Shown: piece by piece, positions 1-64,000 of the stretch
Layout of the letters: each line of letters begins with the position of its first letter
How positions within the stretch are numbered: position 1 is the first letter of the stretch
IMG/VR virus record: IMGVR_UViG_3300009175_000013
Coordinates: 10,638 to 74,637 of that record
Direction: 5' to 3' (one strand)
From: a virus
DNA length: 64,000 nt
Notes under the pieces: model-generated
Told to the model about the DNA's origin: nothing
Database searches by the model: none
What the model saw: only the letters and a program-made list of their open reading frames with translations
Position numbers and translations under genes: made by a program

Positions 1-86
1 CCCGCTCCACACACGCCACCACCCCTTCTTCCATCCAAAATTCCGCACCACCAACCGACAACCAGTACAAGTATGCAACTTAAAAC

Positions 87-374
87 CTAACATCCCAACT
101 CCTCAACCATCCCATGCACAGTATCTACCCACTTCTTCCTCACCTCATACCAAGGCACCCGACTACCTAAACTCAAATGTAGACCACTAAATACCATAAG
201 CTGCCGATGATAAATCTTACACCTATCCTGATCACTCCGCGTCAACCACCACTTGCCATCACTAAACACATACCAATGCCAATACTCATTCCGCACCGCC
301 ACCGCCGGCCTAATCCCAGAATCCGGAGCCTGCGGCACCTCCACCAACCACCCATTCTCATCCACCCCACACAT
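87..374 (-). CDS. hypothetical protein
   Basis: 95-aa Trp-rich ORF in the minus-strand run; no recognised motif. Confidence 0.5.
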   Translation of the reverse strand: MCGVDENGWLVEVPQAPDSGIRPAVAVRNEYWHWYVFSDGKWWLTRSDQDRCKIYHRQLMVFSGLHLSLGSRVPWYEVRKKWVDTVHGMVEELGC

Positions 375-387
375 CGTCGCCGTATAC

Positions 388-588
388 TCAGCGCGAAGCC
401 CTATCGAATATTGGATTTAACCACTTATAAATAAATACCCGCAAAGCCACCCAACCACCCACCAACGCAGCAGAAAATAACCCACCCACCAACGCAGCAG
501 AAAATAACAATATTTCAATATTTCTTAACAACGCGGTCTCTCCACCCACGTCCTGATCGCCTTCGCCAACTCCCCCGGATTGGGGCAC
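388..588 (-). CDS. small putative membrane protein
   Basis: hydrophobic stretch containing a duplicated LFSAALVGG; start uncertain. Confidence 0.4.
   Translation of the reverse strand: MPQSGGVGEGDQDVGGETALLRNIEILLFSAALVGGLFSAALVGGWVALRVFIYKWLNPIFDRASR
455..508. repeat. 27-bp tandem direct repeat (2 copies)
   Basis: ccacccaccaacgcagcagaaaataac occurs twice in tandem. Confidence 0.9.
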
Positions 589-971
589 AATATGGGCCGA
601 CCTCCACGGCCCCGCCCATAATCTAACAACGCCACCAACAACAACTCCAGCGACGCATTAACCCCCTGACCCTGTAAATCACACAACGCATCATAACAAA
701 ACTCCCCCACCGGACACCACACCCCCTCACCCACCAACGCCGCCCGATGCACCATACGAAACGACACATTATTAGGCCCACCCTCATGCACCACCAGAAA
801 AACCGGAACACGCGTCCCAGGATTGCACCAATCCACCAACTCTAAATTACCATCCACCCCCAAACCCAGCTCCCGCACCACAACCACCGGACCCTCCGAG
901 AACGGAGGACCCATCGGCCTGAAAACCGGCTTAGCAAAATCGCGCGGCTCATCCATAACAACTCTTGTCAC
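525..971 (-). CDS. hypothetical protein
   Basis: 148-aa ORF, co-oriented with neighbours. Confidence 0.5.
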   Translation of the reverse strand: MTRVVMDEPRDFAKPVFRPMGPPFSEGPVVVVRELGLGVDGNLELVDWCNPGTRVPVFLVVHEGGPNNVSFRMVHRAALVGEGVWCPVGEFCYDALCDLQGQGVNASLELLLVALLDYGRGRGGRPILCPNPGELAKAIRTWVERPRC

Positions 972-1063
972 ACCGCCCCGCCGCCAGAAAAGCCCTCAAA
1001 TACCAAGAAGGCCCGACCGAAGCCGAGCCTCCCAGGACCAAGTGGCCTTGACAATCTCCAAAA

Positions 1064-1459
1064 TCACCCCTCAATCACACCCTTATCCTTACCCACCCCC
1101 TCCAACGGAGCCGCCATATCACTCACGCTCCCCGCCGGCTCCCCCCGATCCTGCACTTGCGTCAACGTCTTGCGCATCAACCCCCTCGTATCCGTATCAT
1201 CCAACTTCGTCTCCATCCGCAGCAACTCCCGCATCAACACCGACAACGGTGTGGACCCCTCCAACCCAAAATCCTCCATCACCTTATGAATTTGATCCGA
1301 AGTGGGGTACGGAACCTCAGGGGCCACAGGAGCAGCGGGCTTCACCCACCGACTACTCATCTGTTGAACCTCTTCCGGAGCGGGCGGCCACCCCTCCCCA
1401 GTGTATGCATCCTCCAACAAATCCGCAATGCCCTGAATCTCTTCACGCGAAGCAGCCAT
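1064..1459 (-). CDS. hypothetical acidic protein (possible head-associated)
   Basis: ATG at 1459 with GGAG SD and an upstream CAAATATA motif; LLED site. Confidence 0.65.
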   Translation of the reverse strand: MAASREEIQGIADLLEDAYTGEGWPPAPEEVQQMSSRWVKPAAPVAPEVPYPTSDQIHKVMEDFGLEGSTPLSVLMRELLRMETKLDDTDTRGLMRKTLTQVQDRGEPAGSVSDMAAPLEGVGKDKGVIEG

Positions 1460-1509
1460 AGCATAACTCCAAATAGGAACTACACTATATTTGCACACAT
1501 ACTTCAAAC

Positions 1510-3126
1510 TCATTTGGTCGCAAACACCAAAATCGGTTCAAACGTCTTTTCCCGCCCCATAAAGCTCGCCGTCTTCATCTCAATACGATCAACAAGTCTG
1601 CGACCGCACTTAGCCGCCACCCCCAAACACATTTCCTCCTGTCTCTTCGGCAAATTTAAAGCCACCATTCCCCTAAACTTACTCAAAATATTCTCAACGA
1701 TCGGCTTCGTCAACGTCTTAGAACTATCAATCCCAAAATAATGCTCAGTATCATCATAGGGTGGAGAAGTCAACAACAAATCGCCATCAGGAAAATCGCA
1801 CACAGTAGCATCAGCAACACTAAACTGCGGTTCACTCAAAAACCGAGCACCAACAAATTTCCTAAGATTAACATGAGAATCAATCACATTCTGATTGAGA
1901 TCGGACCCCAGATATTGATATTTAGCGTCAATAGTCCCAAGCAATCTCCCACCCCAACCCATACAAGGATCAACAATCACACCGCCAGATGGAAGATACT
2001 TATCATAAACGCCGCGAGCAACCCACGGTTTAAAGATGGAGACTGCCGCAAAGTCCTTATAAAACTTAATGATTGAGCTAATAAATCCATATATGGCGAC
2101 TTCAGATTTAATCGCCCACGCCCTCTCAATGGCGTTTCTTAGAATTGATGTATTGCCGCATTCCCACGCCGCAGTAACTGGCAGATACCCTTTGTGGGTA
2201 GATCTCCAATAATGCTGGCTAAAATGCTTAATCAGGCTAACCGCGCTATCATTCTGGAAATTGGCATTAAATTGCGCACCACCTGGCGATTTATATCCAT
2301 CCAACCCACCACGCAATATGTGGCTCGGATATTGAGGTGGCATAAACCCATAATTAAGAAGCCAATCGGCACAACTGCCTGGAGTATTCCAGATTAATTT
2401 CCAGTTGCAACAATAATATCGATCAGCATCCTGAATCACAATTTTATAATAATCACCAAACTTGCCGAGATCGGCGGAGTTTGCTGCTGCCACCAGCATA
2501 TCGCGCACCACTACACGCCGATTCGGCCCTGGCTCATGAGCAATTGAGATACCATCTGGCTCAATATAATACTCATAATTACAGTATTTAACTTTAATGC
2601 CAGATTTAACCGACTTGCCAGTACTGGGAATAACAAAAGCCTTGACCGGAGCATCCACACTCCGCTGTGGACTCCTATGCAGTGCTTTTATTCCATACCT
2701 AGCCGCCACTGCACAGACAGTATTCGCCCGCACCCCAACCATGGAAGCTATCTTCCTAAATGAATATTTATTGGCTAACTCAGCAAACTGCTCGCGATCA
2801 TTTAGTATGCTTGGCCTCTTAGCATCATCCATGGATCTGAATTTCATTTCTGGTTTATACTTAAGCAGTTGCCGCTTAATCCTGGCCACTGGCGCGCAAT
2901 ATGCCTTATGAAGAGCATCTAGACTGGCCCCGGCCACATAGGCACCATAAACCTTGGCGATCGGCAACAATTTTTCGATTGATTTGTGCCGCCCGGCTAT
3001 GCCATGTTTTTTACAAATTACCGATACAACACCCGGCGCAGTCCCCAATTGTGCCGCAACGGATGACATCGATATGCCATCTACCTCAACCATCTGCCTA
3101 ATCATATTTATATCATACTTGCCCAT
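1510..3126 (-). CDS. amino-DNA methyltransferase (N6A/N4C) with N-terminal HTH repeats
   Basis: motif I DPCMGWGGRLLG and motif IV TSPPY in the C-terminal part; several HTH-like segments (e.g. SFRKIASMVGVRANTV) in the N-terminal part. Confidence 0.8.
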   Translation of the reverse strand: MGKYDINMIRQMVEVDGISMSSVAAQLGTAPGVVSVICKKHGIAGRHKSIEKLLPIAKVYGAYVAGASLDALHKAYCAPVARIKRQLLKYKPEMKFRSMDDAKRPSILNDREQFAELANKYSFRKIASMVGVRANTVCAVAARYGIKALHRSPQRSVDAPVKAFVIPSTGKSVKSGIKVKYCNYEYYIEPDGISIAHEPGPNRRVVVRDMLVAAANSADLGKFGDYYKIVIQDADRYYCCNWKLIWNTPGSCADWLLNYGFMPPQYPSHILRGGLDGYKSPGGAQFNANFQNDSAVSLIKHFSQHYWRSTHKGYLPVTAAWECGNTSILRNAIERAWAIKSEVAIYGFISSIIKFYKDFAAVSIFKPWVARGVYDKYLPSGGVIVDPCMGWGGRLLGTIDAKYQYLGSDLNQNVIDSHVNLRKFVGARFLSEPQFSVADATVCDFPDGDLLLTSPPYDDTEHYFGIDSSKTLTKPIVENILSKFRGMVALNLPKRQEEMCLGVAAKCGRRLVDRIEMKTASFMGREKTFEPILVFATK

Positions 3127-3859
3127 GATTCGCCTTTATATCATTAATCCATTTTATAACACTTAAATCATCAAACGTTGATCTAGCCCTATTAATGGCT
3201 TTCAAAACCAATCTAATATTAGTAACTAGGTATCCGATTTTATTATCAATTCGATCAATAGATAAGCTAAGACATGGGTGGGCATAGCATGCCATTTTAA
3301 CCCCAGCGAGGGCGCATTCGCCATTCTGAGATCTATATAATTCCACTACCTTATCAGTATTAATATCATTTTCGGCGAACTTGGCCTGGGCGTTTCGGAC
3401 ACAAGTTGAGATATAATCCCTACTAAACTTCTCTGGTTTAAATAAACTTGGATCTTTAATACATTCTACAAAATATATCACATCCGCATTGGTGTGTCGA
3501 TTCTTAGCTAGGTTAATGCCCCTACACACTAACTGGGTATTAAGTTTAGTGTGCCCAATAGAATTGTCAATGCGATCGATCGATAGAGACCAAAGTGAAA
3601 AATCGTGCGTGAGAGTTAGACCAGAAATCGCACACTTTTCATTGGTACTATATAACTTATTGATAAATCCCAGGTCTAAATCGCAGCCCCTACCCTTGGA
3701 TTTATCCTCCAGAATCGCCTGCCAAGCATGCCTGGTAATCCATGATCTCCACGTTCTTGTGTAATATAAGTGATTGTGTTTGGACTGCTCAATAGACCTG
3801 CCAGCCCTACACTTCTTGACATATTCTCTGTTGCGATGCAACCTCTCATCGTTTGTCAT
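3113..3859 (-). CDS. HNH-like endonuclease with a tandemly duplicated domain
   Basis: two copies of CA(I/L)xG...LSIDRIDNxIG(H/Y)...N..LV...IN; AT-rich. Confidence 0.75.
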   Translation of the reverse strand: MTNDERLHRNREYVKKCRAGRSIEQSKHNHLYYTRTWRSWITRHAWQAILEDKSKGRGCDLDLGFINKLYSTNEKCAISGLTLTHDFSLWSLSIDRIDNSIGHTKLNTQLVCRGINLAKNRHTNADVIYFVECIKDPSLFKPEKFSRDYISTCVRNAQAKFAENDINTDKVVELYRSQNGECALAGVKMACYAHPCLSLSIDRIDNKIGYLVTNIRLVLKAINRARSTFDDLSVIKWINDIKANHGQV

Positions 3860-3904
3860 AATACCTTTAATACATCGCGTCATTATAGTATTATGTGCAT
3901 ATAT

Positions 3905-3940
3905 AAAAAAGAACCCCGGTTTCTTAGGCCGGGGTTCTTT
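3905..3940 (-). terminator. intrinsic terminator after the major capsid gene
   Basis: aaagaaccccgg/ccggggttcttt stem followed by a T run on the minus strand. Confidence 0.85.
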
Positions 3941-3949
3941 ACTAAACTA

Positions 3950-5491
3950 TTACAGATTCGATACGGTGATGGTGGCATAGTAAAGTCCACCATCTTCTAT
4001 CAACTTCTTACCATACCGCGTCATGATGCCCTTGCTCGGCGTATAGGAGTTTGGATCCAATACGGTCGGGGTCGAGAGGAGGGGGATGTACGGAGCATAG
4101 AAGTATCCAGCATCCAGGACCGAATTGCCCTTATAACCCAAGAGGATCTTGCAGTTGGGGAACAGCGGGTCCTTGAAGAGCTGGAGTTTGCCCTGGATGG
4201 TGCCGGCGTTCATGATGCCGATATCCATGCCTTCGTCGACCATGGCGTCGGAGCCACGGAAGTCGTTGAGCTGCTCGAACTTGGAGCTGATGTCCGCGGA
4301 GGTGACCATCCAGTTGGCGGGGCCACGGAGGGTGGTCCGGTGGATGATGTTGGCAACTTCGAGGACTTTGTAGAGCAGAGCGATGTTGCGGTCGGTGAAG
4401 TTGACGGAGGCTCCGGCGGCGGTGGCGAAGTTGTGGGAGGCCCGAATTGCCGCACTGATAATCAGGTCGTTGATGATTTCACGGTCGATTTCGGCGACCA
4501 TTTCATCAGCCATCAAATCGGTGAGGGTGGATTCGGCGTCGATGTTGTGTACGGCCTTGAGGTCTTGGGCGGCTTCCAGCGACCAGGCGGTCTTGAGCTT
4601 GCGGGTAACGGCGGCGACGGAGTCGCTGTCGATGCTCAGGGTGAGTTCGGGCTGGAAGGGGTTGGCTTCGAGGTCGTATTCGTAGTTGACGCGGGCGAAT
4701 GCGCCGACTGGGAAGGTTCCAGCATCGAATTTGACTTTGAGTTCGCCGGTGGTGTTGCTGAAGCTGGAGTAGGAGGTATCAACGGTGATACCGGAGGTGA
4801 CATCGCAGCCTTCGCCGAGGACTACGACATCGACTGCGCCGTCGGAGTCGAAGGTGACTTGGACGCAGGGGACCATGTTTTCGCAGGTGGCGCTCTTCTG
4901 GGCGAGGTCGTAGACGTTGAGGACTACGGTGCCGGCGAGTACTGGGCGGTGTTGGAGGATGTGATCGACTTTGTTGGCGGCGAAGGTGGTGACGTCTTCG
5001 TCACGGACTTGCTGCGAGGAGTAGTAGGGGTCGAGTGCCCAGCCGTTTTGCTTGGCGAAGGTTTGGCTGGTGTTTTGACGCATGATCTGGGTTCCGGCGA
5101 CCGTCTGGCCCTTGGTGAGGGCGTAGCGGTAGCGGATGTAGAAGATCAGGCTGGCGGGCTGGCTCATTGGCTGGACGCCGACGAGGTTGTCGGAGATCAG
5201 GCGAGCGTAGCTCTTGCGGATGAGGGGGAGGGCGAACCGGGTGAAGTCGGCGACGTTGCCGGTGGTGGTGACGTCTTCGAACAGCACGGTGCGGTTTTTG
5301 GGGTCCCAGGCCTTGTGCTGGTTTTCAAGCAGGGTGGCCATGAGGCCGAGTTTGCCCTTCTTGATTTCGCGGCACTTCTGGAGGACTGGGCTCCAGCGGG
5401 CGACGTCCTGGTTTTTCTTGGATTCGGCCAGGACTGCGGCTTTGTGGGAGTCGCGGGTTTCAGTGATTGTGGTTTTGACGTGTTCTGCCAT
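3950..5491 (-). CDS. gp23: major capsid protein (T4 gp23-like)
   Basis: LVGVQPMSQPASLIFYIR, TRKLKTAWSLEAAQDLKAVHNIDAE, AEIDREII, GYFYAPYIPL, KGIMTRYG. Confidence 0.97.
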   Translation of the reverse strand: MAEHVKTTITETRDSHKAAVLAESKKNQDVARWSPVLQKCREIKKGKLGLMATLLENQHKAWDPKNRTVLFEDVTTTGNVADFTRFALPLIRKSYARLISDNLVGVQPMSQPASLIFYIRYRYALTKGQTVAGTQIMRQNTSQTFAKQNGWALDPYYSSQQVRDEDVTTFAANKVDHILQHRPVLAGTVVLNVYDLAQKSATCENMVPCVQVTFDSDGAVDVVVLGEGCDVTSGITVDTSYSSFSNTTGELKVKFDAGTFPVGAFARVNYEYDLEANPFQPELTLSIDSDSVAAVTRKLKTAWSLEAAQDLKAVHNIDAESTLTDLMADEMVAEIDREIINDLIISAAIRASHNFATAAGASVNFTDRNIALLYKVLEVANIIHRTTLRGPANWMVTSADISSKFEQLNDFRGSDAMVDEGMDIGIMNAGTIQGKLQLFKDPLFPNCKILLGYKGNSVLDAGYFYAPYIPLLSTPTVLDPNSYTPSKGIMTRYGKKLIEDGGLYYATITVSNL

Positions 5492-5562
5492 GGGTATTTC
5501 TCCTTATCCTGGCAAATCCCATTTCTTAATTATAGGTTTGCCTGGAAGTTGTCTTTTTTCAG

Positions 5563-6336
5563 TTACTCTTCGAGCGATGCGGCGATGGCATCGGGGCTGA
5601 AGCTGTCGGCGATGACTGGGGCTTCCTTCTTGGGTTCCACTTTGGTGGCAACTTGGGAGTGGTCGCTCAGTCTGGTCGTCGCGGGTTCAGCTGACGGTTT
5701 GCGCCCTTCGGTGAGGGATTTGGCAGGTTCCTCTTTCTTGGCTTCGGGTTTGCCTTCGGTTTTCCCTTCGGCGACTGGTTTGGCTGGTTCCACCTTGGTT
5801 TCGTTGATGGGTTTGCCGGCTTTGACCAGGGCTTCTTGGAGTTCCTTGGCTAGGACCTTGTTCCGTTCGAGAGTTTTCCCGGCGATGCTGTGGGCGCGGA
5901 TGGCCTTTTCGGCGAGCATCTTGGAGTTTTCCTGCTCAGCGTGGAGTTGCTCGGTGAGTTGCTGTACTTGCCCTTGGGCGGCCTTGACTTCCGCAGTATC
6001 GCCTTTGCCATTCACTTCCACTCCCTCGAGCAGAGCTGCGATGGATTGGAGTTTGGCTTCGGCAGCGGCGTCCTTTATGGCCACTTGCTTGGCAATCTGT
6101 TGCTCGATCTTCTCGGAACGGGTTTCGAAGAAAATCTGCACTTTGCGGGCAAGGTCACGCTTGTAACTTTCGACCTCTTCGAGGCAGAGGGCTTTCGCCT
6201 TTTCCAGGCGTTTCTGGTATTCTTCTTTGATTTCGGTGGCGGATTTGTTCTTCCACTCTTCGAGGGTCTTGACGATGGTAGTCGCGAGTTCTTTGGATCC
6301 ACCGAGTTGTTCGAGTAGGGCTTTGATCTTTTCCAT
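5563..6336 (-). CDS. prohead core/scaffold protein (gp22-like)
   Basis: coiled-coil, E/K-rich, immediately upstream of the major capsid gene. Confidence 0.7.
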   Translation of the reverse strand: MEKIKALLEQLGGSKELATTIVKTLEEWKNKSATEIKEEYQKRLEKAKALCLEEVESYKRDLARKVQIFFETRSEKIEQQIAKQVAIKDAAAEAKLQSIAALLEGVEVNGKGDTAEVKAAQGQVQQLTEQLHAEQENSKMLAEKAIRAHSIAGKTLERNKVLAKELQEALVKAGKPINETKVEPAKPVAEGKTEGKPEAKKEEPAKSLTEGRKPSAEPATTRLSDHSQVATKVEPKKEAPVIADSFSPDAIAASLEE

Positions 6337-6382
6337 GAGCTTCTCCTCTGTGTCCTTTTAAACTACAGACTCTTGGCCCTAC

Positions 6383-6721
6383 TTACTCAGGTTGTGGGCG
6401 AACGTCTTTGGTGGCCAGGCCGGACTTGGTGAATCCAGCAACGGAGGTGGTTTTCAGGCCGCCGCTGTTGCCTTTGGGCATGAGAGCTGGGCCTTTGCCC
6501 TTGGTGCCGCAGCACACGCTCTTGCCGCCCAGGTTGGCCATCTTGTGTTCGCCACCGGCGAAATGTCCACCGCTGGTGACACCACCGGAGGTGCCGGCCA
6601 TGGGGCGGACATTGGCTTTGGCGAGGCTCTTGCCGCCGCCGCCGCCGCCGATTGCTTTCATGCCGATTCCCGCCCCGCCGCTCTTGGTTCCCGAGAATCC
6701 AGTGAGAGTTTTGCCGGCCAT
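6383..6721 (-). CDS. small Gly/Lys-rich basic protein
   Basis: GAGGAG SD and upstream CAAATGTA motif; lies in the head operon. Confidence 0.65.
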   Translation of the reverse strand: MAGKTLTGFSGTKSGGAGIGMKAIGGGGGGKSLAKANVRPMAGTSGGVTSGGHFAGGEHKMANLGGKSVCCGTKGKGPALMPKGNSGGLKTTSVAGFTKSGLATKDVRPQPE

Positions 6722-6795
6722 GTTTTGCTCCTCTGTAGATAACGGATGCTAGATGTCATCCTGTTTCCTAAAATTTACATTTGCTCGGAGGATGC

Positions 6796-7143
6796 ATGAG
6801 TAAAATAATGGCCATTGTAGAATCCATGATTGCCCATAAAGCCCATGTCGTAAAATGGCACCGCAACCTCCAGAATTGCATCCTCTTAACTCAGTGCCGA
6901 GTCTGCGGCAAGGATTCCAAAGTCTCTATTGACGCTATCTACCGTCAATACCAGAGGGGCAGCAAACTTTATAAGTGTAAGTCCTGCTCGAGCTCAATGG
7001 GATGGAGTGCATTATCACGCAAGGCCGCCGGCTCCCGCGCACGAAAGAACTGGAAAGATCCTAATTATGCTGGGAAAATCGTGGGGAAGGCAATGGCCAG
7101 GAGCATTAAGAAGAAAGCTCGCAGTGGGTTGGATTTATTATAG
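6796..7143 (+). CDS. basic Zn-finger protein
   Basis: CRVC...CKSC; GGAGG SD. Confidence 0.6.
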   Translation: MSKIMAIVESMIAHKAHVVKWHRNLQNCILLTQCRVCGKDSKVSIDAIYRQYQRGSKLYKCKSCSSSMGWSALSRKAAGSRARKNWKDPNYAGKIVGKAMARSIKKKARSGLDLL

Positions 7144-7157
7144 CTCAAAGATAAGGT

Positions 7158-7481
7158 ATGAAGCTCAAGACTTTATTCGAGGAAGTTCAGCCAGACATCC
7201 AGGCTTTTGCAGATTTGTTCGGGCTAACGGTCACGCCAGCGGGGCGTGATACCTATTCCGATGCTCCTGCTTTTTATTTGAGTGAAGGGCCGCTGGCACG
7301 CGCTGGTGAGGGGTTCGCAACTCCTACTTATTATGTATTTCTTCCTGCTGCGTCCAGGAATTTATTCATCCAGGGTGCTTTTAATGGGACGCAGGATGCA
7401 CAGGGCTTTCCGACGCGGTGGCCTTTGACGCGGTTTGCCGAGGCGGGGATGTTGTCGGGTGGGGATACCATTAAGCTCTAA
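7158..7481 (+). CDS. hypothetical protein
   Basis: N-terminus MKLKTLFEE; CAAAGATA motif 4 nt upstream of the ATG. Confidence 0.65.
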   Translation: MKLKTLFEEVQPDIQAFADLFGLTVTPAGRDTYSDAPAFYLSEGPLARAGEGFATPTYYVFLPAASRNLFIQGAFNGTQDAQGFPTRWPLTRFAEAGMLSGGDTIKL

Positions 7482-7485
7482 ATAA

Positions 7486-7521
7486 GCCGATGCCCCCGAG
7501 CTGTGAGAACGGGGGCATGGC
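7486..7521. terminator. hairpin between convergent genes
   Basis: gccgatgcccccg/cgggggcatggc inverted repeat. Confidence 0.6.
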
Positions 7522-7548
7522 GAGAGAGAGGGGGACAAGTGGGCTGTG

Positions 7549-8268
7549 TTATAGTCCGAGTTTCTGGCGTAATTCCCGCATCAGGGCTGCTCTGGTGTTC
7601 ATCTGGGAGAGGTTGGCTCGCGTGATGATGCCACGGCGTGGTTTGCCTTGGCGGCTTTCCATTACGGAGAGGGTGGCTTCCAGTACGGATGGTTCACCAA
7701 CTACGTCCCAGGTGACGAAGCGGTAGCCGGGCTGGACGATGTAGCGTTCGTTCTCGGAGCCTTCGTTGACTACTTCCATGTCGCCGACGCCGCGCGAGGA
7801 GATGCCGAGCTTGACCCCAGCGCGGAGGAGTGCGGCGAGGTTTTTACCTTGGTCGGTGCCTTCGATGACTTCGGCTTCGCCGTAGACGTATTTGCCTTCG
7901 GTCCAGACTTTGGTGATGAGGTGGCTGACTCTTTCGAGGTGGATTTTGGCATCGGGCGGGTGGTCGAATTCGCCCATGACGACGCGGCGGGTGAGGTCGG
8001 GTTGGAGGGCTCCTACGGCTTCGCGGATGATTGGTCCGGTGTAGAGGCGGTGATTTTGGTTTTCTTCGTCCATCTTTTGGAAGATGCCGGTGATGCGGAG
8101 GATTTGTTTGGCTGCCGCTCCGGCGGCTTCGGAGAGAACGGACTTGACTTCTTTGACGTCGAAGGCGTAGGTTTCCTGGAGGAATTTCTTGCCGACGGGG
8201 ATGATGCCGGTTTGGGCGATGAGGCCGCGATTGAATTCTTGCACGATCCCGGATTGTCTGGTGATCAT
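7549..8268 (-). CDS. gp21: prohead maturation protease (T4 gp21-like)
   Basis: NQNHRLY, MGEFDHP, VSHLITK, KLGISSRGVG, WDVVGEPS. Confidence 0.95.
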   Translation of the reverse strand: MITRQSGIVQEFNRGLIAQTGIIPVGKKFLQETYAFDVKEVKSVLSEAAGAAAKQILRITGIFQKMDEENQNHRLYTGPIIREAVGALQPDLTRRVVMGEFDHPPDAKIHLERVSHLITKVWTEGKYVYGEAEVIEGTDQGKNLAALLRAGVKLGISSRGVGDMEVVNEGSENERYIVQPGYRFVTWDVVGEPSVLEATLSVMESRQGKPRRGIITRANLSQMNTRAALMRELRQKLGL

Positions 8269-8362
8269 AGTCTCTCCATGTTTTGCCAATTTATTTTTGC
8301 CGGGATGGGATTATATATACGGCGAGGGCGTGCTGTTACACACGCCCTCGGTCTTCATCGGG

Positions 8363-11101
8363 TCATTTGGTCTCGACTGGCTTTGGCTCTTCTTTCTTTG
8401 GCTCTTCTGGCTTCTGTGCTGCTACTGGCTCTTTTGGCTCTTCTTTCGCTGCTGGCTCTTCTTTCTTTCCTGACTTCTTTGCTGCCATTTCTGCTTGCTT
8501 CGCTTTCCACCAATCACTGCCTTCTTGCACACCTTCCGGCTTGCCAGCTTCATCAACCGTAGCTTCACGGCCTTGCGGCTCAGCAGGTTGTTCCGCTGGC
8601 TTACCAGTCAGATTGCTTTCCGTAACGCGGAGCGACTCGATATTGGAATCGAGCCATTCCACAAATTCATCGATCGACGCTTCCTTATCCGAGGCTTCGC
8701 TCAGGAACAAAGCACCGCCGACCATCTCAGCAGGAACGGGGACCTCAATAGCCCCATTTTCGCTGAGGAGCACAAGGGGAGCCTGGCTATTATCCAGAAC
8801 GAACTTGACGCCCTTGTACTCACCAAGGACGGCCTTCTCTTCGCGTTCCAGCCACTTGAGTTTCCCCTCATCAAGCTTATTGATGGAGGAACGCTTGAAG
8901 CCTTGCCGGCCTAGGCGACCCCGGAAGCGTTGCCACTTATACTGGCCCTCAGAAATAACCGTGCCGGTATCCTGAACGCTCTCGGGTGCACCCTGGGCTT
9001 GCTGGTACTGAGCGAGCAGTTGGCCACTGAGATCGGTCACCATCTGCTGCTGGGCCTTAGGATCGGTCACGCCCTGGAGTTGTTGAGCCATACGCTGATT
9101 CTTGCGGATGTAGGCTTCAGCAGCCGCCTGTGCCGCCAAGGGGTCCTTAGCAGCATTGGGGTTGGTGGCGATTTCCTTCTTGAATTCTTCAACATCTTGG
9201 GTGCCGACAGCATCCTCGACGAGCGTGTGGTAGTCCCTATTCAGGTCGGATTCTACCATGCCCTTCGGGAGGCGATAGGGGTCATCCGGGTTTTCTTCAT
9301 CCACGACTTCCGGCTCAACCTTGTTTTCAGCGACAGGCTCGGCTTCCGGCTGGATGATTTCGGCCTTGACGCCTTCAAACTTGGCGAACTCTTTCAGGAG
9401 ATCTGATTCGAGGGACTCAGAGATGGCCGGACCGGCTGGCTCTTTGGACGCTAGGAGATTGCCTCCACCGCCAGCGCCCGCACCGCCCTTAGGTGCGCCA
9501 CCGCCCAATCCGCCTTCTTCCTTCTTCTCGCCGCCTTCGCCGCCACCACCGCCCAGATCGCCAAGGTCGCCAAGGCTATCTAGGTCGAATCCACCCTCTC
9601 CTTCACCGCCCTCGCCACCGGGGGCTGGGGCGGGAGCTGCGGGAGGAGCAGCGGCGGCTGCGATGGCCTTGGGATCGATACCCACCGTTACCACAATAGG
9701 CTTATCGGTAGCACCTGCACCGCTGGTAACTCCAGCTGGTTCTGCTGCTTTGGCTTCGCTACCGGCTGCGGCACCAACTTCAGCGGGGCCGCTTTCCCCG
9801 GCTTGGGAGCCTGGCATTGCGTCAAAATCGTTGAGACCGCCCGCTTCCATGAGCTTCAAGCTACGGCCTGCCGCTTCGAGGGCTTCCATGGCCGCGTGAA
9901 TAGAGGCGGTATCGCCCCTGGTCTCAATATTGTTAATCAATTCGTCGATCTTCTGGACAGTCTGCCCGCCAGCTTCGCCACCATTCTTGATCTTGTCCGC
10001 GAGCATCCGTAGTCCAGCGGCAGCGGCGTTTCGGTCAGTCTCGGTGACTTCCAAGATGGTGGGGAGGAATTGCTCATAGGCCTGCTCAAAGTTCTCGGCT
10101 TTCGCGAGCAAGTCCACATTCTCGAGCATAATGGGGTGCTCGGTCTTTTCGGCGGTCTTGCGCCAGGCGTCGATCAATTCTTCCCGGTTGACCTTGAGGT
10201 TGGTCTTCCGCATCAGGGTGGCCGTATCCCGCACGAGGTCTTCGTTGAAGCAGGCTTTGGTAGCCAACGTTTCGCCAATCAGTTTTTCCCATTGCGGGCC
10301 GTTGAGCAGGCAGAATTCCTGGTGCTCCTTCAGGAATTGCGAACTGAACCCCACTGCGTCAGTCAACTTATCCTGAGAAACCAGGCCGGCCACGCTCTCG
10401 ATCATGGTCTGGAAATTGGGGCTGCGGTAGGCGCTGAGAGCAGCTTCCTGCATGTTGTGGGCGACGAGCTTACGCGTAGTTAGCTCGGTAATCCCCAGGT
10501 CGAAGGATTTGTCTTTGGAGAAGGTGCCTTCGACGCCACCAGATTCACCAATGGTGATCTTATCGGCTAGGAGCTCCACAATCTCTTCGGCAAGTGAGCG
10601 GCCCAAGCTCTTATTTTCGTGGACGGTGACTTGGCGGATGACGCCATCTTTGGTTTTGACGACGCCACTGGAGGGTACGGCGGTGGAACGGAAGCGGCTG
10701 GCCGCAACGCGGTTATAGGCCGCATCGATATCCTTGGCACTGCTCTTCTCGATGGATTCCACGAGAGCGAAACAGGCCTGCTCAAACATCTCAGGCTTGG
10801 TGTCTTCATGGAGTTCGAGTTTCACAATGTTGTTGATCTTGACCCTGCCACCCTTCTCGCGTACATGGTCGGCGATCAGGAATTCATTGGCAGTAGTATC
10901 TTCGATGATGAGCTTGGTAGATTGGAGTGCAGTGAGCTTCCAGGCTGCTCCCTGCTGTTCTCCCAGTCTCCGCACCGCATCCTCAAAGAAAGCGATTTGG
11001 GCTTGGGCTGACCCGTTGATCGCGGACAAGAACTTACGGGTATCCATAGTCACCTTCGCGGGGACGGACGCCGAAGTTTCCTGATTGCGCTGTTGGGACA
11101 T
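8363..11101 (-). CDS. large acidic prohead core/internal protein
   Basis: lies between portal and protease; many (L/I/V)xE sites; low-complexity linkers; GGAG SD before MSQQ. Confidence 0.7.
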   Translation of the reverse strand: MSQQRNQETSASVPAKVTMDTRKFLSAINGSAQAQIAFFEDAVRRLGEQQGAAWKLTALQSTKLIIEDTTANEFLIADHVREKGGRVKINNIVKLELHEDTKPEMFEQACFALVESIEKSSAKDIDAAYNRVAASRFRSTAVPSSGVVKTKDGVIRQVTVHENKSLGRSLAEEIVELLADKITIGESGGVEGTFSKDKSFDLGITELTTRKLVAHNMQEAALSAYRSPNFQTMIESVAGLVSQDKLTDAVGFSSQFLKEHQEFCLLNGPQWEKLIGETLATKACFNEDLVRDTATLMRKTNLKVNREELIDAWRKTAEKTEHPIMLENVDLLAKAENFEQAYEQFLPTILEVTETDRNAAAAGLRMLADKIKNGGEAGGQTVQKIDELINNIETRGDTASIHAAMEALEAAGRSLKLMEAGGLNDFDAMPGSQAGESGPAEVGAAAGSEAKAAEPAGVTSGAGATDKPIVVTVGIDPKAIAAAAAPPAAPAPAPGGEGGEGEGGFDLDSLGDLGDLGGGGGEGGEKKEEGGLGGGAPKGGAGAGGGGNLLASKEPAGPAISESLESDLLKEFAKFEGVKAEIIQPEAEPVAENKVEPEVVDEENPDDPYRLPKGMVESDLNRDYHTLVEDAVGTQDVEEFKKEIATNPNAAKDPLAAQAAAEAYIRKNQRMAQQLQGVTDPKAQQQMVTDLSGQLLAQYQQAQGAPESVQDTGTVISEGQYKWQRFRGRLGRQGFKRSSINKLDEGKLKWLEREEKAVLGEYKGVKFVLDNSQAPLVLLSENGAIEVPVPAEMVGGALFLSEASDKEASIDEFVEWLDSNIESLRVTESNLTGKPAEQPAEPQGREATVDEAGKPEGVQEGSDWWKAKQAEMAAKKSGKKEEPAAKEEPKEPVAAQKPEEPKKEEPKPVETK

Positions 11102-11151
11102 TGCCATACTCCGATACAATGGACCTTGGATTCTGAATTATTTTTGAATAA

Positions 11152-14049
11152 CTATTGGTCTTTCTGGACCAATATATTATAAATCTCTGTGGCAGCTTTC
11201 TTCCGCACTTCCTTAGAGATGCTGTGCTCAATGATGAGCTTCTGCTCAGCACCCTTACGAAGGCCATCAACTTCATGGAAACTAAGCACATGCTGGTATG
11301 CCGAGTTGGTCACGCCATTACGTTTTTCGTCAAGTTTCTCGATGAATTCCCGAATCATCTTGCCGCGGCGCATCTTCCTCTGCTCCGAAATCAGCCGTTT
11401 GTAGTCGTGGTCTAGTCTTTCGCCTAGGCCACCTAGTCCACCAGCTCCGGCACCCGCGCCTGCGCCTCCGGCACCTGCTCCAGCTCCAGCTCCGGCTCCA
11501 GCTCCTAGGCCAGCCCCAGCACCACCAGCTGGCGGTTTGCCGAGACCCTTATCCATCCCGCCCTCTTTCTTATCCTTATCCCCAGCAATCTTCGGCAACT
11601 TATCAGCACCACCAGGAGGCGGCTTGGGTGCTCCACCCAATCCCCCGCCGCCACCGCCCAGCCCACCCTCTTCATCCTGTAGATCACCAGCTTCCGACAT
11701 AATTGCAGATAGCTCATCGATCTCATCTGGGCTAAGATCCGAAAACCGCGTGACAATCCATTCCTTTGGGAACCATCCCAGTTCCTTCAGGTCACTCATC
11801 ACTGCAGTACGGCTCTGCCAGGTTTCCATACGGTATAGCTCATCGATAGCGCTGGAAGCACTCATCCCGATCTCAAACCCTTTGAGATCTTCAATGGTGA
11901 ATCCCTTCATGGCCAGATGGCAGATAGCAACTTTGGTGAGGCCCATTGCGACTTCGCGCTGAACCCATTGTACTGATTTGGCGAATTCGGCATCCGTGGA
12001 GGAAAGGGACTTGCCCTGCTCTTCACCCGCGCCCTCACCAATGCCCACTCGCTTAAAGGGGATCTTGGTTGGTGCAACCATCTTCTTTTTGAAGTATTCG
12101 ATGTCCTTGATTTGGTCAAGGTTCTCGGCCCCCTCGAGAGTGTCGATGCTCGGGGCAGTCCCATCGGGACGAACCGGCAGGAAGAAATCATCTTCCTGGA
12201 TGAGTGGGGAGAACCGCTCGTTGAACTGGCCAGTGCGGGGATCGTAGAATTTCTGCTGTTTGAACATCCGGGCCACGGCCTGCATGAATTCTGGGATGTC
12301 TTTGGCAGCGATATTGCCCACTGGGATCTTGAAGATTCTTTTCTCAGGAGCCCTAGTGATACGGTAGATGAGGGCCGCATCTTCCATGAGCCGGAGTTGT
12401 TTGAAGGCTTTGCGTCCACCTTCCATAATCGCCCGACCATATGGGTGATAGATGTTGGCGTAGTCGGTCAGGCGGAGGTGCATGACCTGCCATGGGTGCA
12501 TAAATTGGGGTTCTTCCATTACTTCATCTTGGTGGAAGAATCCTACTAGGTCACCGTGCTTGGTTTCAATGCGGGTGAAGTTGTACACGTTAACGAAACG
12601 AAGGGATGCCACTCCATCGCGATCACGCGTGGGGACGATCTCATATGGGGCGTCGCCATATTTGCACAGGTACCTGACCATGGGGCGGACGTAATTGTCG
12701 ATGAGAAGCTGGCTAAAGAACAACTCTTCGAGGGCGTGCTTGACGGCGTGGGTTTTGGCCTTGATTACGATGGTGTGCTTGCGTTCGGGATCTACTAAAC
12801 TGGCTTCGTCACTATTGTGGACAATAATCCATGACGACTCAGTACCGGCTGCAAAGCAATTATATCCATCAACTTCGATATCATATACCTCAGTAGCGGA
12901 TTCGCAGGGCGTAACCGAGATAACTTTGTGATTACCAACAGCGGCCATTCTAAAATCAACTAGATTAGTATTATGCCTTTCAAACAGCCTAAGAATAACT
13001 CGCTGAGCACATCCCAGATTGTGTGCTATTTTGCGCACGCTACCCAGATCGCCACCATTATTAATGTAATTTAATAAATCATCCCAGGTAACCACTGAAT
13101 ATTCGGCTGTCCTGCGGAAAGATTTACCACTTAGGTTCAATTGCATTCCGCGATTGCGGCAATGTGGAGCCATTTTGCATCTATATTCTGAGTTTTGCCA
13201 TTTCAATTTGGCCGCCTCAGAACACTTAATACGCTTTGATTCGCGGGCCTCACCAGTTAATTTACCAAGACCTCTGTGCAACTCGGCATGGTCTGCCCAC
13301 GTCATCAATTTGAAATTTTCTGGTGAATTATTATACTTATTTAAGTCACAATGGTGTATTACACCCTTGCGCTCACCAAACAATTTCTCCCACACCCATT
13401 GGTGGGTGGCCTGCCACCTCTGATCTTCTAATTGAATAAATTCATATTCACGATTTACCAACCCATCATGCAATTTTGATAGGGGCGGCTTTCTGGTTTT
13501 ATATAATGGAACGACTGATTCGCCAGCGCTTAACTTAGCCGCCTCGACCCAGCCATTTTTCTTAGTTAAAATTTTATGGTTAGGGGTGCATTTAATAGTC
13601 AATCCATCATCAAATAACACTTCAACCATTTTAGCATTGCGACCAGAAACATGGGGGTTCCTGGCTTTAGCTGGCACATACCGCCCATTTGTAACGTCAT
13701 AGGCATACACCCAAAATTCGGCATCTATCCCTTTGCTAGCTAATTCTCTAATAGTTGGGTGTGTTCCATCAAGCAGTGGGATTATGGTATCACCATGCAA
13801 ACAATATAGATCGAGGGCCAGGGACATTTCCCCGGTTTCATCCATTTGGTCGTAGTCTTTGTACCGCTCCAGCCGGTTGATTTGGAGGTTGGTCTGGTTC
13901 AGGAGCATCTGCTGCTGGTTGAAGTTCAGCAGTTCATTGCCTGCCATGATGCGTAGCAGGTCAGATTGGTCCTGGAATAGACGCTCTTGCTGATAGATAT
14001 TAGCTGAGCGTGCTAGGGATCTGATTCTATCAAATAAATGCCAGCTCAT
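11152..14049 (-). CDS. gp20: portal protein (T4 gp20-like) containing an intein
   Basis: QLRLMEDAALIYRITRAPEKRIFKIPVGN, EDDFFLP, IDTLEGAENLDQIKDIEYFKKK. Confidence 0.95.
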   Translation of the reverse strand: MSWHLFDRIRSLARSANIYQQERLFQDQSDLLRIMAGNELLNFNQQQMLLNQTNLQINRLERYKDYDQMDETGEMSLALDLYCLHGDTIIPLLDGTHPTIRELASKGIDAEFWVYAYDVTNGRYVPAKARNPHVSGRNAKMVEVLFDDGLTIKCTPNHKILTKKNGWVEAAKLSAGESVVPLYKTRKPPLSKLHDGLVNREYEFIQLEDQRWQATHQWVWEKLFGERKGVIHHCDLNKYNNSPENFKLMTWADHAELHRGLGKLTGEARESKRIKCSEAAKLKWQNSEYRCKMAPHCRNRGMQLNLSGKSFRRTAEYSVVTWDDLLNYINNGGDLGSVRKIAHNLGCAQRVILRLFERHNTNLVDFRMAAVGNHKVISVTPCESATEVYDIEVDGYNCFAAGTESSWIIVHNSDEASLVDPERKHTIVIKAKTHAVKHALEELFFSQLLIDNYVRPMVRYLCKYGDAPYEIVPTRDRDGVASLRFVNVYNFTRIETKHGDLVGFFHQDEVMEEPQFMHPWQVMHLRLTDYANIYHPYGRAIMEGGRKAFKQLRLMEDAALIYRITRAPEKRIFKIPVGNIAAKDIPEFMQAVARMFKQQKFYDPRTGQFNERFSPLIQEDDFFLPVRPDGTAPSIDTLEGAENLDQIKDIEYFKKKMVAPTKIPFKRVGIGEGAGEEQGKSLSSTDAEFAKSVQWVQREVAMGLTKVAICHLAMKGFTIEDLKGFEIGMSASSAIDELYRMETWQSRTAVMSDLKELGWFPKEWIVTRFSDLSPDEIDELSAIMSEAGDLQDEEGGLGGGGGGLGGAPKPPPGGADKLPKIAGDKDKKEGGMDKGLGKPPAGGAGAGLGAGAGAGAGAGAGGAGAGAGAGGLGGLGERLDHDYKRLISEQRKMRRGKMIREFIEKLDEKRNGVTNSAYQHVLSFHEVDGLRKGAEQKLIIEHSISKEVRKKAATEIYNILVQKDQ
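12814..13803 (-). mobile_element. intein (330 aa) with HNH endonuclease in the portal gene
   Basis: Y|CLHGDT...KCTPNHKI...VYDIEV...IIVHN|S; internal IHHCDLNKYNNSPENF..MTWADHAELH; AT-rich relative to the exteins. Confidence 0.93.
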
Positions 14050-14072
14050 TTATACTCCGGTCACTCCGGCAT

Positions 14073-14723
14073 TTATGGTTGGTCTTCATTTATGTCCGAT
14101 GCGGGAGCGTCGCGCAACAGACCGACCAGATCCATATTCTGGCCCTCGGTTTCAATATTTTTGATGGCTGCAGCCATCTTGGCCATCGAATCAAGTAGTT
14201 TACTCGAGTTCATAGAAGTTGCCGCTCTGGTAGCTACCAGAGTGGTGATAGCCTCGATGTACATCTGTTTGGTCTCAGCGGGAACGTCGATCCTACTAGT
14301 AAATAAATTTAGGTAGTAGTCGATCTTCGCTCGGTCATCCTTAAGATTGGACCAGATTGCCCCCTGGATACCAGAAAATTCAGCCGCGATTTTGTGCATT
14401 AGGGATGCGATCTGGTCGTTGGCTTTACCAGAGGCTAGTTGCTCAGCAGTGATTGGCGCAACTCTAATTTCTTGGGGAGTCTTGGCTTTGGCCAGTACTG
14501 GATCCTCTTTAACCTCCTTGGGCTCTTTCCCTTCCTCCTTTTTGTCGTCCTTCTTGACTAGGCTGGGGCGTTTGGATTTGGCTGGGGATCCGGATGGCGA
14601 TGTGGTAGGGGCCTCGGGGGCTTCAAGTTCCTCTTCCTCTGGGCCTAGATTTGGGTCTGACTCGTCCAGGGCGGACAGCAGCTTCTCAAGGTCATCCTGG
14701 TCTTTGTCTGGGGTATCAGCCAT
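14073..14723 (-). CDS. putative terminase small subunit
   Basis: position between portal and TerL; helical C-half with YIEAITTLV. Confidence 0.5.
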   Translation of the reverse strand: MADTPDKDQDDLEKLLSALDESDPNLGPEEEELEAPEAPTTSPSGSPAKSKRPSLVKKDDKKEEGKEPKEVKEDPVLAKAKTPQEIRVAPITAEQLASGKANDQIASLMHKIAAEFSGIQGAIWSNLKDDRAKIDYYLNLFTSRIDVPAETKQMYIEAITTLVATRAATSMNSSKLLDSMAKMAAAIKNIETEGQNMDLVGLLRDAPASDINEDQP

Positions 14724-14741
14724 TCGTTACGACTCCTGCTT

Positions 14742-14759
14742 TAAATTTGACCAAATATA
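14742..14759. promoter_or_regulatory. back-to-back CAAAnnTA motifs (putative divergent late promoters)
   Basis: taaatttg-ac-caaatata between the divergent terS and terL genes. Confidence 0.6.
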
Positions 14760-14779
14760 ATATAGTATTGGGAAATAGT

Positions 14780-17101
14780 ATGGCCAATCACGAAGAAATT
14801 GCGAAATTCATCGCGGACTGCCGACAATCTGCCACCTTCTTCATGGAAAACAGTTGCCGCATCAAGCATCCCCTTATTGGTATCATACCGTTCAAGCTTT
14901 TTGGATACCAAAGACAAAGTCTGTTCAGCCTCCGGAAAAACCGCTTCAACATCTTCAAGAAATGCCGCCAGTGCCTCGCCGAAGGATCCCCTGTCCAAGC
15001 CCCCGGTGGAGACATCCCCATCGAGAACGTAAGAGCAGGCGATACAGTATTTACACTCAACCGAAAGTCAGAATCCATAGAGCTGGCCACCGTCGAGCAG
15101 CTCCATGATAACGGAGTCGCCCAATGCTATCAAATAACCATGGCCTCGCGCCGTAAAATCATCCTGACCATGGACCACCGCATTCTCACCTACGAAGGCA
15201 TGAAAGAAGTCGCAGAGCTCCGCGTCGGAGACCACCTGGTAGAACTGAATGCACACACTACCAGCAGAATTGCAGAGATCGCGGCAGTGGGCCAACGCCG
15301 CGTCTATGATCTCACCATCCCACCCCACCATAATTATATCGTCAACGACCTAATCGTACACAACTGCGGAATTTCCACCTTGACTGGGATATACGCCCTC
15401 TGGGTGGCAATGTTCTTTGGGAATAAAAAGATTCTGATCGTCTCGAAGCGTGACTTGGACGCCAAAAGCTTCCTCGATGACAACATCAAGCTGGTATACA
15501 ACAACTTGCCGGCATGGATGCGGGAAATCTGGAAAACTCCTATCCTTAACGAGCATGAATTGGGATTCCAGAATGGTTCAATAATCCGCTCACTAACTTC
15601 CAGCCCGGACACCCTACGGTCCAACGCTTCATCATTGAATATCATCGACGAAGCTGCGTTCATGCCCGACATGGAAACGATGTGGTCTGGCGGCTGGTCT
15701 ACCCTCCAACACGGCGGATCGGCTGTAATCATCAGCACGCCCAATGGCCAGGGTAACTGGTACTGGGATAAATGGACGGACGCCGAAGACAAGACCGGCA
15801 TCTTTAACCCACTCCTCATCAACTGGTGGGATATGGACTGGGTCATTCAGTCCAAAGACCAGATCAGCGGCAACACTATTCGGATCGCCCCAACCGATGG
15901 CATTAGAAAATGCACAACACCAGCCGAGCGCGATAAATGGGGTCCGTACTGGTCGCCCTGGCTCGAGAATGAGTATAAGGGTCTGCAGGCCAGAGGCGAA
16001 GCCCATCTCTTCAAACAAGAAATCCTCGGACAGTTCATTGGTGGCGGCGGCACCATTATCACTACTATGGCTCTTGAGAACGTAGGTAAGACAGTCGAAG
16101 CCTCAGAGGACCCACAAACTGTAGCTGAACCAATTAGCTGGACCAATCAAGGCACAGGAACAACCGAATATATTGATTTTTCTCCCAACGAGCCTCGTGA
16201 GGGCCTCTGGATCTGGAAAAAGCCAGATGCCGGAAAGCCCACCAAATATCATAATGGTAGAGTAATAGACCCAGGTGAGCCAGGCCATGCCTACGTAGCT
16301 GGGGTCGATACCGCCACCGGCGAGAACAACGACTACCACGCTATTGAAGTGTACGACACTTCGACGATGGAACAAGTAGCTGAATACATGGGGCGTGTCC
16401 CCATTGCCCAATTCGCTAAGATGGTGGATTGGATAGGCAGATGGTACAACGATGCCTTAGTTAATCCAGAACGCACTGGCGTAGGTGCAGCTCTCGTGCA
16501 AGAATTGCGCGGGATGCTCTACCCAAATCTGTGGCGGATGAAGCGGTCTCGATTGATTAGGCCAGGAGTACACAGCCCCACCGGTCCGGGCATCTCACTG
16601 GGACCCGAGGGATTTTCCACGACTCCAGCGAGCAAACCAGCTCTTAATAAGGCCCTGATCGAGTTCATCGGCGAGAAGGAGGATGAGGGGTATGCGATCA
16701 GAAGCCCACGGCTATACAAGCAACTACAGATTTATATTCGGCATAAGAATCGCCAGGGCATCGAAACCAAGCGGACTGGTGCTCAGACTGGAAGAGGCAA
16801 CTTCGACGATTTGGTTATTGCCACTGCTCTCGCTTTTATCGCCGCGCCTGACGTGATCGATATAAATCCGATTGGCTTGATCCCAACACACAGCAAGCAA
16901 GTTGGTACTTCACCGATTCCTACCAGGCCAGATATGAGTACGGTGACGGACCAGCGGGTGTTGATGCCTTTAACCTATTCAAGTATTAGTCGGAATGCCC
17001 CCACCGTGGCCGAGCAGGTAGATGCCTTCGCTCGTCAACTGGTGGCTGGCCAGAGCCAGGTCCTCCCAGCTTCCCGCCAACCCAAAAAGTTCTATAGATA
17101 A
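14780..17101 (+). CDS. terL: terminase large subunit (gp17-like) containing a mini-intein
   Basis: KCRQ|CGIST Walker A region, IIDEAAF Walker B, ISTPNG, YVAGVDTATG, FDDLVIATAL. Confidence 0.96.
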   Translation: MANHEEIAKFIADCRQSATFFMENSCRIKHPLIGIIPFKLFGYQRQSLFSLRKNRFNIFKKCRQCLAEGSPVQAPGGDIPIENVRAGDTVFTLNRKSESIELATVEQLHDNGVAQCYQITMASRRKIILTMDHRILTYEGMKEVAELRVGDHLVELNAHTTSRIAEIAAVGQRRVYDLTIPPHHNYIVNDLIVHNCGISTLTGIYALWVAMFFGNKKILIVSKRDLDAKSFLDDNIKLVYNNLPAWMREIWKTPILNEHELGFQNGSIIRSLTSSPDTLRSNASSLNIIDEAAFMPDMETMWSGGWSTLQHGGSAVIISTPNGQGNWYWDKWTDAEDKTGIFNPLLINWWDMDWVIQSKDQISGNTIRIAPTDGIRKCTTPAERDKWGPYWSPWLENEYKGLQARGEAHLFKQEILGQFIGGGGTIITTMALENVGKTVEASEDPQTVAEPISWTNQGTGTTEYIDFSPNEPREGLWIWKKPDAGKPTKYHNGRVIDPGEPGHAYVAGVDTATGENNDYHAIEVYDTSTMEQVAEYMGRVPIAQFAKMVDWIGRWYNDALVNPERTGVGAALVQELRGMLYPNLWRMKRSRLIRPGVHSPTGPGISLGPEGFSTTPASKPALNKALIEFIGEKEDEGYAIRSPRLYKQLQIYIRHKNRQGIETKRTGAQTGRGNFDDLVIATALAFIAAPDVIDINPIGLIPTHSKQVGTSPIPTRPDMSTVTDQRVLMPLTYSSISRNAPTVAEQVDAFARQLVAGQSQVLPASRQPKKFYR
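14972..15364 (+). mobile_element. mini-intein (131 aa) in the TerL Walker A motif
   Basis: Q|CLAEGS...LTMDHRIL...VYDLTI...LIVHN|C; no endonuclease domain. Confidence 0.93.
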
Positions 17102-17102
17102 T

Positions 17103-17141
17103 TTAACGCCCCTATTGGCGACGCGCCTTTAGGGGCGTTAA
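17103..17141. terminator. bidirectional terminator-like hairpin
   Basis: ttaacgccccta/taggggcgttaa between convergent genes. Confidence 0.75.
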
Positions 17142-17159
17142 TGAAGTGGGTGGTCACGC

Positions 17160-18902
17160 TTATTTAAAAGCGAACCAGTACCGCCCGCCACCGTGGATCG
17201 GGAAGCACCGCGAATACTTGTGCAAACCACCCTTGGCTTTCTCTTTGCCTTCGGTGATGGCCAGGCTCTCGTTCAGAGCCTCACAGAGTTCCAGGAAAGT
17301 GTCCTGGTCACCAAGGAATTCCACCGCGTTCGGCATCTTGGCCGCACGCAGGGCCGGTTTGATCTTCAGTTTTTCTTCGGCCAGGGCCGCGACTTCATCT
17401 TCGAGTTTGGGTTCGGCTGCGGGAGCCGGAGTCGCCTCTTCCTTCACTGGCTTCCGCTTCGGCATCTTGCCTTTGCATTTCTTATCGCACTCGGCAATCT
17501 CACCGACTGGCTTCATCACTGACTCGGTGGGATGTTCAGCCGCTTCTTCGGCGGGACTTTCCGCAGCTTCGTGAGCCGGACCTTCAGCAGCTTCCTGAGC
17601 GGGGGTCTCCCCACCTGGTGCTGGAGGAGTTGAAACTGGGGCTGCTGGGGGTACATCACCAGCCGAGGCTTCTACTGGGGGAACTGGAGGCCCCGCCCCA
17701 CCAGGAGCCGCCCCAGGAACAGGAGGAACCGCACCTGCGCCGGCACCCTCCCCTGGCATGGCACATCCTTCACAAGATCCAGTTTCAATAGTCTTGCCAC
17801 AACTCGGGCACTTGACGATTTCGCCCTTGATGGCAGCTGGGAACATTTGCTGCTTGATATCGGGGAGATCGGCCATAGTGAGCGAGCCCTTAGTCGCACT
17901 TAGCGAGGCTAGCTTGGTGGCAATAGCGTCACAATCGCATCCACCACCGCCACCGCCGCCCATTGGCGGTTCTTCGCCCAGTGGGGCATCGTCTACTGGC
18001 TCATCCTCTCCATCCTTGGGAGGGCCGTCGTCTTCCTTGTCTTCCTTGGGAGGACCGTCTTTCTTGTCTTTCTTGGGTGGGCCGTCCTTCTTGTCCTTCT
18101 TAGGAGGACCATCTTCTTTCTTATCCTTCTTGGGAGGGCCGTCCTCTTTCTTGTCTTTCTTGGGTGGCCCGTCTTCCTTCTTGTCCTTGGGACCGTCCTC
18201 TTTCTTGTCCTTGGGTGGGCCATCCTCTTTCTTGTCCTTCTTGGGTGGGCCGTCTTCCTTCTTGTCGTCCTTCTTGGGAGGGAACTCTTCCATGATCACG
18301 TTGCGTGTGCCTTCACGGCATTCGCGGACGTCTTCCTCGCTCACTTCAAGCTCATCGTCGCTAGGCATTTCGTCCTCGGATTTGCCTTCTGCGCCGCCCG
18401 CGCCTTCGCTCTCACCTTCACCGCCCATCGGAGGGAGATCGTCCTCTCCGGGTTCTTCTTCCATTTCGCCTGGCTCACCCTCCCCGCCTGGCTCGACTGG
18501 GGCCTCGGTGCCAATGGGTGGCAACCCTGTGGGTTCCGGTGCACTACCTTGGCCATCTGCTACCATACGCAGAATTTCGGCCAGGAGGTCACGGTCGATA
18601 GTGACAGTCTGTGCTGATACCGCAGCGGGCGCTGCACCAGGAGCAGGAGCCGGGGCCAATGGATCAACCTTAGGAGCTGCCGGGCCAGCAACTGGAGCCG
18701 GGACTTCGGGAGGAGTGTCGATGGGAGCCTCAGCTGCAGGGACCGCAGACTGGGGGGCAGCTGGGGCACCGGTGCCATCTACTCCGGGAGTTGCCTCAAC
18801 CTCGTCGTCGAATCCTGGAATACCACCGCCACCACCGGCCCCGGCAGGTAGCTCCTCTTCCATTCCTTCGGCGATAATGCGGACATCATCCAGGCTTGCC
18901 AT
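17160..18902 (-). CDS. disordered acidic Pro-rich protein with charged repeats (putative head internal protein)
   Basis: GGAGA SD and upstream CAAATATA motif; DGPPKKDKKE repeats; CPSC...CEGC. Confidence 0.7.
   Translation of the reverse strand: MASLDDVRIIAEGMEEELPAGAGGGGGIPGFDDEVEATPGVDGTGAPAAPQSAVPAAEAPIDTPPEVPAPVAGPAAPKVDPLAPAPAPGAAPAAVSAQTVTIDRDLLAEILRMVADGQGSAPEPTGLPPIGTEAPVEPGGEGEPGEMEEEPGEDDLPPMGGEGESEGAGGAEGKSEDEMPSDDELEVSEEDVRECREGTRNVIMEEFPPKKDDKKEDGPPKKDKKEDGPPKDKKEDGPKDKKEDGPPKKDKKEDGPPKKDKKEDGPPKKDKKDGPPKKDKKDGPPKEDKEDDGPPKDGEDEPVDDAPLGEEPPMGGGGGGGCDCDAIATKLASLSATKGSLTMADLPDIKQQMFPAAIKGEIVKCPSCGKTIETGSCEGCAMPGEGAGAGAVPPVPGAAPGGAGPPVPPVEASAGDVPPAAPVSTPPAPGGETPAQEAAEGPAHEAAESPAEEAAEHPTESVMKPVGEIAECDKKCKGKMPKRKPVKEEATPAPAAEPKLEDEVAALAEEKLKIKPALRAAKMPNAVEFLGDQDTFLELCEALNESLAITEGKEKAKGGLHKYSRCFPIHGGGRYWFAFK
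18012..18282 (-). repeat. about 10 coding tandem repeats of DGPPKKDKK(E)
   Basis: 24-33 bp units with synonymous variation. Confidence 0.9.
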
Positions 18903-18903
18903 G

Positions 18904-19782
18904 TTAGTCTCCATATGCGATCTGAATTATATTTGCACGGTCGTTAGATAGAATTAGATGTCTATCATCCATCCCCCTACGCTCAGCAAATACCTCACTC
19001 GGAGCACCGTCGTAACAGGCCTTATATACTATGCAGCCTGGTAACTGTACCCTTTCGATCCACGCCACTCCGTCGCCCCAACCCTTCAGCTCCTCAAATA
19101 AAACGGCCACCTTATCAAACAAGGCCAGCTCGTTCTCCATCGTGGGAGCACACATCCCAGCGTACCGCTCGATCAAGCGGCTCGCCCACACATTCTTAAT
19201 CAACTCAGCAGCACGCGGGCATGACTCCACAATCTGCTTATAATCAGATACCGGATCATCCAACTGCTCCGCCAGCAGCACTGCCTGCGTCGGATCATCT
19301 AATGACTTAATAACGTCGTCAGCTACGACGGCTTTAGCCCCATGTTTTTTGAATTTCGCTGCATTCCTCTTGTTCTTCAATCCCTGCCGCCGCACTGACA
19401 TCTTGCCCCTACCAGTTTTAGTTGGATCATTGTTTGCTGGTCTATGCGGGGTCTGGTCGAAATTGCGTTCTGTGGGTTCTGGATTGGGCAGCCGAGTGTG
19501 GCGGTGGATTCTCTCCAGAGTGCTCTTGGCCGTGGCCTCCAGCATGTTCTGACCCGCTGGTCTAGGCCCATATTTTACATCCAGGATGCGGGGGGCGTTT
19601 TCATGGACGTAATCAACCATATGGCTTTTGGTGAGGTAGCAGACTTTGCCCTCGGTGGTGGATACGACGTAGGCTTTTCCATCCTCAGCAATCTCCGGCC
19701 CCTCCACGTCAGTTTTTTCGAGCTGCCCCAGCTTAGCTTTGAGGATACGATGGAAATCGTTGACTTCACTCTTCCATGTCAT
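18904..19782 (-). CDS. hypothetical protein
   Basis: GAGG SD; about 292 aa. Confidence 0.65.
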   Translation of the reverse strand: MTWKSEVNDFHRILKAKLGQLEKTDVEGPEIAEDGKAYVVSTTEGKVCYLTKSHMVDYVHENAPRILDVKYGPRPAGQNMLEATAKSTLERIHRHTRLPNPEPTERNFDQTPHRPANNDPTKTGRGKMSVRRQGLKNKRNAAKFKKHGAKAVVADDVIKSLDDPTQAVLLAEQLDDPVSDYKQIVESCPRAAELIKNVWASRLIERYAGMCAPTMENELALFDKVAVLFEELKGWGDGVAWIERVQLPGCIVYKACYDGAPSEVFAERRGMDDRHLILSNDRANIIQIAYGD

Positions 19783-20647
19783 ATCGGTTATCCTCTGTAG
19801 CAACGGAGCGTAACTTCTGTTGCTTGTCGTGGAGAGGGGAATCGGTGAACTCGTTGCTCCGCAAGCGTATCATCTTCAGGAATCCGGCAACTTGCGCCCG
19901 CGACTGTCCCGAAATCCTGACCAATTTCCCGATAATTCCCTCATATGGCCTGTCGTCAGTCTTAGAGATATACTCCAATGCCTCCAAGACTGCGGCATAA
20001 TTCTTATTATATTTGAGAAGGTGTCGGGCCTCCGTCAGGAACCGCTGAAGAGCCTCGTTGGTCTTTGGCGTTGTCTTATGATCCAAATGGCTACGATAAG
20101 CATCACTGTTCTTGTAGTCGCGGCTCTCCTTCTTAATATATGCCAGGATGACCGTGCGGGCGACCTGACTCCATAAATTGAACACCTTTGAAGTTCCGCG
20201 ATAGACTATCCTGGAGGGGATCTCGCCGCATTGGGGGCAGTGTATCTTCTGCTTCGCCACATCGTGCGGCTCTATGATATCGTATTGATGAATAGCTGGA
20301 TTAAAGATACAGGAGTCCATGGGGCGGATGGTGTTGTAGCACTGAGCACAGTGCACGCGCGCCTTATACTTATACAATGTTTTTTCAATTTGGCACCAGC
20401 CTGTTTGGAACAGATCCATAAAAGCTGATTCTTCTTGCCCTGGATAGATGCGATGCAGGTTGTGTGCTCGGATGATTTGGCGGATTAGTTCCTCGGTATT
20501 GGTCATGATCTGGTCGCGGAGAGTGCGATCAGTGCATCCCGTCCACCGGTACTTGAGCATGAGGTCTTCGACTTTATTATTGTCGAAGTATAATTTTCTG
20601 CCTGGGGTGGTTGTAGTAGGGAAAATAACGACTTCAGGCGACTTCAT
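19766..20647 (-). CDS. phage sigma factor (gp55-like late sigma) with a Zn-ribbon insertion
   Basis: region-2-like MDLFQTGWCQIEKTLYKY ... SKVFNLWSQVARTVILAYIKKE, interrupted by CAQC...CPQC. Confidence 0.65.
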   Translation of the reverse strand: MKSPEVVIFPTTTTPGRKLYFDNNKVEDLMLKYRWTGCTDRTLRDQIMTNTEELIRQIIRAHNLHRIYPGQEESAFMDLFQTGWCQIEKTLYKYKARVHCAQCYNTIRPMDSCIFNPAIHQYDIIEPHDVAKQKIHCPQCGEIPSRIVYRGTSKVFNLWSQVARTVILAYIKKESRDYKNSDAYRSHLDHKTTPKTNEALQRFLTEARHLLKYNKNYAAVLEALEYISKTDDRPYEGIIGKLVRISGQSRAQVAGFLKMIRLRSNEFTDSPLHDKQQKLRSVATEDNRYDMEE

Positions 20648-20747
20648 AATCTTACTCGATTCTGGCAAGAGGTGCCGGCCATGACTGTGGCGATATATTA
20701 TAAATACTGACCCGTAATTCTATTATGCCACTTTAGATACCCACAAG

Positions 20748-22289
20748 TCAATATTTGGGCCGCCGGAACCTGGAACGGATAAATTTATAAACATCCACCA
20801 CGCCATTCTTAAACACGATCTTGGCATCATATCCCATGCTGGCCACCGCCCTAATCCGGCTACGAGAATGATCATATAGATAGTGGTTGCACAGAAAGAA
20901 GAAATCATAGATCGTGGCGTGGCCACGCTTATTCACCCGCACTGCCCTCCCTAACTTCTGACTAAAGTCTGACTCTAACTTGCCGCCAGTGGCAATGATC
21001 AGAGTCTCGCACCCGCCCTTCAAATCCATGCCTCGTTTAACGATCTTACCGCCAATGAGCACATTGACATGCCGCGACTCGAAATTCTTAATTGCCTCCT
21101 TTCGATCTTTCATCGAGTGATCGCCACAGATAAACTTAGACCCCGCAATGGCCAGCTCCAGAGCGTAGCCGAGAGGCTTACTCTCTACTAGAATTAGCAC
21201 CCCGTGGGTTGGATCGCCCCTGGTGCACTTCGCCACCAGCTTCGCCACCAGGCTGTGGAATTGCGTATTGCCGATTAGATGTTCCTGAACAGCAATGTCG
21301 AAGGCCGATTTGTCCTTGATCAACCCTTCATCGCCGAACGCGATCGCAATATAATCAACTGGAATAATACGATGGATCTCTTCGAGACGGTCCTTGCCCA
21401 CATGAAAAATGACCGAGCCCAAATGCTCCTTAAGCACTATGGCTTGAACTGGCTTACTCTTATCGTAGGGAGTCCCACTAAAGCCAAAACGGTATCGACC
21501 CTTGAACCAATGCCAGAAAAGGTTCTTCCATTGAGCGCTGACGGCACAATCACATTCGTCAACCAACAATAGCTCACACCGCGCGATAATCTCACGCAGC
21601 TTCTTAGCGTTGTTCCTCCGCGTCTTCCAGGCTGCCATCTTCTTGGCGTAACTCTCCGGGGTATCCTTCTTCAAATGGTCGGGCGGCGGGGGAATGATCA
21701 GCGACTGAAACGACCCTACAATAATCTGCTGGCCATTGGGACGCTTACCGGCATAGAACATGCCGATTTCCTCGGCGGCTTTCCGTAGCTCTAGCCTTTC
21801 CTTGATCTGATCTACCACCACGGTCATGTCACAAAGGATTACAGTGGGGCAATTGTAGGCCTTGGCGATGCCGGCCATCATTTCGGTCTTCCCACCCCCA
21901 GTCTTGCAGGAGATAGTCCCAACCTCCTCCTTGCAACATACCTGGATCGCCTCCACCTGGTGATCATCTAGTATGATATTGTGCAAATAATCTTTGGTGA
22001 TGGTAGCAGGATCCGGCATAAGATGCTTGGCCGGGCCACGCTCATCACGAACCATAAGCGGCATCCCATGCTTATCACAGACCCGCTTCAACTCCCCCAA
22101 CAATGGCCTGGCTAGCCGGTGGTGGGCCTTATTATACTTGTGATAAACGCCATCAAAGAATCCGCTAGATAGATCCAAGTATTGCTGCCGAGGGTGGCGG
22201 ACACTAAATTCCTTATCTAGAGTACTCTCCTCCTGGGCAGTGATCTGCTCAATGTAGATCCACTTATTATCAAAGATCCGAGCGAGCAT
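20748..22289 (-). CDS. uvsW: SF2 DNA helicase (UvsW-like)
   Basis: TGGGKT, LLVDECD, GFSGTP, QKLGRAVR. Confidence 0.85.
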   Translation of the reverse strand: MLARIFDNKWIYIEQITAQEESTLDKEFSVRHPRQQYLDLSSGFFDGVYHKYNKAHHRLARPLLGELKRVCDKHGMPLMVRDERGPAKHLMPDPATITKDYLHNIILDDHQVEAIQVCCKEEVGTISCKTGGGKTEMMAGIAKAYNCPTVILCDMTVVVDQIKERLELRKAAEEIGMFYAGKRPNGQQIIVGSFQSLIIPPPPDHLKKDTPESYAKKMAAWKTRRNNAKKLREIIARCELLLVDECDCAVSAQWKNLFWHWFKGRYRFGFSGTPYDKSKPVQAIVLKEHLGSVIFHVGKDRLEEIHRIIPVDYIAIAFGDEGLIKDKSAFDIAVQEHLIGNTQFHSLVAKLVAKCTRGDPTHGVLILVESKPLGYALELAIAGSKFICGDHSMKDRKEAIKNFESRHVNVLIGGKIVKRGMDLKGGCETLIIATGGKLESDFSQKLGRAVRVNKRGHATIYDFFFLCNHYLYDHSRSRIRAVASMGYDAKIVFKNGVVDVYKFIRSRFRRPKY

Positions 22290-22918
22290 CAGTCAGTCCT
22301 AAAATCAGCACCCAGAATAGCCCTAATTCTACATTTCAGCGAAGCATTTCGATAGAGTTTGCACCTAATATGGAATAAATCGGCATAATTAGGTACCATT
22401 CCTCTTTCTACCCCGCATAGCCGATCAATTGCCATGCCCGCTTTTCTAGATACAGCCAGGAAATTCCTGGATATCTCCCCACGCATATACCATCGCACAA
22501 TGTTGGGCAGGCCACGCGGGGTATTCCGTGCTGAGGCGTCGGCTGAATTAAAAAGAGCCAGGTCTGACTCCAATTTGGTCAACAGCCCATATTGGTGCCC
22601 CTGAGCCTCAGCGGCTATTTTCGTGCACTCCTCCAGTATCTGATCGTTGGTTAGTAAGGCCAGACCCTTGCGAAGCTGCTTATGGGTCATAGCATACTGA
22701 ACAACTGCTTCGACGATCCGAATGGTTGCCTCTTCACTGGCACCCAATTCTTCGACTTTCAGAGCAAAATTGACTAAATACCGCCACTTGTAGGTCTTCT
22801 CGGGAGGAGTGTCCGCAGGAAACGCGATCACCACGCCCGCCTTCCGAAAGGCATCCTGGCAGTATTTGAAGAGCCTGAAGATTTTAACCTTGTCCGGAGC
22901 TATCACAATGTCTGACAC
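22289..22918 (-). CDS. hypothetical protein
   Basis: GTG start with GGAGG SD; stop overlaps the helicase start. Confidence 0.7.
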   Translation of the reverse strand: MSDIVIAPDKVKIFRLFKYCQDAFRKAGVVIAFPADTPPEKTYKWRYLVNFALKVEELGASEEATIRIVEAVVQYAMTHKQLRKGLALLTNDQILEECTKIAAEAQGHQYGLLTKLESDLALFNSADASARNTPRGLPNIVRWYMRGEISRNFLAVSRKAGMAIDRLCGVERGMVPNYADLFHIRCKLYRNASLKCRIRAILGADFRTD

Positions 22919-23201
22919 GCCAACCTCCGAACCTCAAAATACGACGCCGACACCCCCAGACCGCCTCCACCCAGGCGGGACACCGCTGACTGATGGGGCG
23001 TCAAAGCGTGAATTATTCTTCAAAGGATTTTCCGAGCAGCTAGAAGCCCAGGGGGTCAAAGTAGCCTTCGCTTTCATCTACGACCAAGACGCCAAAGAGC
23101 CACTAGTCTTCTGCAAAGGCAATCTATATCAAGTCACCAAGGCGGCGGTGGAATTCGCCCGCTTCATGAAGCATAAACTCGACGAGGATCTAACCGTATG
23201 A
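22908..23201 (+). CDS. hypothetical protein
   Basis: GGAG SD; ATGA overlap with the downstream methyltransferase. Confidence 0.65.
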   Translation: MSDTPTSEPQNTTPTPPDRLHPGGTPLTDGASKRELFFKGFSEQLEAQGVKVAFAFIYDQDAKEPLVFCKGNLYQVTKAAVEFARFMKHKLDEDLTV

Positions 23202-23950
23202 ACACCAAGCTCTGCTGGACCAGTACCTGCCTCCACGGCGATAGCCTAGGTTGGATGCGCCAACAAATCGTGCCATTCGCCGATCTGATTATCGCCGACC
23301 CGCCCTTCAACATCGGGTGGAAGTACGATGCATACCAAGACAAACGCGCTTCCGGGGACTACCTGGGCTGGACTACTGAGTGGATCACCGAAGCGAAGCG
23401 GCTGCTCAAGCCAACCGGGAATCTCCTCATCTGCATGGGGGACGAATACGTCTCGGACATAGATGTTATCTGCCGCCACACCCTGAAGCTGAGCCGCCAG
23501 AACTGGATAGTCTGGCACTACTCTTTCGGGCAATCTGGCACCCTCGAAAGCCGCACAGGCTTTACTCGCAGCAAGACCCACGTGCTGCGATATTCCTTGG
23601 GGAAGCCATATTTCAATGCCGCCGCTGTCGCCGAGCCGTCTGACCGCCAATTAAAGTATCACGACAAAAGAGCAGACCCACGGGGTAAGTGCCCAAATGA
23701 TGTGTTTATCTTCAAGCGCGTCTGCGGCACCCACGTTGAGCGAGTGCGTGGTGTTAGCACCCAAATGCCTGTGGCCCTGCTCGAGAAATGGGTTAAGGCG
23801 ATGTGCCCAGAAGATGGCTTCGTGTTCGACCCATTCCCAGGCAGTGGGGCCAGCTTGATAGCCGCCAAGCGGCTCAATCGACAATATGTGGGGGTAGAGC
23901 TAAGCGAAACCTACCACCGGCTAATCCTAGCCAGACTGGCGAAGGCCTAG
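23198..23950 (+). CDS. beta-class DNA methyltransferase (N6A/N4C)
   Basis: IIADPPFN precedes VFDPFPGSG. Confidence 0.92.
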   Translation: MNTKLCWTSTCLHGDSLGWMRQQIVPFADLIIADPPFNIGWKYDAYQDKRASGDYLGWTTEWITEAKRLLKPTGNLLICMGDEYVSDIDVICRHTLKLSRQNWIVWHYSFGQSGTLESRTGFTRSKTHVLRYSLGKPYFNAAAVAEPSDRQLKYHDKRADPRGKCPNDVFIFKRVCGTHVERVRGVSTQMPVALLEKWVKAMCPEDGFVFDPFPGSGASLIAAKRLNRQYVGVELSETYHRLILARLAKA

Positions 23951-25533
23951 CGGACTTCGTAATAGTACCGGATTTCCTTGTTGCCGAGCGTGAGCAATTC
24001 GTTCACGTCCACGCCGGTTCCACCTTCCGTCCCAGCAGCCGTATTCACATCGTTGGTCGGCAAAATATTGTTCGCGGGGGCGAATAGATCCACATACTTC
24101 ACCCCATCCACGCTGCCAATAGCCTGCTGCAGCTTAGAAGTGAATAGCCCCTGCCCCATGCTCCAATTGGCAATGTTAAAGAAATCGGCAATGGCCTTCT
24201 CAACATTGACCTTAACCACGGAAGCGTCAGCACTCCGGCTCATAACTACTGTCAAATCCAGATCGACGGCCTTGATCTTGCCATCCAGCACCGATACGCT
24301 ATCGGTCAGTGTATTCAGCTCATCCACATAGCTCTGGACGGCCCGCTTTAGCCCCTCATTGGCGGCGATTGGTTGATCTGGACCGATCGCCAGAACGTAC
24401 AGCTCAACCAAATTGGTATTGATGTCCGTCCGTACTGTCGCGGCGGCCTTGGCTATCGAACCATATACAGGATGGCTATATGACCCAACCAGTTGCGCAT
24501 AATCCGAGCCAGTGACAATCGAATTGTGGGTGGCAAAATCGCGTGGGGCACGTGATTTGGCCTGGTCGATGGTCTCAGCGTCAACCCCGCCAGAACTAGG
24601 AGTGACATTCCGGAAGAGCACGGTAACGGGGGCAGTATACGGGTAATTCGGCGTGACCGGCCTGGTCTCACTAATCACCCCGACGCCAATTCTGCCAATG
24701 GCCCCACCACCGAGGCGATAGGTGCATTTGATATCCGCCCCCGCTTGCGGGATAGCTCCGGTTATGTTGTCTCCGAATATAAATTCGATTCGCTTGCTAA
24801 AAATCCTAGCTTCAAACACCTTATCGTTGGCCCCCGCCTTCTCGATGGCATCAATCTGGTTCCATTCAGTAGTGATGCTATCGAGAATAACCTCCACCTT
24901 CAGGGGCGATTCTAGGATATTCTCGCTGGTATTGACGGTGATGATCTGACCGGCTGACCCGTCACTGGAAGACACAGTAAAATCGGTTACTCCCTGTACC
25001 CCATATGCGATTACAGCCCGTTTCCCCGCTGGGATCACAATATCGCCAGCCAGGTCGGTGGGTGATCTGAACACTTCATAGCCAATCGAGGCCCCCGTGC
25101 TCCCTTTGATGGTGAACTTCTGTGCAGCTGAAATGGCGACATCTGAACCAACTGGGCTGGACACTGAGCACTCAATATCCACCACTGCTGGTGTGGCACG
25201 CCTGATGGTCTGGCCGATTAGGACTAGGTGATTGGCCACTGCTTCCGGGTCGGTCGCAGTGGGTAGGAATCCCTGATTGCCCTGCATATCGCCGCGAAGA
25301 CTGAGCACGCCGGTGAGATAAGAGATGAGTTCCAACAGCATGATAATGCCGTTATTGCTCACGAAGTCGTTGAAATCATTGGGAAAGTAGGTCTTGATAT
25401 ACTCTACAGTAGCCCGCCGCGCGGTGGCAAATTCCAGGGCACTGAAGTCGATCTTGCGCAGCTCCGAGGGAGGCAGCAAGACGCTGAATTCCTCGGGGCT
25501 AGTGGGTAGTTTAAAGAGGGTTTCTTCAGACAT
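23947..25533 (-). CDS. baseplate wedge protein (gp6/J-like)
   Basis: YFPNDFNDF, IMLLELISY, FGDNITGAIP, SSGGVDAETIDQAKSRAP, IVTGSDY. Confidence 0.9.
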   Translation of the reverse strand: MSEETLFKLPTSPEEFSVLLPPSELRKIDFSALEFATARRATVEYIKTYFPNDFNDFVSNNGIIMLLELISYLTGVLSLRGDMQGNQGFLPTATDPEAVANHLVLIGQTIRRATPAVVDIECSVSSPVGSDVAISAAQKFTIKGSTGASIGYEVFRSPTDLAGDIVIPAGKRAVIAYGVQGVTDFTVSSSDGSAGQIITVNTSENILESPLKVEVILDSITTEWNQIDAIEKAGANDKVFEARIFSKRIEFIFGDNITGAIPQAGADIKCTYRLGGGAIGRIGVGVISETRPVTPNYPYTAPVTVLFRNVTPSSGGVDAETIDQAKSRAPRDFATHNSIVTGSDYAQLVGSYSHPVYGSIAKAAATVRTDINTNLVELYVLAIGPDQPIAANEGLKRAVQSYVDELNTLTDSVSVLDGKIKAVDLDLTVVMSRSADASVVKVNVEKAIADFFNIANWSMGQGLFTSKLQQAIGSVDGVKYVDLFAPANNILPTNDVNTAAGTEGGTGVDVNELLTLGNKEIRYYYEVR

Positions 25534-25920
25534 TTAGGCCTCCGTAGCCTGCTGCATTGGCAAATTAAGTTCGATCTCGAAGGTTTGGTTGGGCTGGTCA
25601 GTAAATGTACCACTCACGGTAATGTTGACCATGTGCTTTTCTTCATCGGTTGTAATATTAACTGCCGCCTGCACCCTTGGCTCATATTGAGAAATAGCAG
25701 ACTGAATATTGGATATTAGTCCGCTAATCCCTTGCTGGTCGATATTCTCGAACAAGTACTGCTTAATGCCAGTCCCCCAAGTGGGGCGCATCATCCGTTC
25801 TCCCGGAGACGTCATCAGCAGCTGCAGCAGGTCATTCTTGATAATTCTATCGCCCGATTGCTGCGACAGAATGTTCTGCTGACCGCCAATAAATGGTGGG
25901 TTCCACCCTTTGTAAATCAT
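25534..25920 (-). CDS. gp25: baseplate protein gp25-like
   Basis: LLMTSPGERMMRPTWGTGI..LFE...YEPRV. Confidence 0.92.
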   Translation of the reverse strand: MIYKGWNPPFIGGQQNILSQQSGDRIIKNDLLQLLMTSPGERMMRPTWGTGIKQYLFENIDQQGISGLISNIQSAISQYEPRVQAAVNITTDEEKHMVNITVSGTFTDQPNQTFEIELNLPMQQATEA

Positions 25921-26633
25921 TAATCCACCAACGCAGCTAGTGCACGTAGCTGATCCTGTTTTTGCTGAACCTGGGCTGGAATAGCATTTAGTTCAGCCAC
26001 CACAGCATCTAGGCTGCTCTGGGCCTGGGTCTGGGCAGCCACCGCTTTGGCCTTGGCATTTTGGATAGGCACATTGCCCGAATCGGTGCTCAAGATCACA
26101 TCCAAGCCACTGATAACCGTGGTAGCTTCATTAATGGTCTTCTGGTAGCTGACGGCGTCAACTCCCAGTAAATCCTTGTGTCTCTGCAACTCACCAAGCT
26201 CCGCTAGGATTACCTGTTGGGCCTTGGCGGCCCCTGCCGACACGCTAGCCATATCAGCACTGTCCAGCCCAACATCCTCTCCGTTGACATAATACTGGTC
26301 GTGCTGGGTATCAATGGAGGAGTCTACCGAGGTCACGGTTGCGGTTGCTACCGTATCGAACCCCAAAACCTGCCCAACATAAAATAGGGAATTGCCAGAC
26401 ACAACATCGCTGGGCCTATTATCCTTGGTGGTAAAGACCAAGGCACCGAGCGCGGCCCGGTTGACCGGCGGGACATCCCTCTGACGTGCCCCAATACCAG
26501 ATGGGATCTGGCTGAAATTCAGCGACGATCGTGGCGGGTCATTATTGCTGATGGTATAGACTACACTGGTGTCGTCCGAGGGAGTCTTCGGAAGAACATT
26601 ACTATATGAACCTGTGGGGTGGCTTAGGATCAT
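25920..26633 (-). CDS. hypothetical protein (baseplate cluster, coiled-coil C-terminus)
   Basis: start/stop overlaps with both neighbours. Confidence 0.7.
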   Translation of the reverse strand: MILSHPTGSYSNVLPKTPSDDTSVVYTISNNDPPRSSLNFSQIPSGIGARQRDVPPVNRAALGALVFTTKDNRPSDVVSGNSLFYVGQVLGFDTVATATVTSVDSSIDTQHDQYYVNGEDVGLDSADMASVSAGAAKAQQVILAELGELQRHKDLLGVDAVSYQKTINEATTVISGLDVILSTDSGNVPIQNAKAKAVAAQTQAQSSLDAVVAELNAIPAQVQQKQDQLRALAALVD

Positions 26634-28780
26634 TCACCTAACCTATTCGTAGGCTGCGTAGCCGATGGTACAGTCTCTAGTTCTACATTTGATACGGGGT
26701 AACCACCTCCAGATTGGGCACCAACTCCCTTCCCACTTACCTCCTTGGGTTTATCAATGGTCGGGAAGAAAGCAAAAATGTTCTTGGCGTGAATGTCGGC
26801 ATTGGTCTTCAGAGCGTTGGCATCTAGGGTGAAGCTGGTCCCGCCGGACTCCAGTCTGATTTCATTGGCCTTCATTTCTATAACGTTACCCTTTAGCTTG
26901 AGAGTCTTACCCGCCACCACCTCAACATCCCCACTGCAGTAAATCTGTACCTTACCATCGGTGCCGTTATGAATGACCACCTTATTCTTACTATCATCCA
27001 TCCAAATTAGCATGTCTTTGCCATCTTTGGCACGCCACACGCCCAGCGAGTTCTTGCGGCTAAACCACATCCCACGCTTATCGTGGTCTATCACCTCCGT
27101 CCATGGGTCATCCTGGGGGGCGTCATGAATTTCTAGGCCGGCAAATTCGCCGCTGGCTGCCTCGCCCAGTTTCTTGCCCTTCGACGCGTCCCCGTGCCCA
27201 GCCCTGGTCTTAAGACGAATCAGTTCGCGTCCGTGGTCGATGATGAGGTGATGGGTTTTGGCGGCGGCTTCCTGGCTGTCGATGGACTTATCTAAAAATT
27301 CATTGTCGTCAAGATATTTCCACTTGGTCGGGACGTCGGGGAGCCGCGAGCAGATCGTGAGCGACTCTTCGTTGTCGTCCATTCCCATGACTTGGCCAAG
27401 CGGTGTGCCCCATGCCGTATGGTTCTTGCTTGGACGCTCGTCGAACTGCCAGAAGTACCCCCTGGGATCACCGCTCTTTTTCGCATAGTCTGCCTTCGCA
27501 CCGGGGGTAGCCCTGCCCTTAATTAGAACACCAATTCCTATTTCCTGATTGAGTCGAGCTGCGGCGGACGAGCTAAATGGGGCTAGATATTTCCCTCCGT
27601 CGTGGCTGCCGCGGTCATCGGCGACTATCTTAATCCCGCTCCGAGTAACGAAACGGAGCATCCGCATGTCGCGGCTGCCATATTGATTCCAGTCTGACTT
27701 AGTCTTGCTATACTGATCCTCCCGATCCAAGTAGGTGTTCTTGGCTTCGTCCAGGAGGAGCCGCGAGACAAACTCATCGTTCTCGGGGTCGAATCCAATA
27801 TCGCACAGCTCAATCAGCATCCCGCCCTTGGTACGCAATTTAACCCATCGCTGATCGTCACCGCTGCCGATGGTCTTTTTCTGGTCAGACCACTCGCCTG
27901 GCCGAGAGCTATTCCAGCCGACGTCGCGCATTTCCAGCTTATTACCATATCTGGAAAGGAACATGATCTTGCGCATATCATAGCTGGTGGGGTGATCTTC
28001 GTGGATGATCTTCTGGAGATCTAGCCAGCGCTTGATTTCGAATTTTTCATCTTTATCGAAGTCGCCGCTGAACTCACCCTTATCCCCATTTAATTTCCAG
28101 TTATACCCGACATCAGACTGGAGAAGAATCATGCCATACTTGGTGGCACGCAGCATCATCTTGGAGTCTGGGTTGTTGGCAATAGGTTTATTGGCGGCTT
28201 GGGAGAATTTACCCTTTGAGAGAGGGTCAGCTTCAGCCGGAGGTGGTGTAATATCATGCTCGGTTGGGAAGAAGCCGGTGGCATCATGCATGTCCAGATT
28301 ACCGTAGCGATCCTGCCACCCATGGCTCATGGGCCTGCCATCTTTAGGGAGATAATCCTTGTTGTAATCTTGAGGCTTATCGGCTATATCACTATTTTGG
28401 CCGACCGGGATCTGAGTCTCGCCGTATAATGATGGTAGGGCGTAGAATTTTCTCCTAGTGGGGGTGGCGAAACCAGTGCAGATCGGCCCATATGGATGAT
28501 TCTTCTCAAATGAGATCCAGACCCAGTCTCCGATACATGGGTAGGAGAACCTTCCGGCCCGCTTTCCGCCAAGATCTGAGGCAGTTACAGCCCACGGGCA
28601 ATCCTCTGGTTTTAGGTCCCAGTCGTGTAGATCTGGGATTTTAAATTTAATGCGGCGGGATTGTAGTGCATCATTGGTCTCTACGACTACAGCTCGATAG
28701 GAGCCAGGGAAGCGAAGGTTAAGCGGCTTGGTCCTAGTCTGGAAGAACGCGTTCCAAGCTGCTTCAAATGAGTCTTGCAT
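26630..28780 (-). CDS. central spike gp5/VgrG-like protein
   Basis: OB-fold YRAVVVETNDA...RIKFKIP...PWA...PCIGDWVWISFE; beta-repeat C-terminus. Confidence 0.85.
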   Translation of the reverse strand: MQDSFEAAWNAFFQTRTKPLNLRFPGSYRAVVVETNDALQSRRIKFKIPDLHDWDLKPEDCPWAVTASDLGGKRAGRFSYPCIGDWVWISFEKNHPYGPICTGFATPTRRKFYALPSLYGETQIPVGQNSDIADKPQDYNKDYLPKDGRPMSHGWQDRYGNLDMHDATGFFPTEHDITPPPAEADPLSKGKFSQAANKPIANNPDSKMMLRATKYGMILLQSDVGYNWKLNGDKGEFSGDFDKDEKFEIKRWLDLQKIIHEDHPTSYDMRKIMFLSRYGNKLEMRDVGWNSSRPGEWSDQKKTIGSGDDQRWVKLRTKGGMLIELCDIGFDPENDEFVSRLLLDEAKNTYLDREDQYSKTKSDWNQYGSRDMRMLRFVTRSGIKIVADDRGSHDGGKYLAPFSSSAAARLNQEIGIGVLIKGRATPGAKADYAKKSGDPRGYFWQFDERPSKNHTAWGTPLGQVMGMDDNEESLTICSRLPDVPTKWKYLDDNEFLDKSIDSQEAAAKTHHLIIDHGRELIRLKTRAGHGDASKGKKLGEAASGEFAGLEIHDAPQDDPWTEVIDHDKRGMWFSRKNSLGVWRAKDGKDMLIWMDDSKNKVVIHNGTDGKVQIYCSGDVEVVAGKTLKLKGNVIEMKANEIRLESGGTSFTLDANALKTNADIHAKNIFAFFPTIDKPKEVSGKGVGAQSGGGYPVSNVELETVPSATQPTNRLGE

Positions 28781-28781
28781 A

Positions 28782-29099
28782 TTATTGTCCAGACTGGCTG
28801 GCGTCCATGGATAGAACCGATGCTCGGTCTGGGATTGCGACCTGGTCTCCAGCCCTGGGCCAGTTAATATCTGTGATTTTATTATAATACATAATGACCC
28901 ACCAGAGGTCAGTCGAACCTAAGTACCGCATGGCTATTAAATCACACCTGCCAACCAGGTCTGAAGTCGCAATAACATATTGCCCAGGCTGATCATTAAC
29001 CCAATTAAACCCCGGCCATACTCCAATGGTATCATGGCCTTTGTGGCTAATGGCTGCGGTGTAGCGGTATCGCGAATTTATCGGCAGAGACACTGGCAT
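28782..29099 (-). CDS. baseplate wedge gp53/LysM-like protein
   Basis: GRCDLIAMRYLGSTDLWWVIMYYN...GDQVAIP. Confidence 0.85.
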   Translation of the reverse strand: MPVSLPINSRYRYTAAISHKGHDTIGVWPGFNWVNDQPGQYVIATSDLVGRCDLIAMRYLGSTDLWWVIMYYNKITDINWPRAGDQVAIPDRASVLSMDASQSGQ

Positions 29100-29100
29100 A

Positions 29101-29769
29101 TTAATACCACTCCGGATTTCCTACCAATTCATTGGCTGACTTGAGCCATTCCATATTTAGCATCGCCTTTTTGTTTTTGTCTTCCGCTTTGGACCACAAT
29201 TTCAGCTTCATAGAGAGGTCTGTCCGCAACGGGAATATGGTTCCAGCATCGTTTATGAGAACATCGCCATACTTTACGTCAACCCCATCGGATCTAAAGC
29301 TGAACGATGATATACCAGCATGTGGCGACCCAACGACGTCATATGCCCTGAACTGCACTGCCATGCTATTCTGAGTCAACTCAGAGAACATGGACATGTA
29401 GAAGAAACCCCTGATCTTTTTCACTATACTAGCAATGCTCTCCGCAGTCCATGACTGATCCCCACGGCCAATGCTGCTGCCAGTTACAATGTAGTGCCAC
29501 TCTATGTGTATTTCTCTTGCTTTTGACCCCTTAAAGACAACCAGTGGCTCGATGTTTCTAAGGTTGGTCTCCTCCCACTCTATTTGTTTATTGTCGGATT
29601 TAACAATCAGTGGGAACTGAAACGGCACCCACCCGCCAGAGCCAGGCAGCCCAACGTCAGCTCCACGCTTAACCACATTGCCTTTCTTATCAGTGGCGTC
29701 GCCATGTAGCAGCATCATGTAGCAGCCTCTACTTAGTGTTGTATCTATTGGCGCAAAGCTAAAAGACAT
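29101..29769 (-). CDS. tube-initiator/baseplate protein
   Basis: FQFP...WEE...RNIEPL..FKGS.AREI; lies between tape measure and gp53. Confidence 0.6.
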   Translation of the reverse strand: MSFSFAPIDTTLSRGCYMMLLHGDATDKKGNVVKRGADVGLPGSGGWVPFQFPLIVKSDNKQIEWEETNLRNIEPLVVFKGSKAREIHIEWHYIVTGSSIGRGDQSWTAESIASIVKKIRGFFYMSMFSELTQNSMAVQFRAYDVVGSPHAGISSFSFRSDGVDVKYGDVLINDAGTIFPLRTDLSMKLKLWSKAEDKNKKAMLNMEWLKSANELVGNPEWY

Positions 29770-29772
29770 ACC

Positions 29773-32700
29773 CTACCCCTGGTTAGAATTCCATTGGTTC
29801 AATGAACTACCAAATCCCCGACTGCCACCATCGGCGATCTCTGGCAGCCAAGTGGAAACCACCCCCTTAATTTCATCTAGCTTCTCCACAACCTGCGTCT
29901 GGCTTAGTTTGCTGTCAATCGAGGCGACCAGTTTGGTAATCCCATCTTTAATAGCATTGAGGGTTTCAGTCTGTTTGTCCTGGCGATCAACATCACGCTT
30001 CCTGTCTTCCACATCTGTCTTCACCGAGACGATGGCCGCAGTCCGGATCATCTCGTCCATGCCAGTAAGTTTCAAGAGGGCCATACTCCCAGCAACCATG
30101 AGTAGCGACTTGGAGATTCGAACAGCTGCTCTTTCCACGAAGAAGGCATAGATATTTAATCCAACAGCCATTGAGGCCAACATAACTGCAAGATTGCGAG
30201 CGAATGAGAGCATAGCATCACCGCCAGCCATGCCCTGTGCCACTTTGCCTACTCTCTCCAAGAAACCAACAATCTTCTCCAAAGACGTCGAGAATAACGC
30301 AAAGAAGAATAGGGCCGGGGCAAATGCCAGTAAACCGCGAGAAATCGCCAGCGCGGCAATAACAAATTGGAAATACTTCGCACCAACTAAAATGTCAATG
30401 CCCTCTCTTAGTGGCTTCATTAGCTTGGTGAATTCCATTAGCCCTGATACATCCAGTTTGGACGCTAGCCACAGCAAAAGCAGCCCAGCAGTAAGCGGGA
30501 TGGCCGCCATTGCCAGCCCATATGCGCCTATTAGTAGAGCCGGGGCAGCCGCAGCCAGCATATACCCAAATACAAATAATTGACCACCGAGTTTGATTAA
30601 ATTTAACCCGGCCAGTGTTGCCATGGCCTGGGCAAAAACCCATACGGCAGCCGCCATGATCAGCATACCGTACGCCAGAATCACAATCGCCGCCGCGACC
30701 AGCAACATAATTGGGACTGCTGGTGGGAAAAATGATAATGCAATTGCTAGGCCAACAAGTACGGCACCGAGATAGGCGACCGCAATCGCGAACAGGATTA
30801 TTGTAACTGGATTCACACCCTGCACAATTCTCATAGCTATAGCCATTGGTATCATGGCAAGGCCAAGGATGCCCACGGCCAGGGCGGCTTTAATTATATC
30901 TCCCTCGGCACTCGCCACAATCTTAGACATCAGCCACATAGCACTAGCAAATCCAATCAGGCTAGTCCCAATCATACCCAATTGTGGCAAGGTCATGTCA
31001 ACTACGGCCTGATGGAATACCCACAAAGCCCCACCCAAAATGGCGAGGGCGACCGTCGCCTGGATTAGTCCATCCCAATTAATGCCGGCAATCTCATTGA
31101 CAAAATTCTTGATTCCAGTGCCAATGCCCTTTAGTCCGCTCGTAAGGCCACTGCCCTTGGTAACAGCCTCGGTCGCGCCCTTAACCGCATCCTTAATGCC
31201 GAAGAGGGTCTGCCAGGCCACTTTGATAGATGCTACGAACTTCAATGCCCACGCCAACGCAACAAAGGCACTTCCCAACGCCACAATCCATATGATTGTC
31301 TCTTTTATTACCGGGTGGGCCTTCATCTGTTGGGTGAACCATTGTAAGCCATGGGCAATCGCAATTGCCAATGGTTGAATCAGCTCCACGAATGCATTCT
31401 TTAGAGAATCGGTAGCAGAACTTAAGGCATAGGACGCGTCTTCCTGCATCCGCAGGTTCTCTTGTACATTCTCAAAATCTTTAGCCGCGTCCTTCATCGC
31501 CTCATCGCCATTGCGAATGCCCTCAGCTATCCGGTCCCAATCTGCGCCATACTTCTTCTTGCCCCATTCCTCCATCTTATCGTTTACTTTGTCCATCTGC
31601 GTTAGCATCGTGAACGATACACCATAAATCTCCTTGGCCAGCTTATTTTTCAAGAAGGTGGGCAAATCCTTTAATGTCTCCACTGCCTGCTTGGCGTTTC
31701 CAGCCATAACCATGAACTGGGCGCTGGGCTTATCAAGCGAAACGGCCCCACCCAGTAACACGGCATATTTAAGGGCATCATTGGCAAGAGTATCAAAAAC
31801 CTCGGCAATCTCGGACATTTCCATGCCAGCAGCCTTAGCCGCACCAGCCACCATGCCCATATGCAGAGTCGCCATCTGCACGCCTTTAGCTCCACCACCC
31901 CATGCCTCTGCGTATATCCCTATGTCTTTACTGAGCATCTTCATTAATGTGTCGACATCACGCCCAGTTAAACCAAACTGGGCCATAGACATTCTCAGGC
32001 TATTAAAAGACTTCTGTGTTTGCCCAGATGTTGCCCCCATAACCTCCATCCTCTTGGCAAACATGGCGGCGGTTTCATTACTAACCCCGGTGGCTGAGGC
32101 GAATGTCCCAACCGCTTCCGTCAATACTTGGAAATTCTTTCCAGATATCCCAACGTCGGCTAAAGCCTTGGCCGCTGCTGTAGCTTCTTTTTGCAGCATT
32201 CTGGTGTTAGCCTGAGCGTTGCGAACGGCAGTTGATATCTGGTAGATACTCCCATATAGTTCATAGTTTTGCATCCGCCATTCAGAGGCCTGCGCAACCG
32301 CCTCCGACAGATGCTTCGACCAGAAGTTAATTACCCCGCCAACAGTAGCTAGTTTGAGGGCTGAATCATAGATTTTATCAAGGCCTACCTCTTTGAGCGT
32401 TGCCGCCCATTTACTAGAGGCCTTGTCGACGTCCTTGATCTTCCCGCCAATTGAATCCAACTCGATAAGCATTCTCCCACAGTCATCGAGCTGGGTAGTT
32501 AGCATGCTATCTTTCGCTGTCTTATGCAATTCGATTAATGCATCCCTCTGCCCAAGCAGTTGATCGTATATCTCCTTCTGCTTCTCAGCATTATCTTTAT
32601 GGATATTCTGCTGAACCCTTAGCTCAGCCACTTGCTTCTTGAATTGCTGGAGGGTATTTTCAGTATCCGCAGCCTGTGTGTGCAGGCTCTTGGAAATATC

Positions 32701-32811
32701 CTTCCCGATTTTGGATATGTCGCCCATGGCGGAGCAGGCCATTTTCAGGCCCTTGACCAGCTCCTCATCCTCGAGCATCAGGATGAGTTTTAGTTCTTCA
32801 AAACCTTCCAT
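29773..32811 (-). CDS. tape measure protein
   Basis: about 1010 aa, Ala-rich helical, hydrophobic C-terminal repeats; ATG overlaps the upstream stop. Confidence 0.85.
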   Translation of the reverse strand: MEGFEELKLILMLEDEELVKGLKMACSAMGDISKIGKDISKSLHTQAADTENTLQQFKKQVAELRVQQNIHKDNAEKQKEIYDQLLGQRDALIELHKTAKDSMLTTQLDDCGRMLIELDSIGGKIKDVDKASSKWAATLKEVGLDKIYDSALKLATVGGVINFWSKHLSEAVAQASEWRMQNYELYGSIYQISTAVRNAQANTRMLQKEATAAAKALADVGISGKNFQVLTEAVGTFASATGVSNETAAMFAKRMEVMGATSGQTQKSFNSLRMSMAQFGLTGRDVDTLMKMLSKDIGIYAEAWGGGAKGVQMATLHMGMVAGAAKAAGMEMSEIAEVFDTLANDALKYAVLLGGAVSLDKPSAQFMVMAGNAKQAVETLKDLPTFLKNKLAKEIYGVSFTMLTQMDKVNDKMEEWGKKKYGADWDRIAEGIRNGDEAMKDAAKDFENVQENLRMQEDASYALSSATDSLKNAFVELIQPLAIAIAHGLQWFTQQMKAHPVIKETIIWIVALGSAFVALAWALKFVASIKVAWQTLFGIKDAVKGATEAVTKGSGLTSGLKGIGTGIKNFVNEIAGINWDGLIQATVALAILGGALWVFHQAVVDMTLPQLGMIGTSLIGFASAMWLMSKIVASAEGDIIKAALAVGILGLAMIPMAIAMRIVQGVNPVTIILFAIAVAYLGAVLVGLAIALSFFPPAVPIMLLVAAAIVILAYGMLIMAAAVWVFAQAMATLAGLNLIKLGGQLFVFGYMLAAAAPALLIGAYGLAMAAIPLTAGLLLLWLASKLDVSGLMEFTKLMKPLREGIDILVGAKYFQFVIAALAISRGLLAFAPALFFFALFSTSLEKIVGFLERVGKVAQGMAGGDAMLSFARNLAVMLASMAVGLNIYAFFVERAAVRISKSLLMVAGSMALLKLTGMDEMIRTAAIVSVKTDVEDRKRDVDRQDKQTETLNAIKDGITKLVASIDSKLSQTQVVEKLDEIKGVVSTWLPEIADGGSRGFGSSLNQWNSNQG

Positions 32812-34148
32812 TATCCAGGTCCAGGAATAGACGCCGCATTGTAGTCTAGGCGGCTCAGATATACATCTGTCTCCCAGCCGCGAGCTTCTGTCAGGCGATG
32901 GTGCCAACCGTATAGAAGCCAATCACCATCGATAAATCTAGGCTTTACCCCAGCTTGATCCTCCGGGGGCTTAAGCCAACTTAATTTAACTTTGGTTCTA
33001 CCCAGTTCAGTCGAATCGAACAGCCTTGGCTGACCCCTAGCCGTCACCCGCATCCTCATGACCATGTTGATCATTTCTAGATATTTCTGGCGGGCACGGC
33101 CATCTATATATTTACTATATTTAGCCCCTATCTCGCCCGCACTATAGATTTCTGGGATTGACGGTATGTGTGTAAATCCGCGATCATCCTTCTTGGGCTT
33201 AGCAAAGCTTTGGTCACCCTTCAGGCTTGGATTAACTTTATTTTGAGTATTCTCATCCTTAACAAAGATTACACTTTCATCTTTATCTGTTACCTTATCC
33301 CAGTATTCACCGGAAATGGCAGACATACCAGAAGTAAGAAGCTTCAGTTCAACGGCTGATAAGAAATTGTTGGTTAGTAATTCCCACTTCTTAACTGACG
33401 CGACAGGAGCGCTATCAATACCACCATACGCTAAGATATATGGCCCATCGTCACCCTCGATATTAGCTGGATATTTAAGATCTGGAGTATATGACTCCTT
33501 AATCTCAATACCCAATGTGGTATCTTCTTGGCCATTGGCAACCACCCAGGAAGTCTTATGCTTTGTGAATGCACTCGACCAATCTATTAGTGATGCGATG
33601 AAAGTACGCGGGTCCTGCCTCATCATCCAATAGATATTGGGCTGATCGTCGGTCTCACCAATGTCGAATTTAACGTTATAGCTGCCTATCGTTGACGGCA
33701 CATACTCCTTTAGAACCTGGCTAATCACACCAGAATCGCCGCCGAGCTTCCCACGATACGCCTTCCCGGACGCCTTCCCAGAGTTCACATAATAAGAAAT
33801 CGGATCCATGGCAATGAATTCGAAAACACCCTTGAAAGCTTCCTTTCCGACGGCTCTAATATCCGATATCAGCGCAACCCTCTGCTTACTCTTCACCCCA
33901 CCCTGCCACTCAAGTTGAAACACCATTAGGGCCGGCTTGTCGTATTGGCGGCCAGTGATCAAATAATCGCTACCCTGCTCCTCAATTATTTGGTCCAAAG
34001 TCTGAAAGAATGGGTCCTGAACACAGCACCGCACGACATACCCGCCATTGACCATGCTCTTCCACTCAAAAGTGGACACAAAAGCAGTGACGTCAATGCC
34101 ATTAATCTTGCAATTGGCGATCCAGGATACGCCAGATGGGCTGGGCAT
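32811..34148 (-). CDS. baseplate hub protein (gp27-like)
   Basis: position; beta-rich ends; GDWLLYGWHH...WETDVYLSR C-terminus. Confidence 0.65.
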   Translation of the reverse strand: MPSPSGVSWIANCKINGIDVTAFVSTFEWKSMVNGGYVVRCCVQDPFFQTLDQIIEEQGSDYLITGRQYDKPALMVFQLEWQGGVKSKQRVALISDIRAVGKEAFKGVFEFIAMDPISYYVNSGKASGKAYRGKLGGDSGVISQVLKEYVPSTIGSYNVKFDIGETDDQPNIYWMMRQDPRTFIASLIDWSSAFTKHKTSWVVANGQEDTTLGIEIKESYTPDLKYPANIEGDDGPYILAYGGIDSAPVASVKKWELLTNNFLSAVELKLLTSGMSAISGEYWDKVTDKDESVIFVKDENTQNKVNPSLKGDQSFAKPKKDDRGFTHIPSIPEIYSAGEIGAKYSKYIDGRARQKYLEMINMVMRMRVTARGQPRLFDSTELGRTKVKLSWLKPPEDQAGVKPRFIDGDWLLYGWHHRLTEARGWETDVYLSRLDYNAASIPGPG

Positions 34149-34199
34149 AAATACCTCAAAGTATATTTTACACCCCATACCCTCCGTGTATATACAGGT

Positions 34200-34514
34200 A
34201 TGAAACTGGCCTGGATAAAGTATGCTCCACCCGGCACCAAGCCAAAGTACATGCTGGTGCTCACCCTGGGCACCAAAGACGATAAATTTTACTGCCTCGA
34301 CGCCAACATGCCAGAAAAAGCCCGCGAATTCTTCAAATCCAAATCAACCTACCTAAGCGGCCTAACCCTGGAAGAACGAATCCAAATAATTAGGGATCAA
34401 CGCCCCGAAGCCATGGCTGGGTATAAGACCATCCACGCCAGCAACGTAACCATTGAACGAGAGTATGAGGTCAATGCTTCTTCTTCACGGCCAGCAAAAT
34501 CTGGATCATCTTGA
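34200..34514 (+). CDS. hypothetical protein
   Basis: 104-aa ORF filling the gap between minus-strand genes. Confidence 0.6.
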   Translation: MKLAWIKYAPPGTKPKYMLVLTLGTKDDKFYCLDANMPEKAREFFKSKSTYLSGLTLEERIQIIRDQRPEAMAGYKTIHASNVTIEREYEVNASSSRPAKSGSS

Positions 34515-35282
34515 TAGATCTATGCATTTTTCAAAATTGCGACGCTTCCTATGGAGCCACACTGTTGCGTCATCATAAAGATATTGGTATGCCTTTTTGC
34601 ACCCACTCCCCGCTTTATCCCATCTCCATACACCACGCTGCCAATGGATAGAAGCATCAAGCCCAATTAGGCCGCGAACCGTCTCAACCGGCCCGCGAAA
34701 TGGATTGCAGAATCCAATCGTTAAATATCCATTGGCTGGTATTGAGGCCCATCCATCACCATCAAACAACCCACGAATAAAATGCCTAGTAAGATTGGCA
34801 TCAACAGTCGGCCAGACACCTTCCTTTTTATAGGTTACTATCCCATTATTGATTAGACCCCCAACCAACTCGGCTGAATTAATATTTAGTCTGGACGAGC
34901 ACGTGCTACTATCGCGCCTAATTGGGTGGTTTGACCCCACAGACACCCTAAAAGACCTAAGATGCTGTTCATCTTTTCTTGCTAATTTTATTACAAGTCT
35001 TTTGTCAACATGCCCATTCTTGCGCTCAGCATGTTGTACATATCCATCAGATGCAATAAAACCAAACCAATAAGCTTTATGCTCTGTGTCTATTGCATCA
35101 AAGAAATGCCTATCTATAGCATATGTTGAGCACTGCTCGCTAAGCGCTCTATGGCCGCCATTGGCGTTTATTAATTTAAGTACATTATAATAAGAGATGT
35201 CACATTGTAATGATATGGCCCTGGATGACATTCCAGATCTATGCAACTTAATTATATAATCATTTGTAATGAGGTGTTTCAT
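34506..35282 (-). CDS. LAGLIDADG homing endonuclease
   Basis: AYWFGFIASDGYV and HFIRGLFDGDG; AT-rich. Confidence 0.9.
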   Translation of the reverse strand: MKHLITNDYIIKLHRSGMSSRAISLQCDISYYNVLKLINANGGHRALSEQCSTYAIDRHFFDAIDTEHKAYWFGFIASDGYVQHAERKNGHVDKRLVIKLARKDEQHLRSFRVSVGSNHPIRRDSSTCSSRLNINSAELVGGLINNGIVTYKKEGVWPTVDANLTRHFIRGLFDGDGWASIPANGYLTIGFCNPFRGPVETVRGLIGLDASIHWQRGVWRWDKAGSGCKKAYQYLYDDATVWLHRKRRNFEKCIDLSR

Positions 35283-35283
35283 G

Positions 35284-36306
35284 CTATATTTTTGATTTCG
35301 AATTAATTATAATTTTACAGATAACCCCAAGGTCCAACGGTCTCACCGAATTTTCAAACATCGTACGTATTTCCTTCCGATCCATATGAACATGTTCATA
35401 TAGCTCATTAAAGTCCTTCGTCACCCCACCGTCATATTCAAGCTTCGGCGGCACCGCATAATAGACCTTGAAATAGGGCGACAGCAGCTTATAGTTCGCC
35501 ACCAAACTCACCAATCCTGGATCATCATTGTCCGGGGCTAAAATTACTCCATTGGCTGGGTTCAACGCCCGCAACTTCTTGACCTGCCTCTCCACTATCG
35601 AAGCCCCACCCGTAGCCACCGCCTGATCGCCCAGAGTCATGCTGCCAAAGATAGCCTCCGTCACAATCACATAATCACCCGGCTCCACCATATCAAAACC
35701 ATACAGAAACATTCCCTTGCTCACCCCCACACTCTCGGGCGGAAAGCGGAAAGACTTGTTGAGACGATCTCTCTCCTGCCAATACACCAAAGAGCCATAC
35801 TCAAAATAGGGCCAGACCACGTACATCGAGTGGTAAGACAGCTTATGCCGCTCCACCATTTCTAGCGTCACCCCTCTGGTCTGTAGCCACCCCAGCAGCC
35901 CTTTGGCGCACCCGTCCTGCTGATTCTCAAACAATAGCTTAGAGCCGGTAGGCAAAGCGACGCTGGTCTGGGCTTCCTCTTCTTTCTCCTCCTGCTCCTG
36001 CCGCCGGAGTTTACGATAGATAGAAGAGAGGCTTGTGTCTTGCCCACAGACCTCACGAGCCGCCTCCACGTAGGAGCAATTTCGATAGAGCTGCACAAAC
36101 CGCAGGAAAGTGCAGCCCTTCCCACCAGCCCAGGTATCACCACGCCAATCGTGAAGCACTGCTTTTGAACAGCTTATTTCCAGCTTTTTACTATCGTTCT
36201 CATACCACGGATTGGCTATGAGCAATTCGTCGCCACCTTTCCGTGACTTATAATCGAAATTCTTGGTCACCCAAGCATAGATCTGTTCGGGAGTGGGTTT
36301 ATGCAT
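35284..36306 (-). CDS. DNA primase (TOPRIM)
   Basis: WLQTRGV, FLYGFD, VIVTEAIF, ILAPDNDDPG, KDFNE. Confidence 0.85.
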   Translation of the reverse strand: MHKPTPEQIYAWVTKNFDYKSRKGGDELLIANPWYENDSKKLEISCSKAVLHDWRGDTWAGGKGCTFLRFVQLYRNCSYVEAAREVCGQDTSLSSIYRKLRRQEQEEKEEEAQTSVALPTGSKLLFENQQDGCAKGLLGWLQTRGVTLEMVERHKLSYHSMYVVWPYFEYGSLVYWQERDRLNKSFRFPPESVGVSKGMFLYGFDMVEPGDYVIVTEAIFGSMTLGDQAVATGGASIVERQVKKLRALNPANGVILAPDNDDPGLVSLVANYKLLSPYFKVYYAVPPKLEYDGGVTKDFNELYEHVHMDRKEIRTMFENSVRPLDLGVICKIIINSKSKI

Positions 36307-37024
36307 CTACAACCTGCTTGTGCGGGCAAGTACCCCCATTTATGCTTCTACCAACGTTACAATTAAAACACAATACTTGGAATCCAGCTGGGTATTTGTG
36401 TCGCTTCAGCCAACAATACATTGTACTACCACCACGCCTTTTGCCTAATAAACGACGGTGCTCAGCCCCATTGTTATGAATATGGTCAATAGTAAGAAAT
36501 TGTAGAATAATCTCACCGCAGCAATTGCACCGAGACCCACCATACGCCGCAAACGCTGCAATTTTGCGGCGAAGGTCACGCGACTTAGTTGCCTTATTGT
36601 TATTCAGGGCACAGAGTGGGCAGCATTTTTTGCCTGGCTCGGCCTTGGTGCTCCCGCATTTAACACACATTCCATTTGCAAATCTAGATTTATATTGATT
36701 TTGCGCCCACTTTACCTTACTTTTCTTGCATTGCCTACATTCGACCCCTTCGCTACCTTTCTCGCGTGGCCTTCCACAGTTCATGCACAGGCCAGATGCC
36801 ACCTTCTTAACACGCCTTTTGCGTGCTGACTCATTGTGCTTATCTTTACACAACACACACAACCGCCCCGAGTCAGCAGGATTGCGTCCGCAAAAACTAC
36901 ATAGTTTATTCTGTATTCTCAATAGCCGCCTATTTCGCAATGTCTCGTTGTGTCTATCTGCGCACTCGATACACTGCCTAAGCCCGTCACGGGCTTCATT
37001 CTTACGACAACACACACATTTCAT
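36299..37024 (-). CDS. HNH endonuclease with four N-terminal CxxC-CxxC modules
   Basis: CNCCGE...LTIDHIHNNGAEHR...QVLCFNCN. Confidence 0.85.
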   Translation of the reverse strand: MKCVCCRKNEARDGLRQCIECADRHNETLRNRRLLRIQNKLCSFCGRNPADSGRLCVLCKDKHNESARKRRVKKVASGLCMNCGRPREKGSEGVECRQCKKSKVKWAQNQYKSRFANGMCVKCGSTKAEPGKKCCPLCALNNNKATKSRDLRRKIAAFAAYGGSRCNCCGEIILQFLTIDHIHNNGAEHRRLLGKRRGGSTMYCWLKRHKYPAGFQVLCFNCNVGRSINGGTCPHKQVVDA

Positions 37025-37026
37025 AT

Positions 37027-37066
37027 CATCACTCCAAATATATTAAGATATTTGACTGGAGTGGTG
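37027..37066 (-). promoter_or_regulatory. hairpin occluding the RBS of the HNH gene
   Basis: catcactcca...tggagtggtg inverted repeat covers the GGAG SD. Confidence 0.55.
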
Positions 37067-37096
37067 ACGCTGATCGGCCATGTTTTTAGAATACGG

Positions 37097-37480
37097 CTAA
37101 ACGATGCGGTTCTTCAGAATTCCGCCGCGATTAATGGCATTGAGTACCGCCGTCTCCGAGGTGTGAGTGGTCCTCTTGACTGCCACAACTGTTGGCCCAT
37201 TATAATAATACGCCACCACATCATAGTTCATGGGAGCATTGTCCAGAGATGTGCCGGTGTAGATGAAAGCATAATACTCATCTGGGTTCAGCCCGAGCTT
37301 CCAAAGCATCTCCTGAATAGTCAGCGAAGTGAAATTCGCACGCGCAAATAGCTCTCGCTGCAACTTCAAATAGAGGCGCTCAGTGGCAGTGGCTTCAGAT
37401 CCACAGACACATTCAAGCGTCTCCGTCCCCTGCTGAACGGTGATCAACTCCAACCACTGATTTTGCGCAACTGTAATCAT
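37097..37480 (-). CDS. hypothetical protein
   Basis: 127-aa ORF within the operon. Confidence 0.65.
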   Translation of the reverse strand: MITVAQNQWLELITVQQGTETLECVCGSEATATERLYLKLQRELFARANFTSLTIQEMLWKLGLNPDEYYAFIYTGTSLDNAPMNYDVVAYYYNGPTVVAVKRTTHTSETAVLNAINRGGILKNRIV

Positions 37481-37483
37481 CCA

Positions 37484-38311
37484 TCATTCCGTTATCAACT
37501 GATCAAACGGGATTGTGCCAATCTTGGGCCTATTAATGTCGCGGCTGGTCACCAGAATCGAGGCAAAATCGACCTCGCCAGAGACGGCGATGTCTGAAGT
37601 ACCGTCTCCATCGGCTTGCTCCTGAACCGATGCGAATCCTGTCGTCACCAACGAAGTTGTGCCATACGCCAGAACTGTTTCCAGGTACAGCACAATGCCA
37701 TATGCATAAAGCGTCGTGGTGCCGTAGGAGGATACTGCTTCAGTATATCTGAACACTGGAGATATGTTGGCAGAGACTGTATCGCTACCGTCAGAGATGG
37801 ATAATACCACGGTATAATGCGGCGTGGTTGTGCCCGATTTGGCATAAGTGTGTGAGCTGGAGTAGCTCCCCGATCTACCAGTAGACCATATCGTTGAATG
37901 CCCATCTCCCCAATTAATAGTAATGGTATAGATCTCGGTAGTACCAACATCGGTGAAGGTATAATTTAGAGCTGCAGCCCCAATGGAATTGAACACAACA
38001 AGCGAAGTGCTAGTGATTACCGGTGGCACATTCTGGACTTGCACAAAAGTGCCGTTGGTTGTGCTATTGTTGATGTCCTGAACGGTGGCCGATATATCAA
38101 ATGAGCCACCCCTGGTATAAATGTGATAAAAGTCATAGGAGTAGTTCGGCGGGGCAATGGGAATATCCCGCATCGTGGCCGTATTATCCCCCCATTGCAT
38201 CATTACTGTCTGATCGCGGTTTAGGGCATTGACCCAAGTGACTATAAAGTGGGCCAAAGACCCCTCAACTGGGATGCCATCAGGCGTGATTACAACATTG
38301 GCGATGGCCAT
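37484..38311 (-). CDS. PKD/Ig-like domain virion protein
   Basis: two WGD(N/G) motifs, each followed by an H.Y...G strand. Confidence 0.75.
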   Translation of the reverse strand: MAIANVVITPDGIPVEGSLAHFIVTWVNALNRDQTVMMQWGDNTATMRDIPIAPPNYSYDFYHIYTRGGSFDISATVQDINNSTTNGTFVQVQNVPPVITSTSLVVFNSIGAAALNYTFTDVGTTEIYTITINWGDGHSTIWSTGRSGSYSSSHTYAKSGTTTPHYTVVLSISDGSDTVSANISPVFRYTEAVSSYGTTTLYAYGIVLYLETVLAYGTTSLVTTGFASVQEQADGDGTSDIAVSGEVDFASILVTSRDINRPKIGTIPFDQLITE

Positions 38312-39096
38312 TACGATACCCCGACGGTCACTGCATTCGGCGCGGTGAACTCCATGGAATCAGCAGCACTAATGCTGCGCGCAACCGGCAAGGCCAAAGC
38401 ATACAAGAGATTTCCGGCAGTAGATGTATCCCAAAGACCGAGATGCGAAATCAGACCCCACTGGGCAGTCGCTGTAAAAACCGCCGTCGGGGCGGAGACC
38501 CTACGAATCCCATTCGCGACAGACGCAAACGAAGTCGCATGGACTCTAAAATATCCGCTAAGTGTTGGGGGCTCAGTCAAGGAAGACAATATGGTATCAA
38601 CCGCGAGGCCCACCCCCATATACACGGTTGCCGGCGGAGTTAAAGTGCCTCCCTTGAACAAGAAATTTAGCACTCCATTTCGCAAATATGCACTAAACGC
38701 CCCGGCTAAGCCCAGCTCAAGCATTCCTGCATAAATCTTGAACATCGAGCTAAGAGCAATAAACTTAGGAATGGCCAACGGGCTATACCACAGCAGATTC
38801 CCAGTAGTAGATGAATTGAATAGGCCAATATACCTGGCCGTGCCCCAATTCGATAAAGCCGCCGCCCACGAAAGATTGCCCGTAGTAGCGATCGACCCAT
38901 TAGAAGCCGAGCTGAAGCTCCCCGAGGGGGCTAAGACCCGCGTGTAGCCATTCGCGCCAGGAGTCTGAATCTCAGTATATGTGACATCATCGCTCACACC
39001 ACTCAGAAGAGCCAGATAGGTGGGGCTAGGAGTATACGTACCCAACCCCAGCGTGTGCTTGATCAGCTCTTCCCGCAGATACGCAGTCATGCCCAT
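38311..39096 (-). CDS. virion structural protein (duplicated ~130-aa domain, tail-fibre/collar-like)
   Basis: two copies of AYLR...Y.RV...WG....GL...T.GNLL. Confidence 0.7.
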   Translation of the reverse strand: MGMTAYLREELIKHTLGLGTYTPSPTYLALLSGVSDDVTYTEIQTPGANGYTRVLAPSGSFSSASNGSIATTGNLSWAAALSNWGTARYIGLFNSSTTGNLLWYSPLAIPKFIALSSMFKIYAGMLELGLAGAFSAYLRNGVLNFLFKGGTLTPPATVYMGVGLAVDTILSSLTEPPTLSGYFRVHATSFASVANGIRRVSAPTAVFTATAQWGLISHLGLWDTSTAGNLLYALALPVARSISAADSMEFTAPNAVTVGVS

Positions 39097-39104
39097 ATGC
39101 AACC

Positions 39105-39863
39105 CTACGAAATAGTTAGTATGAAATCACCACTAACCCTAGTGGTGCCATCCGGTAAAGTGGCCGTCACGCGGTATTTGTAAGTACCCTTAAGGAATGT
39201 CGAAGTATCGAGCAGATAGCTGATCACATAGGGATTGCTGCGGTATGCCCCCTGCCGCAACTTCAGGAAGCACGGGGCATCTTCGACAATAGACTCGCAG
39301 TTCTCAGTCCAAATCGAGACAGTATAAGTTAGATAGGGGATTAGAGGTGCCACCAAGTTGTAGTTATAATCGTACAACGGAAGCGGCATGATCCCAACTT
39401 CCAGAGGCCGCAGCTCCGGCTTGTGGAACTTGATGTCGAGCGGCTCAAAAGCGAACCGGATTGTGTCTAAACCACCGTCGGCGTACCAACCAGCAGGATA
39501 GACCCAAAACCGATTACACTGCTTCAGCAGTTCACTGGTGTGGCCGGACAGGGGCTCAGCCACTGGACTGCCATACCAATACCATTGGTCGAAATAGATA
39601 TCAGGAACCACCGCGTCTATTGGGACAGTCCAGTTTAGGGTAAACTTCCCGGCACCCGAGGTGACGAGCGGCGATGGATAGCCAGACTCTGATGGGTCCA
39701 CTATATCAATGGCATCTACAATATTGGCGTCGGCCACGGAGCCACGATAGATTTCCACTCGGTAGACGGCAAATGGGTTGGCCGCCACGCCCCCATTATA
39801 GAAGTCTGAGTTAAGGGCAACTACTTCTCCGCGCCGAGCCGAGATGCGGTTATAGATAGTCAT
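39105..39863 (-). CDS. hypothetical structural protein
   Basis: GAGGAG SD and upstream CAAACATA motif; beta-rich. Confidence 0.7.
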   Translation of the reverse strand: MTIYNRISARRGEVVALNSDFYNGGVAANPFAVYRVEIYRGSVADANIVDAIDIVDPSESGYPSPLVTSGAGKFTLNWTVPIDAVVPDIYFDQWYWYGSPVAEPLSGHTSELLKQCNRFWVYPAGWYADGGLDTIRFAFEPLDIKFHKPELRPLEVGIMPLPLYDYNYNLVAPLIPYLTYTVSIWTENCESIVEDAPCFLKLRQGAYRSNPYVISYLLDTSTFLKGTYKYRVTATLPDGTTRVSGDFILTIS

Positions 39864-39893
39864 ACAGCTCCTCTTTAGAGTATGTTTGAATTG

Positions 39894-40148
39894 CTATCTA
39901 GATGGCAAACTCGGCTTGGGTACGGACGGCCTTGATGGCATAGACGGCGCGGATTGTTTGGAACGCCGCTCCTGCTCTTCGTTATACTTATTGATTCGCT
40001 TAATCCACCATGAGCGGTCTTCAGCAGTTAGGGAATCTATCTCTGGGAAAGATAAATTCCCATGCGTCTTGAGCTGGAACATCTGCTCAAGCAGATGCTC
40101 GTACTCGTTCTCTAATTCACTCGGATTTTCGACTGCCCGTTGGGCGAA
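39894..40148 (-). CDS. gp51-like hub assembly protein (start unclear; possible +1 frameshift extension of the upstream gene)
   Basis: LLEQMFQLKTHGNLSFPEIDSL...RSWWIKRI. Confidence 0.6.
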   Translation of the reverse strand, partial: FAQRAVENPSELENEYEHLLEQMFQLKTHGNLSFPEIDSLTAEDRSWWIKRINKYNEEQERRSKQSAPSMPSRPSVPKPSLPSR

Positions 40149-41139
40149 AGAAGCTTTCCGTGATTGGAAGCTCCGTTCTGGACTCATTGCCGCAATCGGG
40201 ACATTCGAGCTGAATCGTCGTGTCGATTCCTGGCGAGTAATCCTTCAAGTACTGCCGGATGGTCGAGCTGTCCTTGGCGTGCAGCTTCTCCACCAGCTGC
40301 TTTAGCCGAATGCGATCCTTCACTTCACCCGACATCCCCTCCCCGCCAAAGGACTCAACAATCAGGGCCAGGTTCTCAGTCACAGTCTGGTCAATGATAA
40401 TCTCACGCTGGCGTCCCGGCCCAGAAGCAACATTGGCCCCATGAGCACGTTTATTGAATCGCACCCGGTTGGCCATGAAAGTCAAATCCTTACCACGCAT
40501 GAACCGGACTTTCACCCAGACCTTCTTCTTGAGGCTCTCAGAAGTGTATGGCAACTCGACCTTAAACGGCTCAAGGCCAATGGACATGTCGGGGTATTTG
40601 GTCGTGCCGGCCAATTCATTGAGATCATACTTGTGGGCGCTGCTGGCTTCGCAATTCGGACACTTCATCACAAATTCATAGATGTTACCGTGCGTCATCC
40701 CACGCAAAGCATAGAGCAAGAAGACCCGGTCACCTACCAGCAGCTCACTCTGATCGAACCCATCTGGCAGCTGGATACAGTGATTAAACAGGTAATCAAT
40801 CGACTGACCAGAAGAGGCTAACCGCTGAGTGGCCAAGATCTTCTCGGCATGGATACCCATGGCCCGGATCTTGACCACCCCACCAGGCAGCTTTTCACCA
40901 TAATAGACACCCCGGCTAGGAAGTCCGATTTCCTCCCAGGGAATCCACTCGTCCTCAGAAGTAGTAACGATCTGCTGAAGAAGCGATTCGGCAGTCGTCA
41001 GCCCTTCCGTCTTCTTGGAGAGGTCTGGCGTAGCCGAATTCATGTCGGAGACCTTGGCCGGGGCCTTAGCCGAAGCGGCTGGATTGTCCAGATCGACCAC
41101 TTCTTCTCTGGGTGTGCCGGGTGTGCCTTGCTCAGTCAT
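40117..41139 (-). CDS. baseplate hub/tail assembly chaperone (gp26-like)
   Basis: LPSRGVYY, LLVGDRVFLLYALR, CPNC, CPDCG, ESFFRP. Confidence 0.85.
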   Translation of the reverse strand: MTEQGTPGTPREEVVDLDNPAASAKAPAKVSDMNSATPDLSKKTEGLTTAESLLQQIVTTSEDEWIPWEEIGLPSRGVYYGEKLPGGVVKIRAMGIHAEKILATQRLASSGQSIDYLFNHCIQLPDGFDQSELLVGDRVFLLYALRGMTHGNIYEFVMKCPNCEASSAHKYDLNELAGTTKYPDMSIGLEPFKVELPYTSESLKKKVWVKVRFMRGKDLTFMANRVRFNKRAHGANVASGPGRQREIIIDQTVTENLALIVESFGGEGMSGEVKDRIRLKQLVEKLHAKDSSTIRQYLKDYSPGIDTTIQLECPDCGNESRTELPITESFFRPTGSRKSE

Positions 41140-41185
41140 ACATAACCTCCATTTCTGCTATGTACGTTTGAGCAGCGATTCGATC

Positions 41186-41719
41186 TTAAGCGTTGCTGTT
41201 AGAGAACTCCGCCCAGGAATAGGCAACTGTGACATTGGCGGTATTTATCCCACTGGTTTCATAGGTCAATTTGCTGAAGTTAATGCCCTTGATCCAGCTA
41301 TTCTTCAACGACCATCCGTAGGCGAAGCTATCATCGGCGTAAAGGCCATTAATCGTGGTCTCAGCCATATATTCATCAGCTGGCCTAATACCACTTGTAG
41401 AATTCCACACTTTCTTCTTCAGATCCTCTAACTGCTTGCCCAGTCCGTCGGTATCATAAAATGCTAGCTTGATGTCTTCCCATTTTATGGACTTTGCAAA
41501 CTCATATGTAGTATGCCCAGTCTTTACCGTTTCTGCCTCAATTGCGAACCCTGGAAAATTTGCTTCCTTGAGGTAGATCAGCGCCCCAGCCGCGCCGCCG
41601 ATGATGATAGGGCTACCAACTAAGTTGGTTACATCCCAAGTATAGGTGTATACTACCAGCGCTGGGGCAGCTGGCTGCTTGTCCTGCATATGGGTCGGAG
41701 CTACCTTGAATCCAGGCAT
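41186..41719 (-). CDS. tail tube paralog 3 (gp19-like)
   Basis: MPGF start; WEDIKLAFYD; WSLKNSW. Confidence 0.75.
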   Translation of the reverse strand: MPGFKVAPTHMQDKQPAAPALVVYTYTWDVTNLVGSPIIIGGAAGALIYLKEANFPGFAIEAETVKTGHTTYEFAKSIKWEDIKLAFYDTDGLGKQLEDLKKKVWNSTSGIRPADEYMAETTINGLYADDSFAYGWSLKNSWIKGINFSKLTYETSGINTANVTVAYSWAEFSNSNA

Positions 41720-42280
41720 TTATCTTACCTGCACTTCGCCGCCACGGACATCTTCTTCTTCACACGCGTCATATTGAAACGTTACACCTATCGTGGAGAT
41801 TGCTGTATCAGTATATGTAAATTCAGCTGGGTCGATCTTACTGGGCCATACATTATATAGGGTATATTTATGGTATCTGGACCCCAACCCATCCTCAGTA
41901 TAAATTCGGCAAGTAGTTCTGAAGTTTATCCCCGCCGAATTGTTCCTAACTACTAGCTTATTGGTCGTATACTCCATCACATTCGACCAATAGATCCAGA
42001 TTGCTTGAGCTGTGGCGGTATCCACCCCATCAATGACTTCATAGAACTTTACATTAATGGGATTCCACTTAATCTTACCAGGCAGGTTTATCTTAGCCTG
42101 CTTATGGTGCATATACTGAACTTCAAACTCTGGAGAGGGCCGCTGCACTGAGAGGGCGTAGAGAGCCACGTCGATCATTGGGCCGATGGAATCGAATTGT
42201 AGGGTCCAACGGTAGACACGGGCGGTCTCGGAGGTGGCCTTAGGCCCAAACCCTTCTCCATTTATGATGAAACCCGGCAT
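41720..42280 (-). CDS. tail tube paralog 2 (gp19-like)
   Basis: PGKIKWNPINVKFYE; YTLYNVWPS; VTFQYD. Confidence 0.82.
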   Translation of the reverse strand: MPGFIINGEGFGPKATSETARVYRWTLQFDSIGPMIDVALYALSVQRPSPEFEVQYMHHKQAKINLPGKIKWNPINVKFYEVIDGVDTATAQAIWIYWSNVMEYTTNKLVVRNNSAGINFRTTCRIYTEDGLGSRYHKYTLYNVWPSKIDPAEFTYTDTAISTIGVTFQYDACEEEDVRGGEVQVR

Positions 42281-42295
42281 TTTTCACCAAAAATT

Positions 42296-42328
42296 TGGGC
42301 ATCGAGGGCGTCTAGCCATCGATGCCCA
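42296..42328 (-). terminator. hairpin after the first tube gene
   Basis: tgggcatcga/tcgatgccca stem followed by a T-rich tract on the minus strand. Confidence 0.6.
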
Positions 42329-42360
42329 TTTATTTATCGAGGGCCGCCAATCTGGACGGT

Positions 42361-42894
42361 TTATAGTACCTTCACAGCGCGGTCGAACCGGTACTTGACC
42401 TCAATCAGCTGCAGCTCCGTCGAGGTGTAGTCAATGGCACCCCAGTTCATGTTCTGCGGCCAGCCATTGTAAATCGCCCAAGTCTCGTTGGGGACTCCCT
42501 GACCGTCTTCCATGTGTAGGTTGACCGTCTGAGCCTTGTAGGCCTTAGGAGGCTGTACAGAGGCGGCACCACCCGGCTGCTGGTTCCCGGTCAGTGACAT
42601 GCAAACCGTCATCCACTTCCACATGGCTGCGGAAACGTCGGGATCCTGCTCCACATCATAATAGGTCATCCCAACCGATTCCCAGCTGTGCTTGCCAGCG
42701 AAGTAGACCTGTTCCTGATTGTGGTGCATCACAGGCTCTTCGAAGGTCAAGTTGGGCCGGTTCGCCTTTTGCAGGACCAGCATCACTGGACCCGACACGC
42801 TGGGGTGCCCTTCGAAGGTCCACCGGTGAGTACGACGGACTTCCGACAGGGAATTGGGTCCCCGACCTTCGCCGTGAATATTGAAGCCAGGCAT
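42361..42894 (-). CDS. gp19: major tail tube protein (gp19-like)
   Basis: YFAGKHSWE..MTYYD; WAIYNGWP; YRFDRA; directly follows the sheath gene. Confidence 0.88.
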   Translation of the reverse strand: MPGFNIHGEGRGPNSLSEVRRTHRWTFEGHPSVSGPVMLVLQKANRPNLTFEEPVMHHNQEQVYFAGKHSWESVGMTYYDVEQDPDVSAAMWKWMTVCMSLTGNQQPGGAASVQPPKAYKAQTVNLHMEDGQGVPNETWAIYNGWPQNMNWGAIDYTSTELQLIEVKYRFDRAVKVL

Positions 42895-42925
42895 TGAAAA
42901 CTCCTTGTCACAGCCGCTTGGCGGC

Positions 42926-45766
42926 TTAGGCTGACACTACACCACCAGCCACGAGGATCTCCTGCGCCCCGAAGCTAGCCCCGGTCCGCAGAATCACCAA
43001 GTTCAGGACGATGAATTCTGCGGAGCGGTTGGGCTTGATGAACACCGAAACCCAGAGTTCGTTCCGATCGATTCTCTCCGGAGTGTTGTTAGTCTCGTCG
43101 CAAACCACTTTGAAGGCAGTCAGGCCACGCCGCGCTGCCACATCACCCAGATATGGTTCGATCAGGTTCCGGATCTGCGCCCGCGTCGAGCCGTCATTGA
43201 ACTCAAACACGAAGTTACGCAACGTCGAGGACAAATTCTTCTTCAGGGAGATACACAGCATCCGGACGTTGACCCGGTCCAGAGCCGTGGATTGCCGCTG
43301 CAGCGTCCGCTGGCCCCATACCGTAATGCCCTGCTGGATGAAGTTCACGATGGCGTTGACCGCATTGCCGCTGCCGTACAGAGCGTCACGCTCACTCTGA
43401 GTGGGATTGTATTCCACATCCAAAGCCGAAAGCACGCTGCCACGGTTCAGGCCAGCGGGAGCATACCACTGTTCCGCCACCCGATCTGTACGGGCAAAGA
43501 CCGCCGCGATGTGGCCGCTTGGCGGAACCCAGATGGTCCCACCATTGTACTGATCGCTAATCTTGAGCCAGCTCCAGTACAGGGCCGCATAGCTGGTATT
43601 CAAGGCCGTTGCCAGATCGCTGGTTAACATCCCATTGTGCCAATCGATCACTTCCTGTGGCCGCAGACCAACTGGCGGATCGATCAGGTACAGGACGTCG
43701 CCACGGTTTTCGCAGAACTGAATGCCCTGAGCCAGCACGGGACCGCTCGAGAATCCGGGGGTAGCCAAGAGGTTGAAGTCGAACGCTTCTGGATTCTGCA
43801 GGGCGTAGATGCCAGTGGAGAGAGCCGGGTTACCGATGACCTTCTGGTCCAGGTAGATGCTGTCTTCGGTTTCCGTCGGGATCCCGTTTTCGCCGCCCAC
43901 AAAAGCCGTATTGGTGAATGGGCTTGGATTCCGTACATCAACCCCAAGGTAGGAAGGACGAGCTTCCCACTGGAAGTAAGTATTGCCAGTCACGCCGCCA
44001 ATTGGGCTGCCGGCATTGACCACATTGCCAATATACCGGGTGGCGGCTGGATCAAAGCTGACATCCTGGGTCACATCAACGGCCATGCCGTTGCCATCCT
44101 TCACCGTGACCTTGTACCGTCCCGCCACATCGCCCACGCCCTCGGTGAACACTTCCAGCGAGATGGTGTAGCCACTGGACCAAGTCCCAGCATATTTCGC
44201 CACGACCCAGCCCACAATGTTGTCATAGTAAGCGGAGTCGGTGACGCACTGAGTCCCACTGGGGGCATCGATACAGGACTGGGGAGTGGTGGGATCGCCC
44301 GAGTTACCTTCAGGGAGCCAGAGCCGTGCGTCGGTGAAGGTCCGGTAGATGGAGGTGTACGGCGGCAGGATGCCGATTTCGTTGGCAAACTGCATAGTCT
44401 CGAAGTGGCTGTAGCTGGCCAGAAGCTTCAGCTGATCGGTCATTCTGGCGTCGGAGGTCTGGACCACCACCAGCTTATCGCCGCCTGGGATGGTCAGAGC
44501 GAATGCGGTGAAATAGTCGGTCCCGCCGTAGTTGGAGTTCGCTTCAAGAGCCGCAGCCAGGGTGGTTGCATCCGTCCCCGAGACCGCAGGAACCACGAAG
44601 TTGAACTCAACCGTGTTGGCCGACCCAATGCAGTCGAGAACGACGCGGTTGTTCGAGCTGGAGAAGTTGTAGGGGCCAGCATTGGTGCCCAGAAGGTGGC
44701 TGCGGGGGATATCATAGGTGTATTGGGCCACGCCGACTTCAGCACAAAAGGCACAAGTCCCAGCCAGCTGAATCCAATCGCCGACCGTATCGGTTTGGAG
44801 AGCCACCACTTCCACGCCGTTGGCATCGAAAGAGGTAGTCGCAGCCAAAGTGGTTACGCCGAGCACGACGTTAATGGCATTGATCAAAGTCGTGTTGGAG
44901 GAGTAGGTGGCCGCAGGCACTACCACGCTGGTAACTGCCCCACCGTCGACTTGGTAGGTCAGGGTGCGGTTGTCGGGTTTGGAGGTGATCACCAAGGTGT
45001 CATTCACACCAACCTGGGTAGCATTGGTAATGGTCACAGTGAAGGAAACCCCGAGGCTTACGCTGTTGAGGGCCAGATTGATTTGGTTGCTGACAGCCCC
45101 AGTGGTGGTGAAAGTGCCAGAGGCGACTTCATCACCTGAGCTGTTAGTGACCACGTAGGTGGCTCCGTCCCACAGGTGGGTGCCGGGGTCGCCAGTAATG
45201 GTAAGGGTGAAGACATCGTCAAGGCAGCCGCTGTACAGAGTCGCGCCACCCACAAAGGAAACAGTAGTGGTGACTGCGCCGACTGAGGGATCGGCAACTT
45301 CGGCGTCATTCCAGGATCCGGCAGTGCTGAGGGCTGCGTGCAGAACAACGGGGGCCGGATTGCCACCAGTGCCATCGCCAACTGGGCGGAATTTGACACG
45401 GCCAAAATCCATGCCCTTGAAGACTGGGATGCGGCCCCAACCCTGCTTGCGTGTACCGGCAGTGTCGATAGCAATCGGCTCTAGGGTGCTTTTGATGCCG
45501 TTGTAGTACTCGACACCTACACGGAGTACATAGCAGGAGTTGCCTTCCTCAAGATACGCCAGGGTGGCATACCCTAGGTAGCTAGTCGGGAACGGATCCC
45601 CGAAGGTGTCAACGAACTGCGCAGCACTGGTGATCAGCGTGGGCACATTGAGAGGGCCTTTGCTGGCGGCACCAATGAAAGCTGGCCTGAGCGTCCCCAG
45701 GTTGCTGGGCAGAAGGCTGAGGTCAATCTCTCTGGTAAATACGCCTGGGCTTAGGAAGACTGCCAT
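42926..45766 (-). CDS. gp18: tail sheath protein (gp18-like)
   Basis: LSPGVFTREID, WVPPSG, WYAPAGLNRG, WGQRT, LDRVNVR, CDETNNTP. Confidence 0.97.
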   Translation of the reverse strand: MAVFLSPGVFTREIDLSLLPSNLGTLRPAFIGAASKGPLNVPTLITSAAQFVDTFGDPFPTSYLGYATLAYLEEGNSCYVLRVGVEYYNGIKSTLEPIAIDTAGTRKQGWGRIPVFKGMDFGRVKFRPVGDGTGGNPAPVVLHAALSTAGSWNDAEVADPSVGAVTTTVSFVGGATLYSGCLDDVFTLTITGDPGTHLWDGATYVVTNSSGDEVASGTFTTTGAVSNQINLALNSVSLGVSFTVTITNATQVGVNDTLVITSKPDNRTLTYQVDGGAVTSVVVPAATYSSNTTLINAINVVLGVTTLAATTSFDANGVEVVALQTDTVGDWIQLAGTCAFCAEVGVAQYTYDIPRSHLLGTNAGPYNFSSSNNRVVLDCIGSANTVEFNFVVPAVSGTDATTLAAALEANSNYGGTDYFTAFALTIPGGDKLVVVQTSDARMTDQLKLLASYSHFETMQFANEIGILPPYTSIYRTFTDARLWLPEGNSGDPTTPQSCIDAPSGTQCVTDSAYYDNIVGWVVAKYAGTWSSGYTISLEVFTEGVGDVAGRYKVTVKDGNGMAVDVTQDVSFDPAATRYIGNVVNAGSPIGGVTGNTYFQWEARPSYLGVDVRNPSPFTNTAFVGGENGIPTETEDSIYLDQKVIGNPALSTGIYALQNPEAFDFNLLATPGFSSGPVLAQGIQFCENRGDVLYLIDPPVGLRPQEVIDWHNGMLTSDLATALNTSYAALYWSWLKISDQYNGGTIWVPPSGHIAAVFARTDRVAEQWYAPAGLNRGSVLSALDVEYNPTQSERDALYGSGNAVNAIVNFIQQGITVWGQRTLQRQSTALDRVNVRMLCISLKKNLSSTLRNFVFEFNDGSTRAQIRNLIEPYLGDVAARRGLTAFKVVCDETNNTPERIDRNELWVSVFIKPNRSAEFIVLNLVILRTGASFGAQEILVAGGVVSA

Positions 45767-45823
45767 TGGTAGCTCCTGTTAATTTTCGCTGCCTTATATT
45801 TGAGTGATGACGGTAGATTTAGA

Positions 45824-46039
45824 TTATTCTTCGACTACCGCGATATCACCACGGCCTTGGCAGTTCTTGATCTGAGACCAATTCAAAAAGTTGCGCGGTA
45901 CTTTGAGCGACTTACCAGGCATTAGCCGAAACTGCTGCTCTTCATAGAAGAAGTCACCATTCGGCGGCTTAACTTGGATCGGGATGCACTGCCGTGTGCG
46001 ATTGGTGATGTGGATGTTGGAAGTGGTTTTATTAGCCAT
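45824..46039 (-). CDS. hypothetical protein
   Basis: AGGAGG SD; 71 aa. Confidence 0.7.
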   Translation of the reverse strand: MANKTTSNIHITNRTRQCIPIQVKPPNGDFFYEEQQFRLMPGKSLKVPRNFLNWSQIKNCQGRGDIAVVEE

Positions 46040-46076
46040 TAGAACCTCCTGGCTCTGGGTAAAGACAACTTCTTAT

Positions 46077-46898
46077 TTACACTCGTCTATTTAGCATTTC
46101 AGATTCATCAGCAACAACTTTACCCAGAATCACCGGCATAATCTTCGGCGGAATCGATAGCCAAGCCTCCGCCGTATACACCACCTCATACTTTACCTTG
46201 GCGTATTGCTCCGAGGTAGCTTCCTTCTCGCTGGAATCAGCCGAAGAGTCCATCTTCATCTGCACGCATCCCACCGAAATCCCGTCAGAAACCCGCAACT
46301 CGGCTAAAGGATTGAAACGCGTCAGCATCTGATATAGCACATACTCAGCGTCACGCTTGTGCTCGGCCCAGATGCTAATGGTGTAATTCACATTATAAGG
46401 AACCGGACGATAGAACGCTGCCGCCATGGTCCGCTGCCGATTCACAAACCTCTTATGCAGATTGCGATATGGCGGCGAAAACTTCTGCGGATTATAAGTG
46501 TGGCCAGTGCGGCTAATGGAGATCACCGGCAATTTTACCCGGCCATGCTTTAAATCTTCAGTCCAGACTTGCAAGCTGGTCCGCATGCCAGCTACCTTGG
46601 CACGAGCGAAGCGATATGAATCTTTTGACGGCACTCTGATGTCTGACCAATAAGCCTTCATCCCGGCGTCCAAATAGTGAAAGGCCGCGTCGATGGAGTC
46701 TTCCACATAGCCTGGCTCGACCCGGCTCTGCTCCCACTGATTAGGAACTCTACCGCTTTGGGCATCAGATAGCTGATACGCAGCTACCGGCACCATAGGG
46801 CTAATGGGATTGTTAATAGAGCCGCCTGGCACCTGCCCGGCCACAACGCCCCTGGGCACGTTTTCAAAGGTGAAAGAACTACCAAATTGATGAATCAC
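46077..46898 (-). CDS. gp15: tail sheath stabiliser/terminator (gp15-like)
   Basis: VKLPVISISR, PVPYNVNYTISIW, QMLTRFNP. Confidence 0.85.
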   Translation of the reverse strand: MIHQFGSSFTFENVPRGVVAGQVPGGSINNPISPMVPVAAYQLSDAQSGRVPNQWEQSRVEPGYVEDSIDAAFHYLDAGMKAYWSDIRVPSKDSYRFARAKVAGMRTSLQVWTEDLKHGRVKLPVISISRTGHTYNPQKFSPPYRNLHKRFVNRQRTMAAAFYRPVPYNVNYTISIWAEHKRDAEYVLYQMLTRFNPLAELRVSDGISVGCVQMKMDSSADSSEKEATSEQYAKVKYEVVYTAEAWLSIPPKIMPVILGKVVADESEMLNRRV

Positions 46899-47173
46899 TT
46901 AAGCACCGTCGGGAAAAGAGCCTTGGCCCTGGTAATCAGTTTGAGTTTGGATGCCTCCGCCATTTCGCTGGCTGGAATGGTAATCTCATATCCATCTTTA
47001 TCTTTCCGCTCAGTCACCTGAGGATGGACTTTGCCATTACCCATAGTCTCCATCATCTTGACCATTTTCTCCGCAGACTCCTTCAGCTTCTCCATGGCCT
47101 TTTTGCGGTAGAATTCGGCCACCGCCTTCTGGCGGTTATTGTCTGCGAGATCATTCCGTACAATCTTAAACAT
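46895..47173 (-). CDS. hypothetical protein
   Basis: overlaps the start and stop codons of its neighbours. Confidence 0.65.
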   Translation of the reverse strand: MFKIVRNDLADNNRQKAVAEFYRKKAMEKLKESAEKMVKMMETMGNGKVHPQVTERKDKDGYEITIPASEMAEASKLKLITRAKALFPTVLK

Positions 47174-47742
47174 TATTTATGGTCAATATCGATGGTTTCG
47201 TCGTTGGTGATATTCTCAACTTGGCACGTCCAGTACAGCCAGTTATACTTGAAGTTGCCAGCGTCGGCGGCATTCAGAACACGATAGCGATCCGGTTTGA
47301 TCCCACTCCCACCATAGGGTAGCTCAATGATATCGCCGATGCGGATCATTCTCTGCCCAAACTCCTTGAAGACCTGCTCCTTACTAAATGAAACCTTGGT
47401 TTGGTTGGGCGCGTCCACGCCCCAGGGGGTAAGCTGAGCCTCAATCGGCTGAGGGGCGAACCAGGCCTTAAGATGGTGCCCAGACCCGTAAGTGGGATCG
47501 GGATCTTCCTCCCACACATCATCATAATGCTCGCTGCTCGTGCGTGGATAGACTGTAACATCCCCGCCAGCAATATTCACGATTTCTTTGGCGATAGATC
47601 CAGCCAGAATATGATCCGCACTGCCTGCGTCATGTAGCTGGATTAGAGGGTGCTCCTGCTCCATATCCGACCTAGCCTGTAAGCGGCCCTGGCTCGGAGC
47701 TACCCTTGTTGCTTCAGAATCTTGCGAGAAGCGATGGATCAT
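47173..47742 (-). CDS. neck/head-closure protein (gp14-like)
   Basis: DDVWEEDPD, LTPWGVD, IGDIIELP; position next to gp15. Confidence 0.7.
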   Translation of the reverse strand: MIHRFSQDSEATRVAPSQGRLQARSDMEQEHPLIQLHDAGSADHILAGSIAKEIVNIAGGDVTVYPRTSSEHYDDVWEEDPDPTYGSGHHLKAWFAPQPIEAQLTPWGVDAPNQTKVSFSKEQVFKEFGQRMIRIGDIIELPYGGSGIKPDRYRVLNAADAGNFKYNWLYWTCQVENITNDETIDIDHK

Positions 47743-48158
47743 TTACTTCTCCAGGCGCGGTCTTCACTCTGCACTTGGCAAGGATCAGCCGCGAACGCAT
47801 CGCAATTAGCATTGATCAAAGCCTCCTCATCCTCGGTGGCACCACGCGCCAAACCCCGGATAATTGAATAGTAATCCGTGAGAGGAGCGCAAGGGCAAGT
47901 TTGGTCCACCGCCGGAAGGACCAGTAGCCTTCTATTTCCTGTGAATCCCATGTTGGGGAGAAGCTCAATATATGAGCCTGGGATAGCCTCAAGGATATCG
48001 TTCACATCAGCGATTGATCCCTTGCATAAGCCTTGTAGGCGGATTTGGTTATCCATGGTCACGGAGGTAATGGTGGTCGAAGGCTCACACCCTGGAACTA
48101 AAATGCTACCACCATTCGGGCTTTGAATGACGTTGAACTTAATGCTCTTAGTGATCAT
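47739..48158 (-). CDS. hypothetical protein
   Basis: 139-aa ORF within the operon. Confidence 0.65.
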   Translation of the reverse strand: MITKSIKFNVIQSPNGGSILVPGCEPSTTITSVTMDNQIRLQGLCKGSIADVNDILEAIPGSYIELLPNMGFTGNRRLLVLPAVDQTCPCAPLTDYYSIIRGLARGATEDEEALINANCDAFAADPCQVQSEDRAWRSK

Positions 48159-48159
48159 A

Positions 48160-48921
48160 TTAGTACCGGTAAATCATGCTGGCATAGGGGTCATCTGACA
48201 ACAGTAGGGCTTTCTCGTAAACCTCTTTCTGCAGCTCATACCCCTTAGTCTTCATGGCATCACCATCCAGTGTCAGAGAGCCACCATCTGGACTTGGGAT
48301 GCCACCGAACTTCCCACGGGCGTTGCCGAGCATGATCATGGTCTCGGCTAGCATAAGATCATACACTAGCAGTTTGTTGGCCGGCGTACGCCATGTTGAG
48401 ATCGCTGGGATATAGATCACGAAGACTGGAAACGATCCCTTGGGCGTGGGATATAGCCGGATCTTATTGTCGCCCAAACACTCCCAGTGACCCTCATTAC
48501 CCAAAATGCGTTGGCTGAACCGGCGATATTGTTGCAGTAGTGTGTAGTCAGTAAGGATGGTCTGGATGCCAGTGATGTTTCCAATGTTTGCTGCGATAGA
48601 CTTGGGGATACCGAGTCTTCGCCGATTTTTGTCCATTAAATCAGAATGCGGTGGAACCGAACCACAAGATCGCAGGCACGCTTCTTCCCATGATTTCCCA
48701 TGGTTAGCATCACCAGAAATAAAGTGGGCCATTTCGTCAGCCACAACATCGCCGGCGGCAGCAGTACAAAATTTATATTGTGATAAGAATATCTCCCCCG
48801 TGTTTAAGTCAGTAAACGCTCCCACATTTGCAATTGGAGCGAGCCTTATTTTTAGATTTCGGTATAAATTTGCATTTGTAGTAACATCCTGCTCTCTGGG
48901 AATAGGCATAGTGGTGTTCAT
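48160..48921 (-). CDS. SprT-like domain fused to the C-terminal half of neck protein gp13
   Basis: DEMAH...HGKSW in residues 1-111; then KIRLYPTP and LGNARGKFGGIPSPDGGSLTLDGD, typical of the gp13 C-half; GAGGT SD. Confidence 0.8.
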   Translation of the reverse strand: MNTTMPIPREQDVTTNANLYRNLKIRLAPIANVGAFTDLNTGEIFLSQYKFCTAAAGDVVADEMAHFISGDANHGKSWEEACLRSCGSVPPHSDLMDKNRRRLGIPKSIAANIGNITGIQTILTDYTLLQQYRRFSQRILGNEGHWECLGDNKIRLYPTPKGSFPVFVIYIPAISTWRTPANKLLVYDLMLAETMIMLGNARGKFGGIPSPDGGSLTLDGDAMKTKGYELQKEVYEKALLLSDDPYASMIYRY

Positions 48922-49786
48922 GCGATACCTCGCTGAGTTCTTCTTTACTTTTGAACCATAATGTATAAGTTGTCTCTGGCTTAAGAGCTACCGGATTAAC
49001 AAACTCAATCATGTTGGCATTAAACCCACCCAAGAATAATTCGTACCCAGCTTCACGCTCTTGTGCTGTCACTCCACGAAATTTTGCCCCAGCGTTTTTT
49101 GCAGCTTGAGATGCGTATAGATATTTATCTAGTGGTATCATGTTTTCGGCTGGTTTGACTTCAATCCAACAATCTCCATTCGGTGATTGCACCGAAAAGT
49201 CCACAAAATACGTTCTTTGTTTGCCAGTTAACCTGTCAGCATATGGCACTCTAATTAGCTCATAGTCCCAATTCTCAACAGATGTGTCGCTATCGAGTAG
49301 CAAAGCATAAGATAGCTCGTGAAGCGACTTGAAAAGATGAGGTCCATATCCATATCGTGACTTAGCTTTGTTGATTTTCTTGATGGTTTCTGGATTACAC
49401 CCTGGGTGCCTATAACCAGTCTTCAACAAATACCTAAGCTGCATAGCCGCCGCCGCATGCTTGGGAGGCTTCTTTAGACCATATTTTCGAATTTTAGACC
49501 GGACAGTGTTAAAATGCAACCCCAACGATTCGGCTATGGTCTTTGCGTCTTTGTTCGCAATCAAGTATTCATTATATAAATATTTAGGGGTTAGAACTGA
49601 TGTGTCTTTTCTGGTTTTAATAAACTCGGCATAGGCTATAGAGCTGTGGTTATGAAGCGAGGTATCAACACCCAACTCCTTTAACTTACGTTTAACTGTT
49701 ATTGGTGCACAACCGAATTCGCTTGCGCATTGCTTTAAAGTATGAGATGTGAAATACGCAACAAGTCGTGAGCAATCAATATTCAT
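48809..49786 (-). CDS. PD-(D/E)XK (TnsA-N/gp4-like) endonuclease with N-terminal HTH repeats
   Basis: FKSLHE...LD...WDYE..RVPY...RTYFVDF...IEVKP; AT-rich. Confidence 0.82.
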   Translation of the reverse strand: MNIDCSRLVAYFTSHTLKQCASEFGCAPITVKRKLKELGVDTSLHNHSSIAYAEFIKTRKDTSVLTPKYLYNEYLIANKDAKTIAESLGLHFNTVRSKIRKYGLKKPPKHAAAAMQLRYLLKTGYRHPGCNPETIKKINKAKSRYGYGPHLFKSLHELSYALLLDSDTSVENWDYELIRVPYADRLTGKQRTYFVDFSVQSPNGDCWIEVKPAENMIPLDKYLYASQAAKNAGAKFRGVTAQEREAGYELFLGGFNANMIEFVNPVALKPETTYTLWFKSKEELSEVSHEHHYAYSQRAGCYYKCKFIPKSKNKARSNCKCGSVY

Positions 49787-49822
49787 ATACTATGTTTGAT
49801 TGCCCATTGTGTTATTAATATA

Positions 49823-50536
49823 TTAATGCACCAGTATCGGCTGGCCACCATGGCATCCGTAAAAACAATGTGCACCAACCACATATATTGTTGTGGTCGG
49901 CCCAAACCCAGCGGCCTTAACGTTTAAAATCTTGTTCTTGCAACCAACACCAATCGCCTCCCCAGTCACCGCTTTGGCTTCAACCCAATCATTGATCATG
50001 TCGTCGATACCATTGATTTTGATTGGGTGGTTCGGAGTGCACTTTAGCAGGCCACCCTCGTACACAACCTCAACCAGTTCTTGGTCTTGTTCGTGACGTT
50101 CTAAGATTAATTTGCGAGGTCCATATGGCGTTTTGGCTTTGAATTCGGGCTTCCACTCAGCCAAGTCCACAAGCACCCCATCGTCACGCAAAACCATCAT
50201 CCCATCAGCAAAACAGAACAAGAAGCTCTCGGCCCCGAACACGTCGCCAATATTGGTTGAAACTGGATCCCAAGCCACTTCTTGGACCCAGTAGGCATCA
50301 TTGGGGAGTGGGTAGGTACTCACCAACGGGGTGCTGTAGAAAACGGCGAAACGCTGCTCTTTGGAGAGATAGTGGGCGATGAAGTTGCCCGTGGTCTTGA
50401 GCACGGTCTCCCACTGGTCTTCGCTGACTTCTACTTCTACGGAGGATAGACCTAATTTGGATAGGACATACTTTTTGATTGGTTCGCTGTCAACCTTCAA
50501 AACGTACGGCAGTTCAGACGGTCCCAGAATAGCCAT
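49823..50536 (-). CDS. N-terminal half of neck protein gp13 fused to a Hint domain
   Basis: KKYVLSKLG...VEVEVSEDQ (gp13 N-terminus); GGAGGT SD; Hint domain from residue 108. Confidence 0.85.
   Translation of the reverse strand: MAILGPSELPYVLKVDSEPIKKYVLSKLGLSSVEVEVSEDQWETVLKTTGNFIAHYLSKEQRFAVFYSTPLVSTYPLPNDAYWVQEVAWDPVSTNIGDVFGAESFLFCFADGMMVLRDDGVLVDLAEWKPEFKAKTPYGPRKLILERHEQDQELVEVVYEGGLLKCTPNHPIKINGIDDMINDWVEAKAVTGEAIGVGCKNKILNVKAAGFGPTTTIYVVGAHCFYGCHGGQPILVH
49826..50215 (-). mobile_element. intein-like Hint domain (130 aa) lacking the terminal Asn
   Basis: F|CFADG (block A), KCTPNHPI (block B), TTIYVVGAHCFY (block F), ILVH-stop (block G). Confidence 0.85.
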
Positions 50537-50590
50537 AGTTACCTCCGCTTTATGTTTGCAACGCGAAACTCAGCGGCTAGGCTGACCGGA

Positions 50591-51136
50591 TTATAAGGGG
50601 AAGTGCATCCCGCCGTGCCCGTAGATGACCCCGCCGACATCCATCTTGATCGTCTGCACGTCCACAGAAGTAATGGCCGCTTCAAGCGATGTCTTCAGGG
50701 CTTTGCACGCAGCAGCGTTAGCAGCACTCGGCATGGTGTCAGTACTATACCCCTTTGGCCCAGATGCGGGACCCTTCCAAACTTTCCCCACACTAATTAA
50801 TGTCTTTTCGCCGTAGGGCACCGCGGCGCTGTCGTCATCGTAGAATCCCACTACGGTCACAGTGTCAGGAAATTCGCCCATTTGCGGCTTAACCGAGACA
50901 GCATTAACGGTGCTCGCCAGAGAATCAGCATCTACTGCCAACCCCCAATGTACTGCCCCACCAGGCGCTGCCATATTGATGCCAGGGCCAGTGCCAGACT
51001 CATTTTCGAGTGTGGTATAGAGATCGCCCCAGATGAGGTGGGCAATCCGCTCGCGGCTGCGCACGATCTCAAACCGTTTCCCGCTACCCCGTTCCGGTAC
51101 GATCTTGAAATAAGCCACGAATGGGATTCTATTCAT
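50591..51136 (-). CDS. hypothetical (probably structural) protein
   Basis: GGAG SD and upstream CAAATATA motif. Confidence 0.7.
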   Translation of the reverse strand: MNRIPFVAYFKIVPERGSGKRFEIVRSRERIAHLIWGDLYTTLENESGTGPGINMAAPGGAVHWGLAVDADSLASTVNAVSVKPQMGEFPDTVTVVGFYDDDSAAVPYGEKTLISVGKVWKGPASGPKGYSTDTMPSAANAAACKALKTSLEAAITSVDVQTIKMDVGGVIYGHGGMHFPL

Positions 51137-51174
51137 GTTTCGTCTCCAGTACAATATATTTGCATAATCCCATA

Positions 51175-51402
51175 TTAGGCGTTCTCGATGGGAGGATCCA
51201 GCGGGGGAGCGTCGGCGGCTTCTTGGAACAGATCGCCACCGACACTATTTGGCTGCTCTTCTACGAACTTGTCTGCACCCACTTCAAAAATAGTGACCTT
51301 ACCAAAGGTGGCTGGATCATTGGGGCCAACCATAGCCGATAGGTCTTTCTGAGCTGCAACATCCACAGTAACTGGAAGGCCACGGTTTCTGCATCTTGAC
51401 AT
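51175..51402 (-). CDS. 75-aa paralog of the C-half of the upstream protein
   Basis: RGLPVTV...QKDL.AMVG...GADKFV.EQ..SVGGDLF; GAGGT SD and CAAAAATA motif. Confidence 0.7.
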   Translation of the reverse strand: MSRCRNRGLPVTVDVAAQKDLSAMVGPNDPATFGKVTIFEVGADKFVEEQPNSVGGDLFQEAADAPPLDPPIENA

Positions 51403-51443
51403 ATTGCACCTCTGATGATATTTTTGCATAATCCCCAGATACA

Positions 51444-51471
51444 CCAGTGGCCCGGAATTCCGGGCCACTGG
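51444..51471. repeat. perfect 28-bp palindrome
   Basis: ccagtggcccggaattccgggccactgg. Confidence 0.9.
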
Positions 51472-51499
51472 CTGGGGTGTTTCTGAAAAGCCTGCTTGG

Positions 51500-51928
51500 T
51501 TAGGCGTTTTCGACTGGCGGAACGATTGGGGCTGCAGCGGAGGCTTCGGCGAAGAGGTCGCCGCCCACGCTGGCCGCCTGTTCCTGGACGAACTTGTCGG
51601 CACCAATCTGGAAGGTCTCGACCACGCCGACCAGAGTCGGGGCGTTGAGGCCAACCATCGCCTTCAAATCCTTCTGCGCCTGGAGGCCAACGGTGACCGG
51701 CAAGCCACGGGTAGCTCCCGCGCTGGCATGGCCCATGAACGGGCTGAAATCGGTCACAGTGGTAGTCCGGCCATTGTACTGGGTCCGGAATTCCGACCCT
51801 GGGACAACCAGGATCAGCTTACGCAGATGTCCGGTGAGGTTCTTGATCGAGTCGCCGCGGAGGTACTCACGCTGCGAACGAACGGTGCGGAAAATGTGAA
51901 TTGCTGTGTTTAGGGGTTGGTCTGCCAT
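51500..51928 (-). CDS. hypothetical (probably structural) protein
   Basis: AAGGAG SD and CAAAAGTA motif; codon bias resembles the capsid gene. Confidence 0.75.
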   Translation of the reverse strand: MADQPLNTAIHIFRTVRSQREYLRGDSIKNLTGHLRKLILVVPGSEFRTQYNGRTTTVTDFSPFMGHASAGATRGLPVTVGLQAQKDLKAMVGLNAPTLVGVVETFQIGADKFVQEQAASVGGDLFAEASAAAPIVPPVENA

Positions 51929-52034
51929 GATCTTGCTCCTTTACTCAGGCATGTCCTTTACTCAGGAAACACTCCATAAATACTTTTGCCCGAAACCCGT
52001 ACTCTTGCAGTATTTAACCCAGCACGGAGGACCT

Positions 52035-53405
52035 ATGCACGACACATACCAGTCACCCCTAGTCACCCGCACCGCATCTACAGAAATGTCCCACATCTGG
52101 AGCGACAATAACAAATTCAAATTATGGCGTGGACTATGGTACGAGCTAGCCGCCGCTCAAGCCGCCCTCGGGATTCCCATTACCCCAGCTCAATTGGCAG
52201 AGCTCGCAAAGGCCATCAATATCCCCATTAACCACGCCAAGGCTGCAGAGTACGAAGCCAAAACCAACCACGATGTCATGGCCCACATTAAACTGCTCGG
52301 AGACGACGCCCCCTCTGCGGCTGGCATTATCCATTTGGGTTCGACCAGCCAATTCGTAGTCGACAACGCCGACTCGATCAGAATCAGATCATCCATCCAA
52401 CTTATATTATCTAAACTGCGCAGCCTAGTCATATCAGTAGGCACCTTCGCCCAAGAACACCGCAGCGTCGCCACTTTGGCCTTGACCCATTTCCAGCCAG
52501 CCACGCCGACCACAGTCGGACGCAGAGCCGCATCGTGGTCATATGGTCTATACCTAGTTTACACTGAACTGCTCGCCAAATTCCAAAACTTGCGAGCACT
52601 CGGAGCTAAAGGCGCGACCGGGACACAAGCCTCCTTTCTTGAACTATTCAGCGGGGATAAGGAAAAGGTTGATGAACTCGACCGGCGTGTCTGCCGGGCG
52701 ATCGGTTTCGATGAAATCTACATGCTCAGTGGCCAAACCTATCCTAGAGTAGATGATAGCGTTCTTACCTGCCTGATCGCAAATTTGGCCGCCGAATGCC
52801 AGAAAATCACCACCGACATTCGGCTCCTCAGTGGTAAGGGAGAGATGGCCGAGTCCTTTTCTAAGGATCAGGTGGGCTCGTCCGCAATGCCCTATAAGAA
52901 GAACCCGCTCACGTGTGAACGTGTCTGCGGCCTATCCAAATTCATCATCGGCCTAGCAACTTCCTCTCTCTTGGTTACAAGCGAGCAATGGCTTGAACGC
53001 ACCCTCGATGACTCCAGTGCCAGGAGATTAATCCTTCCAGAAGCCTTCCTCGCAATCGACGGCATCCTCGAGTCTATGAATAAGATCTTCAAAGGTCTAG
53101 TCATCAACAAACGCGTAATTCAAGCACACCTGATGGATGAAATCGGATTCCTGGTCACTGAGAAAGTGCTAATGATCGCCTGCAAACACGGAGCTGACCG
53201 CCAGAAAGTACATGAGGCCATCAAGCAATGCGCCCTAAGCTGCCAAGGCGACACCTTCCTCCGGGAATTGCAAAAATTGCCAGAATTGGCCAGCATCGAT
53301 ATCGCCAAAGAATGCGCCGCCAGCAGTCTAATCGGCCTAGCCGAGGAGCAGACCATAAGATATTACTCATTGGTTATTACTCAATTGGAAGGGATCAAGA
53401 TTTAA
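52035..53405 (+). CDS. purB: adenylosuccinate lyase
   Basis: HDVMAH, IIHLGSTS, THFQPA, signature GSSAMPYKKNP; GGAGG SD. Confidence 0.95.
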   Translation: MHDTYQSPLVTRTASTEMSHIWSDNNKFKLWRGLWYELAAAQAALGIPITPAQLAELAKAINIPINHAKAAEYEAKTNHDVMAHIKLLGDDAPSAAGIIHLGSTSQFVVDNADSIRIRSSIQLILSKLRSLVISVGTFAQEHRSVATLALTHFQPATPTTVGRRAASWSYGLYLVYTELLAKFQNLRALGAKGATGTQASFLELFSGDKEKVDELDRRVCRAIGFDEIYMLSGQTYPRVDDSVLTCLIANLAAECQKITTDIRLLSGKGEMAESFSKDQVGSSAMPYKKNPLTCERVCGLSKFIIGLATSSLLVTSEQWLERTLDDSSARRLILPEAFLAIDGILESMNKIFKGLVINKRVIQAHLMDEIGFLVTEKVLMIACKHGADRQKVHEAIKQCALSCQGDTFLRELQKLPELASIDIAKECAASSLIGLAEEQTIRYYSLVITQLEGIKI

Positions 53406-54198
53406 GGCAGGCCTTAACCCACTCGATTAATGCTTCCGGTGTGCTAGTCTCGCGGAATAGTGTTTTAGCATTCTGCCCAATCTGGATACAAGCCTCTCGG
53501 TTGCGGCGGCACCATTCCACCTTCTCTACCACATCTGAATAATCTGGCCTACACTCGACATAATGTACACCAGGCTCGATCTTCTTCCAATAAGGCAGAA
53601 CAGTAATAAGACGCGGCGAAATAGTGCAGCACCCAAACCCCATATATTGAGCCTGGCCACGATCCAACATATCGTTGCGTGCTCCCGGAGCGAAAACATG
53701 CACCAGAGCTTGGTTGATCATTCCCCAATAGGCAGACTGGCTCATAAGTGTGGTAATGGCTTGCGACCCATATCGAGCTTTTAGGAGGCCTTGTAGCTTA
53801 ATTCTCCGCTCCTTAGCCCCACAGTATGGCCGCTGCATGGACAGAACCTGTCCGTCGCCCCGATAGCTGATGGAATTGGATAGTGAATAATACTGAGGCC
53901 AGTCATAGAAACTTACTGGTGAGAAGGGAAATAATTTCCCGGTGCGTTGGTGGACGCCTTCCGAGAAATGGAACTTAAAACACGGCTCTGGATACTCACC
54001 AGTTGGCAAAAGATCCCAGCAATCGAAGAGGATTTTCACACCATCGATCCATACCGCGTAGGTGCACATGCCGACGGTCGAGTCGCCTATAAACTCAATA
54101 GTATACCCAAGATGCTTAAAAATATCCAACAGATACTTAGGATGGATCTGGTAGTATTTGGCCGGCGTGGTGGCCCTAGGGAATCTTATGGCCGGCAT
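53395..54198 (-). CDS. glycosyltransferase (GT-B, CAP10/GT90-like C-terminus)
   Basis: PGVHYVECRPDYSDVVEKVEWC...IGQNAK. Confidence 0.7.
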   Translation of the reverse strand: MPAIRFPRATTPAKYYQIHPKYLLDIFKHLGYTIEFIGDSTVGMCTYAVWIDGVKILFDCWDLLPTGEYPEPCFKFHFSEGVHQRTGKLFPFSPVSFYDWPQYYSLSNSISYRGDGQVLSMQRPYCGAKERRIKLQGLLKARYGSQAITTLMSQSAYWGMINQALVHVFAPGARNDMLDRGQAQYMGFGCCTISPRLITVLPYWKKIEPGVHYVECRPDYSDVVEKVEWCRRNREACIQIGQNAKTLFRETSTPEALIEWVKACLKS

Positions 54199-54835
54199 GC
54201 TGCACCAGATTCTTAATATGTTGCTTGCCCATGGGACCAGTCCAATGCATCACCAGCGCAGTAGGGTCATCGCCGGCAATCCGCAGCCTATTATATTGTT
54301 GCGGCAAAGTTGTCACTATCGCTTTAGATCTTGCCAATAGAGCCGCTAAGGCCTCCTGGTCACCTCGCTCCGCAGTATTTAGGCACTCTGCCGCCCACGA
54401 CTCGACCAGCGGCTCACCATGCTTCGCTACGATCACCCCACTATTAAACGATCCTTTGGCCCAGCGGTTAAAAGGATCAGGCACAGCCGCCATTCCTGTA
54501 GCGTACTCAAACAGCGGGTCCAATGGGCCACGAATTTCGCAGTCAGTATCCAACCAAATGATACGCTCAAACTTAGCCAATAGAATGGCGCTGGGCTTCT
54601 TGAACCAGTTCAGCCGCATCGGGAAATCAATGCTGGCCACTTCGGCAATCCCGCTACACCACTTGCGCATACGTGCCGACATGCCGAAATCCGCAATCAA
54701 TAGCGGGTGTCGGTTGTGTTTGTGATAGTTAAACCACCACCACGGCAGCATCCACTCATGGCTGGAATCGCATCCAGTTACTATGCCAGATTGACCATTG
54801 CTTGGATGAACCCATTTAATTATTGGTGCGGCCAT
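54176..54835 (-). CDS. glycosyltransferase (GT-A)
   Basis: WFKKP, IIWLDTDC (DxD), FNSGV, GDQEAL, HWTG. Confidence 0.8.
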   Translation of the reverse strand: MAAPIIKWVHPSNGQSGIVTGCDSSHEWMLPWWWFNYHKHNRHPLLIADFGMSARMRKWCSGIAEVASIDFPMRLNWFKKPSAILLAKFERIIWLDTDCEIRGPLDPLFEYATGMAAVPDPFNRWAKGSFNSGVIVAKHGEPLVESWAAECLNTAERGDQEALAALLARSKAIVTTLPQQYNRLRIAGDDPTALVMHWTGPMGKQHIKNLVQHAGHKIP

Positions 54836-55353
54836 AATCTTTTTGCCATCCCTGGAATAGACGCCCGCCATTCGTCCACGGAATTATTGCGAACTACCAC
54901 TATGGCGGCACATGATTTTTGATATGACTTGATGGCGTCACCTATTTTCCCAGCATACTTCTTAATGATCTCGGCATTACCCAGCCTGCTGGCACAAATG
55001 CTCTCTGGCGTGGCGATCCAAATAGCTACGACCTTGTGCTGCTTGGCCTTGGCCACCCCGATCATTGTATTGAGGCTATTGGGACTAGTCCCGCAAGTAT
55101 CCAAAACCACAGCGTCGTCAGTCGCCAAGCTGGGCAATAGGCCGGTCACCTTCTCAAGAGCATGCTCCCACGCCGCGATCTGATATTCAGTGCGTTCCTG
55201 GGCGGGCAGCTTCTCAATATTGGGTGGGTACCAGTCACTGGGCCTAACCACCACCATGCTCTTGAAGCCCAACTCAGTATGCTGCTGGAACATCAAATCA
55301 ACAAAGGTCGATTTGCCAGATTTAGGGAAACCAACCATAACAATCAAACACAT
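54820..55353 (-). CDS. P-loop kinase (AAA_33/PNK-like)
   Basis: MVGFPKSGKST, VVLDT, ICASR. Confidence 0.8.
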   Translation of the reverse strand: MCLIVMVGFPKSGKSTFVDLMFQQHTELGFKSMVVVRPSDWYPPNIEKLPAQERTEYQIAAWEHALEKVTGLLPSLATDDAVVLDTCGTSPNSLNTMIGVAKAKQHKVVAIWIATPESICASRLGNAEIIKKYAGKIGDAIKSYQKSCAAIVVVRNNSVDEWRASIPGMAKRLWPHQ

Positions 55354-56300
55354 TTTATGCCCCACTTTCTGGCCATTAAATGGTATTTACATTTCAATAA
55401 TAGCCGCAATAGTTTATGGGCATCATTGCCACAAATAGCATATCCATATTTTCGGCCGCGCCCAGTTACAGCCCTTCTTTTAAAACCAAGCCCGCACAGC
55501 CGATCTCTAATCCACCCAATAAATTGGCTTGATCCGGAGCACAATCTAATCCTCATCACATGATATTGCCGACCTTTACTTTTAATGGTTCTTATGTCAA
55601 CATTGCCATCACCTTCAATTATGCCAACATATAATTGGCAGAACTGCCGATCGGACAGCGCATCAAGTCGATTGGTCGGCTTAAGTTTAAGCGATTTGCG
55701 GGGCACAAACCCCCACTCACCTAACACAGAAGCGTTGTCTCTATCAATCGATATTATTAATTCATCAAGCTTCTTTCTCTTGCTCGAATAGATTTTGGCT
55801 GTAGGTTGGATTATATCCCTAAAGAATTCGAGCACATACCTATCATTCCTATGGATTGATAATTTAATATCAATCCCACGATCTCTCATGCCATAATGCT
55901 TATATCTAATGCATCCATCTGTCAGCATCCATCCGAGCCAATATAGAAATAAAGCATTTGTTTTCTTAATGAAGCCCCAATTTCTCGCCACCTTATCTTG
56001 CGGCCTCAACAATTTACATCCACTGCGCCGCAATAAGGCCTGCATCCCATTCGGCTTATAGCCGTATTCTTTAGCTAACTGCCTAGCAGATACCCCATCG
56101 TTACATTTTTGAACAATTTTAGACACCAAATTTGGGCTTAGTCTCACCAGCGATTGTGCTGATGTACGCGGGTGCCCATATTTTTTAATAGTTCTATACA
56201 CCGTTGCTGGGTGTATCGACAATGCCCTAGCTATCTTCTCATACGATAATCGTTGAGTTTCATATAGCTCGAATAATTTTTGGCGTACTTCTGGCTTCAT
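55344..56300 (-). CDS. LAGLIDADG homing endonuclease with N-terminal HTH
   Basis: YWLGWMLTDGCI, YVGIIEGDG. Confidence 0.88.
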   Translation of the reverse strand: MKPEVRQKLFELYETQRLSYEKIARALSIHPATVYRTIKKYGHPRTSAQSLVRLSPNLVSKIVQKCNDGVSARQLAKEYGYKPNGMQALLRRSGCKLLRPQDKVARNWGFIKKTNALFLYWLGWMLTDGCIRYKHYGMRDRGIDIKLSIHRNDRYVLEFFRDIIQPTAKIYSSKRKKLDELIISIDRDNASVLGEWGFVPRKSLKLKPTNRLDALSDRQFCQLYVGIIEGDGNVDIRTIKSKGRQYHVMRIRLCSGSSQFIGWIRDRLCGLGFKRRAVTGRGRKYGYAICGNDAHKLLRLLLKCKYHLMARKWGIKCV

Positions 56301-56359
56301 AATTTAGTTTTGCCTACAAATAGGCAATCCGCCCGCTACCATCACGATAAGCATGGCGT

Positions 56360-56881
56360 TCAAATACGGGCGTATAAAGGTGCAGGCACACCCCCAGCCA
56401 GAACTGCCCTAAATCGGCTCGGCTTAACGATCAACTTCGAGCCAGCCCGCCGCAGCCCCCCAACATTCTCTTTACTAAGCGTCTGCACTCCCATGATCTG
56501 CTGGGTAGGAAGCATCTTGGTAAAAAGATCGCGCAGCATTCCCGGCCCAAGGAACTTATTAACAGATACCTGCACATCCACTAAATTGCCAGCCTCATCG
56601 AAAAAATACTGGGCCTGCTGTAGACCCACAACCCCCATCAACTGGGCCAACCTGGGAAGGACATCAGATAGGATGTTATTGTGCTTGGTCGGGTCATATT
56701 GTGTCCGCCCGCCGCTCCAATCGCCAATGACCAAGCCGACTTCGCCATCTGCTAATTTAATTAAGAGTGAATACCCAGGTTTATACTCCGCGATGAGATA
56801 GCAGTACACACCCACCACTTCGGGGCAGTCAGCAATCCCCCTAATAGTTGGGTATGGCAGCAGCTTGGGCATCTCAAACAT
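56360..56881 (-). CDS. hypothetical protein
   Basis: ORF in a tightly packed operon. Confidence 0.6.
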   Translation of the reverse strand: MFEMPKLLPYPTIRGIADCPEVVGVYCYLIAEYKPGYSLLIKLADGEVGLVIGDWSGGRTQYDPTKHNNILSDVLPRLAQLMGVVGLQQAQYFFDEAGNLVDVQVSVNKFLGPGMLRDLFTKMLPTQQIMGVQTLSKENVGGLRRAGSKLIVKPSRFRAVLAGGVPAPLYARI

Positions 56882-57182
56882 ACCACACTCCAACCTTGTC
56901 TTGCTGCAGAACAGCGTAGGTGCCAGGGACGGCCCCCTGGATTTCACCAACGCTCATATCAACAGCTTTGCTCAACATTAGCCCAGGCGGCGTCATCACC
57001 AACAGCTTAATCATTCCATCGCGAACTACTTGTAGCGTCCCATCTGGGCGCATGAGATTGATCACTCCGAACCACTTGGTTCGAACAATCCAGCCGTGGC
57101 GGATGATAATATCACCTATCTTGGGTTTCCACTCTGATAGGGGCTTGAAATGGATCAGTGGCAGCTTAACGTCTTTATCCAT
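56874..57182 (-). CDS. hypothetical protein
   Basis: GGAG SD; WKPKIGD SH3-like start. Confidence 0.6.
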   Translation of the reverse strand: MDKDVKLPLIHFKPLSEWKPKIGDIIIRHGWIVRTKWFGVINLMRPDGTLQVVRDGMIKLLVMTPPGLMLSKAVDMSVGEIQGAVPGTYAVLQQDKVGVWYV

Positions 57183-57352
57183 GCGATCACTCCGAAATAT
57201 TTCAAGCCAATTGCCAGCATGAAGGACGCCGGGAAGACCATCCAAAACACGAATTTCCACAAAAGGTGGACCCGTAACGGGATCACGGCCAAAATCCAAA
57301 CCCCGGTGATCAGAAGCGTCGTCGCTACAATGTCAGCTAAGAACTGGAGCAT
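57155..57352 (-). CDS. small two-TM membrane protein
   Basis: two hydrophobic stretches. Confidence 0.55.
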   Translation of the reverse strand: MLQFLADIVATTLLITGVWILAVIPLRVHLLWKFVFWMVFPASFMLAIGLKYFGVIAWIKTLSCH

Positions 57353-57747
57353 CTCGTAATTTGCCCTGTAAACGGATCAAAAAAGAAAACTCCCTCTGGG
57401 AGTGTCCATTTTACCCTAAGGCCATCTCTGATCCCGCCCAGACGCTGTCTAATTAGATCATCCAACCACATCCGACCACCAGTGTTAATGGGTTGGATTG
57501 GCACCGTCTTTCCCTTATTGCGCTCCTCGGCTTCCACGCGCTTCTTCAAGATGGTGAACCCCTCCAATAGCATCTGCTTGTAGGTACAATTGGGGGTAGC
57601 ATTAACCTGGTAATTCTTACCTTCAGATTGGATGATGGCTTTGACCTCCGGATTCTTCTCAACGTATCCTGGGAGGAATTCCTGGATAGCAGACCGGAGA
57701 TCATGAAGAGAATCTACTACGACCGCTTTGTCTTTGTTTAATTTCAT
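57337..57747 (-). CDS. hypothetical protein
   Basis: ATGA overlap with the upstream gene. Confidence 0.65.
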   Translation of the reverse strand: MKLNKDKAVVVDSLHDLRSAIQEFLPGYVEKNPEVKAIIQSEGKNYQVNATPNCTYKQMLLEGFTILKKRVEAEERNKGKTVPIQPINTGGRMWLDDLIRQRLGGIRDGLRVKWTLPEGVFFFDPFTGQITRCSSS

Positions 57748-58073
57748 AACTTCTTTATATACCCGCAGTTAACATTGGAACAGGCCAGCATGTCACCCTT
57801 ACCAATTTTAGATACTCTCTTGAGCACTGATCTACAGAGCGTGCACCTAGCCTCCTGGACTATAGTTGCAGTGACTGGGGCAGGCGCTCGCCTCAGTACA
57901 AGGGGCCGAGGCCGAGGCTGCACCAATGGTTGCCGCGCAGGCTGGGCTGGCTGGGGCTGAGCCTGCTGGACTGGTTGGGTCGAGACAACCTTAGTCTGGA
58001 CAAATGGGCGAGCCATAGTGCGGCCAACCCTTGGATTCCGCACCGTATTACCACTACCGCAGCCACATCCCAT
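57744..58073 (-). CDS. small Cys-containing protein
   Basis: MGCGCG start, Q/P linker, C-terminal CxxC..CxxxxC. Confidence 0.65.
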   Translation of the reverse strand: MGCGCGSGNTVRNPRVGRTMARPFVQTKVVSTQPVQQAQPQPAQPARQPLVQPRPRPLVLRRAPAPVTATIVQEARCTLCRSVLKRVSKIGKGDMLACSNVNCGYIKKL

Positions 58074-58081
58074 AGTATCTC

Positions 58082-59161
58082 CTATTGCGAAATAACTGGA
58101 CCCTCAGTAGTATACTCCCACTTATACCCCTTATAAGGTTTGCCGGACCTTAGGGCGGCCATAAGACATGACTGATTGTTGCCATCTTTAATGGCGTCGG
58201 AAATACTCTGATATTCCTTACGATCCACCCCAATGGCCGCAATTGGCCTGCGTAGAATTCCATGCACTGGTCTTGGAGTAATTTTTGGCTCAAGTGCTTG
58301 TTTCAACAGATCTGGATTGTTGTAGTTCTCTTTGTATATCCACCTAAATCCGACCGCTGATTTAGTTCTACCTATTGCACAATTATATATTGTGCGGCTT
58401 GTTACTTTGTGCTCCCTCATGGCGTCTTCTACCGATTTGTATTCGCACAAAATTTGCCCGCCGCCATCCATTTTTATTATCGGTTTGCTGCTAATTAAAG
58501 TTGCAATTTCTTTAGTACGTCTAATATACTCAGCACTATGCCTGTTTATACCATTGGCATCTAAAATCCGCTGAATGGTCGCTCTATCACATTTCCACTT
58601 TTCACTAATTGGACCAACTTGCATACCAGATTTAAAATCATTCATGATTTTAACTTCATCATCTTGATTAAATTTAAAGTAATCTGGCCTTACAACTTCT
58701 ACTGGCCTAACTTTTTCATATTCTTCAAAGAGTTTAGCTAATTGAAGTTGATAATCAATCTCGTCTTGCGGCCCGTCCCTTACTTCAACCCTGTTGGTAA
58801 TAAACCATTTATGCTGATCTGGCCTATCTCGCTCAAGTTTGCCCTCAAGAACCCAGGGCGATGTGTGGGCCGAAGTCATTCTAAAATCATGACATCCGGC
58901 GCATATAGTAATACCACAATCCACTTCAAACGCAGTCTTTATCCATTTTTTGGATATTAGGTGATGCGCATTTAAATATTTTTCAGCCCCACACATAAAA
59001 CATTTATAGCCATCTCTAATTCTGACTAGTTCAGACCATATCTCTAAGCAATATTTTCTTAAGGACTTCCTGCTAGCTTTTCGGCCCAAATATTGTTTAA
59101 TTTTAACAACATGCCGCCGCCTAGATATAAGCTTGCTGTTCGATTCATGCGCAAATACCAT
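58082..59161 (-). CDS. HNH endonuclease with NUMOD1-like DNA-binding domains
   Basis: RDGYKCFMCG...LNAHH...GITICAGCH; EYKSVEDA...KSAVGFRW. Confidence 0.85.
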   Translation of the reverse strand: MVFAHESNSKLISRRRHVVKIKQYLGRKASRKSLRKYCLEIWSELVRIRDGYKCFMCGAEKYLNAHHLISKKWIKTAFEVDCGITICAGCHDFRMTSAHTSPWVLEGKLERDRPDQHKWFITNRVEVRDGPQDEIDYQLQLAKLFEEYEKVRPVEVVRPDYFKFNQDDEVKIMNDFKSGMQVGPISEKWKCDRATIQRILDANGINRHSAEYIRRTKEIATLISSKPIIKMDGGGQILCEYKSVEDAMREHKVTSRTIYNCAIGRTKSAVGFRWIYKENYNNPDLLKQALEPKITPRPVHGILRRPIAAIGVDRKEYQSISDAIKDGNNQSCLMAALRSGKPYKGYKWEYTTEGPVISQ

Positions 59162-59218
59162 ATATCCTCCCACCTATCTTTGATTTAACACATGGGATTG
59201 CTGTGGAATATTAATTGG

Positions 59219-60079
59219 CTATCTTAGGTTCTTAAAACCCATCAGTGATGACCACTCGGCCATCAACCCAAGAACCCGATGCTTCATAATTAGCTCAAAG
59301 ACTGCCGCCCTATCATACTTGACTGGTTTGGCCATCTCGCTCAAGACATACAGGTAATTGCTCACCACATATGGGTTGAATGATAGGTCGATAAGAGCTA
59401 AGTTACGCTTGAGTTTAGCCGGGTCCACAGTCTTAAGAAACTCAGCCAAGAGGGCAGGGTTGGCCGCTAGCTCAGCACTCTTAACTGGTCCTATTCCCCG
59501 ATATCCTTCCACGTTGTCCGCCTCATCTCCACTCAGCGATTTAGCTAGCGCCTTGTCGCACTGAGGCTCTTCTGCAAGCTTGCCTTCCTTGGGCAAGTAA
59601 ATCTGCACGTGCGGCATCGACCATTGCAGTTGCAAAAAATCAGAGTCACTCGACACCACAATAACGCTGCGGTTCTGGCTGAGATCGGCACAGGGCGGGT
59701 GCCCCATAGCCTTACAGGCGGAGTAAATCAGGTCATCGCACTCTTGGTTCTGTCTATAGTATTGCCGCACTCCCATATTTGGTAGGATTTCCATAGCGGC
59801 ATTGATCAACGTGAAGAGCGCATCTTGGACGTCTGGGGTGTAGTGGACCATCTTGTCGCGTTGGTCCTTGTACTCGTTGAGTACTTTCTTCCGCCAGATT
59901 TCACTCTTAGGGCAATCCCAGAAGACGTGAACCGCCTCGGGCTTGAATTTTTCAATCCAAACATGAGTGAAGCTTAACCACACCGTAAAGGGATGGCGTT
60001 TGGCATATTTGGGGCTGCGAGATGCAAACAGCGCCCGATAAGCCGTGTTTTTACCGTCGACTAGTAGTATGTTGGCCAT
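59219..60079 (-). CDS. 5'-3' exonuclease / T4 RNase H-like flap nuclease
   Basis: LLVDGKN, YKDQR, ECDDLI, SSDSDFLQL, GDEADNVEG..GIGP. Confidence 0.92.
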   Translation of the reverse strand: MANILLVDGKNTAYRALFASRSPKYAKRHPFTVWLSFTHVWIEKFKPEAVHVFWDCPKSEIWRKKVLNEYKDQRDKMVHYTPDVQDALFTLINAAMEILPNMGVRQYYRQNQECDDLIYSACKAMGHPPCADLSQNRSVIVVSSDSDFLQLQWSMPHVQIYLPKEGKLAEEPQCDKALAKSLSGDEADNVEGYRGIGPVKSAELAANPALLAEFLKTVDPAKLKRNLALIDLSFNPYVVSNYLYVLSEMAKPVKYDRAAVFELIMKHRVLGLMAEWSSLMGFKNLR

Positions 60080-60088
60080 ATAGAAAGA

Positions 60089-60118
60089 GAGGAGGCGCAG
60101 GGTTGACTGCGCCTCCTC
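60089..60118 (-). terminator. hairpin after the SSB gene
   Basis: gaggaggcgcag/ctgcgcctcctc. Confidence 0.7.
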
Positions 60119-60135
60119 CCGAAAAGACCGTGGGA

Positions 60136-61233
60136 TTACTTGCCATCATCGAGTTCGTCGAGCAGGCTCTGCAGTTCGGCGTCTTCGACATCGGCCTTGG
60201 GCTTCTCACCCTTGGCATCGGCTGCCGGAGGGGTAATCGGATCTTCCGCCGGGGCTTCGGCTTCCGGGGTTGCCGGCGGAGTCGGATCTTCGGCTTCCGT
60301 GACAACCGGAGCTGGGGTCGTGACCTTCGGTGGGGTCGCCGTGGCCTTCGGACGACCAGCCGTTTGCTTCGGGGGCGTGGCGGCGGGTTTGGGGGCTGCT
60401 GGAGCAGCCGCGTCTTCATCAAACCCGGCTCCCGGATCGGTCGCCTCTGCCGGCTCGCCGCTCATCAGTTGCTTAACCAGGGTTGCCATGGCGGCCTGGT
60501 CACGCGGCGGGAACTTGGTGTAGAGGTCGAACCGCGAGTCCAGAATCTGCTGGATTCTGTCCGCCAACGGCTTGCCGCCGCTGGAGGCAAGGGGTTTCTT
60601 GACATTGGCCAGGAACTTGGAGGTGGTGTACTCGTTGTACTTGTTCTTTTTCTTGGCTACCAGCTGGAACAGGTACGCATCTTCCTCGTCGTAGAACACC
60701 CCGAAGGCCTGGGGGTCTGCCGGATCGCCCGCATTCTGGGCCATCAAGCAGCCTTCCCAAACATCATAGACCTGCTTGGGGGCGTTCATCCACATGACCT
60801 TGCCGGCCACGTCGTCCGGATTGGTCCCATCCTTGGGGAAGTAGATGTTGACGGCATAGTTGGTGCGGGGGAGCCACTGCTTGGCGATTTCCTTCCGCCG
60901 TTCCTTGTCGTCCGTCTCTCCCATCAGGTCGAAACCGTTCTGGCAGGCGGCGCAGTCCATTTCGTCGTGGACGCGGGGGCAACCGTGGGGACGGTTGTTG
61001 AACCAGTGGCTACCATTCTGGACGTAGAAGAGATCCATCGTCCGGGTGGCAACCCCATCGGCGCACTTCTCCCCCTTCTTCAGCGGGGGCAGCACGAAGA
61101 ACCGATACTTGCCCGGCTCGCCATCCTTGGCGGTGGGGCAGCGGAATTCGTTGGGATCCTTGAACCGGCTGCCCTTCTTCTCTTGGAGCTTCTTCCGCAC
61201 CGCCTCAACGTCATACTTACCTGGGGTACCCAT
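60136..61233 (-). CDS. single-stranded DNA-binding protein (gp32-like)
   Basis: RFFVLPP, HW...CP....CAAC Zn site, acidic tail LLDELDDGK; AAGGAG SD. Confidence 0.8.
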   Translation of the reverse strand: MGTPGKYDVEAVRKKLQEKKGSRFKDPNEFRCPTAKDGEPGKYRFFVLPPLKKGEKCADGVATRTMDLFYVQNGSHWFNNRPHGCPRVHDEMDCAACQNGFDLMGETDDKERRKEIAKQWLPRTNYAVNIYFPKDGTNPDDVAGKVMWMNAPKQVYDVWEGCLMAQNAGDPADPQAFGVFYDEEDAYLFQLVAKKKNKYNEYTTSKFLANVKKPLASSGGKPLADRIQQILDSRFDLYTKFPPRDQAAMATLVKQLMSGEPAEATDPGAGFDEDAAAPAAPKPAATPPKQTAGRPKATATPPKVTTPAPVVTEAEDPTPPATPEAEAPAEDPITPPAADAKGEKPKADVEDAELQSLLDELDDGK

Positions 61234-61279
61234 AACTGTCTCCTTTTTCGCCTCTTGCTCTTTGCTACATTGCAAATTG

Positions 61280-61801
61280 CTATTGGCTCTGTGACATCTC
61301 TGCTTTAGCGAAACCCGCCAACGACCTGATGTTGTCGGACTTCATTCTGATTGCTTCTACCATGAAATACGCCTTGCCAGTGTGCTTATTAAGCAGGATG
61401 GCCTTGGCCTCCAGCTCATTCAGCTCGCGGTCGGCTTCGATGATAGTCTGGACCTGTTTATCAGTCAATTTCACGGAAGCAGCGACAGCTTGTTTAATGG
61501 CCTGGTCCGCCAAAACGCCGCGCCGCGTCTTGACTTTGCGCTCGAGCAGCGCGACCCGCATTTTCAGCTCACTATAAATAGCACCCCAATAGGCAAATTC
61601 GGAGGGAGTATCGGCGAGCTGATCCTGGATAATGGTATAATCGACATCGAGGTCGGCACGCATGTCAACCTCGATGCGCTGTGCTTGTGAAGTTAAAGTG
61701 GCAGGCTTAATCTCGATAGTGAATTTGAAGAGGGAGCTGTTCGAGACTTCTTCCGGAACGTATTCGTCAAACCACTTCGGTTGCTGCCTTTTCCGTGACA
61801 T
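61280..61801 (-). CDS. UvsY-like recombination mediator
   Basis: helical; KLTDKQVQTII; adjacent to SSB. Confidence 0.55.
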   Translation of the reverse strand: MSRKRQQPKWFDEYVPEEVSNSSLFKFTIEIKPATLTSQAQRIEVDMRADLDVDYTIIQDQLADTPSEFAYWGAIYSELKMRVALLERKVKTRRGVLADQAIKQAVAASVKLTDKQVQTIIEADRELNELEAKAILLNKHTGKAYFMVEAIRMKSDNIRSLAGFAKAEMSQSQ

Positions 61802-62036
61802 GCTGGAAACCCCATGCCTTTCTGTCTATGTCCTGTGACGCTGTGCTACTGTGGCTCACTGTCTGTGTCTTCAATGTCGCTACGCTGTGTGCTACGCTTG
61901 TCTTTGTGCTGATTTTACTCTGTGCTTTTTGCTCTATTTTCTCAAGTGCCTGTTGCTTCCGTTGCCATTCTTTCTTAAGTGCTCTCTTCTTCTTTCTCTT
62001 TTGCTCTTTCTGAAATTTTTTCTCGCTGCTTGACAT
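61767..62036 (-). CDS. small basic protein
   Basis: Lys-rich N-terminus. Confidence 0.5.
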   Translation of the reverse strand: MSSSEKKFQKEQKRKKKRALKKEWQRKQQALEKIEQKAQSKISTKTSVAHSVATLKTQTVSHSSTASQDIDRKAWGFQHVTEKAATEVV

Positions 62037-63201
62037 CTGCTACGCTATTAAACCGGCAGTGTTCTTTCCAATCCTTAAAGCCCCGCCCAATGCTGACGAC
62101 CAGCGGGAACTGAGGGTTATCGTCTAAAATACCTCGGAAAGGCTGTACCATTATATTGGCGATGTTGAGTATTTTCGCCCGGACTTCCGATTTTTGCGCA
62201 GTAACTATCAACGAGTCGTGGCTCTCCATCAGAATACTATCGGGGTATAAATCCCATACCCTGCGTAGACACACCTGCATCCCATGAGCAACCGAGCCCT
62301 GAATCGTAGCGTTAAAGACCGACTTAATATCCCTATCCCCGCCGACCTTAAATCTCCTACCCATAACACTACTCAAGCAGCCAGTCGCCTGGACCTTCTC
62401 ACGGCACTCCTTCCGCCACTTGCCAAAACCACTATAGAACTTCAACGCAATATTGTCGTCCTCGTCCAATTTATAGATCGAACTAAGAAGAGCTCTCTTG
62501 CCCTCATCCCTATTCCATTTATATATGGTCTGATTAAAACGATCAACCATATACTGATATGGATCACTCTCCACGAACGACGCCTGCAGCTTGGGGTCCT
62601 TGCTCATCAGTGTCGCCGCCCGCATATCCGCAGCCACCCAATCGAAATGCAGATAATAGGGATCATTATTAACATTGGCTAAATATCCCTTCCCCATACC
62701 CTGGATCGGCACCCCAGTGGTCCTACTACGTCCAGAATATACCCACCCCCAGGTGGGAAACACAACCTCGCTTCCGCCGCACCTCACGCCCCTCTTCTGA
62801 AGATGGGCATAGACCACCGCTGCTTTGGCACGAACAGACTGCCACAATTGCGGCTCAACCCGCATCATTTTAGCCATCACCGTGCTAATAGTCTTACGAC
62901 ACGCCGCCAAATCATGCCCTGGGTGTAGCGGCGTCAGATCAAGATCGTAAACCGATTGCGGATGATCCTGTAGATCGAACCCCAAAATATGCTGTTTGTA
63001 GTCATTCAGAACTACCGCCGGATTTGAGGCAATGATCGTCTTGACCTCAAGTAGCGATTGCTCAATCTCATACAACGTTAGCCCCGTGCCCCTCAAATAG
63101 AGCGGATAAAACTTGGCTGACTTAAAGGTTGTGTTGATGACGCCAGTCAGAAGAGGGCGACTATCTCGACGTGAATCGAACAGCGTGTAGACGTAGAGCA
63201 T
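61975..63201 (-). CDS. family A DNA polymerase-like protein (short, divergent)
   Basis: SGR, FDWVAADMR, RDEGK, FNATIQGS, SHDSL. Confidence 0.8.
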   Translation of the reverse strand: MLYVYTLFDSRRDSRPLLTGVINTTFKSAKFYPLYLRGTGLTLYEIEQSLLEVKTIIASNPAVVLNDYKQHILGFDLQDHPQSVYDLDLTPLHPGHDLAACRKTISTVMAKMMRVEPQLWQSVRAKAAVVYAHLQKRGVRCGGSEVVFPTWGWVYSGRSRTTGVPIQGMGKGYLANVNNDPYYLHFDWVAADMRAATLMSKDPKLQASFVESDPYQYMVDRFNQTIYKWNRDEGKRALLSSIYKLDEDDNIALKFYSGFGKWRKECREKVQATGCLSSVMGRRFKVGGDRDIKSVFNATIQGSVAHGMQVCLRRVWDLYPDSILMESHDSLIVTAQKSEVRAKILNIANIMVQPFRGILDDNPQFPLVVSIGRGFKDWKEHCRFNSVADVKQREKISERAKEKEEEST

Positions 63202-63218
63202 ACGCCTGTAATACACCG

Positions 63219-63572
63219 CTATAGTTTGATTGTCTTGGGGTGGGAATCATGGCCGCGAGCCTGTTGGAGTTTCAGAACCACATCCCGCGATTCACCCTCT
63301 TTGCGGTGCTCTGCATAGGGATCGTTGCCAGTCACCATGCGATGCATATCCATATCGCGGCGGACCCCCGTCTTATCGGCGAACCCATACCCCTTGATGT
63401 AGGATGACTGCATCCCCAGCACAGGTAGGATATGCGTTGACCCACAGACGGGGCACGCCTCCCCCTCGAAGGCATGCCTGTCTCGGATTTCATTGAAAAC
63501 CGCTGTGGAAAGATTATAGGGAGACTGCCCCGCCTCCTTCTCCACGCAGTCAAAACACCACTTAGCCTTCAT
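63219..63572 (-). CDS. FmdB-like Zn-ribbon protein
   Basis: CFDC...CPVCGS...YIKGYG. Confidence 0.65.
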   Translation of the reverse strand: MKAKWCFDCVEKEAGQSPYNLSTAVFNEIRDRHAFEGEACPVCGSTHILPVLGMQSSYIKGYGFADKTGVRRDMDMHRMVTGNDPYAEHRKEGESRDVVLKLQQARGHDSHPKTIKL

Positions 63573-63912
63573 AGATCTCATGTTCCGTGTCGTGGCTGAG
63601 CTTCACCAGAACATCGGCGATCTTGACAATCACCACGGACCGGCCCGCATACCCGCCCGATTCTGGCGTCAAATCAGCCAATACCTTCCGCTGGAAAATG
63701 ACACGATCCCCCAGGACAAGAGCATCCTGCGCCCAGCCGGTAGGATAGCTGCCAATCCCCACCACGATCCCCTCGTTGCCGATGTGCTGCAGCTTGTCAT
63801 TGTCGATAGACAAACCATCCGGCACCTTGATGTCACGCATAATCGCAACATAATCGTTCAGAACGTTGATCTTCTTGAGTCTCTTCGAGTCGGACGCGGT
63901 TGTTTCGCTCAT
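63562..63912 (-). CDS. groES: co-chaperonin GroES-like
   Basis: LNDYVAI, EGIVVGIG, LGDRVIF, IVKIADVL. Confidence 0.8.
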   Translation of the reverse strand: MSETTASDSKRLKKINVLNDYVAIMRDIKVPDGLSIDNDKLQHIGNEGIVVGIGSYPTGWAQDALVLGDRVIFQRKVLADLTPESGGYAGRSVVIVKIADVLVKLSHDTEHEIYEG

Positions 63913-64000
63913 TGTACTTCCTCTATAGCCATCGTGTTATAATTGATGCGAATCTGGATCGTGATGAAACGCGATCCAGTGCGGTTCTTGGCTATGTACA

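Follow-up and report, generated by a model that had tools for sequence, protein, structure and literature searches.

A fractured gp13-family neck gene of a giant lake phage with a Hint domain and a zincin leader at its break

Organization of the split neck gene

The window analysed here is a 64,000-nucleotide stretch from a giant lake phage (IMG/VR record IMGVR_UViG_3300009175_000013). On its minus strand lies a gp13-family neck gene that is fractured and interrupted by a mobile endonuclease cassette. The positions of the three open reading frames, their domains and their ribosome-binding sites are given in Table 1. The 3' end of the endonuclease ORF overlaps the C-half gene by 113 nt, and the GC content is 0.37-0.44 over the endonuclease gene compared with about 0.50-0.55 in the flanks. 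A promoter and terminator scan of positions 47900-50800 returned counts no higher than chance, and the T4 late-promoter motif TATAAATA has 0 matches on the coding strand of this region.

Table 1. Features of the fractured neck locus (positions in the window)
Feature	Position	Strand	Remarks
N-half Shine-Dalgarno GGAGG	50542-50546	(-)	5 nt before ATG at 50536; sequence read directly
N-half ORF, 237 aa	49823-50536	(-)	residues 1-107 extein, 108-237 Hint
N-extein, gp13-family residues 1-107, ending GAESFLF	50216-50536	(-)	end-to-end alignment with intact homologs
Hint domain, 130 aa	49826-50215	(-)	Cys1 codon TGT at 50213-50215
TAA stop right after the Hint terminal His	49823-49825	(-)	
Endonuclease ORF, 325 aa	48809-49786	(-)	free-standing, homing-type
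C-half Shine-Dalgarno GAGG	48928-48931	(-)	6 nt before ATG at 48921; within endonuclease ORF
C-half ORF, 253 aa	48160-48921	(-)	zincin leader plus C-extein
Zincin leader, 111 aa	48589-48921	(-)	probable minigluzincin/SprT-like metallopeptidase domain
C-extein, 142 aa, NIGNITGIQ... to ...MIYRY	48163-48588	(-)	equals residues 108-249 of intact neck protein

Intact homologs of the neck protein are 249 aa long and read ...GAESFLF/NIGNISGIQ... across the split point. The N-extein is 49-77% identical to its counterparts at 70+ loci (tblastn), and the C-extein aligns with the intact homologs from homolog residue 108 onward; its tblastn matches are genes of jumbo phages that bear the annotation 'neck protein' or 'head-tail adaptor Ad2'. 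Every split or intact form compared has Asn at the first C-extein position. Residue 108 is the first of the Hint domain, and residue 111 of the C-half ORF is the last of the zincin, so that both adjoin the native break exactly. Precomputed annotation assigns PF26809 (Phage_T4_gp13) to the C-half product of the window itself (P0001) and to two N-halves (P0223 and P0226). The T4 gp13 structures themselves are matched weakly, with a profile E of 0.93 and a Foldseek E of 0.29 (9lu6, C-half). A gp15-like gene (46077-46898) and a sheath gene (42926-45766) lie downstream on the same strand. An earlier note, made from this DNA alone, had described a fractured gp13-family neck gene and predicted an AESFLF-NIGNITG junction in a protein of ~249 aa. 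Its coordinates and motifs for all three ORFs hold on re-reading of the sequence, alignment with uninterrupted homologs reproduces the predicted F/N junction exactly, and the assignment to the gp13 family is borne out by the homolog alignment together with PF26809 and the neck/sheath module.

Hint, zincin and endonuclease domains

The Hint domain starts with CFADG, contains CTPNHP (the block B TxxH) and ends with GGQPILVH. AlphaFold2 models it with pLDDT values of 87-96 over residues 111-237. Foldseek matches the model at probability 1.00 and E values of 7e-7 to 1e-4 to BIL2, 2lwy, mini-inteins and Hedgehog 1at0, over the full length for the mini-inteins and BIL. The matches at 7e-7 to 1e-5 are BIL2, which is the top structural match, a C. 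thermocellum BIL domain and the gp41-1, DnaB and DnaE inteins, with TM scores of up to 0.81 on the target. A Hint profile matches the BIL domain 2lwy at E 6e-4. Among 17 sequences, whose lineages are only 21-55% identical, C/S1 and T167 are kept and H170 is nearly invariant; residue 1 is Cys (C108) in the window and Ser at loci L011 and L013. The domain also carries an invariant T-P-x-G motif (T136, P137 and G139). The Hint domain is thus predicted to be a complete fold of the non-splicing BIL/Hedgehog-type superfamily in which the residues for an N-terminal acyl shift are present.

Of 19 N-halves examined, 17 have a stop codon directly after the terminal His. The exceptions are L003, which stops at that position after Ser, and L016, which extends 25 residues further. 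All three stop codons (TAA, TAG and TGA) occur among the loci, whose sequences beyond the stop are unrelated. The N-terminal Cys/Ser and the block B Thr-x-x-His of a class 1 intein are both in place, and the C-terminal Asn/Gln/Asp followed by Cys/Ser/Thr at +1 is absent. Canonical protein splicing is excluded because there is no terminal Asn and residue +1 is Asn.

The zincin leader contains D62-E63-M-A-H66 (DEMAH, residues 62-66), H74-G-K-S-W and D38. Its tail, ...RRRLGIPKSIAA, finishes immediately upstream of the C-extein (NIGNITG from residue 112, base 48588). The predicted structure, with pLDDT 73-90 over residues 21-100, has a three-strand sheet and an active-site helix, and a strand at residues 109-113 runs across the junction. 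The top Foldseek matches are proabylysin (4jiu), selecase (4qhi), projannalysin (4jix) and SPRTN (6mdw), at E values of only 0.014-0.15, and a zincin profile matches projannalysin at E 1.7e-3. The window protein has no Pfam match, whereas a homolog (P0100) scores 35.3 bits with the Pfam SprT-like family, whose cut-off is 25.6. E63, H66 and H74 are invariant among zincin homologs. Position 62 is His in 59 and Asp in 24 of the 83 full-length zincin-plus-C-half clusters; the window has Asp, so its clade has DExxH and the first zinc ligand is non-canonical. The leader shares with the minigluzincins (proabylysin, projannalysin and selecase) and with SprT, Wss1 and SPRTN a size of about 90-110 aa, its predicted topology and, in the clusters with His at position 62, an HExxH with a downstream His. 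It differs from them in being an N-terminal leader on a structural protein and in that a third of the family, the window included, has DExxH. According to the work on 4jiu and 4jix, the archaeal zymogens reportedly have their C-terminal tail lodged in the active-site cleft of the same molecule.

The endonuclease has N-terminal HTH repeats followed by a TnsA-like PD-(D/E)xK domain, matched by Pfam PF08722 (Tn7_TnsA-like_N) at 38.6 bits against a cut-off of 26.5 (E 1.7e-9). Residues E157, D196 and E209-V-K211 are invariant in 6 endonuclease homologs that are 34-56% identical. The domain assignments of the earlier note are upheld on all three counts: a complete Hint domain without a terminal Asn or a +1 Cys/Ser/Thr (fold prediction, stop after His, +1 Asn), a probable SprT-like domain adjoining the first C-extein residue (junction alignment, profile and fold matches), and a PD-(D/E)xK endonuclease between the halves (PF08722, catalytic motif, ORF order).

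Recurrence and mobility of the cassette

The Hint-stop/nuclease/SprT-extein architecture, whose recurrence the earlier note had marked as a point to check, is not confined to this phage. Its four-part layout is found again in 8 further distinct IMG/VR loci, and the zincin plus C-half occurs in at least 83 protein clusters, with the metallopeptidase motif in all 83. The order of N-half, endonuclease and C-half is common to L003, L005, L009, L010 and L012. The N-half was not seen upstream of L014 and L015, where 2.8 kb is covered before the contig ends. A zincin-only profile searched against 1.84 billion representatives gave 101 matches; the close ones are all on gp13 C-halves, the remainder are generic small SprT-like proteins, and no cassette in a second host gene was found by this search.

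The split state is scattered across the extein tree, with at least 6 gains or losses, and near-identical exteins carry very different cassettes. From this tree and the incongruence between cassettes and exteins, the TnsA-like protein is a candidate homing endonuclease and the cassette appears to be mobile. At L012 the Hint domain and endonuclease come from one cassette lineage and the zincin from another. No consistent pattern of charge complementarity between Hint and zincin, of the kind seen in split inteins, was found. Given the mixing at L012 and the lack of charge complementarity, nothing indicates mutual recognition of the two domains.

The closest known arrangement is that of the fractured phage genes of Dassa 2009 (PMC2677866), which share with this locus a conserved phage gene in two same-strand ORFs, a free-standing endonuclease of the PD-(D/E)xK superfamily between them, element-derived domains on both new ends and a patchy distribution among relatives. 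In the Dassa loci, IntN and IntC each hold a part of the Hint domain, whose last residue is Asn and which requires Cys/Ser/Thr at +1. Here the whole domain sits on the N-half with a stop after His, an unrelated zincin is fused to the C-half, and Asn occupies position +1. The endonucleases also differ, being Vsr-like there and TnsA-like here. The mobE insertion in NrdA of Aeromonas phage Aeh1 (Crona et al. 2010, PMC3045599) is another case of an essential phage gene broken by an endonuclease, with element-supplied sequences at both new termini required to restore function. The Aeh1 tails are short, non-catalytic and retained, whereas here two folded, predicted-catalytic domains stand exactly at native residues. 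We found no published description of the Hint-stop/endonuclease/zincin-extein arrangement in a literature coverage that is incomplete, an absence that does not prove novelty; neither Dassa 2009 nor a 2025 survey of actinobacteriophage inteins contains it.

Possible routes to a functional neck protein

We propose that the cassette was inserted between codons F107 and N108 and may have brought with it a two-part protein-repair module of its own. The Hint domain would carry out an N-S acyl shift at F107-C108; having neither a terminal Asn nor a +1 nucleophile, it would then halt, and the N-half would stay as a Phe107 (thio)ester. The zincin would cleave itself at ...IAA/NIGN, a site placed solely by the start of homology to the intact gene, and so free the alpha-amine of Asn108. 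We consider these two steps quite probable. The extein halves would dock in the native gp13 fold, where the adjacent amine would attack the (thio)ester, release the Hint domain and make a native Phe-Asn peptide bond; the zincin might also position or catalyse this attack. Self-excision of both domains, leaving native ends, is the most likely outcome. Covalent joining of the halves through the Hint thioester and the unmasked alpha-amine would amount to trans-splicing without a nucleophilic side chain, and we put it forward tentatively, at somewhat less than an even chance.

Ligation of this kind is chemically coherent, and trimming followed by noncovalent assembly is nearly as likely. To our knowledge, there is no precedent for direct backbone ligation by attack of an alpha-amine on a Hint thioester. 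Cys-free aminolysis of thioester fragments, assisted by folding, was reportedly described by Beligere and Dawson (1999). The Hedgehog C-terminal autoprocessing domain likewise has a Hint fold without C-terminal splicing chemistry, and an external nucleophile resolves its thioester; in Hedgehog this is cholesterol, which an additional sterol-recognition region binds, and no protein serves as acceptor. The best structural and profile matches of the window's Hint domain, the BIL domains and Tetrahymena BUBL BIL2 (2lwy, 6y75, 6tmm; PMC8616854), act outside canonical splicing. In BIL2 the N-terminal flank is handed to an amine, which attacks the Hint thioester and forms an isopeptide bond to Lys (PMC8616854). 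BIL2 keeps its terminal Asn and acts in cis within one polypeptide, whereas the reaction proposed here would join two separate proteins, with a protease exposing the backbone alpha-amine that acts as acceptor. We also count in favour of ligation the exact junction, the conserved Hint and zincin residues, the lack of any further copy of the split gene in a complete 341-kb relative, and the resemblance of the predicted zincin fold to the self-inhibited minigluzincin zymogens and to SPRTN. Against it, the window clade has a non-canonical first zinc ligand, the two domains give no sign of recognising each other, Ser1 at L011 and L013 would give an oxyester, which is less reactive towards amines, and noncovalent rescue of endonuclease-split genes has experimental precedent in the Aeh1 NrdA (PMC3045599).

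If the halves are not joined, the Hint domain and the zincin may simply remove themselves, with the scarless fragments assembling noncovalently into a nicked but functional gp13 of the neck ring. The Hint (thio)ester would be resolved by water or a cellular thiol and the zincin lost by autoproteolysis, and before its removal the Hint domain may also act as a tag for folding or holding, or mediate docking. We regard this reading as a serious contender, though below an even chance. Each of its steps has precedent in the N-terminal cleavage of BIL and Hint domains and in the autoprocessing of minigluzincins and SprT-type proteases. Split NrdA of Aeh1 functions through element-derived tails without covalent joining (PMC3045599), and a fractured SbcD-like gene has short inserted tails and no intein (Dassa et al., PMC2677866). 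The recombination of Hint and zincin lineages at L012 fits two independently acting domains. The reading has more difficulty with the forms that are missing. If trimming were the whole purpose, the Hint domain would be nothing but a cost, and one nonsense mutation could remove it: a TGT to TGA change at codon 108 would suffice to produce the trimmed N-half. Yet, despite very divergent cassettes, neither Hint-less N-halves nor leaderless C-halves were found: among 5.8 billion clusters there are just three N-extein-only ORFs, all fragments of intact genes, and no C-extein-only ORF appeared in the cluster search. The Hint domain therefore appears to be needed, and the absence of a form that one point mutation would produce lends ligation indirect support. 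Moreover, if the Hint domain were still attached at docking, its thioester would lie beside the amine and aminolysis would be hard to avoid.

It is improbable, in our estimate, that one or both accessory domains are retained or have another role. Examples would be a zincin that processes other proteins in the virion or during assembly, a Hint domain that only provides a docking surface, and a zincin that cuts the Hint domain off in trans. The DExxH of the window clade in place of HExxH and the invariant T-P-x-G motif of the Hint domain would suit such a role, but the Hint nucleophile and block B are conserved, as is the zincin's zinc site, both domains are placed exactly at the native break, and the zincin's closest relatives are found solely on gp13 C-halves. 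Packing in the neck ring also speaks against retention, as a ring protein would probably not accommodate appendages of 130 aa and 111 aa at its most conserved core motif. Removal or bypass of the interruption at the RNA or translational level (a group I/II intron, a frameshift or bypass), an assembly artefact, and a decaying copy with an intact backup are readings that we find unsupported and, even taken together, very improbable. A cmscan of 47500-51000 with permissive filters found no Rfam family at E up to 1, and thus no ribozyme flanking the endonuclease ORF as a self-splicing intron would have. None of the public runs listed for the locus is an RNA run. Stop codons and downstream sequence differ between loci and offer no conserved context for a frameshift; a programmed +1 frameshift restoring His-Asn was rejected on these grounds. 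All of these readings must also contend with the conservation of the Hint domain and zincin as proteins across the clusters. As for an artefact, the junctions are reproduced without joints or indels in contigs of four runs from three studies (X4 covers the extein/Hint junction and X6 the zincin/extein junction), and 11 contigs are on record for the N-half protein. The earlier note saw no second gp13 copy in the window, and this holds for the whole 74.6-kb contig; the contig is only ~20% of the genome, which leaves room for a second copy in the same phage, but in a complete 341-kb relative with terminal repeats gp13 is present as two halves alone.

Mobile endonucleases survive in essential genes by means of self-splicing introns, inteins or, rarely, sticky tails on the fragments. 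The locus described here represents a fourth, widespread design, in which a complete Hint domain lacking the Asn is paired with a candidate self-cleaving zincin at a site without Cys/Ser/Thr, and its layout may represent a novel means of restoring a single protein from two genes. If the halves are trimmed and assemble noncovalently, selfish elements can combine two unrelated autoprocessing domains into a repair kit. If the ligation is true, it would be a new protein-splicing chemistry, operating at an F/N site closed to canonical inteins, and a third gene-repair route of mobile elements besides RNA splicing and intein splicing. The module would then be scarless and usable in principle at any junction, which would make it a candidate tool for sequence-independent, traceless ligation.

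The interrupted neck gene

Three successive ORFs, all on the minus strand, fill positions 48160-50536 of the window. The N-half consists of neck-protein residues 1-107, ending in GAESFLF, and a Hint domain (residues 108-237) that starts CFADG, includes CTPNHP and finishes GGQPILVH, with the TAA stop codon directly after. The endonuclease has helix-turn-helix matches within its first 110 residues, and the GC content of its gene is 0.37-0.44 against approximately 0.50-0.55 around it, the pattern expected of an acquired insert. The C-half ORF begins inside the endonuclease gene, overlapping its final 113 nt. Its zincin leader (111 aa) carries DEMAH...H-G-K-S-W at residues 62-78, and from residue 112 the protein continues as NIGNITGIQ... 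up to the stop.

Features of the split neck-gene locus, of related loci and of other genes in the window
Feature	Source	Position	Strand	Description
N-half ORF	window	49823-50536	-	237 aa; Shine-Dalgarno GGAGG
T-P-x-G motif	window	50113-50131	-	Hint residues 136-139
Endonuclease ORF	window	48809-49786	-	325 aa; above Pfam cut-off, TnsA-like endonuclease N-terminal domain
C-half ORF	window	48160-48921	-	253 aa; preceded by GAGG
Standard intein	window	11152-14049	-	
Adenylosuccinate lyase-like phage ORF	window	51906-53405	+	divergent from neck module
Intact gp13 and free-standing endonuclease homolog	L071, L072, L073	5582-6232		25% identity to cassette endonuclease
Two additional cassette ORFs	L009	3240-4973		338 aa (same strand) and 251 aa (opposite)
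C92 permuted papain-like amidase ORF	L014	1091-1678		Pfam E 1.3e-7

The C-half matches RaK2/K64-1-type jumbo-phage genes whose annotation is neck protein or head-tail adaptor Ad2, and the precomputed family PF26809 (Phage_T4_gp13) is recorded for the window's product as well as for its relatives. Downstream, on the same strand, come a gene for a gp15-like sheath stabiliser and the gene for the sheath itself; the window includes the portal gene too. The source contig, a 74.6-kb fragment in IMG/VR, has a completeness rating of about 20%, implying a genome of roughly 350 kb. In intact relatives (249 aa) the sequence is ...GAESFLF|NIGNISGIQ..., in agreement with the F|N junction predicted in the earlier note: the halves supply residues 1-107 and 108-249, with none lost or duplicated. 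The motif surrounding the break is the best-conserved stretch of the family.

In P0129, a metagenomic zincin-plus-C-half relative, a canonical mini-intein (CLAEDT...TANH...HNYVVDGAVVGN|S) is inserted at NIGNI|SG, five residues past the cassette junction. The same neck gene is host to canonical inteins at a nearby Ser and to the Hint-zincin cassette at the nucleophile-free F|N. Three short zincin proteins (P0127, P0128 and P0131; 97-109 aa) stop 12-17 residues past the junction, the first two ending ...PNIGNISGIQNIY and P0131 a few residues later; these ends may reflect a second interruption just downstream, or contig ends.

The Hint and zincin domains

The Hint domain is predicted at pLDDT 87-96. 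In Foldseek its model superposes on mini-inteins and BIL domains along the whole length of those structures, with matches to BIL2 (6y75, E 7e-7), a C. thermocellum BIL domain (2lwy, TM 0.75), the gp41-1 intein (TM 0.81) and Hedgehog (1at0), and 2lwy is also the first match in a sequence-profile search (E 6e-4). The Hint fold is therefore whole, rather than a split-intein half. Across 17 aligned N-halves, with identity down to 37%, residue 1 is Cys (Ser in two) and the block B Thr and His are kept, while the block F region has no invariant acidic residue. Of the 19 N-halves examined, 17 have the stop codon straight after the terminal His; L003 has a Ser and then a stop at the same position, and L016 extends by 25 residues. 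Any of TAA, TAG and TGA serves as this stop, and the DNA beyond it is unrelated from locus to locus. All 17 Hint domains share an invariant T-P-x-G motif roughly 30 residues past Cys1, though overall Hint identity drops to 21%. To our knowledge it is not among the classical intein blocks, and it might serve in docking or in positioning the acceptor. Elsewhere in the window is a standard intein, so the same phage carries an intein of the usual kind alongside the Hint-zincin cassette.

The zincin leader is predicted at pLDDT 73-90 as a three-strand sheet, an active-site helix and further helices, with the junction segment (109-113) as a short strand. Its best Foldseek matches are proabylysin, selecase, projannalysin and SPRTN; a profile search finds projannalysin at E 1.7e-3, and one family member (P0100) lies above the Pfam SprT-like cut-off. 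Glu63, His66 and His74 are invariant. The position before Glu63 is occupied by His in 59 clusters and by Asp in another 24, the window's protein among them, and the zinc motif is intact across all 83.

Fate of the two halves

It is very improbable that RNA-level removal or bypass, an assembly artefact or a decaying copy explains the split gene. Logan contigs from four runs, belonging to three studies, reproduce the region with neither joints nor indels, and a single contig spans 47500 to 50950. The extein/Hint junction is bridged by a contig of sequencing run X4 and the zincin/extein junction by one of X6, and the N-half protein is recorded on 11 contigs. The complete genome of L003 (341,434 bp with direct terminal repeats, rated 100% complete, exteins 78% identical to the window's) has the two halves only and no intact gp13. 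Rfam finds no intron-like RNA at the locus, and no frameshift context is conserved between loci.

Two defining features rule out canonical protein splicing: the terminal Asn is missing, and every split or intact sequence has Asn as its first C-extein residue. The Hint domain could still form a (thio)ester at Phe107, and the zincin, which ends exactly at Asn108, could expose the Asn108 alpha-amine. This amine might then resolve the ester to give one joined protein; in natively docked halves, ester and amine would be within bonding distance. If water resolved the ester instead, two fragments would result that dock, an outcome we regard as a serious possibility and one with a precedent in Aeh1 NrdA, the only experimentally studied endonuclease-split phage enzyme, which functions without covalent joining (PMC3045599). 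We lean slightly to ligation, as a tentative preference, because the Hint domain seems indispensable, each domain would have a chemical role and BIL2 provides a precedent, amine attack on its Hint thioester being documented (PMC8616854). From sequence comparison the Hint domain looks indispensable: one TGT-to-TGA change at codon 108 would give the same trimmed N-half without it, cassette divergence is great enough for this change to have arisen many times, and a search for N-extein-only ORFs yielded three fragments of intact genes and nothing else. Leaderless C-halves were likewise not seen among the clusters searched. Under plain trimming both domains would be mere baggage, whereas under ligation each has a clear role, carboxyl activation for the Hint domain and amine unmasking for the zincin. 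Ligation is disfavoured by the NrdA precedent, by Ser1 in two lineages, by DExxH in the window clade and because neither charge pattern nor lineage pairing indicates a Hint-zincin interaction. Some other role for the accessory domains is unlikely, and a small residual probability is assigned to none of these readings.

Spread and recombination of the cassette

We found no description of the Hint-stop / endonuclease / zincin-C-extein arrangement in the literature searched; the closest known arrangement is the fractured gene with a split intein described by Dassa et al. (PMC2677866). The layout does recur in other IMG/VR loci and protein clusters, as the earlier note had proposed to check. Among the 120 best protein clusters, 83 are zincin plus C-half, 4 more are of this kind but have their start called late, and the 33 others are intact. 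The full layout is present in L003/L004, L005/L006, L009, L010 and L012. L011 and L013 have the endonuclease on the opposite strand, in L016 another ORF (649 aa) separates the halves, and approximately 65 IMG/VR loci are intact.

Several loci show other arrangements. In L071-L073 an intact gp13 is followed immediately by the endonuclease homolog, which may represent this endonuclease family in an intron-less, free-standing form next to its target. The additional ORFs of L009 have no Pfam match and push the halves 2.7 kb apart. In L014 the amidase ORF replaces the usual endonuclease directly upstream of the zincin-plus-C-half gene, overlapping its start, and no N-half was found within the 2.8 kb of sequence available.

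In a maximum-likelihood tree built from 53 extein sequences, well-supported branches force at least six changes to or from the split state; split L009 nests among almost identical intact alleles, and split L003 is the sister of intact L007. The exteins of L010 and L016 are 91% identical, against 21% for their Hint domains and 32% for their zincins. L012 combines a Hint domain of L009/L010 type (48% identity) and the same-strand endonuclease seen in those loci with a zincin and exteins of L011/L013 type. This chimera, and the unlike cassettes in near-identical L010 and L016 host genes, indicate that cassettes recombine with each other. Judged by these alignments, cassette and host histories disagree. 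The endonuclease retains its E...D...ExK residues. We conclude from these comparisons that the cassette represents an old element family that has diversified, is still mobile and keeps to a single target site.

Follow-up and report, generated by a model that had tools for sequence, protein, structure and literature searches.

Gene arrangement at the neck locus

The DNA analysed here (the window) is a stretch of 64,000 nucleotides from a viral contig of 74.6 kb, which is estimated to be about 20% complete and on which a single neck gene was detected. In the window, this gene is distributed over the first and the third of three consecutive ORFs on the minus strand (P0002, P0003 and P0001, in this order). 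The first ORF codes for the N-terminal half of the neck protein with a Hint domain attached, the second for a putative homing endonuclease, and the third for a leader of 111 residues followed by the C-terminal half. The neck gene is followed by a gene for a gp15-like stabiliser and then by the tail sheath gene, which is a T4-like gene order. The relevant features are as follows.

49823-50536, minus strand: P0002 (237 aa), neck residues 1-107 (...GAESFLF) and a Hint domain of 130 residues
50216-50536, minus strand: N-half (N-extein, residues 1-107, ...GAESFLF) of a gp13-type neck protein (head-tail adaptor Ad2), from full-length alignment to unsplit homologues
49823-50215, minus strand: complete Hint domain (C108...T-P-N-H...ILVH237, then TAA) without a C-extein, from AF2, Foldseek and profile searches
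48809-49786, minus strand: P0003 (325 aa), a free-standing TnsA-like (PD-(D/E)xK-type) putative homing endonuclease with N-terminal HTH motifs, from Pfam PF08722
48160-48921, minus strand: P0001 (253 aa), leader of 111 residues and neck C-half
48589-48921, minus strand: SprT-like/minigluzincin zincin leader (very probable assignment), residues 1-111 of P0001, from fold and profile matches
48724-48738, minus strand: D62-E63-M64-A65-H66 (DExxH replacing HExxH), read directly from the sequence
48700-48702, minus strand: H74, presumed third metal ligand in the motif D-x-x-H-G-x-x-W/F, invariant in 74 of 74 homologues
48586-48591, minus strand: A111|N112, the junction of leader and C-extein and the predicted scissile bond, from unsplit homologues (FLF|NIGN)
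48160-48588, minus strand: C-half (C-extein, N112-Y253) of the neck protein with stop codon, from identity to unsplit genes
46077-46898, minus strand: gp15-like tail-sheath stabiliser, downstream of the neck gene
42926-45766, minus strand: tail sheath, downstream of the neck gene

The ATG of the leader is at 48921, with a Shine-Dalgarno sequence (GAGG) six bases upstream (48928-48931). The first 113 nt of the leader ORF (48809-48921) lie within the 3' end of the endonuclease gene, an overlap for which the preliminary description had given about 110 nt. This region is thus read in two frames, coding for the last 37 codons of the endonuclease and for the first 37 codons of the leader, which include its conserved first strands.

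Upstream of the neck gene, there are two partly overlapping ORFs on the minus strand (51175-51654 and 51500-51928; 159 and 142 aa), which have very similar C-terminal halves (GLPVTV...AQKDL.AMVG...GADKFV.EQ...VGGDLF.EA...PP.ENA). They resemble a tandem duplication of a small gene. No PHROG match was obtained for either of them.

The neck protein and its point of interruption

Unsplit homologues of the neck protein are abundant. They have 246-260 residues, match PHROG 211 (head-tail adaptor Ad2) and read ...GAESFLF|NIGNISGIQ... without interruption. As they run directly from FLF to NIGN, the neck gene in the window is interrupted between F107 and N112. The Hint domain starts with the first residue after F107, and the last residue of the leader, A111, directly precedes the C-extein, which begins with N112-IGNITGIQ. 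The cut that had been predicted from the sequence (IAA/NIG) is therefore at the extein junction as set by the unsplit homologues. The C-half is 75-80% identical to the matching part of unsplit genes and has a weak Foldseek match to the portal-neck assembly of T4 (9lu6). The leader, which had been described as attached to a structural protein, is thus attached to a gp13-type neck protein (head-tail adaptor Ad2).

A set of 74 homologues with leader and C-half was analysed. N112 is kept in all of them, and the P1 residue is Ala in 51 and Gly in 12. The segment before the junction is conserved as R-(K/R)-R-(L/C)-G-I-P-x-x-I-A-(A/G)|N.

In a C-extein tree, split genes are interspersed with unsplit ones, which requires at least 14 state changes, five of them forced by well-supported branches. 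A tblastn search against 50,697 phage records (cultured phages) returned no Hint half and only unsplit C-halves, these being from jumbo phages.

A group I intron or another removal at the RNA level was rejected: an Rfam search of the region 47900-50800 gave no match up to E 1, and the inserted domains are conserved as proteins.

The partner Hint domain

The Hint domain that follows F107 has a complete fold (AF2 pLDDT 94-98). Its best Foldseek matches are a BIL domain from Clostridium (2lwy; E 3.8e-7, TM by target 0.75), the Tetrahymena BIL2 (6y75) and, with a TM by target of 0.79, the gp41-1 intein. In a profile search against the PDB, 2lwy was matched at 2.3e-5. No Hint domain of this kind was found on longer proteins, which is weak evidence.

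The domain has C108 at position 1 and TPNH as block B. Among 81 homologues consisting of N-half and Hint domain, 68 have Cys and 13 have Ser at position 1, and the TxxH of block B is present in 76. In the window, the domain ends with ...GGQPILVH and a TAA stop codon, so that it stops at the block-G His. The last residue of the 81 homologues is His in 70, Ser in 6, Arg in 2, Lys in 2 and Gly in 1, and is never Asn. As the terminal Asn is missing and position +1 is occupied by Asn and not by Cys, Ser or Thr, splicing as in a classical or split intein is excluded.

It was also considered if the leader could be a C-intein (IntC). This reading was rejected because the leader has an alpha/beta zincin fold, because the junction is A111|N112, and because the Hint domain is already complete on the first ORF. 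A programmed +1 frameshift at the Hint stop codon (His-Asn-Ile) was likewise discarded, as L002-L013 use different stop codons (TAA, TAG and TGA) and show no conservation of the bases that follow.

One database protein (P0216, 367 aa) is a neck N-half with two Hint-fold inserts in one ORF. The first is a classical mini-intein (GAE|C...VVHN|SFLF). It is followed four residues later by an Asn-less Hint domain (...YLVH-stop). As both occur in the same protein, they are distinct kinds of element. This short stretch of the neck gene looks like a hot spot for mobile elements that act at the protein level.

The leader: fold and family

The leader contains the sequence ...GEIFLSQYKFCTAAAGDVVADEMAHFISGDANHGKSWEEAC..., with D62-E-M-A-H66 and H74-G. 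The preliminary description had recognized a SprT-type zincin with Asp as the first ligand. The pattern on which it was based is present, and profile, fold and language-model searches agree with the assignment.

A structure prediction, which had been proposed as a check, returned a zincin fold for the leader. The AF2 model was built on the alignment of the 74 leader and C-half proteins. It has a pLDDT of 88-95 for residues 21-110 and of 83-86 for the stretch up to the junction. The order of elements is three strands, a short helix, the DExxH helix (56-69), two helices and a strand (109-113). The conserved domain begins at about residue 23. A mixed sheet with an active-site helix, which is the zincin fold, is found by AF2, Foldseek, VIA and the ESM Atlas.

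In a Foldseek search against the PDB, the best match was proabylysin (4jiu; probability 1.0, E 0.0099, TM by target 0.56), and proabylysin, selecase and projannalysin were matched with probabilities of 0.97-1.0 at E 0.0099 up to 0.09; no match passed the cut-off of 0.001 of this search. VIA-align, which was run without Foldseek, aligned the leader with 4jiu over 75 residues (Z 7.0, rmsd 3.3, model residues 19-119); among the best matches listed, 4jiu was the only one that is not a helical hairpin. A profile built from 11 leaders matched minigluzincins in the PDB at E 0.0039-0.02 (4jiu at 0.0039), and the Glu, the motif His and the downstream His of the leader profile are all aligned with those of proabylysin and selecase. 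The ESM Atlas, which relies on a model of its own, gave matches to clusters of SprT-like, YgjP-like and WLM proteins (TM 0.61-0.70).

The Pfam model for SprT-like proteins (PF10263) is matched by 8 of 11 related leaders (best E 7.5e-6), and one database homologue (P0103) carries a precomputed PF10263 annotation. A Pfam search with the leader from the window gave no match, evidently due to the Asp at the first ligand position. Wss1 and Spartan, which are SprT-like, have been grouped with the minigluzincins (PMC4559962, PMC5557861), so that both names stand for one fold family. It is very probable that the leader is a true SprT-like zincin. The best explanation of its sequence is a working minimal (about 90 aa) metalloprotease domain of the SprT-like/minigluzincin type, its activity being a prediction.

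Conservation and the Asp variant

The residues E63, H66, H74 and N112 are invariant in the 74 leader and C-half homologues, which are 40-72% identical to the protein from the window. D38 and P29 are nearly invariant. Position 62 is occupied by His in 53 and by Asp in 21 homologues, and by no other residue. The leader from the window belongs to the latter: the canonical HExxH with its two His ligands is absent and D62 is found instead, while the catalytic Glu (E63) and the His that would serve as third ligand (H74) are present. All 21 leaders of the Asp type retain E63, H66 and H74, and each has Trp at position 78. In the His type, Phe is the most frequent residue at position 78 (34 of 53).

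When position 62 was masked, the tree of the leaders required two changes for the Asp forms. A tree in which the Asp forms were held together was slightly better and was not rejected (AU p 0.71), so that a single old change from His to Asp (or the reverse) suffices. The sequences are thus compatible with the Asp forms being one old clade.

The leader profile was searched against 1.84 billion representatives. As a leader, the domain was found only on neck C-halves; the next matches are small stand-alone SprT-like proteins, all with HExxH. The 92 matches include 82 such stand-alone relatives, and the single Asp form among the 92 is a neck leader. A literature search for DExxH zincins returned no natural example, and we know of no zincin with a natural DExxH motif. 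In other metalloenzymes, Asp is a common zinc ligand.

For Asp-type cassettes, split and unsplit C-halves are highly similar in two cases (95% identity between P0028 and P0107, 92% between P0007 and P0023). The Asp cassette has thus recently entered the neck gene or has precisely left it. This gene is the only neck gene detected and is presumably essential, and a dead cassette could not have been gained or lost in this way. From the conservation of the residues and the mobility of the cassette, we conclude that the DExxH form should be functional. The division of the leader family into a His and an Asp type, the compatibility of the latter with one clade, and the argument for activity of the Asp form from recent gain or loss are new here.

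The cassette, its endonuclease and its distribution

The endonuclease P0003 matches Pfam PF08722 (E 1.7e-9). It should be noted that its best PHROG families carry the label "head closure" (phrog_218, 3e-14). This label probably reflects that such nucleases adjoin neck genes, rather than a structural role.

The same layout (N-half with Hint domain, endonuclease, leader with C-half) recurs in the loci L002-L005 and L008-L012. The endonuclease is in the same slot in L002, L004, L008, L009 and L011, and L010 and L012 carry it on the opposite strand. L013 also shows this layout, but no endonuclease could be recognised there. The overlap between the leader gene and the endonuclease gene recurs in L002 and L004. 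Two loci have additional content in this slot. In L008 (2240-3973), two extra ORFs without a Pfam match are next to the TnsA-like nuclease. In L013 (2213-4162), an ORF of 649 aa is on the opposite strand, which has only a weak HTH match and no recognisable nuclease.

Unlike the varying endonuclease slot, the Hint domain and the zincin leader are kept at every compared locus. They are 32-54% identical to those of the window, and the insertion site is constant. It had been suspected that the leader arrived with a mobile cassette. This is borne out, as the three parts (Hint domain, endonuclease and leader) occur or are missing jointly at a single site and the gene overlap recurs. The best explanation is that the leader is part of a mobile cassette of Hint domain, homing endonuclease and zincin, which splits a gp13-type neck gene.

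Proposed mechanism and alternatives

Taken together, the locus is best explained by a self-removing zincin within a Hint/endonuclease cassette, and we hold this overall reading with moderate confidence. Its first part, self-cleavage of the leader at the junction, is reasonably probable. The C-terminal segment of the zincin (RRRLGIPxxIAA|N) would lie in the zincin's own cleft, like the tail of proabylysin, and the zincin would cut once, in cis, at A111|N112, thereby removing itself and exposing the alpha-amine of Asn112. Asp62 would take the place of His as a metal ligand, which may suffice for an enzyme with a single turnover. In the proabylysin zymogen, the tail sits in the cleft of the enzyme itself (PMC5557861). 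The segment before the junction of the leader is modelled with confidence (pLDDT 83-86), which argues against a floppy linker.

Methionine aminopeptidase does not remove Met before Asn. As a protein cannot start with Asn and this enzyme would leave the Met in place, a protease cut is needed for a C-half that begins with N112. The P1' residue at the predicted cut is Asn, and metalloproteases usually favour a hydrophobic residue at this position, which counts against cleavage.

The second part, joining of the two halves, is put forward tentatively. The Hint domain would turn the bond F107-C108 into a thioester. The neck halves would fold together, and the freed amine of N112 would attack the Hint thioester. 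The product would be a native peptide bond (...FLF-NIGN...), formed without Cys, Ser or Thr at +1. The halves would thus be ligated by aminolysis of the Hint thioester, which amounts to a traceless trans-ligation. For BIL2, it has been described that the Hint thioester is resolved by an amine, which results in an isopeptide bond (PMC8616854).

Three alternatives have to be weighed against this reading. The first is trimming without ligation: the zincin removes itself, the Hint thioester is hydrolysed, and two neck chains with native ends are held together non-covalently. We consider this rather unlikely. Fractured genes without splicing are known, such as an SbcD-like locus (PMC2677866) and the split NrdA of phage Aeh1 (PMC3045599). 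The N-half alone gave a low-confidence AF2 model (pLDDT 35-60), which suggests that it folds only together with the C-half; this would also fit a non-covalent assembly. If trimming were the purpose, however, a stop codon after F107 would do, yet a Hint domain of 130 residues with Cys or Ser at position 1 and TxxH is kept among the 81 homologues. To our knowledge, the only chemistry associated with Cys or Ser at position 1 and TxxH is the conversion of the preceding peptide bond into a (thio)ester. The endonuclease slot varies (L010, L012, L013, L008), while Hint and zincin do not, which points to selection for activation of the F107 carbonyl. The retention of the Hint domain is our main argument for a step beyond trimming.

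According to the second alternative, the DExxH leader is a non-catalytic module, dead as a protease, which either stays attached or is removed by another protease and which serves in docking or as a chaperone for the halves or for the Hint domain. The altered first metal ligand and the failure of the leader from the window to match the Pfam SprT-like model would fit. The catalytic Glu and both His are, however, kept in 21 of 21 Asp-type leaders despite long branches, while a pure scaffold would not need E63; in addition, Asp serves as zinc ligand elsewhere, as noted above, and the end of the leader coincides with the extein junction in every case. This makes a non-catalytic module improbable.

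The third alternative had been raised in the preliminary description: the leader as a decaying remnant that merely supplies a start codon, or a C-half translated from an internal start. A public gene call (P0004, 221 aa) starts the ORF at the GTG codon 33, but this codon is inside the conserved domain and its use would remove the conserved first strand, while the ATG at 48921 has the Shine-Dalgarno sequence GAGG; there is no conserved in-frame start near N112 (M96 is Phe in most relatives), and decay is excluded by the confident fold and the catalytic residues (E, H and H), which are kept in 74 of 74 homologues, so that this reading is very improbable.

The self-removing zincin is thus the reading which we retain. 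If the halves are joined as well, the cassette of Hint domain, endonuclease and zincin would be a new kind of self-removing element at the protein level, and the DExxH clade would show a protease step that tolerates Asp as a metal ligand. The joining would then be a new natural chemistry for traceless protein ligation. It would also be a third way, beside introns and inteins, in which a selfish element hides in a presumably essential gene. Even with trimming alone, a self-removing zincin would set a precise N-terminus on a virion protein, and a natural clade of zincins would work with Asp as a substitute for the first His ligand.

Comparison with known systems

Literature searches returned no description of a pair of Hint domain and zincin, and no paper that joins Hint, SprT and phage. 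Searches on Hint, zincin and thioester ligation, and on split intein, metalloprotease and neck, returned only intein reviews and Dassa et al. (2009).

The leader resembles the minigluzincins (proabylysin 4jiu, projannalysin 4jix, selecase 4qhf) and the SprT-like proteins (Wss1, Spartan; PF10263) in having three strands and an active-site helix, and in the motif xExxH followed by a His about eight residues on. As in the proabylysin zymogen (PMC5557861), the C-terminal segment is packed on the domain. Unlike these proteins, the clade from the window has Asp as first ligand, and it has no DNA-binding or Zn-ribbon parts. It is also distinct in its position, as a leader at the N-terminus of a virion protein, to which it is fused where the gene is fractured.

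Structurally, the partner Hint domain is best matched by BIL domains, especially by BIL2 from the BUBL locus of Tetrahymena (6y75; PMC8616854). In BIL2, the thioester is attacked by an amine, which results in an (iso)peptide bond, and the same chemistry is proposed for the cassette. BIL2, however, ends with Asn (the solved structure is the mutant N143A) and shares its chain with ubiquitin-like domains on its flanks, whereas the Hint domain of the cassette lacks this Asn. In addition, the nucleophile of BIL2 is a Lys side chain, and there is no protease partner.

The classical mini-intein of P0216 resides in the same neck gene and is inserted only four residues upstream. It ends with His-Asn, followed by Ser, and can splice normally, in contrast to the Hint domain of the cassette, which ends without Asn.

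Among described arrangements, the fractured gene of Dassa et al. (2009; PMC2677866) comes closest. There too, a phage gene is distributed over two ORFs that are separated by a free-standing endonuclease gene, the first half ends with a Hint fold, and the leader of the second half ends exactly at the extein junction. The words "protease", "peptidase" and "neck" are absent from the text of that paper. In the earlier case, both sides carry halves of true split inteins, whereas here a complete Asn-less Hint domain is on one side and a zincin on the other. The second ORF carries a zincin of about 90 aa and no C-intein, and the C-extein begins with Asn at +1 instead of Cys, Ser or Thr. The cassette thus occupies the Phe|Asn junction with a predicted protease in the place of a C-intein.
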